Part shown: positions 1 through 64,000 of the stretch, in pieces
Layout of the letters: every line of letters starts with the position of its first letter
Position numbering within the stretch: the stretch's first letter is position 1
Source: Eledone cirrhosa
Taxonomy: Eukaryota
Assembly (NCBI GenBank): GCA_964016885.1
Contig: OZ024743.1
Location: 251,162,001 to 251,226,000 of the forward strand
Reading direction: 5' to 3'
Length of the DNA: 64,000 nt
Notes under the pieces: model-generated
Databases searched by the model: none
The model's input: only the letters and a program-made list of their open reading frames with translations
What the model was told of the DNA's origin: nothing
Position numbers and translations under genes: made by a program

Positions 1-796
1 TTCATTCTTACTGATGCACTCTCTCACTCACACACACACCCTCACTCATTCTTACTGATGCCCTCTCTCACTCACACACACACACACCCTCACTCATTCT
101 TACACATGCACTCTCTCACTCACACACCCTCAGTCATTCTTACACGTGCACTCTCTCACTCACACACACACACCCTCACTCATTCTTACACATGCACTCT
201 CTCACTCAAACACACACACACCCTCACTCATTCTTACACATGCACCCTCTCACTCACACACCCTCACTCATTCTTACACATGCACCCTCTCACTCACACA
301 CCCTCACTCATTCTTACACATGCACACTCTCACTCAAACACACACACCCACACTCATTCTCACTGATGCCCTCTCTCACTCACACAGACACACACACACA
401 CAGCCTCATTCATTCTTACACATGCACTCTCTCACTCACACACCCTCACTCATTCTTACACATGAACTCTCTCACTCACACACACACATACCCTCACTCA
501 TTCTTACAAATGCACCCTCTCACTCACACACCCTCACTCATTCTTACACATGCACTCTCTCACTCACACACCCTAAGTCATTCTTACACGTGCACTCTCT
601 CACTCACACACACACACCCTCACTCATTCTTACACATGCACTCTCTCACTCAAACACACACACACCCTCACTCATTCTTACACATGCACCCTCTCACTCA
701 CACACCCTCACTCATTCTTACACATGCACACTCTCACTCAAACACACACACCCACACTCATTCTCACTGATGCCCTCTCTCACTCACACAGACACA

Positions 797-833
<37 letters not shown>

Positions 834-3800
834 CCTCACTCATTCTTACACAGGCACTCTCTCACTCACACACCCTCACTCATTCTTACACATGAACTCT
901 CTCACTCACACACACACACAACACACTCTCACTTATTCTTACACATGCACTCTCTCACTCACACACCCTCACTCATTCTTAAACATGAACTCTCTCACTC
1001 ACACACACACACATCCTCACTCATTCTTACTGATGCACTCTCTCACTCACACACACACACACACACCCTCACCCATTCTTACTGATGCACTCTCTCACTC
1101 ACACACACACACATCCTCACTCATTCTTACACATGCACTCTCTCACTCACACACACACCCCCACTCATTCTTACACATGCACTCTCTCATGCACACACAT
1201 ACCCTCTCTCGTTCTTACACATGCCCTCTACACACTCACACACACACACACCCTCACTCATACTTACACATGCACCCTCTCACTCACACACCCTCACTCA
1301 TTCTTACACATGCACTCTCTCACTCACACACACACACCCACACTCATTCTCACTGATGCCCTCTCTCACTCACACACACACACATACCCTCACTCATTCT
1401 TACTGATGCACTCTCTCACTCACACACTCACACAGCTTCACTCATTCTTACACATGCACTCTCACACTCTCACACCCTCACTCATTCTTACTCATGAACT
1501 CTCTCACTCACACACACACCCTCTCTCATTCTTACAGATGCACTCTCTCACTCACACACCCTCATTCATTCTTACACATTAACTCTCTCACTAACACACA
1601 CACACCATCACTCATTCTTACAGATGCACTCTCTCACTCACACACACACACCTCACTCATTCTTACACACACACTCTCTCACTCACACACACACACACAC
1701 CCTCACACACACACACACACACACCCTCACTCATTCTTACTGATGCACTCTCTCGCTCTCACACAAACACACTCTCACTCATTCTTACTGATGTGCTCTC
1801 TCACTCACACACACACTCACGCTCACTCATTCTTACTGATGCACTCTCTCACTCACACACACACACACACACCCTCACTCATTCTTACACATGCACTCTC
1901 TCACTCACACACACACACTCTCACTCATTCTTACAGATGCACTCTCTCACTCACACACCCCCACTCATTCTTACACATTAACTCCCTCACTCACACACAC
2001 ACAACTCACTCATTCTTACAGATGCACTCTCTCACTCACACACACACACCCTCACTCATTCTTACACATGCACTCTCTCACACACACACACCCTCACTCA
2101 TTCTTACAGATGCACTCTCTCACTCACACACACACACACCCTCACTCATTCTTACTGAAGCACTCTCTCACTCACACACACACACACTCTCACTCATTCT
2201 TACTGATGCCCTCTCTCACTCACACACACACACACCCACCCTCACTCATTCTTACTGATGCACTCTCTCACTCACACACACACACACCCTCACTCATTCT
2301 TACTGATGCACTCTCTCACTCACACACACACACACCCTCACTCATTCATACACATGCTCTCTCTCACTCACACACACACACATCCTCACTCATTCTTACT
2401 GATGCACTCTCTCACTCACACACACACCCTCACTCATTCTTACACATGAACTCTCTCACTCACACACACACCCTCACTCATTCTTACACATGAACACTCT
2501 CACTCACACACACACACACTCTCACTCATTCTTACAGATGTACTCTCTCACTCACACACACACACCCTCACTCATTCTTACACATGAACACTCTCACTCA
2601 CTCACACACACACACACTCTCACTCATTCTTACAGATGCACTCTCTCACTCACACACACACACCCTCACTCATTCTTACACATGAACTCTCTCACTCACA
2701 CACACACCCTCTCTCATTCTTACTGATGCCCTCTCACACTCACACACACACACATCCTCACTCATTCTTACACATGCACCCTCTCACCCACACACCCTCA
2801 CTCATTCTTACACATGCACTCTCTCACTCACACACACACACCCACACTCATTCTCACTGATGCCCTCTCTCACTCACACACACACACACCCTCACTCATT
2901 CTTACTGATGCACTCTCTCACTCACACACACACACAGCTTCACTCATTCTTACACATGCACTCTCACACTCTCACACCCTCACTCATTCTTACACATGAA
3001 CTTTCTCACTCACACACACACCCTCTCTTCTTACAGATGCACTCTCTCACTCACACACCCTCATTCATTCTTACACATGAACTCTCTCACTCACACACAC
3101 ACACACACCATCACTCATTCTTACAGATACACTCTCTCACTCACACACACACACACACCTCACTCATTCTTACACATACACTCTCTCACTCACACACACA
3201 CACACCCTCACTCACACACACACACACCCTCACTCATTCTTACTGATGCACTCTCTCGCTCACACACACACACACTCTCACTCATTTTTACTGATGTGCT
3301 CTCTCACTCACACACACACTCACCCTCACTCATTCTTACTGATGCACTCTCTCACTCACACACACACACACGCTCACTCATTCTTACACATGCACTCTCT
3401 CACTCACACACACACACTGTCACTCATTCTTACAGATGCACTCTCTCACTCACACACCCCCACTCATTCTCACACCTGAACTCTCTCACTCACACACACA
3501 CACCCTCACTCATTCTTACAGATGCACTCTCTCACTCACACACACACACCCTCACTCATTCTTACACATGCACTCTCTCACTCACACACACACACACCCT
3601 CACTCACACACACACACACCCTCACTCATTCTTACTGATGCACTCTCTCGCTCTCACACACACACACACTCTCACTCATTCTTACTGATGTGCTCTCTCA
3701 CTGACACTCACCCTCACTCATTCTTACTGATGCACTCTCTCACTCACACACACTCTCACTCATTCTTACTGATGCACTCTCTCTCTCTCACTCACACACA

Positions 3801-5322
3801 CCCTCACTCATTCTTACACATGCACTCTCTCACTCACACTCACACACAACCTCACTCATTCTTACTGATGCACCCTCTCACTCACACACACACACAGTCA
3901 CTCATTCTTACACATGCACTCTCTCACTCACAAACACACACCCTCACTCATTCTTACACATGAACTCTCTGACTCACACACACACCCTCACTCATTCTTA
4001 CACATGCACTCTCTCACTCACACACACACACACACCCTCACTCATTCTTACACATGCACTCTCTCACTCACACACACACACTCCCACTCATTCTTACACA
4101 TGCACTCTCTCACTCACACACCCTCACTCATTCTTACACATGAACTCTCTCACTCACACACACACCCTCTCTCATTCTTACAGCTGCACTCTCTCACTCA
4201 CACACCCTCACTCATTCTTACACATGAACTCTCTCACTCACACACAGCCTCACTCATTCTTACAGATGCACTCTCTCACTCACACACACACACCCTCACT
4301 CATTCTTACACATGAACTCTCTCACTCACACACACACACACCCTCGCTCATTCTTACACATGAACTTTCTCACTCACACACACACTCTCACTCATTCTTA
4401 CACATGCACTCTCTCACTCACACACAGACACCCTCTCTTATTCTTACACATGCACTCTCTCACTCACACACACACACACCCTCACTCATTCTTACTGATG
4501 TGCTCTCTCACTCACACACACAATCACCCTCACTCATTCTTAATGATGCACTATCTCACTCACACACACACACACCCTCACTCATTCTTACACATGCTTT
4601 CTCTCACTCACACACACACACACACACCCTCACTCATTCTTACAGATGCACTCTCTCACTCACACACCTTCACTCATTCTTACACATGCACTCTCTCACT
4701 CACACACACACACCCTCACTCATTCTTACTGATGCACGCTCTCACTCACACACACACACACACCCTCACTCATTCTTACTGATGCACTCTCTCGCTCACA
4801 CACACACACACACTCTCACTCATTCTTACTGATGCACTCTCTCGCTCACACACACACTCTCACTCATTCTTACTGGTGCACTCTCTCACTCACACACACA
4901 CACACCCTCACTCATTCTTACTGATGCACTCTCTCACTCACACACACACACACACCCTCACTCATTCTTACTGATGCACTCTCTCACTCACACACACACA
5001 CACACCCTCACTCCTTCTTACTGATGCACTCTCTCGCTCACACACACACACACACTCTCACTCATTCTTACTGATGCACTCTCTCACTCACACACACACA
5101 CACCCTCACTCATTCTTACTGATGCACTCTCTCACTCACACACACACACACACCCTCACTCATTCTTACTGATGCACTCTCTCACTCACACACACACACA
5201 CACCCTCACTCATTCTTACTGATGCACTCTCTCGCTCACACACACACACACACACTCTCACTCATTCTTACTGATGCACTCTCTCACTCACACACACACA
5301 CACACACACCCTCACTCATTCT
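1..5322. repeat. Compound minisatellite, ~38-48 bp unit CTCACTCATTCTTAC(ACAT/TGAT/AGAT)GCACTCTCTCACT(CA)n; runs off the left edge
   Basis: Over 100 tandem units with variable (CA)n. The His/Thr/Ser ORFs here are repeat read-through. Confidence 0.97.
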
Positions 5323-6762
5323 GTCTTTCTTTCTCCCACTCACTCTCTCTGCCTTCCCCTCTCTCTCTACCAATATCCCATCCCAGTTAATGTTCAGTAT
5401 ATTCTGAATACTTATAGTTTCTTACTTTCCCCACTTTCTCATTCTCTCTATCCTATCTTCCCCTAGCTTCCTCCCTCGTAATGCCCTCCTTACTCTCCCT
5501 CTCTCTTCTTTCTATATCGCCCAGGATTCTACTTTTTATGTCTACATTTTTATGTTTTTACATATATATTTGTGCGAGTTCTAGATGTAGATTTTACAAA
5601 AATGGCTACACATATGTTTGATTGTGAATCTGGTTAAATGTAGTGTGTATGTGTTTGTGAGCTGTGTATATGTGAGTGTATGGTAGAGTGTGTGTGTTTG
5701 TGATTTCATGTGCATTTATGTGCATGTGTGATGTACATGTGTATGAGAATGTGTACAGTCGGGTATCTGTATGTATGAATAATCATATATGGCTGTATAT
5801 GTACATTATGTGTGTGTGTATATAATATATATATATATATGCCACATACGGAATGAATATCTATAAATGTGTATGTACATACATATATATGTATGCTAAA
5901 ACGTAATAAATCATATACATATATGTGTGCTTACACATTTTATGCATATATCTATATATAACCATCTGATGGAAGGAGAAATTTTCAGAAAAAATATCAA
6001 CACCTTCAAGAACATTTGGCAAGTTTCTACATAATTTACTTGAAATACATAATCGAGTAAATAGAGCTAATTAAGGTAAAAACAAAAAAAAAACAAAAAA
6101 AAAAAAAAGATAGATGAATACTTACTTAAGCAATATTCAACATCCTGATATATTTTAATGAGACAGCAACAACAACAACAAAGAAATGCCTGAAATTTGA
6201 TTAGCTGGAATTTTCAGTTAATACCAACTATTTGCCAGGCAAAACCCTTTTCATAATACACCCATCCACCACTATAATAATAATAATAATGATATATAAT
6301 GATATAAAAAAAGCTATAATAATGAAAAACAATAATATAAATAAAAGTTTAAAAAATTAAATAATAAAGCTACGATAACCAATTTTAGTAATTTAATAAA
6401 TTTTTGGCAGCCACTGATGAAAGAAGATATACGGAAAATTATATGTATATAAAGAAACCAAACTGAATGAAACACCCTATATAAAGATGAAGATTATTTT
6501 ACCTATTTAATATATTTACTTAATATATTATTTACTTAATATATTATTTATTTAATATATTTCCTTTATGTATTAAACATTGAAATGAAAGTTATAGAAA
6601 TGATGCTCTTTTTTCAGTTAATTGTCACAACAGTTTTTTTGAAAGGGAAGAATATCTGGTCCCCAATAATGAAAATAATAAAAACAATATGTTTACTGAG
6701 CAGCAGTAGTATTAGATTAGTAGTAGCAGTAGTATTAGTAGTAAACATTTAATTATAAATAT

Positions 6763-7108
6763 CATCATTCATCATCATCATCATTTTATGTCCGCTTTTT
6801 CCCTGCTTGCAAGGGTGGGACGGGAACTGATTCTGGCTTGATTTCTACAGCTGGATGCCCTTCCTAACACCAACCTCATTTACAGTGAGTGTTGGGTGCT
6901 TTTTTGCTGTGGCACCTGCATGACCACTTTGCAGTGGAATGATAGGGAACCTAGTCCCTATCATCTCATTTCTACAGCTGAGTAAACTGGAGCAATGTGA
7001 AATAAAGTGTCTTGCTCAAGGAAACAACACATCACCCGGTCTGAGAATTGAACTCACAACCTTTCGATTGCAAGACCAATGCTCTAACCACTAAGCCATG
7101 TGCCTCCA
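6763..7108 (-). mobile_element. tRNA-derived SINE family A (CORE-like centre, RTE-type 3' tail), copy 1
   Basis: Minus strand: GGAGGCACATGGCTTAGTGGTTAGAGC (A box), GAGTTCAATTCTC (B box), TCCTTGAGCAAGACACTT (CORE-like), tail GCAAGCAGGGAAAAAGCGGAC(ATG)n. Five near-identical copies in the window. Confidence 0.9.
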
Positions 7109-7228
7109 AATATAAGGATGCATTTTATTATTTAGAAAGGAAATATGAATAGGAAGAAAAGGCTATAGAGTTTAGCTTGGATATGTAGCAATAGTAGTAG
7201 TATCAATGGTGTCTAATTTAGGCCTAAT

Positions 7229-7428
7229 TAATCGACCCCAGTACATGATTAGTACTATATTTAATCAATCCTACATACATTGTTAATACTATATTTAATC
7301 GACACCAATACATAACTGGTACTATATTACATCTACCCAGTACATCACAAGTACTATATTAAATCAACCCAAGTTCTTGACCGTTATTATATTTCATCAA
7401 CCCCAGTACTTGACTGGTATCATATTTT
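7229..7428. repeat. Short tandem array (~31-33 bp, ~6 units) derived from the SINE family B body
   Basis: Repeated degenerate ATCGACCCCAGTACATGACTGGTACTATATTT, matching the motif at 7706-7750. Confidence 0.65.
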
Positions 7429-7647
7429 ATGGTAGTATCGGTAGAGCATCAGACACCATGCTTCGTAGCATAGAGTTGTGGTCCTTTACGTTCTGAGTTC
7501 AAATCCCACTGATTGAACCGAACCCAGATATATTAAAAGGTAAAGTTGATCTGAGTGGGATGTGAACTCAGAACATTTCAAATTGGAGCAAAAACACAAG
7601 GTATTTTGTCTGATACACTAATAATTTGGCTCACTCGTTAATGATAA

Positions 7648-7812
7648 TAATGGTTTCTTATATAGGCACAAGGCCAGCATATTTTTGGGGAGGGGGAAGT
7701 TGATTAAATCGACCCTGGTGTGTGACTGGTACTTTATTTTATCGACCCCATAAGGATGAAAGGCAAAGTTAACCTCAATGGGTTTTGAACTCACAATGTA
7801 AAGGACTATAAC
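7648..7812 (-). mobile_element. SINE family B (Meta/MESC-like domain), partial copy
   Basis: GGTACTTTATTTTATCGACCCCATAAGGATGAAAGGCAAAGTTAACCTC...TTTGAACTC, the reverse complement of the 55774 copy. Confidence 0.8.
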
Positions 7813-7894
7813 ACTTTCTTTACTTTTAATCTTTCCCTTTTCTGAACCCAGTTCTGCTGAGGTAAAAGTCCTTCTTTACTATTTATCATGTGGT

Positions 7895-8170
7895 AATTAA
7901 AAATTGAAGTTGCACAAATGTGGTCAATACCACCTAACATTGAGAGAATTCCAATAGTGATGTGATTGAAGCTTTGGGCTCATTTCGAGTAAAACTGAGA
8001 GGGTGTCTTCAAGAAATAGACGTTAATTTAAAGATTGTTCTACTACAAATGGCTGTCCTATTGGGCACTGCACATATACCCAGGAAAAGGTCCTTGTTGA
8101 AACATGACAGGCAATAGAAGATCCAATAATAATATTTACTGTGGGACCATCAATAGTAATAACAATATTT
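7895..8170 (+). mobile_element. C-terminal remnant of an RLE-type (R4/Dong-like) non-LTR retrotransposon
   Basis: Manual translation across a frameshift gives KIEVAQMWS..RIPIV / EALGSFRVKLRGCLQEI..LLQMAVLLGTAHIPRK. This resembles the 'PIVIGALG...LQKAALLGTAHILRK' terminus and is followed by an (AAT)n-like tail. Confidence 0.65.
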
Positions 8171-8465
8171 GATATAATATGATAAAAGTTCAAATGTACA
8201 TAGCTAGATGTAAAAGTAAGGTCTTTTGAACACACATTCTTACACACACATATATATGTATGTATGTGTGAATATATATATTTATATGTGTGTATATGTA
8301 GAGTGTATTATTTGTGTGTTTATGAAAACATATCCACAGATGCGTGCAGGAATGTCAGAAAGTAAGAATATTGATGGATTCATACAGCCTACGCACCAAT
8401 ATGGTAAACTGTAATCTTCACTGAGTGAATACACTCATTCACACTGCCACACACATACGTGTGTA

Positions 8466-8516
<51 letters not shown>

Positions 8517-9705
8517 TTATTTATTTATAGTTGAAATTGTCAATCATGTTATATTGCAATAAATTACATTTATATCAACATTATTTCAATGAGTCTTTCT
8601 CTGTTTGTTTTTCTTCTATTTCCTTTCTCTCTCTCTCTCAGAAGAAAGAAATTGAGATAGATAGATAGAAAGAAAAACAAAACATGAATGAAGGAATGAT
8701 GGCATGAAAGTATGTAGGTAGCATGTGAATTGGGCTCAGAGAATTGTAGATTGCTTCATTTAAATTGAAGAGAACATTGATTGAGCTATCACGAGAGAAT
8801 GGATTAATGCCAAGAGGATAAAGTATATAAGAATTAGTGCTGGATGGAAGAAAAAGAGAAAAAAAGAATGGTAAGATAATCCTTTTCTGAATCATAGGGA
8901 TATCTGGGACACTGTTCAACATTAGTGGTAGCACTAACACAGTGTGATTCAAAATAAAGGCCCATATGGAGACACACATATAAGTTTCATATTCTGCTTT
9001 ATCCATGTTCATATTTGCAAGTATGTATTATACAGGTAATTGCTATGTCCAGTTTTGATTAGATTTAAACATTGTTCACTTGTGGGGCAGCAAACAGCTT
9101 TTATTTCTAATTTTATCTCCCTTGATTCCTCGCACTCTCTTTTTGGGATGAAAGCCCCTATATTTCCTTCCTCTCCGGCATTGCTTATCCACATACACTT
9201 GTCTTTTTACAAGTCTCATACACATTTTTGATGTTGTTTGAGGAGAAATACTTGTTCATATTCACCTGTTCTCTTTAGTTTCCGTTTGGTTACTTTGTTG
9301 TTGTGTTCTCTTACATGGCAATAATACTACAATCCTACTCGATGATATGAAATTGTATTTCTAGAGGAAAGCCAAAGAGGAGAATAGAGGCTTGTATTTG
9401 TTTTTATGTTCATTTTTGTATGTGCACATTTACTTATATATATATATATATATACATATATATAAGCGTATTGTTCCTATCATTTTTGAGGTTGCAAAGG
9501 TTCATACTTTTCCAATGAAAATGACTAAATTTTCCAGCAACAATTTTGGGGGGATGTCACTCTCTTTCTCTCTATATATATGTATATATATGTATATTAT
9601 ATATATGTATTATATGTATATATTATATATATTATATATATATATATAATTCGTTTTTGAATGTGTTTTGTGAGATTTCTTATCTGAAAGCGTGTGTTGA
9701 AACAG

Positions 9706-10019
9706 ATATTGTTATACTTTGGGAGGGTCATGTTACCAATGAAAACACACGCACCTGTTGGTTTTCACTTCAATTTATTATGAATTTCCGGTTGATTTGG
9801 TTTGATAACCGGAAAGTTATTTATATATTGTCAAAGCTCTTTTGTTACACATTCTGAGGAGGTCACAGAATCTGTGATGAAAGAACTTTGACATTATATA
9901 AACAACCTTCCGGTCATCGAACCAACCAGCCAACCGGAAATGTATAATAAATTAAAGTGAAAAGCAACAGGTATGTGTGTTTTTATTGGCAACAAGACCC
10001 TCCCAAAGTATAACAATAT
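9706..10019. repeat. ~310 bp imperfect foldback (Penelope-like inverted end or MITE) with a hammerhead-like core at the apex
   Basis: ATATTGTTATACTTTGGGAGGGTC...GACCCTCCCAAAGTATAACAATAT with ~150 bp arms. One arm recurs at 16727-16890. Confidence 0.85.
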
Positions 10020-10027
10020 ATATATAT

Positions 10028-10245
10028 AAAGTGCTCAAGTGCAGAAATGCTATAAAGATAGCTTATAAAATAGGGTGAACACCCTTAAAAGATGGAAAAA
10101 GAAGTTGCCATTTGGCCACTAATCTGGAAGATATGGAGTTCAGTTCCTCATTGCGGCTGATGGTGGCAACTTCTTTTTCCGTCTTTTAAGTGTGTTTACT
10201 CTATTTATAAGCTATGTTTATAGCATTTCTGTGCTTGAGCACTTT
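10028..10245. repeat. Foldback/MITE-like element, ~85 bp arms
   Basis: AAAGTGCTCAAGTGCAGAAATGCTATAAA...AAGAAGTTGCCA pairs with TGGCAACTTCTT...TTTATAGCATTTCTGTGCTTGAGCACTTT. Confidence 0.8.
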
Positions 10246-10254
10246 CTTTATACT

Positions 10255-10594
10255 TCATCATCATCATCATTTTACGTCCGCTTTTCCCTGCTTGCAAGGG
10301 TGGGACGGGAACTGATTCTGGCTAGATTTCTACAGCTGGATGCCCTTCTTAACACCAACCTCATTTTACAGTGAGTGCTGGGTGCTTTTTTGCCGTGGCA
10401 CCTCCACGACCACTTTTCAGTGGAATGATAGGGACTGGGGTCCCTATCATCTCCTTTCTACAGCTGAGTAAACTGGGGCAATATGAAATAAAGTGTCTTG
10501 CTCAAGGAAACATCACATCACTCGGTCTGAGAATTGAACTCACAACCTTTCGATTGCAAGGCCAATGCTTTAACCACTAAGCCATGTGCCTCCA
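10255..10594 (-). mobile_element. SINE family A, copy 2
   Basis: Near-identical to 6763-7108. Confidence 0.9.
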
Positions 10595-11059
10595 TGTTAT
10601 ATATAGATATAGATATTATCAGCGCTTCAAAAGCTGAATATTCAGCTTCGTACATTATATATACACATACATATCATCATCATCATTACGTCCGTTTCTC
10701 ACACCTTTGGTCCCTGCATTACAGAACATGCTTAATTTTTTTTATTTTCGGCTTCCTTTCTTGTAAAGTACACTTATTGCCTAGCTTCTCTCTTAGTCTC
10801 ATGGTAGTTTTCTCTACTTCCCCCATCCTGCCATTCTTTCAATACCTGTATTTTGGTCTTAATTGTCTCCTCCATCCTAGTGTTTCACTTTCCTTTTCCC
10901 TAGAGACTTGCCCCAACCACAGATTTTGTTTGTTGCCTTCAGTAGGTTATCTTTCATGATTCCCCACTGTTCCACTATATTGTATGTCTCTTTTTGCTCT
11001 TGTTTACTGTCAAAAGCATCAAGCAACATACATCTAAATTTGTTACTGGCTGCAGAGTC

Positions 11060-11455
11060 CTTTAACTTCCATATTCTCCTCCTCCATTTTGTCCTCTGTC
11101 ATCTAGTTCATCTAGCCTTAACTATAAGGTTGCTAACTACTAGGTTATGTTGGGCGGTGCATTCTTCACAAGGGTGGGACTTTCTATTTACAACTGTCAC
11201 TCTGTCTTGTCTTCTGGTAAGGATAAAATCTATCTGGCTTGTATGCTCCCCTGATCTATAGGTGATTAAGTGATTGTCTCATTTTTTGAAGTTCCTTTTA
11301 CAGATAGATCATTAGTGTCACAGAATTCCAGCAACCTGAAACCTTCCTCATTTCTATCACCAAAGCCATAATCCCTGTGAATCTCATTGAAACCATCACA
11401 GTGTTGACGACATGCACATTAATGGTGCCAGCAATGATTATGAAGTCACCATCAC
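11060..11455 (-). mobile_element. Degraded RTE LINE fragment (AP endonuclease region)
   Basis: Minus strand aligns by eye to 35620-36010 (GFRLLEFCDTN, NHLITYRSGEHTSQIDFIL, PCEECTAQHNLVVS). Confidence 0.8.
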
Positions 11456-11740
11456 ACATCAACATTCTTTTGTTCAAGCATCTCTAACACACACACACAC
11501 ATATATGCATTCACGCACACAGACACATATAGTATATACACACACACATAGATATATCTGTACACACACGCATATTTAGTAACAGAATAGTTTTCTGTTG
11601 GGAATGGAAGGAGACACAATTAAAATAAAGTGGTCAATGAATAGTGCAGAACATTCTATCCAATGCCCTCTTAAAAATTAATTGAAATGCAATGCATTTT
11701 ATTAGAAATATAATCATTAAAAGGTTACTCAGAAAAGGGT

Positions 11741-11968
11741 TTAACCCTTTAGCATTTACATTACTCTATATTTATTACTGTATTTTCACAGTAAAATTTT
11801 ATCTGACATAATTATCTCACATAATATCGAATCTATGAGATTTTTATATTATTTAATTTGAGAACAATACCTTAACCTCAGTATGAGTAGCCAGGTACAG
11901 CTGGTTTGAACAGAAAGAGGTGAGAGAATTTTGACCAGATATGGCTGGTTTAAATGCTAAAGTGTTAA
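11741..11968 (+). mobile_element. piggyBac-type MITE family P1
   Basis: TTAA|CCCTTTAGCATTTA ... TAAATGCTAAAGTG|TTAA: TIRs with a TTAA target duplication. Other copies at 38846, 41679 and 31722 (partial). Confidence 0.8.
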
Positions 11969-13167
11969 GTAATATATAAAGTGGGATGGAGTTATAGTGT
12001 TTTGTATTCCAGAAGCAACAACATATACAAAACCTGGGCATCTGAATATAGGGAAACATTGACACCATACGGTGGTGACCTGAGAGTTAGTAAAGCTATT
12101 TATCTGAAAACAAAGAACCAAGTTGATTTTCTTTATGATATCATTTGCTACTTTGGTAATGAGGAATTACAAAAGATTTCACATCAGATGGCCTTCAAGC
12201 CCTCAAGCAATTGGGTGTAGCATTGAATTCCAATCATTAAATATAGTAAAAAGAAATGTGATTTATAAATTCTCTACAGACATAAGAGTAACTGTTTAAA
12301 ATTATCTCCCATTAATATTGCAATTATATTTATTTATTTATTTATTTATAATCTTTTTACCTCCTGCTATAATTTCTTTACATTTATGCAATCAGCTATC
12401 TGAGTATTAAAACGAGATATTCCCTTAACAAATAATATAGCTTCCACAGAGAGAACCAAGCCTAAACTCTAATTCCCTGGAGAGTATAAGAAATATAATT
12501 TTGTATATGATAGATCAAGCCATTCTTTGTTATTTTAGTTCCCCATAAAATTCTTCAATATCTAGATGGGCTTAGGCTATATAGAAATGTAATCTTCCCA
12601 GAGACATTTGCAGTCAATATAAATTCCTAACCTAAAACAGTGTGTGTATCTGGATGATAAAACACATGCAGGCTTTCCTCCACCGATTTTATTTTTTCAA
12701 ATTTCCTCTTGTCTATCCTGTTACTTCTATCATCCAATGAAGAACTAATGTCTGAAACGTTAAGACTCTTTTTCTATTATATCATGTGTTAAACTAATAT
12801 CTTCATTGTTTTTCCTTATCAACCTTTTGCATAGATAGATACGTACATACACACACAGTGTGAGAGAGACTGATCCAATTGATGAGGCAGAATATATTAT
12901 ACTCTCATATGGTATGAAGTAGTTTTTCTCCCATATTCTAAAATAAACTTATATATGTGTGTCAACATGTGTGTGTATATGAATATATTGCTTCTATATT
13001 TGTTTTCAATAACTCAAAGTGAAGTTGTGTGCTAAAACAGATTATGTTGTAGTTTGAGTGGGTCGTTTTGTCAATAAAGAATACGCATACACTGGTTGGG
13101 GTTTAATTTTGGTTTTAGTTAAAGAAAACAGTACAGCTCGCATTACTTTCAGAAACATTTTTTCATG

Positions 13168-14302
13168 TCCCATATATTAATGACATCGATGCCAACCTAA
13201 ATAATCCCACAGTGCTGAAATATGTAGATGACATCAAGCTATACCTTGAGATAAAAAGGACAGCTCCTCTATGCTATAGATCTTTCCTGCAATCATCCCT
13301 GGACACAATGCAGCAATGGATTTCAGACTGGCAACTCAAGCTGGCTGTGGACAAATTTACCACCCTGCATTTTGGGAGGAAAAACCCAGTGTTCACATAC
13401 TCCCTCCACAACACTAATCTCCTGCAATAATGCCCAGGTCATGTTCACAAGAAGTCTTCTTGTAAACATGACCTGGGCATTATTGCAAACAGCAATTTGC
13501 ATTGGACAAATCACATCGCTAAAATTGTCAAGAAGGCTGAGGGTGTCTTAGCATCACTTAATAAGACCTTTGTGAGCCACTCTCCAGCTATTTGTAAATA
13601 AGCTGTATATAATTATGGTGCATCCACAATTAGAATTTGCATCACCAGTCTGGAACCCCTATCTTGCTCAGAATATTGATCTCCTGGAAATTGTTCAGGG
13701 ACGTGCAACTAAACGAATACCCTCTATCATGCTTCTACCATACTCTGAATGCCTTGCTTCCTTGGGCATGGATACATTAAAGCAACGTCTGGCAACTGAC
13801 CTTTTAGTCATCCACAAGATTATTAACCATCTTTCCAACAACAACCCTGAGCACCTTTTTGGAATTCCATATGTCTACCATACATGGGCATGCTTACAAG
13901 ATCAGAAAACAGTACAGCTCCCATGACTTTTGGAAACATCTTTTCATGCTCAGAGTTTGTGAAGCATGGAACAAACTATCTGCATCAGTTGTTAGCTGTC
14001 GGGACTCTGCATCCTTCAAAACTTCCATGCTTCCTGAAATTCACTAACACTACACCTGATATTCCTCTTTCATACACAGGTACACATGTGTCTGTGTGTG
14101 TCTGTGTGCATATCATGACTCATACACTGTTCACTTTCCTGACATTTGTACATTATTCTATGTACTATACCAGTAATACACTGGGATAATTGCTGGCCTT
14201 GTGCCAAAAGTAGAAACAATTATTCTATGTACTATTCAAGCACCTTTGATGAGTTGTAGTGCACCTGAGCACTGTACACAATAACTTTCACTATTATTAT
14301 TA
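13168..14302 (+). mobile_element. 5'-truncated CR1-group LINE (RT C-terminal half, 3' UTR, (TAT)n tail), disrupted
   Basis: YINDI..LKYVDDIKLY..WQLKLAVDK..LHFGRKN, DLGII, VHPQLEFASPVWNPY..LEIVQGRATKRIP, with stops and frameshifts. Confidence 0.9.
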
Positions 14303-14474
14303 TACTAAACTAAATTATTGAATGAATTGGTTTGTCAAAAGTCTTTAATCACACTCAGTGACTTTATCAATGGCATGTCCCTCATGTACTCACTCTACAC
14401 TACTGTTGCACTGACTACGTGATCTATGATTGTTTCTTCCTTAGCATGTCAAAGATTTTAAGAAACTAGCATGG

Positions 14475-14475
<1 letters not shown>

Positions 14476-14535
<60 letters not shown>

Positions 14536-14574
14536 ATACACACACACACACACATACACACACAGACACACACA

Positions 14575-14613
<39 letters not shown>

Positions 14614-14985
14614 CAGTTTTTGTCACTCTCTCTCTTACACATACTCAGTTACCTCCTTTCTCACATACACAACATATATATGTACACACTTAGGCAAACC
14701 TGAAAGCACACACATTCATAATCATTCATGCACACGCATCTCTCTCTTTCTCTCTCTCTCTCATATGCACATACACACACACAGATATATACATATATAC
14801 AAATAAATATGCCTAAATATATATATCTACACATACATTCACTAACACATACAAATATACACACGTAAATATGTACACATACATACACCAACACGCATAC
14901 AAATTCACTCTCACATACATTTGCTCACACACACATGCACACACACACACACATGCACACACACACACACACATGCACACACACC
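14476..14985. repeat. (CA)n-rich microsatellite region
   Basis: Long CA runs. Confidence 0.9.
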
Positions 14986-15046
14986 TGAGGGTTTTTGATT
15001 ATATTTAGATTTCTTTGTTCTCATTTACTCTGATCTAACTTTCATT

Positions 15047-16722
15047 GCTGGTGGTAGTGGTGGTAGTGATGGTAATGGTGGTGGTGATGGTAGTGGTGAT
15101 GGTGGTGATGATGGTAGTGGTAATGGTGGTGATGATGGTAGTGGTAATAGTGGTGATGATGGTAGTGGTGATGGTGGTGATGATGGTAGTGGTAATGGTG
15201 GTGATGATGGTAGTGGTAATGGTGGTGATGATGGTAGTGGTGATGGTGGTGATGGTGGCTATGGTGGTGGTAGTGATGTTGGCTATGGTGGTAGTGGTAG
15301 TGGTGGTAGTGATGGTAATGGTGGTGGTGATGGTAGTGGTGATGGTGGTGATGATGGTAGTGGTAATGGTGGTGGTGATGGTAGTGGTGATGGTGGTGAT
15401 GATGGTAGTGGTAATGGTGGTGATGATGGTAGTGGTGATGGTGGTGATGGTGGCTATGGTGGTGGTAGTGATGTTGGCTATGGTGGTAGTGGTAGTGGTG
15501 GTAGTGATGGTAATGGTGGTGGTGATGGTAGTGGTGATGGTGGTGATGATGGTAGTGGTAATGGTGGTGATGATGGTAGTGATGGTGGCTATGGTGGTGG
15601 TAGTGATGTTGGCTATGGTGGTAGTGGTAGTGGTGGTAGTGATGGTAATGATGGTGGTGATGGTAGTGGTGATGGTGGTGATGATGGTAGTGGTAATAGT
15701 GGTGATGATGGTAGTGGTGATGGTGATGGTGGCTATGGTGGTGGTAGTGATGTTGGCTATGGTGGTAGTGGTAGTGGTGGTAGTGATGGTAATGGTAGTG
15801 GTGATGGTGGTGATGATGGTAGTGGTAATGGTGGTGATGATGGTAGTGGTGATGGTGGTGATGATGGTAGTGGTAATGGTGGTGATGATGGTAGTGGTGA
15901 TGGTGGTGATGGTGGCTATGGTGGTGGTAGTGATGTTGGCTATGGTGGTAGTGGTAGTGGTGGTAGTGATGGTAATGGTGGTGATGATGGTGATGATGGT
16001 AGTGGTGATGGTGGTGATGATGGTGGCGATGGTGGTGGTAGTGATGTTGGCTATGGTGATAGTGGTGGTGATGGTAATGGTGGTGATGATGTTAGTGGTG
16101 ATGGTGGTGATGATGGTAGCTATGGTGGTGCTAGTGATGATGGCTATGGTGGTAGTGATGGTAATGGTAGTTGTGATGGTGGTGATGATGGTAGCTATGG
16201 TGGTGGTAGTGATGTTGGCTATGGTGGTAGTGATGGTAATGGTAGTTGTGATGGTGGTGATGATGGTAGCTATGGTGATGGTAGTGATGGTAATGGTGGT
16301 AGTGGTGGTGGTGATGGTGGCTATGATGGTAGTGGTGATGGTGATGATGATGGTAGCTATGGTGGTGGTAGTGATGTTGGCTATGGTGGTAGTGGTAGTG
16401 GTGGTAGTGATGGTAATGGTGGTGGTGATGGTAGTGGTGATGGTGGTGATGATGGTAGTGGTAATGGTGGTGATGATGGTAGTGGTGATGGTGGTGATGA
16501 TGGTAGTGGTAATGGTGGTTATGATGGTAGTGGTGATGGTGGTGATGATGGTAGCTATGGTGGTGGTAGTGATGTTGGCTATGGTGATTGTGGTGGTCAT
16601 GATGGCTATTGTAATAGTGGTGATGGTGGTGATGATGGCTATGGTGATTGTGGTGGCTATTGTAATAGTAATCGGGATGATGGTTGTGATGTTTGTGGTG
16701 GTGTTGATGGCTATAGTGAGTA
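15047..16722. repeat. Trinucleotide-based (GGT/GAT/AGT) minisatellite with recurring larger blocks
   Basis: The marker GTGATGTTGGCTATG recurs at intervals. The long poly-Val/Met and poly-Thr/Ile ORFs follow from triplet periodicity. Confidence 0.95.
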
Positions 16723-16726
16723 TGAT

Positions 16727-16985
16727 GCTTTGGGAGGGTCATGTTGCCAATAAGAAACACACGCACCAGTTGTTTCACTCCAATTTATTATAAATTAAAT
16801 TTATAAATTTAAGAATTTATAAATTTCCGGTTGGTTGGTTCCATAACCGGACGGTTGTTCATATATTGTCGAAGTTCTTTCGTCACACAGTATAGCAATA
16901 TAAGGTTGCACTTACGGTCGTAAATACCTGGATAAAATCCTTAATGTTTCTCTTAATGCTTACCTGTGTTTTCTCTTTTATACTA
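16727..16985. mobile_element. Second copy of the 9.7 kb foldback arm plus a different continuation (possible Penelope-like terminal remnant)
   Basis: TTTGGGAGGGTCATGTTGCCAATAAGAAACACACGCACC...GTCGAAGTTCTTTCGTCACAC matches 9718-9850 and ends in (TA)n. Confidence 0.65.
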
Positions 16986-17057
16986 TATATATATATGTAT
17001 GTATATATGTGTGTGTGTATATATATATATGTGTGTGTACATATATATATGTGTGTG

Positions 17058-17088
<31 letters not shown>

Positions 17089-17319
17089 GTGTGTGTGTGT
17101 ATATATATATATATGTAGAAATACACAACTAATCAGTGCAATAGAACACCTGGTAAAATTTGAAATTGTCATCAGTTTTTAATGTCTCATTTTCTTCCCT
17201 AGTTTTACTCACTCCCCTCCCCCAGTCACCCCCTCGTTTTCTACATTTCCTGTATTTCCCAGTAAATTACTACAACACTTAAACTAAAAACATTGACAGA
17301 AAAAAATACTGATTAATTT

Positions 17320-17847
17320 TATATGTATATATGTATGTATATATATATGTATGTATATATATGTATATATATGTATGTATGTATATATGTATGTATGTAT
17401 GTATAGGTATGTATATATATGTAGGTATGTATATATATATATATGTATGTATATATTTATATATGTGTATGTATATATATGTATGTATATATTTATATAT
17501 ATGTATGTATATATATGTAGTTATATATATATATATGTATGTATATATATGTAGTTATATATATATATATGTATGTATATATATATATATGTGTGTATGT
17601 ATATGTATATTTATATATGTATGTATATATATATATGTATGTATATGTATATATATATGTATGTATGTGTGTATATATGTATGTATATGTATATATATGT
17701 ATGTTTGTATATGTATATATATATGTATGTATGTATATGTATATATATGTATGTATATGTATGTATGTATATGTATGTATATATATGTATGTATGTATAT
17801 GTATATATATGTATATGTATATATATGTATATGTATGTATGTATATG

Positions 17848-17880
<33 letters not shown>

Positions 17881-18100
17881 GTATATGTATATATATGTAT
17901 GTATGTATATGTATATATATGTATGTATGTATATGTATATATATGTATGTATATGTATATATATGTATGTGTATATATGTATGTGTATATATGTATGTAT
18001 ATATAATGTATGTATATATATATATGTATATATGTATGTGTATATATATATATACACACACACACACGTGTGTATATATATACATGTATACATATATATA
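17320..18100. repeat. (TA/TG)n compound microsatellite
   Basis: TATG/TA runs. Confidence 0.95.
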
Positions 18101-18317
18101 AATGGAAGTACAGCATATTCTAAGTTAGAGCCGCAGCTAAGCCGACGAATGCATTCAGAAGTGCAGCCAAGCACTCGATAAGGTATAACATACAGTTTAA
18201 AGGGCTTTGCAAATTGAAGATAGCAACTGGTAATTCAGCCGCGGGGGCCGTACCAATGAAAGAACTGTCTCGCGAGAAAAAATACATATATATATACATA
18301 TATATATATATATACAT

Positions 18318-18650
18318 ATCATTCATTTCATTTTTACGTCCGCTTTTTCCCTGCTTGTAAGGGTGGGACGGGAACTGATTCTGGCTTGATTTCTACAGCT
18401 GGATGCCCTTCCTAACACCGACCTCATTTACAGTGAGTGCTGGGTGCTTTTTTGCCGTGGCACCTACACGGCCACTTTGCAGTGGAATGATATGGACCCC
18501 AGTCCCTATCATCTCATTTCTACAGCTGAGTAAACTGGAGCAATGTGAAATAAAGTGTCTTGCTCAAGGAAACAACACATCACCCGATCTGAGAATTGAA
18601 CTCACAACCTTTCAATTGCAAGGCCATAACCACTAAGCCATGAGACTCCA
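18318..18650 (-). mobile_element. SINE family A, copy 3
   Basis: Near-identical to copy 1, with a small deletion in the head. Confidence 0.9.
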
Positions 18651-18694
18651 TATTATATATATATATATATACATATTTATATATATAATATATA

Positions 18695-18771
18695 TAGGGT
18701 GTCCTAAAAATGTATACACACTTTTATAAGAATGCTGTTGAAGTGTGTATACATTTTTGGGGGACACCCTC
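18695..18771. mobile_element. Tiny Tc1/mariner-type MITE
   Basis: AGGGTGTCCTAAAAATGTATACACACTT...AAGTGTGTATACATTTTTGGGGGACACCCT, flanked by TA. Confidence 0.7.
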
Positions 18772-19894
18772 TATATGTGTGTTTGTATGTGTAGGGAAAG
18801 ACTGAGAAATGGGAGGGATGATAAAAAGAAAGTGCCTAGAGAGGGAGACCCAAAATGGAGTTGTGGAGGGTGAGTGGTATGGTGTGTGTATGAAATGGGT
18901 TGTGTGTGTGTGTGTGTGAGAGAGAGGGTGTAAGTGTGAAAGAGGGTTAAATACAATGAATCAAGTAAGGTTTCTATTCTGAGGAATGCAAAAAATGGCA
19001 TTTCATTTTATTCATCTAATTCATTATTTTATTGTCTCTCCCCTTCTTTTCTATACTGTGTTAGGAAGGTGTTGTTATTGTTTAGAAGAGTTGGAGGACC
19101 ATTTCCTGCCTACCCCTGTGTTCCAAGATTTCTATGATTGGATGCCTTTCCTAACTGCAACCCACTTTACAGAGTATACTGGGTGTATTTTATTGTGCCA
19201 TCAAGTCTTAGGAGGCTCTCATGACGTCAACAGGACTAAACTGTCATCTTTACCCTACATAGTCTCTGTTAAATTGTCAATTAATTTACAGAATATAAAA
19301 TGTGCATTTAATCATGGCATCAACTCTACTGAGGTTGTGATATACTCATTAATACTCAACAGTCTTCTCTTCCTCCTGTTTTCTCCATTTGATCATCAAT
19401 CCCCTTTACAGAGTGTACTGAGTGCATTTTATTGTGGCACCAACTCTAGAGCAGTTACTATGTAACTTTTTTCATAATGTCTCTGTTCTTTTATTTGTAG
19501 AAAATAAAAAGACTTTAAGTCATGAATTATCGAAAATTTATAATGAATATCTGATGAAGCTGGAAATTTGCATACACAAAATGAAAATATTTAAATAAAA
19601 CAAAATACTTTGATTAAAAAGAAAAAGCCAAACAATCTGTTTTTAATTTATTTTCAAATCTAATAATACACATTTAGTAATAAAGATTAAGTCAGATTGA
19701 TGTTATATTATGTGTAGAAATAGTGTACAGTTTTGTGTATATATTTTAATGTTAAATTTATGGCCTATGGTGGCTGTCACCACCATATGCTATTGATTGT
19801 ATCAATTCTCCATATCATAATAGGAAGGAGAAAGTGTTAGTTGATGACAAATCCCATACATATTACTGGTACATATCATATATATCCTCATGTA

Positions 19895-20140
19895 AAGTAG
19901 TGAGTTCAATTCCTAGACCAGATGGCACATTATGTCCTTGAGCAAGACACTTCATTTTCAAATTGCTCCATTCCACGAAGCTGAAAAGAAATTTGTTGCA
20001 ACTGTATTTGAACGAGCCAACCATGTCATATATTGTAGCATGCTGAATCTCCTTGAGAACTACATTAGGAACACATGTGCCTGGAGAATGCTCAACACTT
20101 GCATGGTAATTTGATAAGCATGTTATTCTGTTACTCAAAC
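19895..20140 (+). mobile_element. Old CORE-like SINE remnant with a different body
   Basis: GTGAGTTCAATTCC (B box) and TGTCCTTGAGCAAGACACTT. Confidence 0.6.
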
Positions 20141-20376
20141 AACTGGAACAATCATCATCAGAACCAACAGAGGTTCAACAAACAACACACACATACAAGA
20201 ATATATACCTTCTCCCTAATATATTACTGGTATATATTCCATATATTCAAGGATCTATGTAGTTCTTGTGCAACCATGTGTCTGTATCTTGAACTTTTCT
20301 CTCCAAGGTGTAAGTTTGGGCAAAATTTTATTGAAAACCAGCAGTATCTACCCAATATATACAGGAATATATTGTA

Positions 20377-20425
<49 letters not shown>

Positions 20426-20674
20426 CATTCAACCATCGAAAACTTTCCAAACAAAGAGCCAAGAGGACTTTTAGTGACTTTTCAGCTGTGTGAAAGACCT
20501 GACAATTTCCCTAATGCACTCGATAGATAGCAGAATCTTTTGTAAGCAAGATGCAGGCTCCCCCCCCCCCCACTTCATCAGAGTTGGCAGTAGTTCTGCT
20601 TGAATATGAACCAGACTCCGACATGTCCAACTCCTGCCAGCATGGATGATAGGCATTAAACGATAATGATGAGA

Positions 20675-22165
20675 ATCATCATCATCATCATCAAATGTCT
20701 GCTTTTCCCTGCTTGCAAGGGTTGGATGGGTCCTATTCAGCACAGCATCTCTCCACCCATCACAGTCCTTTGTCATCTCCTCTGTGAGCTTCAGCGATCT
20801 GAGGTCTGCTCTCACCACCTCCACCCATGTTTTTCGTGGTCTACCTCTACTGCATCTTCCCTCCACTGGGACTTCCTGGCACTTCTTCACCCATCGGTCA
20901 TCCTCCATGCACATCACATGTCCATACCATCTCAGCCTTCTCTCCTGCACACCACAACTTATCCCTCTTATACCCAGTTTCTTTCTCAACTAGTCTATGC
21001 TTGGTTGTCACGCACATTGACATTGCGCATCCAACAGAGCATACCTGCTTCATTTCTCTCCAGCCGTCGCATATCTTCTGCAGTTGCTGCCCATCTCTCA
21101 CCACCATGCAGCATCGCACATCTCACCAGGCATCATATAACCGTCCTTTTGTACGCAGGGAGAAACCCTTCTTTGTCAACAGGGGGAGCAGCTCCCTAAA
21201 CTTCTTCCAACCCGTCCTTATTCTAGATACTATGGCCTCGGACCCCCCCCCCTCCTATGCTAATTTGATCACCTAGGTACCGGAAGCTATCAACCACTTC
21301 TATAGAGCCCACCTGCATTGGAAAAATGAGTCTATCACATCGATTTCTACTGCCAACTTTCCCTGTACTGCATACGTAGTTTTCCCTACCTGTTAGTTTG
21401 CCTACTATCCCACTATATCTCTTGTGTACCCAAGATCTGTATTGCGTACATTTTATGGAATTTATGCCAGTTCCTTTCCTACATATCGAACATAGCCATT
21501 TCCCTGATAGAATCAGAGTATTGTCCTCTCTTCTACTTATCAATGCCTTTGTTTTAGCTATGTTCACTCTCAGGCCTCTTGATTCCAACTGCTTTTTCCA
21601 TAGCCAGTATTTATTCTCAAGCTCCTCTACTGATTCTGCTATGAGAACCAGATCATCAGCATAAAGAATTTCCCATGGGCATCCAGTCTTAAACTCCTCC
21701 GTTATGGCTTGGAAGATTATAATGGACAAGAGTGGGCTGAGGACAGAACCTTGATGTACACCTACTTGTGTCTGGAATTCCTCACTAAACTCCATTCCTA
21801 TTCTCACTTTACTGACCGCACCCCTGTACATAGCTTGTACTGTCCTCACAAGCCATTCCTCTACCCCTAGTTTCCTTAGGGACCACCAGATGACAGATCG
21901 GGGTACCCTATCAAAAGCCTTCTCTAGGTCAACAAAAGCTAAGTATAGTGGCTTATTCTTCTCTAAGAACCTCTCTTGTCATTGTCTCACTATGAAGAGG
22001 GCATCTGTTGTACTTTTCCGAGGCACAAAATCAAACTACATCTCATCTAAATTGACCTTTCTCTAATCAGTTGCGCTAATATTCTCTCTGCCACTTTCAT
22101 AACCTGATCCATCAGTTTTATGCCCCTATAATTGCTCCTCTCTAGAGCATCCCCTTTATCTTTAT
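20675..22165 (-). mobile_element. 5'-truncated RTE LINE (RT, degenerate PHD, C-terminus, 3' tail)
   Basis: VGVHQGSVLSPLL, ILYADDLVL, FRYLGD, RRLRWYGHV, RGRPRKTW. Tail CCCTTGCAAGCAGGGAAAAGCAGAC(ATG)n. Frameshifted. Confidence 0.93.
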
Positions 22166-22284
22166 ATACATGTATATTCTGGGTGTGCTATATCATCCCT
22201 ACATACACACCAATTTACATTATAGTAAATCTGTTGTTCTTATATCATGACATAACCTGGTGATAATTTGTTTCCAAATCTAGT

Positions 22285-22762
22285 AATAATAATTGTTTAT
22301 ACTTTTGGCACAAGGCCAGCAATTACCCCAGTGCATTACTGTTGCTTTATTTTATCGACCCCGTAAGGATGAAAGGCAAAGTTAACCTCAGCCGGATATG
22401 AACTCAGACTGCAAAGGGCCGTAACTCTATGTTGCAAAGCATGGCGTCCGATCCTCTACCAATACTGCCAAATAATGATTTCTACGATGGCCAGCAATTT
22501 GGGGTAGGGGAAAGTTGATTAAATCGACACCAGTACATCACTGGTGCTTTATTTTATCGACCTCATAAGGATGAACGCAAAGCTAATTTCAGCGGGATTT
22601 GAACTCAGAATGTAAAGGGATGTAAGAGTGCTGTATAGCATGGTGTCTGACACTCTACCATTACTGCTAATTCACCCCAGTGCATTACTGGTACTTTATT
22701 TTATCAACATCAGAAAGATTAAAGGCAAAATTGACATTGGCAAGATTTGAACTCAGAACATA
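22285..22762 (-). mobile_element. Cluster of three tandem SINE family B copies or fragments
   Basis: Repeated TTTATTTTATCGACC..AAGGATGAAAGGCAAAG..TTTGAACTCAG. Confidence 0.8.
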
Positions 22763-23691
22763 AATAATTCTAATAATATTAAGACATTCAGAAATGAAGA
22801 TCATGTCGGGCTGAAGTCCTAGTATGTATAGAAAAAGTCTAAAATTTGTATTTTTATTTTAGAATAATACCTATGCCAAAGTAGTAGATTGAGCATGGTA
22901 ACTGACTCTGTGACAACTGTCACTACATGACACTGAAACAGACTTGGCTTACCCATTCTAGTATAGGTAAGCTGATGTAAAAAGGTGATGATGATAATGT
23001 TGGTGGGAGTAGTGGTTGATGACCGTGATGATGATGACAATGATAATGATGAGTGTGATAGTCCTGGAGACAAATGACTATGAAGGTGATGATATTGATA
23101 ATGGTGGTGGTTGGGCTGAGAATAATGATGTTGATGATAATGATGGTAAGGGTGATTAATATGATGGTGGTGGTGATGACAATAAGGACAATGATGCTGA
23201 TCATGAGGGGGACTATGATGGTAAAGAGGATGACAGCGATGATGATGATTATAATGTATTGTGGTGATGGGGACACTGGTGATGCTGATGATGATCTGTG
23301 TAAAAAAAAAAAATCTGCCATAAGGTTATCTCCTAACTAAAATCTAACATACAAACATGATACATTCAGAGATCTGAAGATATCAGAAATGCCGTTGATT
23401 TGTCATCAATATCATTATATAACACAGTGTTTAAGCTGTGGTTTTGTTGTTCTATATCTTTTTAAATCTAAATATTTCAGTTTTTGTATGCAAATTTCTA
23501 TTTTCATCAGATATTCCTCCTAATTTCTGATAACATCGCGATGTGATTTAAATTTTTTTTTTTCGATAAAATAAAATTGTGTAAAATTTTAATCTAATTT
23601 GTGTATAAAGAATAAAGAATGGATGTGAAAAGATATTCCAATCTTGTTTAGTTTCTCACATAGTATACTTTAACTTGTCATTTTAATACAT

Positions 23692-23877
23692 AATTGTTTC
23701 TACTTTTTGGCACAAGGCCAGCAATTACCCAGAGTATTACTGGTACTTTATTTTATCGACCCCATAAGGATGAAAGGCAAAGTTAACCTCGGCGGGATTT
23801 GAACTCAGAATGGCAAGGGCTGTAACTCTATGCGTCAAAGCATGGCGTCCGACTCTCTACCGATACTGCCAATCCAC
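23692..23877 (-). mobile_element. SINE family B, full copy
   Basis: Reverse complement of 55774-55967. Confidence 0.85.
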
Positions 23878-24312
23878 ATAATGGCGTTAGTGTGATGGTT
23901 ATAAACCACCTGTTCCATTGGCAACAACATATTTGATACAAAATTACTTGAAATAACCTCAGGTTCTACAATACTAGCCTGGGGCCATCTTGGGACATTA
24001 CCTGAAACAATCCATGGTTCTATTAGACAGCAATTTATTTTAAAGTGCTCATCTTTATCTAAAAAAAAAAAACCTTCCATTACAATCTTATGGAAGACAC
24101 TTCTGTTAGACTTCCAAAATTCTTGATTATTTTCAAAATGATTTGAAAATCATAAACAGTGATTTTCACTAGAAATATGATAATGAAAGTGTTAATATTA
24201 GTCTAAAACTTCCCATCATAATTTCATGCAAGAACATTTAAGTTGTTGTGTATGAGTTGGTCTCAAAATAAATGGAATGTTCATGGCTGGAATATCTACA
24301 TGATCAGTGTTT

Positions 24313-25105
24313 GAACAACAACAGCAAGAATAATAAAAGCAATACCAGCATCACCATTGCCATAACTGACCACAACAGCTATAACAACACCACTAGTGGC
24401 AGCAATAACAATAATGGGGACCACAACACCACCATCAACAACCACAACATCACCATCAACAATCACAACATCATCATTACCAGAATAACTGCACCATCAA
24501 CAACCACACCACTGCCACCACTGACCCCAACAACAACAACACCAACAACACAACTATAACTACCAACCACAACACTACAACAATACCATCACCACCTTCA
24601 CTACCAACTGCAACACCACCACCACCACCACCACCACCATCACCCCCAACCACAACGCCACCATCAACCACAACAATACCATCACCACCACTACCACCTA
24701 CCACAACACTACCACCACCATCACCCCCAACACAACGCCACCATCACCATCAACCACAACAATACCACCAACCACAACAATACCACCACCACCTTCACTA
24801 CAAACCGCAACGGCACCACCACCAACCACCACCACAACCATCAACCATAACACCACCACCACCACCATCACCACCAACCACAGCACTACCATCACCGTCA
24901 TCCCCAAATACAACACCACCACCACCACCACCACCAACCAAAGCACCACGACCACCATCGCTACCAACCACAGCACCACCACAAACATCGCTACCAACCA
25001 CAGCACCACGACCACCATCGCTACCAACCACAGCACCACCACCAACATCACCACCAACAACAATAATACCACAAGCACCATCACCACCACCATCCACAAC
25101 AACAA
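24313..25105. repeat. (CAC/CAA)n low-complexity triplet repeat
   Basis: Direct inspection. Confidence 0.9.
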
Positions 25106-25247
25106 ATGAACTACAATATGGCTATAAGTTTCTGCTCTGATTATCAGATTTATAATTTCTCAGGAGGCCCAAATATGGCTTAAGGGAGGAATTAGAGATT
25201 GAAGAGAAGGGAACACATTATCAAGGAAATAGTGTTATTGGGTTTAT

Positions 25248-27800
25248 TGTGGGGGCCTGTTGTGGGAGCCTGATGTTATGGTATGTGTTGTTGTTGTTAT
25301 TGTTGTGGGAGCCTGATGCTATGGTATATGTTGTTGTTGTAGGGGCCTGATGTTATGGTGTATGTTGTTGTGGGGCCTGATGCTATGGTATATGTTGTTG
25401 TTGTTGTGGGGGCCTGATGTTATGGTGTATGTTGTTGTTGTTGTGGAGGCCTGATGTTATGGTATATGTTGTTGTTGTTGTAGGGCCTGGTGTTATGGTA
25501 TATGTTGTTGTGGAGGCCTGATGTTATGATGTATGTTGTTGTTTTTGTGGGGCCCTGATGTTATGGTATATGTTGTTTTGGGGGCCTGATGTTATGGTAT
25601 ATGTTGTTGTGGGGGCCTGATGATATGATGTATGTTGTTGTTGTTGTGGGGGCCTGATGTTATGGTATATGTTGTTGTGGGGCCTGATGTTATGGTATAT
25701 GTTGTTGTGGGGCCTGATGTTATGGTATATGTTGTTGTGGGGCCTGATGTTATGGTATATGTTGTTGTGGGGGTCTGATGTTATGGTATATGTTGTTGTG
25801 GGGGTCTGATGTTATGGTATATGTTGTTGTGGGGCCTGATGTTATGGTATATGTTGTTGTGGGGGTCTGATGTTATGGTATATGTTGTTGTGGGGGTCTG
25901 ATGTTATGGTATATGTTGTTGTGGGGGTCTGATGTTATGGTATATGTTGTTGTGGGGCCTGATGTTATGGTATATGTTGTTGTGGGGCCTGATGTTATGG
26001 TATATGTTGTTGTGGGGGCCTGATGTTATGGTATGTGTTGTTGTGGGGTCTGATGTTATGATGTATGTTGTTGTTATTGTTGTGGGGGCCTGATGTTATG
26101 GTATATGTTGTTGTTGTTGTGGGGTCTGATGTTATGGTGTATGTTGTTGTTGTTATTGTTGTGGGGGCCTGATGTTATGGTATATGTTGTTGTGGGGGCC
26201 TAATGTTATGGTATATGTTGTTGTTGTGGCGGCCTGATGTTATGGTGTATGTTGTTGTGGGGGCCTGATGTTATGGTGTATGTTGTTGTTGTGGGGGCCT
26301 GATGTTATGGTGTATGTTGTTGTGGCTGCCTGATGTTATGGTGTATGTTGTTGTGGGGGCCTGATGTTATGGTGTATGTTGTTGTTGTTATTGTTGTGGG
26401 GGCCTGATGTTATGGTGTATGTTGTTGTTGTGGGGGCCTGATGTTATGGTGTATGTTGTTGTGGCTGCCTGATGTTATGGTATATGTTGTTGTTGTGGCG
26501 GCCTGATGTTATGGTGTATGTTGTTGTTGTTATTGTTGTGGGGGCCTGATGTTATGGTATATGTTGTTGTTGTGGCGGCCTGATGTTATGGTATATGTTG
26601 TTGTTGTTATTGTTGTGGGGGCCTGATGTTATGGTGTATGTTGTTGTTGTGGGGGCCTGATGTTATGGTGTATGTTGTTGTTGTGGCTGCCTGATGTTAT
26701 GGTATATGTTGTTGTTGTGGCGGCCTGATGTTATGGTGTATGTTGTTGTTGTTATTGTTGTGGGGGCCTGATGTTATGGTATATGTTGTTGTTGTGGCGG
26801 CCTGATGTTATGGTATATGTTGTTGTTGTTATTGTTGTGGGGGCCTGATGTTATGGTGTATGTTGTTGTTGTGGGGGCCTGATGTTATGGTGTATGTTGT
26901 TGTTGTGGCTGCCTGATGTTATGGTATATGTTGTTGTTGTGGCGGCCTGATGTTATGGTGTATGTTGTTGTTGTTATTGTTGTGGGGGCCTGATGTTATG
27001 GTATATGTTGTTGTTGTGGCGGCCTGATGTTATGGTATATGTTGTTGTTGTGGCGGCCTGATGTTATGGTGTATGTTGTTGTTGTTATTGTTGTGGGGGC
27101 CTGATGTTATGGTGTATGTTGTTGTTGTGGGGGCCTGATGTTATGGTGTATGTTGTTGTTGTTATTGTTGTGGGGGCCTGATGTTATGGTGTATGTTGTT
27201 GTGGCTGCCTGATGTTATGGTATATGTTGTTGTTGTGGCGGCCTGATGTTATGGTGTATGTTGTTGTTGTTATTGTTGTGGGGGCCTGATGTTATGGTGT
27301 ATGTTGTTGTTGTGGCGGCCTGATGTTATGGTATATGTTGTTGTTGTGGCGGCCTGATGTTATGGTGTATGTTGTTGTTGTTATTGTTGTGGGGGCCTGA
27401 TGTTATGGTATATGTTGTTGTTGTGGCGGCCTGATGTTATGGTATATGTTGTTGTTGTGGCGGCCTGATGTTATGGTGTATGTTGTTGTGGGGGCCTGAT
27501 GTTATGGTGTATGTTGTTGTGGCTGCCTGATGTTATGGTATATGTTGTTGTTGTTGTTGTGAGGGGCTTGATGTTATAGTATATGTTGTTGTTGTGAGTG
27601 TCTTAATGTTATGGTATATGTTGTTGTTGTTATTGTTGTGGGGGCCTGATGTTATGGTATATGTTGTTGTGGCTGCCTGATGTTATGGTATATGTTGTTG
27701 TTGTTGTTGTGAGGGGCTTGATGTTATAGTATATGTTGTTGTTGTGAGGGGCTTAATGTTATGGTATATGTTGTTGCTGTGGGGACCTTATGTTATTGTA
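25248..27800. repeat. Minisatellite, 30-43 bp unit GCCTGATGTTATGGT(A/G)TAT(GTT)nGTGG(GG/CG/CT), with higher-order ordering
   Basis: About 75 tandem units. Variant units recur in repeated order at 26.3-27.5 kb. Confidence 0.97.
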
Positions 27801-30196
27801 TATATTTTTGATGTCTTCTTTACAGTTGTGTGACTCAGTTATCTTGGTAAATGGATCTAGAATATAGAGTTAGTGTGGTGGTGATGAGGAGATATTGTGT
27901 CACACAAGAGAAGATAGGTGTAGCAGGGGTTGGAGAAAGGCATGGTATGGTGGGGAATGTGTTTGGAGGATGATGTGGACTGAGGTTGTAGAACAAATGA
28001 TGTTGGTAGGAATCATAAATAGAGATACTGAAATAGATAAAACCTCCTTCTAGGGATGTTCCATTTATTGGATCAAGGGGAAGGAAGGGGGAGGGATACA
28101 CAAATATCAATTTTATAAGATAGAAACTTAATGGTTTGAACTAACTGACCATTCCAGTATTTCAGTCTTGTACATGTTAGACTATATCCTGCCAGCCCTA
28201 TATTCCAGTTTTTTTTTCGCTTTTCTTTTTATCGCTTTCTTTTTTTTTCATTCATTTTATTTTTGTGTCTTTTTCTTTCTCTTTTTCATGCTTTTTCTCC
28301 TGTTTTTGGTGTTTTCCGTTTTTTGTGTTTTTTCTTTCAGTCTTTTTTTTTCTCTTTTATGTGTTTTTTTTCACTTTTGTCTTGTATTTTTTGCCATTTT
28401 CATCTTTTTCTTCTCTTTTTTTTGTGTGATTTACCCCCCCCGCCCCCGTTCCCGTTTTTGTTTTCTTTTTAAAAGGGAAACATTGATGAATTGTAAAATT
28501 TCTTTCTGTTAATTTTAATTAAAAAGGCAGAACAGCGAATTACTACAATGTTGGACTATCTTCCCTGTGTACACATCTGTTTTCTGCAGTTGTGTACACT
28601 GTTTTCTGTAAAATTCAGTGTTGTGTTTATGTTGTTTGTGTTGTATGTGTAGTTAGAATATCTTTTTAGGAAAGCCAGTACAATTCAAGTTAGAAATAAA
28701 GAAGTGACAATGAGATTAATGTAAGACAAATAAAAGCAAACAGCAGTGTATACTTTTATGTGAATGCATGTGGCCTAGTGGTTAGAACAGTCATGTGCAA
28801 ACTGCAGTCCACATACAACATATGGCCCATTTGGCTTTCTGAATGGTACGCACCTAATTTCGAAATTGCCTTGAATATTTTAGTAATGTAGCCTACCTTA
28901 TGATGAGCCACATGAAGTCCACTGTTCATGCCTGGGTTAGAGTGTTCAGCTCACAATCATAAAGGCATGGGTTCAATTCCTAGAGTAGGCAGTGTGTTGT
29001 ATTCTTGAGCAAGGTACTTTATTTCACACTGATTTTCATGGTAGGAGTAAGGCTCTATCATTAAAACACAAGAAACCTCCTATGAGATGTTACATCATAA
29101 CTTACATAGGTGTTAACTGTAAATTTCCATTCTATTTTTTTTTCATTTCTTATAATTCATGATGGTTGTGAATTGACAGAGTTGTTAATATGTCAGATAA
29201 TATGCTTTGTGGTATTTGTTCCCTGTGTCTGCACACTGATTTCAAATCTCTCCAAGGTCAAAACTTTGTCTTTCATACTTTTGTGGTTGATAAAAAATGC
29301 CAGTTCAGTACTGGGGCCAATTTTTTGTCTATATCTATTTCTCACTTTCCCTCTATCACTCTCTCTCTGCTTCTCAAGAAAAGGATGTACTCTGCTAGGC
29401 TTTAAATGCCCAAGTTTTTTTTACTACAGTACACTTGCAAATCCATCAAGAGTTATGGGTTCATACAAACATACATACATACATTTCATGATGTCTTGGG
29501 TTATTTCAGGTTTCAAAAGAAAGTAAATGTGCTGTGACACACATAATGAGTGGAGCTAGATTCCATTGTGTAACATCTTGGGCAAGTAACTTTACTTTAA
29601 TCCCAGATCAACCCAAATCTTATCAGTGTTGTTGGGTCAACAGAAAGTGTTTCAAAGCCAATTTGATCAATTGTACCAATAATTCAAAAGTCCAGTTGTG
29701 TCACACATTCTGTGTTAGGTGTATTTGGTTTGAAAATTATCTTAAGTGCCATGTCTGTATGTGTGTGTGTGGAATACTCGGCCATTTAGACTATAAAACA
29801 AGATGGATTGTACCTATAACTCAAAAGCCTTGTCACACATATTCTGTTAGGTTGATTAGGTTTGGGAATTATGTTAAGTGGACATATGTGTTTTGTATAC
29901 TCAGTCATTTAGACAATAAAACTAGATAAACTATACCAGTAATTCAAAATGTCAGATAATAGACAAAATTTAGAATTTTTAAATTTCTTTGTGTGTGTAA
30001 TGTAATACATGTATGCATGATATTTTGTGTATATTTATGCCATGCAAGTATGTGTACCTACATGTATATATATTTGGCCAAATATATACGTGAACATATA
30101 TGCAGATGTATATATATATATGTAAAAGGCAAACAGAAATAACAAAGCAAACTGCATAGCATAAGTTTTACACTTGATATAGTAGGAAAAGACTTG

Positions 30197-30232
30197 TGAC
30201 TTTTCAGACGCTAGTCTTTCATCAGAAAATAG
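30197..30232 (-). ncRNA. Minimal hammerhead-like core (Penelope-type), probably degenerate
   Basis: Minus strand CUGAUGA-A-AGAC-UAGC-GUCU-GAAA-AG-UC. Stem II is perfect; stems I and III are poor. Confidence 0.45.
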
Positions 30233-30989
30233 AATGAGAAATTCAAGAAAAAACAAAAGATTGACGAGATGGGCAGTGGCGGAAACGAAAACAAATTTTT
30301 TGAGAAAAAAAAATTGTTCATTCATGTCACAATCTCTATATGCATATCATCCTCTTAGAGGATAGTTTGAGAGTCTAAGGTTAAGAGTATACAGGAGATG
30401 GTGGAGCATGGCCTGTTATGTTATGTGGTCAAGCTTGCTGCAGATAATAACAGCTTTGACTTTATTATACAGAAACTACATAATATGACAGTTACAGCTT
30501 GATAACTTCTGTCTTCCTCATTAGGTTGCTATTATGGTCTGGTTGTATAAGCTGAGTTAGAGAGAAAGGGTGGTCTGCATACGATTTGACAAATTTGGAG
30601 GGTGAGTACAGTTTGTTTAACATGAGTCATAGGTGCAGGTTGAAGTTCAGTTTAGGGTAATTGCTGAGGGTTAGTAGACTGATTAGAACAATAACGGTCT
30701 TATTTATGTCTGTGTGTGTGTATATATATATATATAAATGTATGTCTGAACATATCCACACACACATATGTATATCATCTATACACACAAACATATATAA
30801 ATATGCATATATCCATACATATTCTATCCTATTAGTTGGGAGTTTGTGTCTTAAACCTCCTGACTACACATATCTGATCTATGCTAAGGCCAGAGAAATC
30901 ATGTGTTTTTTTTTTCATATACTAAGCATGGTCTACCTCTGTGGCTTTGGCCTTTTATTGTAGTGTATAGGGCATACTGATGGGTTATT

Positions 30990-33330
30990 GTCTCTTGTGG
31001 GCTTCTCAGTCAGGGACCATTGTATGCAGCTGGTTGCAAATGAGTATGTTTGCAAAATTTCTCTTTGTGGTTGCCGGGTCTGTTCATTTCCGGTTCTATC
31101 TGTTCACATAATATGGCAGCAGCTGGTGGCAAATAAGATTAACCTTTTTTTTAATGGTGGAGTTGAGAGATCCTTATTTTGCCCCATAGAAGAGTATGGA
31201 GATGATTAAAGAATCACACAGTTGTGAGAGATTTTGTCAAACCTCCAAACCATTTGTAACTTCCTGAAATTATTCCAAGCAATGGCATGTCTTTGATGAA
31301 AGTCTTCCAAGAATGAGGCAATGTAGATACCCATATATTTGAAGCCTGTTACAATTTCCATATTTTCCAGACCATGTAGAGGGGTTCAGGTACAGGATAA
31401 TTTATATACAGGCCATCAGTTTTCTCTAGGTTAAATCTAGGTTTTCAAAGATCTACTGCAGCAGCTTCTGACGAGTCGAGTAAGAAAATGTCTGCAAAGT
31501 CTAAACTGGCTAAAACAACTTCAGGTTTTTCTGGATGCATTTTCAATCCATGGCTGGAGATTGTCTGTTTTAGTCAAGTATGATGATAAATAGGAATGGC
31601 ACAAGTGTGTCCCTTGTAAGACACCAGTGTTGATGGTGAAAGGTTGACTCATGTTATTACCAAGATGGACTTGGCTGGTGCTGTTGGCTGGTGCTGTTGC
31701 AATAGCATCAACACTTTTGGGAGATAAAGCCTTTACCACAAAAATGCAATAGTATATATAGAGTAATGTAAAAGCTAAAGGGTTAATACAGCAGCAGAGG
31801 TGTTTCCGGTTTTCAAGAGTTCTTTGAAATACGTTACCCACTCTTTTAATAGCTCAGTTCTATCTGGCGGGTGTTCTCCACTTATTTTATTCACCAATGA
31901 TGCAGTATTTGCAGATAATTTTCTGGAAATATTACATATGATTGAGAAGACTTTGCTTGACTGATTTAGTCTTTTGGCTTCTTCTGCTTCAGTGCACATT
32001 TGATCTAGATATGCCGGTTTATTGTTTGCCAGGGAATTCTGGTGGCTGTCACTGCCTGTCATCAGAGTCGGTGATTTTGTTCATTTTGGTTCAGTGTCTT
32101 TTCCAGGTATCTTTGTGATTGCCTATTTGCATTTCACTGACTTTGCTTTTTCCTTTTGTGGGATCTTTATGGAAGCAGTGCCTTGTTTGAAGTTGTGACG
32201 ATTCAGGAATTTTATCATTTTTGCTGAATCATGGTAAATTCTATGTCCTCTATTAGTGCTTCAAATCTGTTGCTGATTTCCACAGCATACCGTTGACATA
32301 GATCACTTGATTTCATAGGTATGGAAAAGTTGTATGCTAGAGTTGTGTAATTTTTGTGCTGCTCTTAGACTAATTTGAAAATCTGCAGTAACCATTCGAT
32401 GGTCAGAGTCAACTTCGATACTGGAGTAAGTATAGAATTTTTGAAGGGAGTTTATCCTCTTTTTCCTGATTATAATGTGGTGTATTTGTGCTTTGCTCTT
32501 TCTATTTGGATGTTCCCAGATTTACATGTAGCTTCTCTTAGGAGGCTGACAATGAAAGGCTAATACCAGATCCTGCTTTTCCCAAAAATCTACTAGAAGT
32601 TGACCATTTTTATTTGTTCGCAGATTGTATAAATATTTTCCAACAATTGTAGAGATGTTTCATGAGATAGTACACCAACACAAACGTTGAAATCACCAGA
32701 AATGATAAAGAAGTTCTATTGAGGTACGGTGGATATGAAATCATGCATCTCATTGTGGAATAGTTCTTTTTCATCATCTTGTTAGGTTTCTGTGACAGTA
32801 TAAACTGAAGCTATAGTGATGATAGGGTTACAATGCTGTGTGATGTCCATGATGAATTCAGTGACTTTACAAGTGCTGATCATACTCTCAACAAGGTGAA
32901 TTCTCACAAGAATACTGATACCACCATGATATTTATCATTAGTTGATGTAAAATAGAAAGTATAGTCCTATTGTTTTAATATATCAACATCATGTCCTGT
33001 TCTCCAACAATGTTCTTGTATGACTACAATGACTAGTTTTTTCTTGTTGCAGCCTTTTGTATATTGGTCTATTTTCACTGTGCAGCCCAATGTTCTTACA
33101 TTGTATGTAGAATTTGTGATGGGATTGCAAACTTTCTTTCAGGCATTATCAATCACACAAGTTCTTACAGGCTGTTCAATTCTGAATTGCAAGTGCATTA
33201 GTTCAAGAACTGAATTTTCAAGCTGTGTAATTGTCTTGATTAGTTTACTCCACCATAGACTGACTGGACCTCAAGGCTTCACCATAGCTGTTAACCAACT
33301 GGGAATACCCAGCATTTCCACTTCCATGCG
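30990..33330 (-). mobile_element. Old degraded APE-type LINE (RTE-like, different family) with an internal deletion
   Basis: Minus-strand motifs STYNVRTLG, QEHCWR, IISGDFN, INTGVLQG, SLDFAD, FKYMG. Many stops. Confidence 0.8.
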
Positions 33331-33505
33331 ATGATGTAAGAGTTGAAATTTAAGGAAGATCCACATACACACATATATATGTGTGTATATCTACATATAC
33401 ATATATGTATGTATATGTACATATATATATGTGTCTATATGTATTTATATATGTGCATACATATGTACATATATATAGATCTGTGTGTGTATGTATGCAC
33501 ACACA

Positions 33506-33541
<36 letters not shown>

Positions 33542-35137
33542 TATATAAAATTATATATATTTATGTACATTATCATATATTATACATTCATTTATTTGAA
33601 CTGAATATATGTGTTTTTATATATATCACTATATACGTGTGTGTGTGTGTGTGTATTCATATTTTATATACACACACAACGTTTTTCCAGCTCTCCAAAT
33701 TATATTCTCGATATCTTAGATAAGGGGGAAAATCAAGAACAAAATCTATGAAAAAATGGAAAAAATTTTCCAAAAATTCTTCAAAAATTCTCCAAGAATT
33801 CTGTCTATTTTGCTTCAGCTGCCTTGGTTCCTTTTTATCTTGCCTCCAAGAACAATGTCGATAATAATGCAATTAGTCTGGGCAGTCACGCTAAACTACG
33901 TCTATTGTCCAACTCTCCTTTGTAGCGCTAGCTTCCACAAAGCAATTCTTATATCTTGTGCCTGCCCATTCTTGCTGACTTTGTTACACACACTTGTTAC
34001 AAATAGATGGCAATGGCACTGGAACATTCTATGAATATTTCTAATATTTGCTCTCTCCCTATCTCTCTCATCTCTGACTAACTGACTTGTTAAGAATGCA
34101 AATTCCAATCAGATACATTTATATATTTTATTCATTTATATATGTTTCTGTGTATTTATTCATGTATGTGTATTATTTATTTATTCATGTATGTAATATA
34201 TATATATATATATATAGATATATATATACAGATTTATAAATTCATTATTCTTCTTCATCATCATTAACCTTCATATTGTTGTCCTACTTCACATCATCCA
34301 GTTTATTTACAGTTATTATTATTAGTAGTAGTAGTAGAAGTAGTAGTGGTGGCAGTAGTAGTAGTGGTGGTGTACTCATTTCTTTTTTATTTTATTTTAT
34401 TTTTTAAGGAAGTTTCTTAATCATATCTATTGTAATTATTGGTCAATTCAGTGTTATATCGGACAATGGCTCTCAAATTGATTTCTTGTTGTCCACCCTC
34501 CACCCCCTTCACCCATTTGGGGATACCTCTATTCCACAGACGTTGAGCTTTACGTTTTCATTAGTCCTACTGAAAAATACATAAAACAGCATATTTTCTG
34601 TGTACCAAAACTCTCATTTAGAAATTATATACATTAATAGTAATAAAGCATGAAGCCTTGATCTAGTGACTTTGCTATGTATAAATCTAAAATAGTTCAA
34701 ACAAATCACTAGAGTTGATTTGGTTTCGTTCCAGCCACCCATCCATACAAATTTTCGAAGGTATCTTAAGCTCTTATGACGCTATTATTATTATTAATAT
34801 TTGTTGGTTTTTTTTTGCTGTATTATTTCGGATTTTTACCATGCGGTATTCTAACGGCCACCCACCCTGCTACCCCCTCACACCCACCCTGCTAGCCCCT
34901 CACACCACCCTGCTACCTCCTCACAGCACCATAGCCTATTCGACCAATCAAACCTCAGCATGCCATTTCTACTGCTGCTACTGCTACTATTACTACTACT
35001 ACCTAACTAACTCTCTCCTCCCAACACACCCTGTCATTATCCCACCACCACTGTTCTTCTAGCCTTCAATTTTTCCCACTGTTATGGATGGATGAGCTGA
35101 GAATAAATTTGAGCAACTCTGAATCAATAGATGAAAT

Positions 35138-38100
35138 ATGAATCTGCGAGCTACCAAGCACCCATGTGAAGCGCCAACCAAGAGACCTTTCCCTACGAGT
35201 GACGACAAATGCCCAAAACTTCGAGTTGGTACCATCAACGTAGGCTCAATGAAAGGAAGAGCAGGAGAAATCGTAGAAATGCTAGAGTGAAAGAAAATTG
35301 ATGTATGCTGTGTGCAAGAGACTAGATGGAGAGGAGAGTCTGCCAGAGTCCTGTTAGGAAAAAGTCGGTGCTACACATTTTTCTGGGTGGGAATGACGAT
35401 GGGATGGGTGGTGTAGGTATACTACGAGCTGACAAGTGGGTAGATAAAGTAATCTCAGTGTACAGGGTAAATGCAAGAATCATTAAACTCAGACTAGTCC
35501 TGAATAAAACAATTACCACAATAATATCAGCTTACGCACCCCAATCGGGGCTGCCAGACAAACTTAAGGATAGGTTTTACGAGTCCCTAATGCGCACTAC
35601 TGCTCTAACAGACGACAATGACTTCCTAATCATCGCAGGAGATTTTAACGGACACGTAGGTAAACACTGCAACGGCTTCAATAGAGTACATGGAGGCCAC
35701 GGGGTTGGCACAAGAAATGAGGAAGGATTCAGACTTCTAGAATTCTGCGACACCAATGACATGTCGATATGTAACACAAACTTTAAAAAACCCGACAACC
35801 ACCTGATCACTTATAGATCAGGGGAGCACTCTAGTCAGATAGACTTTATCCTCATCAGAGGACGTGACAGATGGACGGTCGTAAACACAAAAGCATTCCC
35901 TAGTGAGGAATGTACATCCCAACATAGCTTAGTTGTCAGCGACCTCACGGTCTGAACTAGACGAACCTGGAAACAGAGGCCAACCTGGAGAAGAAAGATC
36001 TGGAAGCTGAAACTCCCCTCAACCAGTAACAGATTTAAAGATATTTTACTCAACGCCTATGACAGTAAAGAAGAACAGATACATACATTTAATGTAGAAG
36101 AGAACTGGGAGTTCCCAAAAAATAATTTACTAGAGGCGACGGATGAGGTCTGTGGCTGGAGTAAGACCTCAAGCAGGAGGAGAGTGACTTGGTGGTGGAA
36201 CAATAAGGTAGATGAAGCTGTTAAGGCCAAGCGACAGGCATGGAAAGAATGGAAGAACGGGGGGAGCAGGGTACATTACTTAGAGACCAAGAGGGAAGCT
36301 AGGCGACAAGTATACTTAGCTAGGAGGGAAGCAGAGGATAGAAAATTCAAGCAGGTTTTGCAACGTGAGGACCAGAAACAGGAGGTATTCAAGATTGCGA
36401 GGCAGTGTGTCAGAGATAGTTGTGATGTCATTGGAGAGAAGTGTATCCGGAATGATAAAGGTGAGCTTGCCCTCACAAGTGCTGAGAAGAAAGATGCATG
36501 GAAGAGTCATTATGATAGATTACTAAATGAGGAGAATGCATGGGAAGAAGAGACCCTACGCCAAGTAGACCCTATAGAGGGGCCAGCAGTACAAATCAGC
36601 AGCAACGTAGTAAGTAAGGCAATCAAAGATATGAAGATGGGGAAGGCAACCGGTCCATCGGGTATAGCTGCCGAGATGCTGAAATCAGCTGGGTCTGTAG
36701 GTCACACTATAACCACACGTATTGTTAACCAGGTAATACTAGAAGGTGACATACCAAAAGATTGGTGCAGTAGCATCATTGTCAACTGCTACAAAGGTAA
36801 AGGCGATGCACTAGATAGAGGAAACTATAGAGGTATAAAGTTGATGGACCAGGTCATGAAAGTAACAGAAAGAGTTATAGCACAGTTGATTAGGGACCAG
36901 GTGGAAATAGACGAGATACAATTTGGGTTTGTACCAGGAAGAGGCACCACTGATGCCCTCTTCCTTGTGAGGCAATTACAGGAAAAGTACCTAGCTAAAA
37001 GTATGCCACTCTACTTGGCATTTCTCAACCTTGAGAAAGCTTTTGACAGAGTTTCACGTGCTGTAATCTGGTGGGCTCTTAGAAAACTAGGAGTAGATGA
37101 ATGGCTTGTGAAAGCGGTACAAGCCATGTATAGGGGAGCAGTCAGCAAAGTTAGGATTAGCAATGAGTATAGCGAGGAATTTAGCGTACAGGTTGGGGTC
37201 CACCAGGGCTCTGTTCTTAGTCCCCTCCTGTTCATCATAGTCCTGCAGGCAATAATGGAGGAGTTTAAGACCAGATGCCCATGGGAACTCCTGTATGCTG
37301 ATGACCTCGCACTCATAGCTGAATCTATGGTAGAACTAGAGAATAAATTCCAAACTTGGAAGCAGGGACTAGAAAGAAAGGGTCTCAAAGTCAACATGAC
37401 AAAGACTAAGGTCCTTGTAAGTAGACGAGAAAACAGAACCCAGATCCCCTCAGAGAAATCGCCTTGCTCAGTATGTAGGAACGGTGTAGGTAGGAACTCC
37501 ATTCTCTGCCCCAAATGCAAACAATGGGTACACAAGAGATGTAGCGGGATCTCAGGAAGCTTAATTAAGAATGTAGGCTTCACATGTAGCAGTTGTGCTG
37601 AGACAGCAAGCAGCAAACAGCCACAGGAAATAAGTACCACCAATCTCTTGGAGGGCTCTGTAGAAACAGTAGACAGCTTCTGCTACCTAGGTGACCGAAT
37701 TAGCAGTGGAGGTGGGTGTTCAGAAAGTACAATAACTAGGGTAAGAACGGGATAGAAGAAGTTTAGGGAACTACTACCACTGCTAGCTGCAAAAGGCTTC
37801 TCCCTCAGAATGAAAGGCAGACTGTATGATGCTTGTATCCGAACAGCAATGTTGCATGGTAGTGAGACCTGGGCGCTGAAGGTAGAAGACTTACGTAGAT
37901 TAGAGAGAAACGATGCCTGCATGCTCCGCTGGATCTGTAACAGTAATATACGTGAACGACAAAGCATAAATGAATTGAGAGAGAGACTGAGCATAAGAGG
38001 AATCAAATGCTGTGTGCAGGAGAGGCGGTTGCACTGGTATGGACATGTGATGCGTATGAAGGATGACAGCTGCATAAAAAGGTGCAGAGCACTAGAAGTT

Positions 38101-38555
38101 GATGGAAACCGCGGAGTGGGGAGACCCAAGATGACATGGGATGAGGTGATAAAAGCCGACCTTACCCAATTACACCTCTCAAAGACAATGATACACGACC
38201 GTGACTTCTGGCGTCACGCAGTAATACAGAGTACCCGACCTCCCATGGGTACAAGCTGAAGCATATAGACAATATGCCCCCACACCCCCCACCTCAAGGT
38301 GGTCGTGGAGGTGCCACGGAAAAAAAAGCACCCAGCCCACACTGTAAAGTGGACGTGTAGGCGCCACGGAAAAGCACCCAGCACTCACTGTAAATGAGGT
38401 TGGTGTTAGGAAGGGCATCCAGCTGTAGAAATCAAGCCAAATCAGTTCCTGTATGAGCAAGGCATGGTCAGCCGACCAGACACTGCCCACAACAGGACAA
38501 CCCGTCTAACCCATGCTAGCGTGGAAGAACGGACGTAAAACGGTGATGATGTTTA
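35138..38555 (+). mobile_element. Near full-length RTE-clade LINE (APE, RT, PHD-type finger, 3' UTR), inactivated
   Basis: LRVGTINVGSM, DVCCVQETRW, ISAYAPQ, IIAGDFNGHVG, NYRGIKL, QFGFVPGRGTTDA, GVHQGSVLSP, LYADDL, FCYLGD, RRLHWYGHV. Stops near 35288, 35953 and 37753, and a frameshift near 35390. Ends CGGACGTAAAACGG(TGA)n. Confidence 0.96.
36184..37755 (+). pseudogene. Reverse transcriptase segment of the RTE LINE ORF (523 aa open stretch)
   Basis: Complete non-LTR RT motif series with YADD, bounded by premature stops. Confidence 0.9.
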
Positions 38556-38640
38556 TGATGAGTGGAATTTGCCTGCTGAAAGACTAATATCATGAAGCTT
38601 AAATATTTATCAAAATGTATGCCTAATATACCATGTATTA

Positions 38641-38680
<40 letters not shown>

Positions 38681-38845
38681 CTCACTCCCATGCAGCTTCA
38701 AGTGGCTTCTTATGAGATTGCATCTCAGGGGGTTTCCTGGGTGTTTTAAATATTTTGGGCCTCAGTCTTATAATGAATATCAATGTGAAATGAAGCATTT
38801 TACTCTATACTTGATCACCAGACCTGACTCGTCTCAAATGGGACC

Positions 38846-39072
38846 ACCCTTTAGCATTTAAACCGGCTGTATCCAGCCAGATTTCTCTCACCTCTTTCTG
38901 TTCAAACCAGCTGTAAGTGAGTGACTTCTCATACTAATGTTAAGGTATTTTTCTCAAAATAAATAATATCAAAATCTCATAGATTCGTTATTATGTGAAA
39001 TAATTATGTGAGATAAAGACTTTACTGTGAAAATATAATAGTTACTATAGAGTAATGTAAATGCTAAAGGAT
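38846..39072 (-). mobile_element. piggyBac-type MITE P1 copy
   Basis: Reverse complement of 11741-11968; ACCCTTTAGCATTTA...TAAATGCTAAAGG. Confidence 0.75.
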
Positions 39073-39682
39073 TTACCCAAGCTAGCATGAAAAAATGGAT
39101 ATTAAACTGTGATGATGATGGGGATGTATATATATGTAGTTTTACCTCTTCCAGCTGAGTGACTGACTCCATGCTTCAGCACCACCATTAATTATACAAG
39201 TGAAAAACTTTCACACTTCCCATCTACCAAATACATTTGCAAAGCATTGGTTGGCTTGAAGCCAAACAAGAAAATACTTGCCCAAAGTGCCATGCAGTTG
39301 CACTGAATCCAGCACTATTTAGACCAGAAATTTTTTTGACAAACATTGCCCATATGTTATATAGATATATAGTGTGGCAAATTGCCAGAGTAATTAGAAC
39401 ATCAGATAGAAAGCTTTGTAGTATTTGCTCCTGCTCTCTATCTTTCATTCTTTTGAACTTGATAAAAAAAAGTTCCGGTCCAGTACTGAGGCTGAGTTTT
39501 CTTCTATATATCTTTCTCATGTTCTTTTTCTCACTCTCTCCTCCTCTAGAAGAAATTGGTTGTGTTCCTATCTGGACAGCAGATGATCTCTGCCAGGTTT
39601 GAAATGTCCTTCAACTCCATCTGGAACTACAGATCCATATGCACACATTCACACACACACACTCTGACACACACACACTGAT

Positions 39683-39713
<31 letters not shown>

Positions 39714-40344
39714 GTGAGAAATATCGAAGCACTTTGAAAATATTTTAAGTTATGAACCAATTGAAAATTGTGATGTTATGAATAAATTAGATGCATTAAA
39801 AAATTACATTTTATATATGACATATTCAGGAAAGCCTCTAGCAAAATAATGCCAAATTATTTCCCCAAAAAACCCCTTTCAGCTGTGTATCTATTTATTT
39901 ATTTCGTTATTATTTTGTTTTGTTATCTTAAATTCTTGGTAATTTTTTTCCTGGAATCTCAGTTGATTGATGTCTCTGGCCTGAAGGAAAATTTTTTTCT
40001 TTTTTTGAGTAAAAGTAAAAATGTCTTTAAGATAATATAAAATATATGAAATATTATATATATATATATATACTAAGTCCTGAAAAATATTCTGTGGTCA
40101 TATATAACTTATAGATAATAGAAAAGTGTCGGAAATGTTTTGCTTATATGAAGTTATTTCACTGTTTAAAACATTGCTCATTCAAAATTCATATGCCATA
40201 ATTTTTTGTTTTAGTAACATGGCAATACTTTTTGAGGTTATGTAATAAGGATAATAATATTAATAATAATGATGTTAATAACAACAATAATAATAATAAA
40301 GAACAATAAAAATGACAATAATTGTATTAGTAATAATAATAATG

Positions 40345-41135
40345 ATAATAACTTTTTCTACTTTTGGCACAAGATCAATGATTTGTGGGGAGGGTAACAT
40401 CGACTTTATTGACTCCAGAACTCTACGGGCACTTCAATTTATTAATCTTGGAAAGATGAAATATAAAGTTGACCTGCGTGGGATTTGAACTCAGCATATA
40501 AAGAACCATAACTAAATGTCACAAAGCATTTTACCGAATACTCTAATGATTCTGCCAATCCACCGCTTTATTAAGAACCAACTCCCAATACGGGAATGGT
40601 ACCTCTTTTATTGACCACGAAAGGATGAAAGATAAAGTTAACCTTAGCCGGATTTGACATGGAGAATCATAATTAATACCACAAAGATAATCAATTGTAA
40701 TAATAATAATAATGGTTTCTGGTTTAGGCATAAGGCCAGTAATTTTGGGGGAGGGGAAAGTTGATTAAATTGACTCCAGTGTGTTACTGGTACTTTGTTT
40801 TATTGATCCTGTAAGTATGCAAGGCAAAATTAACCATGGTAGAATTTGAACTGAGAATGTAAAGATCCATACCGCAAAGCATTATGTCCGATGTCCTACC
40901 AATACTGCTTATCTACTGCCCTCTTGATTTAGGCACAAAGTTAACAATTTTGGGGAGGGGTAAATAAATCAAATTGATCCTAGTGAATTACTGGTATTTT
41001 ATTTTATCTACCATGTAGGGATAAAAGGCAAAGCTAACCTCAGCAGCATTTGAACTCAGAATGTAACAAGCCATAACCTTTTCCCGTAAAGCATGTTGTC
41101 CATTGATCTATTGATACTACCAATCTACCCCCTAA
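40345..41135 (-). mobile_element. Cluster of about four degraded SINE family B copies
   Basis: Repeated GGCACAAGGCCAG / AAGGCAAAG / TTTGAACTCAG motifs. Confidence 0.75.
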
Positions 41136-41678
41136 TTCATGATAATAATAATTTCTCTCTTTTAATAATAATAATTACTTTATTTATAATAATGATTTAA
41201 TTATGATGATACCAAACTTATGTGAAAACGTAGTATATTGTATAAAGTAATATCAAATATTCTTGTAGCATTTATGACACAAAATTTTCAGATTGTAGGT
41301 TGAATAACATTATTTTGTTGTCTCTCCAGTGTTCATATTTAAAATCTTCCAAAATAATTTTATATAAGAACTATATGTTACATTACTATCTTATCAATAA
41401 ACTAATTAAAGTAAATCCCTCAAAATTCTTCACCACCACCATATATTACCACCATCACCAACACAACCACCACCATTACCATCAACCCCCCAACTATGAA
41501 CACCAGTATTATCCTCTCCACTATCTGCATTAGCAGGTCACTTTATTTCTAATAAAATACCCTGTATTCTAATTAATTAGTAAAAAATGTGGAGGTATTT
41601 ACTAAAATTGTTTTATTATTAATATGGTGTTTTTTTTATAAAAGGTTCATATATAAGATTATGTCAGAGGGGTTTGAT

Positions 41679-41875
41679 TTAACCCTTTATCATTTATATT
41701 TTCACAGTAAAGGCTTCATCTCACATAATTATCTCATATAATATTGAATCTATGAGATTTTGATAATGCTATTATTTATTAACATCAGTATGAGTGGCTG
41801 GTTACAGCTGGTTTGAACAGAAAGGGGTGAGAGAATTCTGGCTGGATACGTCCCGTTTAAATGTTAAAGGGTTAA
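41679..41875 (+). mobile_element. piggyBac-type MITE P1 copy
   Basis: TTAA|CCCTTTATCATTTA...TAAATGTTAAAGGG|TTAA. Confidence 0.8.
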
Positions 41876-42254
41876 ATAGAACCTTTTAAAATGGGTGGTT
41901 TTCGTAACACAAAACCATAAGATTTTGGGTGGGCTCATAACAAGAGGGTTATACTAAAAGACACTTGTCCTAAATGGCATGATTATCATCAAAGGTGTCA
42001 TGGGTCACTGCATGGAACTGCACTGCCCCCGCCTCACACACAATTACTTTTCAATTGTGCACCCTCAGAGCTAGAAGTTTACGGTGATATGCTTATTCTA
42101 AAACCCTGCCTTAGAATTATTGTGAACTAGACACCCTTGACCCAACGGGTCATGTTCACTTAAAAATAATTTTGAAACAATTAAAATATACACAGACATG
42201 TATATAATGTGAAATGAAACTGGAAGCGCCATATGTATACATGTGTCTATGTAT

Positions 42255-42531
42255 CTTAGTCTTAATCTTAGTTCCTCCAGTCCCTTGTGGAACATTGGGC
42301 AACGAGCTTCCTCCACTTGATCCTGTCACTGGCGGCCCTTCTAGCACCTCTCCAGGTAATTCCCATCTCCCGCAGGTCCTCCCTGAATGTGCTCCGCCAT
42401 GTTTTTCATGGTCTTCCCCGTTCTCTCCTGCCACCTTCTGGTACCCAATCCATGGCAATATGAGCAGGCTAAGGGACATTGTCCGGAAAAGGAGACGGCG
42501 GTTCATGGGCCACATCCTTTGTTTTCCGGCA
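42255..42531 (-). mobile_element. Short RTE/BovB-like LINE 3' end with inverted 5' segment and a 12 bp target-site duplication
   Basis: Minus strand: AMDWVPEGGRRERGRP*KTWRSTFREDLREMGITW..KWRKLVAQCSTRDWRN*. Plus strand: DIVRKRRRRFMGHIL. GTGTCTATGTAT on both flanks. Confidence 0.85.
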
Positions 42532-43589
42532 GTGTCTATGTATATATATATATATATGTGTGTGTGTATACATATATATATATATATATTTGTGTGTGTG
42601 TGTATATATATGTGGGTGTCTGGGATCTATATGCGCTGGTCATAGGCACACTCACACACACACACATATATATATATACACACACACACTCACATATATA
42701 TATACACAACACCACTACCAGCTCTCTCCCATCTCCTTCTGTCTCCTCTTCCTCTCTATATGTCTCTCTTTCAATCTACTCTCTCACAACCACTATATCT
42801 TCCTCTCTATCTTTCTCTCTCTTTGTTTATGAAGGTACCTGGAAAAACCCCATGGCTCGGGAACCCGTGGTCCGATTTACACGAAACTTCTTTTATTCCA
42901 TTTGTATTCCCATTTCAGGAGCAACTTCCTTTCAAAGTATTTTCACATTATGCACCCTTTTGGCTGTATTACATTACAGACAAGCAAGCAAACAATCACG
43001 GATTTTTAGTATTATATAGATTAAAGTTTCCACCTAGAATGTTCTGAAGAAATCTCCTGCCAGCTCCCCAGCAGTAAACTCTGGCAATGGGTTTGCTAAG
43101 CAGCTACAACTAAGTGTTGTTGAAGCCAGTTTAATCAAAAGGTCACCAAGTAAATTCCTTAACCACACAACCATACTTTCACCTATGTTTATGTCAGCAC
43201 CTGAAAAATATCTTGTTTGCTGCAAAAAATCTTCCTTGAAATTTTAAAGTTAATCTTTATAAATTGGCCAACTGGGAGAAAATAAAAATATTGATTTTGT
43301 TTTTCCCCAAAAAGATAAGATTTTGCAAAAAATTATTAATTTTTTTTTTTTTTAACATTTCAAAATTTCTTCATGTTCGTAAATTTTCTTATTCATTCCA
43401 AAAACGTGAGTATAAGAAAACAAGCCCCACAAAAAATTGTTGGATTTTCACAAAGTCTGTTCGTGGAAATACTGGAGCCATTTCTTCCATTTTCTTTGAG
43501 TTGAACCATTTAAAAATATTCACAAATTGTAAAAGGAATGTGTGTGTATATATACACATATTTTTATGTATCTGGGTGTATGTACATAC

Positions 43590-43629
43590 ATATATATGTG
43601 TGTGTTTCTATGTTTGTATGTGTGTGTGC

Positions 43630-43679
<50 letters not shown>

Positions 43680-44507
43680 CATATGTATGTACATATGTAT
43701 ATATATATATATAATATATGTATATATATATATATAATATATGTATATATATATATATAATATATGTATATATATATATATAACATATGTATGTATATAT
43801 GTATATATAACATATGTATGTATATATGTATATATATATAACATATGTATGTATATATGTATATATATATAACATATGTATGTATATATGTATATATATA
43901 TAACATGTATGTATATATGTATATATATATAACGTATGTATGTATATATGTATATATATATATAACATGTATGTATATATGTATATATATATAACGTATG
44001 TATGTATATATGTATATATATATAACATATGTATGTATGCCTATATGTATATATATATAACATATGTATGTATGCCTATATGTATATATATATAACATAT
44101 GTATGTATGTATATATGTATATATAACATATGTATGTATATATGTATATATATATAACATATGCATGTATATATGTATATATATATAACATATGTATGCA
44201 TGTATATATGTATATATATATAACATATGTATGTATGTATATATGTATATATATATAACATATGTATGTATGTATATATGTATATATAACATATGTATGT
44301 ATATATGTATATATATATATATATATATAGCATATGTATGTATATATGTATATATATATATATATATAACATATGTATGTATATATGTATATATATATAT
44401 ATATATATAACATATGTATGTATGTTTATATGTATATATAGCATATATATGCATATATGTATATATATATATAACATATATGTATATATATATATAAAAT
44501 ATATAAC

Positions 44508-44541
<34 letters not shown>

Positions 44542-44885
44542 ATATACTTCTTTGCCAGATGAGCTGGAGACAAACGACTTAACTGAGATATATAAGAAAT
44601 ATAAATTTCCTTTCTTCACAGTTTAGCTGTAATTTTCTATTTTGATTGTTGGGTGTGTCCTCTCTCTCTGACTCTCTCTCTGGTTAGGAACTGGCTCCCT
44701 AATTGTCTGGCGGAGGGGGTCTGGAGGGAAGGTGGAACATATAGATGAGATAGGAAGGGATGCTTGAAGATTGAGGTGGGGTAAAAAGAGATATATGGGG
44801 AGCTGGTGGCACTGTCTGTGTTTATGTCTGTGTGTATTGGAATATGTGTAGTTTTTGTATGTGTGTATATACATGTGTGTATATG

Positions 44886-44975
<90 letters not shown>

Positions 44976-45165
44976 TACATATAGTATGTGTGTATGTATA
45001 TATATACACACATACATATAGTATGTGTGTATGTATATATATATATACACATACATATAGTATGTGTGTATGTATATATATATATATATATATATGCATA
45101 TAAAGATATATATATATATATACATACAGTATGCATGTGTATATATATATATAGAAGCACACATG
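43590..45165. repeat. (TA)n-based compound micro/minisatellite (TATATAACATATGTATG units)
   Basis: Direct inspection. A short unique stretch lies at ~44550-44820. Confidence 0.9.
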
Positions 45166-45373
45166 CACAAATATATGTAGTACATACAGATGTATTTGCT
45201 TAAGTGTTTTGTTTTAGTTTACATTAGTGTGTGAAAGTATAATTTAGTTTGTGTAGATATGGGTGTATGTGTTTGTGTGATTGTGTAAGAACATGTGAAG
45301 ATGGAAAGGAAATGTGTCTGAGACAACCTGGAACCTAGAAGTATTTTAAATTATATATATGTGTGTGTGTGTG

Positions 45374-45407
<34 letters not shown>

Positions 45408-45545
45408 CACAGATATATATATATACACACACAATCATATGCACACATACATACACACACTACTGGAATAGATTAATGTTAAGAAGTGGAGAGGAGGAAA
45501 TCCAAAGTTTAGATAATTATCAGAACAATAAGTTGAAGTACTTAC

Positions 45546-45656
45546 CGTACTAGTGGTTGTGGCGGTAATACAAGTAGTAGACTTACTTGTAGTAGTAATG
45601 ATAGTAGTACTGGGAGTAATAGTTGTAATAGTAGTAGCAGACTGGGTAATTGAAAT
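45546..45656 (-). CDS. Candidate isolated 111 bp Thr/Ser-rich (mucin-like) exon
   Basis: Minus strand ...TTACTTAACAG|ATTTCA...AGTACG|GTAAGT. The length is a multiple of 3, and the open frame reads ISITQSATTITTITPSTTIITTTSKSTTCITATTTST. Could also be a decayed triplet repeat. Confidence 0.35.
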
Positions 45657-46456
45657 CTGTTAAGTAAATAGGTTGAAATATTAGTAAGATTATTTTGTTT
45701 TTGGTTGTTGAAATTTAACTTTATGAATGAAAGACGTGTTACATACTATTAAGCTGTTTGAAATTTTTAATATTTCGTCAAATTATCCGAGGGTTTAGAG
45801 TGTATGACAGCATTCCTTGTTGTATTCTTTCAACTGTGAGTTCAAATACTGCTAATTTTATCTTTTATTATTCTGGGATCAATAAAAAAAAAAAAAACTA
45901 TTCCTTTGTGGAACTAGAATGGGGGAACTATAATGTTTGTTCTGGCTCTTTGAGGTTCATCCTTGTCATCATTATCATTTACGATATGTCTACACTGCTT
46001 GCAAGGGTTGGGCAGGTTTTCATAGAGCAAGTCAGTATTGAAGTGGAGCCACATACATTTTGGATGTGCCAGAGACCTCCATCCTGCTTACACACACAGC
46101 CACACTCTGTTGAGTGTATTTTACTATAGCACTAGGGAGGTTATCATGTCTTTGACAACCTTTTATGGTGAGATTTCTATGGCTGGATGCCTTTCTTATA
46201 ACCAACCATGTTATAAAAGGTACTGGGTGCATTTATCGTGTCGATCACCAACACTAGGGAGGTTGCCAGGTCTTTGATACAACTGAAGTGTCCTTTCAAC
46301 TAGTTCAAATCCTAACACTGTTGTCAGACCACCGATTCCTGGTATAAATGAAAGTGATTTCGAAAATTGCCCCCCCCCCCCCCCCACACACACACTCTAT
46401 TTAGTGTTATACTTGAGTTCAATGAACTCTCAATAAAGAAACCAATTAGAGCAATT

Positions 46457-46694
46457 TTAACCCTGTTGATACCAACCTACTTAAAACTACTCTGGTATTT
46501 TTATACAAAAATACTCATTTTAAAATGTTCATATTTAGATTCAAACTTTTCATAATTTAATTTAAGAAATTTTTAAAGTAACATGTCAAACATGGGAAAA
46601 GATTAGATATCTCATTAAATTCTTGAAATTATCAAAATTAATTGATACTCCTAGGCAGTATATTTCATTAGAAATACAGTAACAAATGGGTTAA
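46457..46694. mobile_element. piggyBac-type MITE, second family
   Basis: TTAA|CCCTGTTGATAC...GTAACAAATGGG|TTAA. Related degenerate ends near 49050, 52973 and 60606. Confidence 0.6.
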
Positions 46695-47069
46695 CAATTT
46701 ATAGTGTTCCTGTGACAGACGCACAAATATATTGTACACTTGTTATAGTATTATTATTATTATTATAATTATTATTATCATTAATTTTCTTGTTGGCTGC
46801 TTTATACCATTGTTAAATGCTTGACATTTTCATTTTTTCATTTACTTGGATTCTTTGATAATGCCAACTGCTTGAGGCCATCATATGACATACTTTGTAA
46901 CTCTCTGTTATCTTGGTTACAACAGCTCATTACATCTCTAACTGATGAGTTCAGCAAATAATCAACAAGGAACATCATCATCCTCATTATAATCACCACC
47001 ACTATTTTTATGTCCATGTTATGTCCATTTATCCATTCTTTCCGTGCATTGGACAGATTTTCTCTACCA

Positions 47070-47625
47070 CAGTTTCTTACTGCCTGTTGCAGTCACTCAT
47101 CATCTCCTTCATGAAGTTTAGCATCCTGAAATCAGTCTCCACCATTCTTGCCTATTTTCTCCATGCTTGTCTGAGTTAGATGAGTCCTCTCAAGCACAGC
47201 ATCTTGCCACTTGTTTAGTGATGTGTAGTGCCTTAAGACCAGCTTTCACCAATTCTATCCATATCTTCCTTGATCTTCCTCTTCCATGGCTTCATCCATC
47301 CACTTTAAATATCCATATCAATGCAATCTTCTTTCTTGCACTCCTGATTCTTTTTATACCCAATTTGTCTTTCAATTTATCTGTGCTTGGCGTTTTGAGT
47401 ATATTGTCATTAAACATCCTCCAAATTCTGTGAACATATCTCACTATGGTACTGCATTGCACTACATAGGCAGATATCATACAATCTCAGTGTGAGAATT
47501 CTTTGTCAACAGAGGTATTTTTGCACCTTATTTTTATTTTAGGTATTATTTTTTCTTAGAACCGTCTTCCATTGCTAATTGAGTTATGTAGATAACAGAA
47601 GCTATCTACTATTTCTATGGAATTT
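47070..47625 (-). mobile_element. Highly degraded RTE LINE 3' fragments
   Basis: LKDKLGIKRI, GRSRKIWIELVKAGLK and DSFCYLHN-like remnants. Confidence 0.55.
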
Positions 47626-49130
47626 TTCCTGCATATATCATCATCATCGTTATATATCTCATTTTCCATGCTTCCATTGGTTGGATGAATCCATTCCAAC
47701 ATAGCCTTTCTCTAAATATCATTACCAGCATTTTCAAAATCAAATTTTCCCAAAGCCAACTTATTTCACTTTTCTATTTCTACTGTTTTGCCAGTGGTGG
47801 TGGCTAAGTAAATATTTACTTGTAATATACTGGGATTAATACACCAAACTCTATTCTATTTCCTTCCTAAATTCAGTCTTTTGTCTAGGCAATAGAACTT
47901 ACTGTCTTTGCTTGGCTTTCATTAATATCTTACAACTTTCTTCTCTCTTGCCATCTTTTTCTCTCTCTCCCTCTCTTGCGAACTTTCTCTCTATGCATCT
48001 CTCCCTCTGTTAGTTATTCTGTTGTTTATTCTGTTGTTCTCTACAGCTGTGTTTATATTTAGTCTTTAGGCATCTGTAATGGAGACTCTAAGATCTTGGT
48101 AGAATTGAAATTAGACAAAAACAAATTCCTGATTCTACCATTTTATCATTTGTTATCGTTTCTTTCAGTCTAAACATTAATTCAGCCCCATTTTAATTGT
48201 AGGTTGTTAGCATTAACGTAAAACTCATCTTCATTCACATAAGACATATGAAACAAAAACATAAGCAAGACAAGTGCTAGGTGAATTTATTTAGATTACT
48301 TGTGAAACCAGTTGATGTAATTAATTTCTTCCTTTCATGTGTAAGCAGGTTTTTAGAGTAAATAGCTCCACTGTTGTGTCTGTGTGTCATATGAGATGAG
48401 TAAATGGGTTAATTAGAATCAGGAAGGGCATCTGGTTAAACAAAAAACAAAAGGTTCCATCAAACTCATTCCAGTTTGGAAACGGGTGCAAAACCATGCT
48501 TAACCTACTACGATGGTATGTATGTATGGACCCATCACTTTTGATAGTCAAAGGGGTGTCTGTAGAGCACTCTGTCTGACATTCTAATGATTCAGTTAAT
48601 TATCTGAGTATGGTGTAGGTATTTTATGAAATATAACATACACACTTTCAACCTGATTCAGTCTTTATTTTCAAAGGTGCATGTTATTAGATTTTCAAAC
48701 AAATTATGATCACATTATATCATGGGTGCTGCAAGAACAATTCAGTTCTTCATATGTCTTTAGATGCAAATATATAGTATTGGATCATGAAATATGACAA
48801 ACAAAAATAAAGTCAAACAAAAGCCTTTCATTACCATATTTCTAATAAAATACTATTTTTGATTTGCAAATAATTTTGAGGGATTTAGTAATATAATTAA
48901 CTTTCTCATTATTTTTCTAGTATTTGGAACATAACTTAAGAAAGCTTCTTACATGAAATTATGATAGAAGTTTTTTGATAAATATAAATACTTTTAAATA
49001 GCTATGTACCGTAAAAACCAGGGCAGTTTCATGCTAATATCAAAAGGGTTAACCCTTGTCACACTTTGTGAAGACATTGGCAATTTATTTCTGATTGAAA
49101 ATACAGTGTGTGTAACCATGACTATACCAA

Positions 49131-49186
<56 letters not shown>

Positions 49187-49549
49187 CATACATATCTAGT
49201 ATGTAGGCATGTAAACATGCCAGAAAATATAAATTTCTCTTTAAATTGAAAAAAATGATAAACATTTTAATTTGATTTTTGGATCTTATCAGAAGATGTA
49301 TGTATCATCCAATCAACCACAAGAAAACATGTAGTTGATGGGTACACAACACCACCATCACAACCACTGCCACCTCCACCAATACCATCAGAACCTGCAT
49401 TCCCATCACATCACTACAACAGCAACTATCAATGTCACTACCACCACCACAACAATAACAATCACCAAAATTATCACAACTACCACAATCACCACCACCG
49501 CCATAACAACCAGTAACACCACATCCATCAATTACAACTGTCACCATAA

Positions 49550-49641
<92 letters not shown>

Positions 49642-50117
49642 ATATATATATATATGTGTGTGTGTGTATATATATATATATGTGTGTGTGTGTATATATA
49701 TATATATGTGTGTGTGTGTATATACATATGTATACATCAGTGTGTCTTTATTTAAAATGTCTTACTTCCTTATCTACACATGGTGACTTCTTCCTAACTG
49801 ACATCATCTTCATATCATCATTTAACATTTTTCTTCCTTCCAGCCAGGGTTTGATTGTTCCACTGGTACATCTACTTATCACCACATATTCCCCTTCACA
49901 TTATATATATGTATGTGTGTGTGAGTGTTAACATCAGTGCGTTTTTGGCAGCTTTACCCACTTCATAATACTTCCTGTTTCCTTCTTATCATTGTCTTTC
50001 TGTGGTAGCATCTTCATTACTGTCAATGTTACATGTACTTATGCCCCACCACAATCATTTTCTTTTCCTACAGCTATATATATATGTGTGTGTGTGTGTA
50101 TGTGTATGTATGTATAC

Positions 50118-50468
50118 ATCATCATTTCATCATCATCATTTCATTTTACTTCCACTTTTTCCCTGCTTGCAAGGGTGGGACGGGAACTGATTCTGGCTTG
50201 CTTTCTACAGCTGGATGCCCTTCTTAACACCAACCTCATTTACAGTGAGTGCTGAGTGCTTTTTTGCCGTGGCACCTCCACGACCACTTTGCAGTGAAAT
50301 GATAGGGACCCCAGTCCCTATCATCTCATTTCTACAGCTGAGTAAACTGGAGCAATGTGAAATAAAGTGTCTTGCTCAAGGAAACAACACATCACCCGGT
50401 CTGAGAATTGAACTCACAACCTTTCGATTGCAAGGCCAATGCTCTAACCACTAAGCTATGTGCCTCCA
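50118..50468 (-). mobile_element. SINE family A, copy 4
   Basis: Near-identical to copy 1. Confidence 0.9.
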
Positions 50469-50529
50469 TTAGAGTGAGTGCTGGGTGCTTTTTTGCCGTG
50501 GCACCTCCACGACCACTTTGCAGTGGAAC

Positions 50530-51480
50530 CTCATCATCGTTTAACGTCCATCTTCAATGCTTGCTCGCATAGGACTGTCTGGCGGGTTTTCTACGGCTGG
50601 ATGCCCTTCCTAACACCAACCACGTTTACAGTGTGGACTGGGAGGTATTTACCGTGTTACCTACACGGCCACATTACAGTGTGGACTGTGTGTTTTTTTG
50701 TTGTGACACCTACACGACCTCATTTGTTTCGGACTGGATGTTGTGGTACCAACATAACTTTACATTGAAAGGGGTGGGGGTAGTGGGACGGGGGTGTATT
50801 TTGTTAGAGGTGCCTACTGACTGTAGTAGGTTTCACTTTGTACTTAGGTAAGGCGGGTCTTCTGTATTACTGTGTAGCGCCAAAGATCTTGGTCCAGTGA
50901 CATTGTCTTGGAGAGGTGTAAGTGTGTGAGGTCAGAATTTATCAAGTCATCCCAGGTTTTTCTGGGTCTGCCTACTCCGCGGCTACCGTCTATTTTTATT
51001 GCCCTGCACTTTCTTATACAGCTGTCGTCTTTCATACGCATCACGTGACCATACCAACGTAGTCTTCTCTCAAGTAAACAACATCTGATACCTCTTATTT
51101 CTAATTTTTCCCTTAGTTCGTTTATGCCTTGCCATTCACGTATATTACTATTACACATCCAGTGGAGCATGCAAGCTTCGTTCCTCTCCAGTCTAAATAT
51201 ATCCTCTGCACACAATGCCCAGGTCTTACTGCCATGTAACATTGCTGTTCGTATACAGGCATCATACAGCCTGCCTTTCATTTTTAGAGAGAACCCTTTA
51301 GCGGCTAATAGTGGTATAAGCACTCTGAACTTTTTCTATCCAGTTCTGACTCTAGCTACTGTACTTTCAGAGCACCCTCCACCACTGCTGATTTTGTCAC
51401 CCAAGTAACGGAAGGTGTCCACTATTTCTATAGAACCATCTGTGCAATGGAATGAGCTAGTATTCTGTGGGCACTTGCTG
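50530..51480 (-). mobile_element. 5'-truncated RTE LINE (C-terminus and 3' UTR), close relative of the 35 kb element
   Basis: KGRLYDACIRTAMLHGS, RRLRWYGHVMRMKDDSCI, GVGRPRKTWD. Confidence 0.92.
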
Positions 51481-51695
51481 ATAAATGTGTGTGTCAAGGA
51501 AAGTCAACGTTATATATATAGGAGAGGGAAGGAAAGATATGTAAATTCCTGACCACCGCGCTGTGGTCAGAATTTTACATATATCTATACACACTCTGCA
51601 TCTCCCCATCATTGAGTACTCCCATGTTTAGAAATCTCTCCGGTCTCAGCACTGCAAACTCTCTCTCTTTCTGTCTGTCTTTCTCTCTCTATCTA

Positions 51696-52594
51696 TCTAT
51701 CATACTCTATAAAGCTCAGTGTGTGGTCATGCTCCTTCGTTATAGAAATCTACGATATAGAATTTCTTCAATTGAAATTTACAACTCAGCATTCGAAATA
51801 GCTTCGATTGCGTCTTGACGCAGATAATTTTTTCAATTTCACCCACAATTACGCAAAAAATAGATAAAACTCAATATTTTACGATTTTTCTCTCTCATTT
51901 AAACTGCTGAACTCTTTCTACTACCATTCAAAATCTATACAACTCCATACTTTCTGCTACTTTCTCTTTCCAAGCTTGATGGTGATACTGTCCGTTCACA
52001 CCACTCCCTACTGTCTTAAATTTAGAAAACACATATCCTCTATGAGGTTACTAAACCTGCTAGAAACAGCAGCTAACTCTCCCCCATATCACACCCCTCC
52101 CTACTGTCTTAAATTTAGAAAACATATCTTCTATGAGGTCACTAAACCTGCTAGAAACAGCAGCTAACTCTCCCCCATATCACACCACTCCCTACTGTCT
52201 TAAATTTAGAAAACATATCTTCTATGAGGTCACTAAACCTGCTAGAAACAACAGCTAACTCTCCCTCATATCACAACCCTCCCTACTGTCTTAAACTTAG
52301 AAAACACACAGACAACCATGCCGAACAACTCCATCGCAGCTCTGTTGTTCGGCTGGCATCGTCTACGCGCGTGTTACGCAAGTACTGTGAAACAATAAAC
52401 GTCAACACTTTTTTGCACAGAGATAATATCCATAGGCGAAACTACAATTGTCACTGCTGGCGCAGCTCATGCTTCCAGGTCTGCAATTCATTCACCCAGT
52501 GCCTGGCAGACAAAAAAGTGCTGCCATAAAATGGGTGGTGCAACCTAACTTTGGTAACTTAATGACCCCGACCAACGCCGGGCTTTAATGCTAG
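51696..52594 (+). mobile_element. Non-autonomous Helitron-like element with internal tandem repeats
   Basis: 5' TC(TATC)ATACTCTATAAAG. 3' GC hairpin CCCG-ACCAACGC-CGGG followed about 8 nt later by CTAG|T. Confidence 0.7.
51997..52305. repeat. ~91-93 bp tandem repeat, 3.3 copies
   Basis: CTGTCTTAAA starts at 52011, 52104, 52195 and 52286. Confidence 0.9.
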
Positions 52595-54758
52595 TATATA
52601 TATATATACTTACTCAATGAGATACAGTTTGAATGTGTGTCAAGCAAAACATGTCTCTGAGTGCTAAGAAAGTGTATATTCGTAATGTGGCATTTGGACT
52701 TGTATGACTGGACCCAGAGTTTCTGCTAATGCAGTAAGCTTTGGTAAGTGCAATTTGCAACTTGCTGTATAATGTGGGGGCATGATGCAAGCTGTATTCT
52801 GCATTATCTTCATCAGCAGACCTAGTTACTATGGAGAAAGATTGAAGCCGAAGTAGTTCTAGTTCTGTAGAAGTTATTTCTATTAAAATAAATATGGATT
52901 TTCTCTGCTAATGTATATCATCATCATTGTATTGTTTTCCTGTTCTTTTTCTTTGTCGAAATATGAAGTTTCTTAACCCTTTTGTGACCATATTACTAAT
53001 TAAATACAGTCTATTTCAATTAATGAAGAATTTTGAGGGATTTGCTAACATTTTTATTTCAATATTATAATAGTAATTTAACATATGGTTCTTATATATA
53101 ATTTTGTGGGGAAATTTTAACTTAAATATGGTACAAGGGGGAAAAATGTAGTTCACCTACCTTGCAGGACATCAATACTATATATCCATGGTCCTTAATC
53201 ACCTAGTCCAAATTTGCACTGCTGCTAGATAATATCCCCATGTGTCCCCTATGCATGGAGCAAAAAATGCAACCTCCTTTCCCAATGATCATTGACTAAG
53301 AGATCTAGAAAAGCCTGCAATATTGCTGCTGCTGCTTCCTGCCTCCTGTTCTGTGACATCACAGTGCCCTGCTACTTCTGACAAGGCCCTGAAACCCCAT
53401 GGCACCACTCGCTCTTACACTTTTAGCAGCTCCAAACACCTCAGTACTTGATCTCAAAGATCACCCATCACGTCACTCCATGTGCAAATCTGCCATCCAT
53501 CTAGGTGCCTGAGGCTTCCTCTGTAACTTCCACAAAGCTGGTGTGTGGCTCGCATCCTCTCTTTCTTCATTGTCATTCTACAAATCGACAATCCTGCAGA
53601 CATCCAAGACATGACACCGCATTCTATCCATGGATATGTTGTTTCAGTAATTTATGGCATTTTCTGTTTCCTTCCTCCATTGAGATATGCAACATACATT
53701 TGGGGGCTTGACCCAAACATTGTTTCTAACCTGTACAAATGTGGCCCCTCTCCCTTCCACAGGTTGCTGCGGTACCGTACACGGATGTCACCATTCATAT
53801 TGAGAGTGAAAGGAATATTGATTATATCAAACCCAGTACTTGATAGGTACTTTATTCTATTGATCTTGGAAGGATGAAAGGCAGCGATGACCTCAGTGGG
53901 ATTTGAACTCAGAATTCAGAACACAAATAGCTGGAACAAATATCGCAATGCGTTTTGTCCAACACTCTAACGATTTTGCCAATACATCCCACTAAAGCTT
54001 ATAAAAACTAATGTCAGTGCATTGAGTGAATGAGATCTGAATGTCTGAACCAAATCTATCATTATCCGTCTTCTTTCTATTTATCTACCTACCTATCTAT
54101 CTATCTATCATGGTGTATTTTTCAAATACCAAAATACTGAAATAGTTTAGTGCCACACACAGGCACAAAGCTCTACCGATTTTCTGCAGATTGATATCAT
54201 ATTCCCAAACTGATTTATCTCTGTATATATTATGTACATTCCTTTGTTCTTTTCTACCTATTAAGGTATGATGTATAGTTTATTGGTGTTGATCTGAGAA
54301 ACTTCTTCAACTGTTTCATGACCTGGTCTATTTTATGCGTCCGTCTTCTGGCACAAAAATGGTAAATCTATAGTGGTATATAAATTGTGTATATTCTAGT
54401 GGCTGAGCAATGGGAGTTCTGAAGAGGTTTCAATGAAATCTGAGTCAATGCAAAGGGAGGAAGGGTGAAGAAACTGGAGGTAAAGGAACCCACCCCCCAG
54501 TTCTTTTGGCCAATATCTTTATATTCCTTATTGTAGTTTATTATCTCTTAACAAAGATATTTACTAAGGAAAAATATGCTTTGAATTATTCTGACAATTC
54601 TATCTACTCTATATCTGCTTTGTGTATCTGGTCTGTCTGTTTGTCTATCTATATTATCTGTCTATTTTGCTGTTTATATATCAATATATATATATATATA
54701 TATATATAACCCTATTTTTGTTTCTCTTTCTTCTCCTGCTCTGTCTTTTATATATATA

Positions 54759-54803
<45 letters not shown>

Positions 54804-54912
54804 GTATGTATATATATATATGTATGTATATGTATATGTGTATATATATGTTTGTATATATATGAATATGTATATGTATGTATATATAAATATATATGTA
54901 TGCATATACACA

Positions 54913-54955
<43 letters not shown>

Positions 54956-55773
54956 TATTAAGGCTGTTATACACTGGCCTGTATGCATGTGTGTATATGT
55001 GTGTGCATATATGAGTGTTTGCATGTGTATAGTCATTTGTCTATGTACTTCTACATCTCAATGTATCCGGCCAGCTACCTATCTATACATACTAATCTAT
55101 TTACCCATCAATTTCTCTCTCTCTCACTCTAGTTTCCTTATAGATTCTACTAATTTTCTCAATTGATATCAAAACCAATATACTGTCTCTTACATTTAGC
55201 CAGAAATGTTGTTATTGCTGTTGTTGTCATTGTTTACGTTTTAGTTTATGTTCTTGTTGCTGCTCTTTTTACTTCTGTTGTTATTGCTGTTGTTATTCTT
55301 GTTTCTTCCGCATCTTATTATGATCAACTTCCATCAGATATGGACATCAACTTTGTTGAACAGAGGCCATACATCAGAATTTCATTCAGCATTTATGAGT
55401 AGTACATATCCATCATCATCATCATCATAATGATCATCCCCTTCATCATCATCCCTTACATGATCATTATCATTTTCATCACCATTTTCCTCATGACCTT
55501 CATGATCACTATCATCATCACAATTATCTTCACCACCACCATGATCTCCACTATCATCCTCATCAACATTATAACCACCACAACCACCGATACCCTTCTC
55601 CTCATCCTCACCATTACTCTTACAAATAAATAAACGTATGTTTGTTGTACAAGCTAACCTTATTCTGGCTTTGTTATCATACCTTAGGACTTCAACTTTA
55701 CACTCAGTTTTTCCATAGCATGAGATTGGCTAAATTTTCTGCCTATGATCAATCAATTGAGTGATGTTATTAT

Positions 55774-55967
55774 GGCGGTGGATTGGCAGTATCAGTAGAG
55801 GGACGGACGCCATGCTTTGATGCATAGAGTTACGGCCCTTGCCATTCTGAGTTCAAATCCCGCCGAGGTTAACTTTGCCTTTCATCCTTACGGGGTCGAT
55901 AAAATAAAGTACCAGTAATACACTGGGTAATTGCTAGCCTTGTGCCTAACGTAGAAACAGTTATTAT
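55774..55967 (+). mobile_element. SINE family B reference copy (tRNA-like head, Meta/MESC-like domain, AT-rich tail)
   Basis: TGGCAGTATCAGTAGAG (A box), GAGTTCAAATCC (B box), GCCTTTCATCCTTACGGGGTCGATAAAATAAAGTACCAG. Confidence 0.85.
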
Positions 55968-56682
55968 GTATTGATTGTAATACCCACACAATATATGTGT
56001 GTGTGTGTATATGTGTATGCATGCATATAAATATGTGTGTGTGTATATATGTATGTATATATATATATATATATGTATGTAAATGTGGTTGGTGTTAGGA
56101 AGGGCATCCAGCCATAGAAAACCTGCCAGACAGTTCTACACGAGCAAGACAACCAATCTCAAGTGGGACAATTCCCGTCTAAACCCATGCTTGCGCGGAA
56201 GATAGACGTTAAACGATAATGATAATGATGATGATGATACATGTATGTATGATAGGAAGGGCATCCAGTTGTAGAAAGCATGCCTAAAAGTGTTGGGAGG
56301 AGTCTTATGTCAAGGATATAATAGCCTCCCTAGTTCTGGCGACCAACATAAGCACCCAGTATATGCTGTAAAGTGGTTGGTGTTAGGAAGGGCATCCCAC
56401 CATAGAAAGCTTGCAAAACAAAGGGTTATGAGGATCTTTAAGTTTGTGTCAAAAGGCAACTTCTTCTATGCACTCGATAATGACTGAATGTAAATAGGAT
56501 ACAAACTTCCTCGGCCTATCTCGGATGTTTGTGGCGCTGTTTAAGTACTGACTTGGTGCATGTAGATTCATCCAACCCTTGCTAGCAGAGAAAGCGAACA
56601 TTAAATAATGGTGATGATAATGTATGCATATACATTTGTGTGTATCAATATATATATGTATGTTTGTGTGTGTGTGTGTGTG

Positions 56683-56713
<31 letters not shown>

Positions 56714-56734
56714 CCACACACACACACCCACACA

Positions 56735-57025
56735 CAGTGGAAACTTGGTTCCCGAAAAAAATTTTTAATCCTAAAATGTCTCAGGTCACGAACGCTGTTT
56801 TGAGTAATGAGCATGCAAGCCAACAGCAACGGTTTGTTAACAACCTTGCAGTATTGACAGGAAAGCATTAGTTGCTGTGTAGTTAGTTACTATGGTGATA
56901 TCTATCTTTCTTTCACACACAGTGTCTCTCAACATTTCGTATGGGAAATACAGTTTTGGTTTACAAACTTTTCAGGTGACGAGCTGCCTTCAGAAATGAA
57001 TTAAGTTCAGAAATCAAGGTTCCAC

Positions 57026-57027
<2 letters not shown>
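56735..57027. mobile_element. pogo/Tigger-like MITE
   Basis: TIRs CAGTGGAAACTTGGTTCCCGAA and TTCAGAAATCAAGGTTCCACTG. Confidence 0.7.
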
Positions 57028-57056
<29 letters not shown>

Positions 57057-57554
57057 CAAATGATACATATTATATATAAATATAGTAATATACTAAAATA
57101 TATGATACTTATTTACACATAGTATATATTATATTATTTATTATATATAAATTAACGATTTATTTATTATATATTATTTACAATTTGCATGTAGACAGTT
57201 CTCTCTGGAAATAGGGTTGGGGTGCTGAGGATATTGTGTGGCCATAAGGGAGGCAGCGGCCCAAAAGGTTTGAGAACCTGTGTTCTAACTCATGCTACTG
57301 TGGAGTAGCAGATATAAAATTATAATATCAATGTTACACATGAAAAAAACAGCACGTAGGTCAAATGAAGAAAATCGTCTAAATTCCTCACCACCCACGA
57401 ACTGGATAATGCAATTTCATGCACAAAGGGTGGGGTACGATTATATAAAGGTTTAGGCCTAATGGTTAGGGAGTTGGGTGCCCAATTGTATGGTCATGAC
57501 TTTGATCCTTGCAGCAAAGGCACTATCATCATTACTGTTACACCCGCTAGTCAT

Positions 57555-57661
57555 GCCACCAAACTCAACAAAAACAACATCAACACAATAATAACCCACC
57601 ACAACCATTATAACCACTACCATCACCATCACAAACAACAATACTATTACTACTATTTCTT

Positions 57662-57713
<52 letters not shown>

Positions 57714-57907
57714 AAACACCACCACAACTACTGCTACCACTGCTACTACTACTACTACTACTTCTACCACCATCACAACCACCACCACTGCTACCACTAC
57801 TACTACCACCACCGCCACTACTACTACTACTGCTAACACCACCACTACTACTACTGCTATTACCACCACTACTACTACTGCTATTACCACCTCCACTACT
57901 ACCACCC

Positions 57908-57959
<52 letters not shown>

Positions 57960-57970
57960 CGCTGCTACAA
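57555..57970. repeat. (CTA/CCA)n microsatellite
   Basis: Direct inspection. Confidence 0.9.
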
Positions 57971-58271
57971 GAACAATTAGTTTATAATTGTGTGTGATGT
58001 GCAATGTAGTGTGAAGTAAGAAGAGCAATGTGGTGTGGTGGGGGTGTGGGAGTAATTGTGAAAATTCCATGTGGAATTAATGGAGTAATTAATAACAAAA
58101 GGTATGTTTAATGCAATTATTGGACAAACACTGGATTTATATAGTAGTGGGAGGTGGCTGTGGTGATGGTGGGTAGCAGTGATGATGGTGTTGGGGTTAG
58201 TGGTGGTGCTATTGTTGAGGAATTAAAGCCTCTTAATAAAATGATCCGAATAATTATTGCTGCCCTTGTCT

Positions 58272-58344
<73 letters not shown>

Positions 58345-58526
58345 TTGTGTGTTCGTGTTTGTGGTGGTGGGGGTTGTGTATGAACATTTATGTATGTGTT
58401 CTAATATCTGTGAATGTTTGTTAATGTATGTGTGTGTTGATGTATATAATTTATCAACACATCAAATGTGCATGAATTTACATGTACATGTGAGTGTGTC
58501 AATATATATATATATATATATATATA

Positions 58527-59564
58527 TATCAACTAGAAATTGATTGACATATATATATATTTAAAATAAACACATGAAACAATCACAGGGGGTAATTTGT
58601 AAAGTGTGTAATCACACATAACTAGGTAGGTAACTAATTAAAGTTTAACTAGAGCTTCAAATATTACCTTTTAAAAAATGATTAATCTTCCTTGTATATA
58701 TTTCATTAAAGAAATATATTTCACCATTAATCCGTAAACTCACAGTAGTCAAATCCTGGATCTTCAGCAAGGGATAGTTAAATCTTTTCCCTTGCTGAAG
58801 ATCCAGGATTTGACTACTGTGAGTTTACGGATTAATGGTGAAATATATTTCTTTAATGAAATATATACAAGGAAGATTAATCCTATTTGAAGTTATAGTT
58901 AAACTTTAATTAGTTACCTACCTAGCTGTGTGTGCTTACACGCTTTACAAATTGTATATATATATAAATTGAAATTATTGTGTAAAGTGCTCAGGTGCAC
59001 TACAACTCGTCAAAGGTGCATGTATAGTACATAGAATAATATACAAATGTCAGGGAAGTGAACAGTGCATGAGTCATGATATACATGTGTGCATGTGTGT
59101 GGAGAGGGAACATTAGGTGTAGTGTTGGCGAATCTTGGGAAGCATGGAGGTTTTAAAGGATGCAGAGTCTCGACAGCTAACAACTGACGCAGGCAGTTTG
59201 TTCTATGCTTCAGCAACTCTGAGCGTGAAAAAATGTTCCCGAAAGTCATGGGAACTGTGCTATTTTCTGACTTTGTGGACATGTCCACGTGTGTTAGACA
59301 CATGGAAATCAAAAGGTACTCAGGGTTGTTGTTGGCAAGATGGTCAACAATTTTGTGGCCGTTTACCAAGTCAGTTGCCAGACATCGGAGCTTCAATGTA
59401 TCCATGCCCAGGGAAGGAAGGCGTTCAGAGTATGGTAGATGCCTGATGGAGGGTATTCATTTGGTTGCACGTCTCTAAACTGTTTCCAGGCAGTCAAATC
59501 TCATGTGATTGTTTCATGTGTTTATTTTAGATATATATATGTCAATCAATTTCTAGTTGATATA
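58527..59564. repeat. Long foldback with a perfect 95 bp inner palindrome; right arm interrupted by a CR1 fragment
   Basis: 58680-58774 is the exact reverse complement of 58788-58882. Imperfect pairing continues at 58595-58662/58884-58952 and 58527-58587/59505-59564. Confidence 0.9.
58968..59490 (-). mobile_element. 5'-truncated CR1-group LINE 3' end (same family as 13168-14302)
   Basis: MDTLKLRCLATDL; 3' UTR GAGTTGTAGTGCACCTGAGCACT. A shorter copy lies at ~61400-61530. Confidence 0.88.
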
Positions 59565-59665
59565 AAATGCTCGGATCTATTCATTGGAATCTTTGAGCTT
59601 ATTCTACTGTGGATATGGCGCATGTCTTGGACATGACTCCCTTAATTTAATTTTGGATATATATA

Positions 59666-59996
59666 TGGAGGCACATGGCTTAGCATTGGGCTTGCAATCG
59701 AAAGGTTGTGAGTTCAATTCTCAGACCGGGTGATGTGTTGTTTCCTTGAGCAAGACACTTTATTTCACATTGCTCCAGTTTACTCAGCTGTAGAAATGAG
59801 ATGATAGGGTCTGGGGTCCCTATCATTCCACTGCAAAGTGGTCGTGGAGGTGCCACGGCAAAAAAAGCACCCAGCACTCACTGTAAATGAGGTTGGTGTT
59901 AGGAAGGGCATCCAGCTGTAGAAATTAAGCCAGAATCAGTTCCGGTCCCACCCTTGCAAGCAGGGAGAAAGCGGACGTAAAATGAAATGAAATGAT
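59666..59996 (+). mobile_element. SINE family A, copy 5 (A-box deletion)
   Basis: Forward copy of the 6763-7108 sequence. Confidence 0.9.
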
Positions 59997-61187
59997 ATAT
60001 AAATATATATATTTATAAAAATCATTTTACATTCACTTTTCAATGCATGTTTACATTATTTTCACATCAAATATATGTATGGATATATGTAAGTGCATCT
60101 CTCTCTCTGTGTATGTGTTTGTTTAAGTATATATATGTATATATCACTGTCAAGTGGTTGTGTAGGCGAAAAGCACCAAGCACACACACTGTAAATGTGG
60201 TTGGTGTTAGGAAGGGCATCCAGCTGTAGAAACCAAGCGAATCAGTTCTGAGTGAGTGAAACACAGTCACCCAACCTGATCCTACACAAAGAGACAGCCT
60301 GTCCTACCCCTGCTAGCATGGAAGATGGATGTTAAACGACAATGATGATATATAATAGTAATGAGTATAATCGAAGTTGCAGCTGCAAGTAGCATGCTAT
60401 GCTTTTTGATGACCACCATCATCCATCCGTTCTTTATGTATCCCGCTATGTTAGAGTGGGAAATCAAATTCGAAGATGTTTCAAATACCAGCTTAATAAT
60501 GAAAAGGTTATTTTACAAAATTCATCCAAATCTTTGATTATTTTCAAGATTAATTGAAAATCATAGTGAGTGTCTTTCACTAGGGATATTGCAACAAAAG
60601 GGTTAAATATTTATATCTAAAATCCTTCCATCATAATTTTATATAAGAACCTTTGCTATGTTACAAATACCATCATGATTACTAAATTTTTTGAAATGTT
60701 TCTATTATTTTCAAAATTTATTCAAAATTCACTTCATTAGAAATAAAGTGATAAAATGGTTAAATTCCAAAAAAAGAATTTCAATGAATTACAAGAAAAA
60801 AGAAAGAAGCCCCACTTATCTTGTTTCATAAGATGGTGTTTAGTTAGGCTTCTTTATAAAATTTAATTAAAACCAAAATATTCTGCATTGCAAACATTGA
60901 AGACTGTTTATGATGTATGACATTGAGAAGATTTATATAAATAAATTGGTCAAGATCTCAATACTGAGTTAAACCAAAGGGATTAACTGACAGAATTGGT
61001 AAAAATCTGGAAAAATATAAAATATCATCTCGTGTTCTGTTAACTAAACCAGAAAAAAATCCTAGCAGAATCTTTTATAATCAACAAAAGAATTTATAGC
61101 ATAACGAATAAATGGTGAAATAGAAAATATAACTTAGCTCATTCAATCATATATAGTTAATATATATATATATACATATATGATAGT

Positions 61188-61390
61188 AATAATAATTGTT
61201 TATACATTTGGCACAAGGCCAGAAGTTACCCAGTGCATTACTGGTACTTTATTTTATCAACCCCGTAAGGCAATGTTAACCTCGGCGGGATTTGAACTCA
61301 GTCTGTAAAGGGACGTAACTATGATAGTAATAATAATTGTTTCTACTTTTGGCACAAGACCAGCAATAACCCAGTGTATTACTGGTACTT
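61188..61390 (-). mobile_element. SINE family B fragments
   Basis: GGCACAAGGCCAG..ACTGGTACTTTATTTTATC..GGATTTGAACTCAG. Confidence 0.75.
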
Positions 61391-62299
61391 GTAATGATAG
61401 TAATAATAATGAAAATTATTGTGTACAGTGCTCAGGTGCACTACAACTCATCAAAGAGGCATGCATAATACATAGAATAAGGTACAAATGTCAGGAAAGT
61501 GATCAGTGAATGAATCATGATATACACACAGACATCATGGCATGGGTTGGATGAAATGTTTTGAAACAATGTTTTGCAGCTGAATGCTCTTCCTGACACT
61601 AACACTTTTGGTTGATTTTTATATATGCAAGGACACTGTATATCTATTCTAAAAAAACATGATATATACAAGCAAATGAGCCTGTCTGCCTTTTCATTTT
61701 TTTTTCCATTGTCTTTGTCCTGTGCATCTCCTATTTTGAATTTATATATATATCATCATCCCTGTTTAATGTCTATTTTCTATGCTAGCATGGGGTAGAA
61801 GGGTTGTCCCATTTGAGGCAAGTTGGTTCAAATGAATGTCTTGCTCATACAGAACTGTTTCTGGCTTGGTTTCTATGACTAGACGCCCTTCCTAACACTA
61901 ACTACATTTACTGTTTGTGATGGGTGCTTTTGTGCTGGCACTAAAATGACCACTTTACAGTGTGGACTGGGAACTGGGGCAGAGGTGTAAAGGCATGCAA
62001 GCAGGTGGTGGGATCAGGATGTGGGGGAGGATAGCTGTTAAGTGTTGCATATTAGTTATATGCATATATGAAGTGAACTTCTTAACTTCAAAGTCATGTC
62101 TTTATATATATATATATATATGCAAAAGTTCTATTTAAAATTGTTGGGATACAAGTAAATATTTTTATAACTGATATAAAGCACTCGACAAGTATTTGGA
62201 GTAGATATACGATATTATACTATCCAGATGGCTTCCAAAAATAATGGTTGCATTTTAAAAGGGTACGTCAAAGCTTATTTGTAAAACTGTTATATATTG

Positions 62300-62364
62300 T
62301 ATTTTGTCTGATGAAGGCATACCATAATTTAATTTGGTATCCCTGAAATATGTATAATGAAATA
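62300..62364 (+). ncRNA. Type-I hammerhead ribozyme (Penelope-type, palindromic stem III)
   Basis: UAUUUUGU-CUGAUGA-AGG(C)AUACCA-loop-UGGUAU(C)CCU-GAAA-UAUGUA-UA^-AUGAAAUA. Stems I and II pair by eye. Confidence 0.7.
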
Positions 62365-62429
62365 AATATGGTTTTATAAATATAGTTTCCATTTATTAAT
62401 ATCGTATATATATATATATATATATATAT

Positions 62430-62497
62430 TTGTGGCCTAGCGGTAGGTACTAGAGATGGTGGAGATCCTGGCCTTGAGTTCAATCCTGGTCAGGAGG
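62430..62497 (+). promoter_or_regulatory. tRNA-like Pol III internal promoter (A and B boxes)
   Basis: TGGCCTAGCGG ... GAGTTCAATCC. No full cloverleaf. Confidence 0.55.
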
Positions 62498-62616
62498 TAC
62501 ATGTAATATGAATGTATGTATAGTATACTTGGCAATATACCGTACGTTTAATTAAAAACAATTAGAAGACCATACACTATCAGTTTTAAAGTAGTGACTA
62601 TGTCACTTACTTCTTT

Positions 62617-62700
62617 TCGGCAAAAGAAGGGAGAGAAGCTGACAGTCTGTTTCACGCTGGTTGGTGTTCATCAGAGCCACTCACTCCCTGCTTCCGCCGA
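62617..62700 (-). ncRNA. Type-I hammerhead ribozyme, copy 1
   Basis: UCGGCGGAAG-CA-GGGAG-UGAGU-GGCU-CUGAUGA-ACAC-CAACCA-GCGU-GAAA-CAGACUG-UC^-AGCU-UCU-CUCCC-UU-CUUUUGCCGA. Intact core, GUC site, long stem I. Confidence 0.85.
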
Positions 62701-62927
62701 AAATTATAGAAGCTTGATTCTTATAGAATTCCAGTAATAATCAGGAGATGATTATACAGAGCGATTGCCGGTCCAGCAAAAATTAGGTATTAGGATTGGT
62801 GCTCTGAAATAACGATGTATACATGAATGTATGTATAGTATATTTGGCAATATACCGTATGTTTAATTAAAAACATTTAGAAGACCATATGCTATCGGTT
62901 TTAAAGTAGTGACTATGTCGCTTCTTT

Positions 62928-63011
62928 TCGCTGAAAGAAGGGAAAGAAGCTGACAGTCTGTTTCATGCTGGTTGGCGATCATCAGGTCACGCACTCCCCT
63001 GCTTCTGCCAA
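62928..63011 (-). ncRNA. Type-I hammerhead ribozyme, copy 2 (more mutated)
   Basis: CUGAUGA-UCGC-CAACCA-GCAU-GAAA-CAGACUG-UC^AGC. The core is intact; stems I and II are weakened. Confidence 0.75.
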
Positions 63012-63030
63012 AAATTATAGAAGCTGGATT

Positions 63031-63066
<36 letters not shown>

Positions 63067-63071
63067 CCTTA

Positions 63072-63111
<40 letters not shown>

Positions 63112-63829
63112 TGTAAAGGATTTTGTGTCCTAATACTTTTTGTAAGTATAGATTACTAAGCTGATTAATGGTATTACTGGTATCATCTCATCCACATAGA
63201 CAAACACACACACATACATACATATACATATATAAAAGTAGAGGAAGAATATGGAGTTGTTTTATATTTCATATGCTTGTGCAAAATTCTGTGTTATTAT
63301 CTGTGCAAGTTTATGTGTATGTGTGTGTTTCTGTATATATATGTACTTGTGTATCCCTGTGTATGTAAATGACTGAAAGACTGCAAAGTAAAAATGTATA
63401 TAAATGAAGAAATGTTGTAGGAAATATGAAAATATGTTAAATAATTGATAAAGTTACCTCCCCCTGACCTCTCCACCATAACTAACATTGCTCTACCAAA
63501 CATGGTTCATCAAGAATATATTGGAATGTGGAGACAATTTCATTGAAGTACCTTTTGAATATTCTGTTTTCTCTTTCAAGTATAGCAAAGAATGTTGTGA
63601 CTGGGCTCTCATCTCAGCAACCCTTAGACTACTTAAAATGAGATGAAAAAAGAATATATTAAAAGTAAAATATGAATAAAAAGGAAGCTAATAAATAAAA
63701 CATTGAAAATATGCAAATATATATTTAGAAAATGTCTCAAAAATATGAGAAAATATTGGGAAAATATGACAATGGTAATTATGATGATGCTAGTAATGAT
63801 AATGGTGATGATAATGATGATTTTTATAA

Positions 63830-64000
63830 TGTTTTCCAATTTAGGCAAAAGGCCAGCAAGTTTTGGTGAGGGCATAGTGTATTATATTGGTTCAATAATA
63901 ATAATAATAATTGTTTCTACTTTAGGCACAAGGCCAGCAATTACCCAGTGCATTACTGGTACTTTATTTTATCGACCCCGTAAGGATGAAGGCAAAGTCA
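63830..64000 (-). mobile_element. SINE family B copies running off the right edge
   Basis: GGCACAAGGCCAGCAATTACCCAGTGCATTACTGGTACTTTATTTTATCGACCCCGTAAGGATGAAGGCAAAG. Confidence 0.8.

Follow-up and report, generated by a model that had tools for sequence, protein, structure and literature searches.

A 64,000-nt window of the Eledone cirrhosa genome (contig OZ024743.1) carries, on the minus strand at 62508..63034, two direct repeats that each contain a hammerhead ribozyme (HHR) motif. The initial annotation of this window took them for a non-autonomous, Penelope-dependent retrozyme with a unit of ~311 nt that gives rise to a circular RNA, which raises the question of whether this locus is such an element, how it was inserted, and whether an RNA circle was involved. 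We regard it as likely that the locus represents a decayed non-LTR retrozyme copy, inserted in trans by what is likely a Penelope-like enzyme and possibly from an RNA circle. Below, positions above 19,000 are those of the window, and "unit" positions are those of the family repeat.

Two type I HHR cores lie on the minus strand. In the 3' copy (copy 1; 62614..62703), CUGAUGA is located at 62674-62668, GAAA at 62653-62650, and GUC with C17 at 62641; in the 5' copy (copy 2; 62925..63014), the same elements are found at 62985-62979, 62964-62961, and with C17 at 62952. The motif predicts cuts after 62641 and after 62952, 311 nt apart, as initially annotated. Both motifs are real and exceed chance: a 24-nt HHR pattern has 753 exact matches in the genome and its reversed control has none. 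The cut-to-cut monomer (62641..62951) is 311 nt long with 38% G+C (38-39% with the family), and it lacks 4 nt of the family unit near 62919. Copies of the family align from ~63034 to a 3' end at 62508, so that the insertion is a single arm of 527 nt or ~1.7 units, 5'-truncated at unit ~231-233. No coding frame was found in the unit, in which the longest stop-free frame has 61 codons, and an open reading frame with reverse transcriptase (RT) and GIY-YIG domains, as in an autonomous Penelope element, is absent from the locus. The two passes through the unit have no variant in common and differ at one subfamily site. Folded as a circle, the locus copy gives z -2.5 (60 shuffles).

The two ribozymes differ in how well they are kept. 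Copy 1 folds into the long, bulged stem I that had been described for it (z -3.44; 2/200 shuffles as good), and under hammerhead constraints it forms 4/4 pairs of proximal stem I and 3/4 pairs of stem II, with one A-C mismatch. The stem I region of copy 2 has no comparable fold (z +0.09); its core is intact, and the same constraints leave it 1/4 pairs of proximal stem I and 2/4 of stem II. The stem II sequences are ACAC/GCGU in copy 1 and UCGC/GCAU in copy 2. The consensus proposed from them, ACGC-CAACCA-GCGU, is identical to the family majority, but the idea that each copy is privately mutated fails for copy 2, whose U at position 10.1 of stem II is shared by a whole subfamily (67/147 passes). 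Stem III was thought to close on a 1-nt loop, which is impossible in a monomer; it would instead form 3 bp with a GAC loop, at a cost of +2.1 kcal/mol. As an intermolecular duplex of two copies it reaches -6.9 kcal/mol, and the suggestion that the palindromic stem III may work as a dimer is thus energetically plausible. Such a dimeric arrangement through a short stem III has been described for metazoan HHRs (PMC4209133). An Rfam scan of the locus, one of the proposed checks, gave a weak match of copy 1 alone to HH9 (18.8 bits, E 0.089), below the gathering threshold of 52. The 5' ribozyme has decayed, with most of stems I and II gone, and is probably inactive. Because of this decay, production of a 311-nt circle by this locus is predicted to be unlikely. 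The locus is an old, ordinary copy that has drifted since insertion and probably no longer releases a monomer.

The host genome (3.0 Gb) contains many relatives of this copy, which we refer to as family A. A DNA search with the locus returned 5,396 candidates, and the main matches among the 40 that were scored are 87-96% identical. A pattern from the 3' region has 1,898 exact genome matches (reversed control, 0). In loci chosen by the other pattern, exact matches occur in 11/62 for the ribozyme pattern and 11/43 for the 3'-region pattern; by hand arithmetic, these rates would correspond to ~4,200 ribozymes and ~7,400 3' regions, i.e., to a dispersed family of roughly 4,000-7,000 copies. The unit length of 311 nt holds for the locus but not for the family, in which 17 of 29 full units measure 314-316 nt and two measure 311 nt (majority unit, 315). 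Most copies have one HHR or none, and tandem pairs of well-kept ribozymes are rare (15 exact two-HHR matches, this locus included). The longest array among 130 family loci fetched is ~3.5 units (L046), and none of these loci is a long master array. The family falls into two subfamily types, distinguished by A or U at position 10.1 of stem II and by GUC or GUU as the cut triplet, and the contigs of one sample contain many variant copies. The copies diverge from the majority sequence by a median of 3.6% at non-CpG sites (184 passes), and the family is therefore old, with an age of the order of 10 million years by an octopus clock (PMC13282606) if that clock fits the host.

Sister families were also detected. 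One of them is young, with near-identical tandem units of 310-312 nt (L034:1-870 and L049:450-1350), a minimal palindromic stem III, and 3' ends at the same two positions as in family A; it is better bench material than the locus described here. Remoter sister units that share a 3' hairpin region occur at L128:455-672, L135:1876-1961, and L148:506-569; in the L128 unit, the hammerhead-like core is atypical. By eye, CCAAT-like and TATA-like words stand upstream of the ribozyme in each unit (62716-62800, minus strand, in the window), a possible internal promoter. A GT..AG intron-like stretch at unit 31-152 was rejected as an intron, as none of 190 loci is a precisely spliced copy and the donor is lost in the sister family.

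By its sequence, family A is a further member of the animal non-LTR retrozymes. Their head-to-tail unit of 150-450 bp, in dimers to multimers, is matched by the 311-nt unit here and by the two-HHR tandems. The initial call of a non-autonomous retrozyme agrees with the type I HHR, the non-coding unit, and the thousands of dispersed copies. Like the retrozymes of Acropora, Mytilus (~350-390 bp), and axolotl (Rtz331/Rtz353) reported by Cervera and de la Pena 2020 (PMC7229834), the family has a short, low-GC, self-paired tandem unit with a type I HHR and a short palindromic stem III suited to dimers, and it co-exists with Penelope elements. In one subfamily, stem II starts from a mismatched U-U at its base, as in HHR_Amex2 (PMC7229834). 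Unlike the long arrays described in that work, family A consists mostly of dispersed arms ranging from less than a unit to 1.7 units.

The ends of the copies were mapped in 70 loci taken in contig order among the first 100 3'-pattern matches listed; three duplicates were dropped, leaving 67 loci with 123 arms. By alignment, 52 arms end at unit 168±4, 41 at 141±4, 11 at 121-136, and 19 elsewhere, so that the two peaks hold 93/123 arm ends. The peak at 141 is spurious and arises where (AT)n aligns to positions 134-141, and the tail length of 27 nt that it implied was discarded in favor of exact mapping. Exact mapping places 51/55 short ends at 128-133 (26 at 133) and 46/49 tailed ends at 161-170, an offset of ~35 nt. 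The 3' ends are fixed and the 5' ends are random, and no LTR-type layout was seen in the arm maps. Canonical arms average 221 nt with a maximum of 515 nt (n = 104), which the 527-nt arm of our locus exceeds. Within 20 nt of the end, (TA)3 is present at 70/104 canonical ends. The 67 loci contain 41 back-to-back (divergent) junctions, which comprise 27 short+tailed, two short+short, no tailed+tailed, and 12 with one or both ends elsewhere. Each arm therefore uses a different site in 27/29 classifiable junctions (hand-calculated binomial at even odds, ~1e-6).

The locus fits this pattern in part. Its 3' end is at the short fixed site (62508..62514), without a partner arm, and meets the AT-rich edge of another repeat (62431..62506, plus strand), an internal fragment of a different dispersed family that is joined directly to the retrozyme. 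Its 5' end meets a (TA)n tract (63033..63110), the likely target, although no target-site duplication is definable. Within the arm, the short site corresponds to 62823 (unit ~133) and the tailed site to ~62788 (unit ~168), based on the family 3'-end mapping and PMC11167929; the ~35-nt "tail" between these putative RT start sites spans 62788..62822 (minus strand).

Published hallmarks of Penelope elements are a tail of 30-40 bp at just one of the ends and a 5'-truncated partner in inverted orientation (bioRxiv 2021.04.23.441226, PMC8557442, PMC3846280). In the anole element PAc, the two RT start sites flank the tail, and on AT-rich DNA the enzyme nicks each strand and extends it (PMC11167929). 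The footprint of family A resembles that of the EN+ Penelope elements (Poseidon PAc, PMC11167929; Neptune, PMC8557442; Adineta Pen2a, PMC3846280) in its two internal starts downstream of the HHR, its one-end tail of that length, its inverted 5'-truncated partners, and its AT-rich or (TA)n targets; unlike them, its unit has no RT/GIY-YIG frame. The two 3' ends ~35 nt apart and the inverted arms bear out the predicted Penelope dependence, and the (TA)3 near the ends, with the (TA)n at the 5' junction of the locus, does the same for (TA)n targeting. Altogether, this makes it very likely that the retrozyme was mobilized by a Penelope-type enzyme. There is one discrepancy: PAc uses its start sites equally on both strands in vitro (PMC11167929), and the one-start-per-arm rule of family A conflicts with such strand symmetry, pointing to a missing step in Penelope integration.

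What, then, was copied? The 3' ends fall in the middle of the cut-to-cut monomer, and a linear cut monomer could yield at most 133-168 nt. The predicted cut is crossed by 63/104 arms, three of which cross it twice, and stops within 8 nt of it number 3/68 passes versus ~6 expected from background. Arms cross the cut without a pile-up there, which excludes a linear cut monomer as the template and leaves three candidates: a circle closed by ligation, a multimer that stayed uncut, or a jump between templates. Variants within insertions were also compared (111 loci, 268 passes). Mismatch at subfamily sites is 0.13 between tandem passes, 0.17 with the other arm, and 0.42 between loci, and rare variants are shared at 7%, 12%, and 1.6%, respectively. 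Because the subfamily letters are shared, the passes and arms of one insertion come from a single template type; the sharing of rare variants falls short of a single molecule.

The strongest alternative to a circle keeps the family and the enzyme but has RT copy an uncut read-through RNA from a locus with two or three units, or jump from the 5' end of one cut monomer to another monomer. All arms, including the longest canonical one and that of our locus, fit within an uncut two-unit transcript, and loci with two or three HHRs exist (the 15 exact tandems and the array of L046). In vitro, unprocessed RNA was the dominant substrate of PAc, and HHR cleavage was not needed (PMC11167929); among nine dimers of Xenopus retrozymes, eight failed to cleave (preprint 10.64898/2026.07.22.740005). 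Against these points stand the lack of a long master array among the fetched loci, the circles demonstrated for retrozymes of coral, mussel, and axolotl (PMC7229834), and selection on the ribozyme; template jumping might also have left a pile-up at the cut, and none is seen.

The case for selection comes from comparison between families. A check proposed with the initial annotation, conservation of the core above the flanks among inserted copies, showed no difference (mismatch 4.8%, 63/1303, vs 4.6%, 1228/26802, in the rest), but this is not telling because inserted copies decay neutrally. The sister family is identical to family A in 214/319 aligned columns (67%). The proposed check on stem covariation proved positive between them: 11/32 named stem pairs change on both sides (0/500 shuffles; slid controls, 2-4) in one family-to-family comparison of 14 family-A rows with two sister rows, the pair structure being drawn from the same sequences as tested. 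The covarying pairs sit in stems I, II, and III and in the hairpin just upstream of the 3' end, and the only pair broken in the sister family is a U-U pair, likewise in one family-A subfamily. This covariation indicates selection on the fold, and its maintenance by compensatory change suggests that cutting mattered. The majority unit is highly self-paired as a circle (z -6.75, 60 shuffles), while the active monomer fold of the majority sequence lies 8 kcal/mol above the minimum-energy fold, which counts against the circle. On balance, we give a circular template about even chances, and place the uncut or jumping template somewhat below that.

A second alternative is that an autonomous Penelope element has the unit as its pseudo-LTR, the copies representing 5'-truncated ends of that element. 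Penelope elements are indeed known for such ends, for inversions, and for an HHR, and the search that bears on this covered 40 inspected loci from 150 scored (all above the cut-off) of 10,596 genome GIY-YIG candidates. Neptune-type Penelope elements, with RT and GIY-YIG, are abundant in this genome. Six of six frames scanned carry RT, and four also score for GIY-YIG; the C-termini have a CxxC linker before GIY-YIG, the mark of Neptune/Nematis, which is hypothesized to drive microsatellite targeting (PMC8557442). In none of the 40 inspected loci does the family-A unit serve as a terminal repeat or pseudo-LTR; the terminal sequences and HHRs of the resident Neptune elements differ from it, which, as far as these loci go, speaks against a unit that is only the terminal repeat of a Penelope element. 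Moreover, upstream-extending arms continue into a previous unit, up to 1.7 units (67 loci), and we therefore consider the pseudo-LTR explanation improbable. Family-A matches at L144 and L179 were rejected as partner repeats because they are nested insertions. Least credible of all is that recombination spread a satellite or a local tandem duplication in which the hammerhead-like motif is functionless, which would suit the flat conservation of the core and the sub-threshold Rfam score but not the dispersed single insertions, fixed 3' and random 5' ends, and stem covariation.

Several observations concern the resident Penelope elements themselves. By eye, a hammerhead-like motif ends the Neptune-type elements at L164, L169, L172, and L174, ~1.0-1.3 kb downstream of the frame; in this motif, U3-A8 replaces C3-G8 and stem III is palindromic. 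The Neptune copies at L166, L167, L170, and L178 have a canonical HHR core ~390 nt after the stop. Named relatives of one resident Penelope protein include bivalve proteins and records labeled as bivalve symbionts, in keeping with a molluscan host though not indicative of its class.

Returning to the Penelope-mobilized retrozyme, we can outline how it may have moved. Transcription would start from a master locus that has at least two intact ribozymes, and the HHRs would cut, probably in dimeric form with the palindromic stem III as the contact, after which a host ligase would close the monomer into a circle. A Neptune-type RT/GIY-YIG protein would then bind the hairpins near unit 100-170 and nick (TA)n, and cDNA would be primed at ~133 or ~168, with one start on each side of the break. 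RT would run round the template and over the cut junction, falling off after ~220 nt on average. At our locus, where only the short-site arm is seen, RT would have run for 527 nt, and the copy would have drifted later. In its full form, i.e., that a Neptune-type enzyme copies a ribozyme-made circle into both ends of one (TA)n break and that these ends are non-equivalent, one using the near site and the other a site ~35 nt further, we offer this scheme tentatively. If it is true, the copies are a fossil record of retrotransposition from circular templates and, at the same time, of an asymmetric dimer mechanism behind the Penelope "tail" and inverted arms. The family provides an insertion footprint with exact start sites, and the proposal is thus testable with one purified protein and one short RNA.

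Dependence on Penelope of retrozymes that move via circles was proposed in 2020 (PMC7229834). Penelope-type fixed ends and inverted arms, documented here in a family known from sequence alone, do not appear in the part of that paper available to us. Li, Clavereau and Pollet 2026 (10.64898/2026.07.22.740005) propose the same dependence for retrozymes of a similar size range (~310-340 bp). Their sample comprises vertebrates, three insects, and a coral and, in the sections available, no mollusc, and their evidence is that retrozymes co-occur with Penelope elements and share pLTR homology. They define an "active" locus by two consecutive competent ribozymes and favor local, satellite-like amplification, whereas our evidence is an insertion footprint, and a homologous pLTR was not found in the 40 loci. 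Our literature search found no publication on cephalopod retrozymes or on this footprint; the family may be present in the octopus repeat library (PMC13282606) or in supplementary data to PMC7229834 or the preprint. In the main text of the O. vulgaris repeat paper (PMC13282606), the words "ribozyme," "hammerhead," and "retrozyme" never occur.

The sequence around the locus is itself rich in repeats. The repeat at 62431-62506 (plus strand) has 1,849 candidates in the genome, and its full copies hold two inverted tRNA-like segments. We take this flank repeat to include tRNA-like A/B-box motifs, and an A/B-box pattern found no match in 62431-62506. It was rejected as a SINE head, as it is an internal piece of a longer repeat. 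Farther away, a near-perfect 79-nt palindrome at 58742-58820 scores weakly against miRNA models and is probably an inverted repeat junction. By eye, no host gene is evident among frames of at least 120 aa in 19000-64000 of the window, and the remains of a LINE-like reverse transcriptase occupy 35326-38259 (plus strand), with a 599-aa frame and flanking pieces.

Next to the retrozyme, between two (TA)n tracts, lies a 283-nt element of a separate family (62122..62404, plus strand). It contains a third, unrelated type I HHR (core 62308-62356, plus strand) that the initial annotation had missed. This family has 1,585 candidates, and its contig depth is far higher than that of the retrozyme. All 12 fetched loci begin at nearly the same base after (TA)n, and the family may have a fixed 5' end. 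About ten more hammerhead families were seen in the flanks of L001-L142, several of them paired in inverted orientation within (TA)n, which would make this genome unusually rich in hammerhead families.
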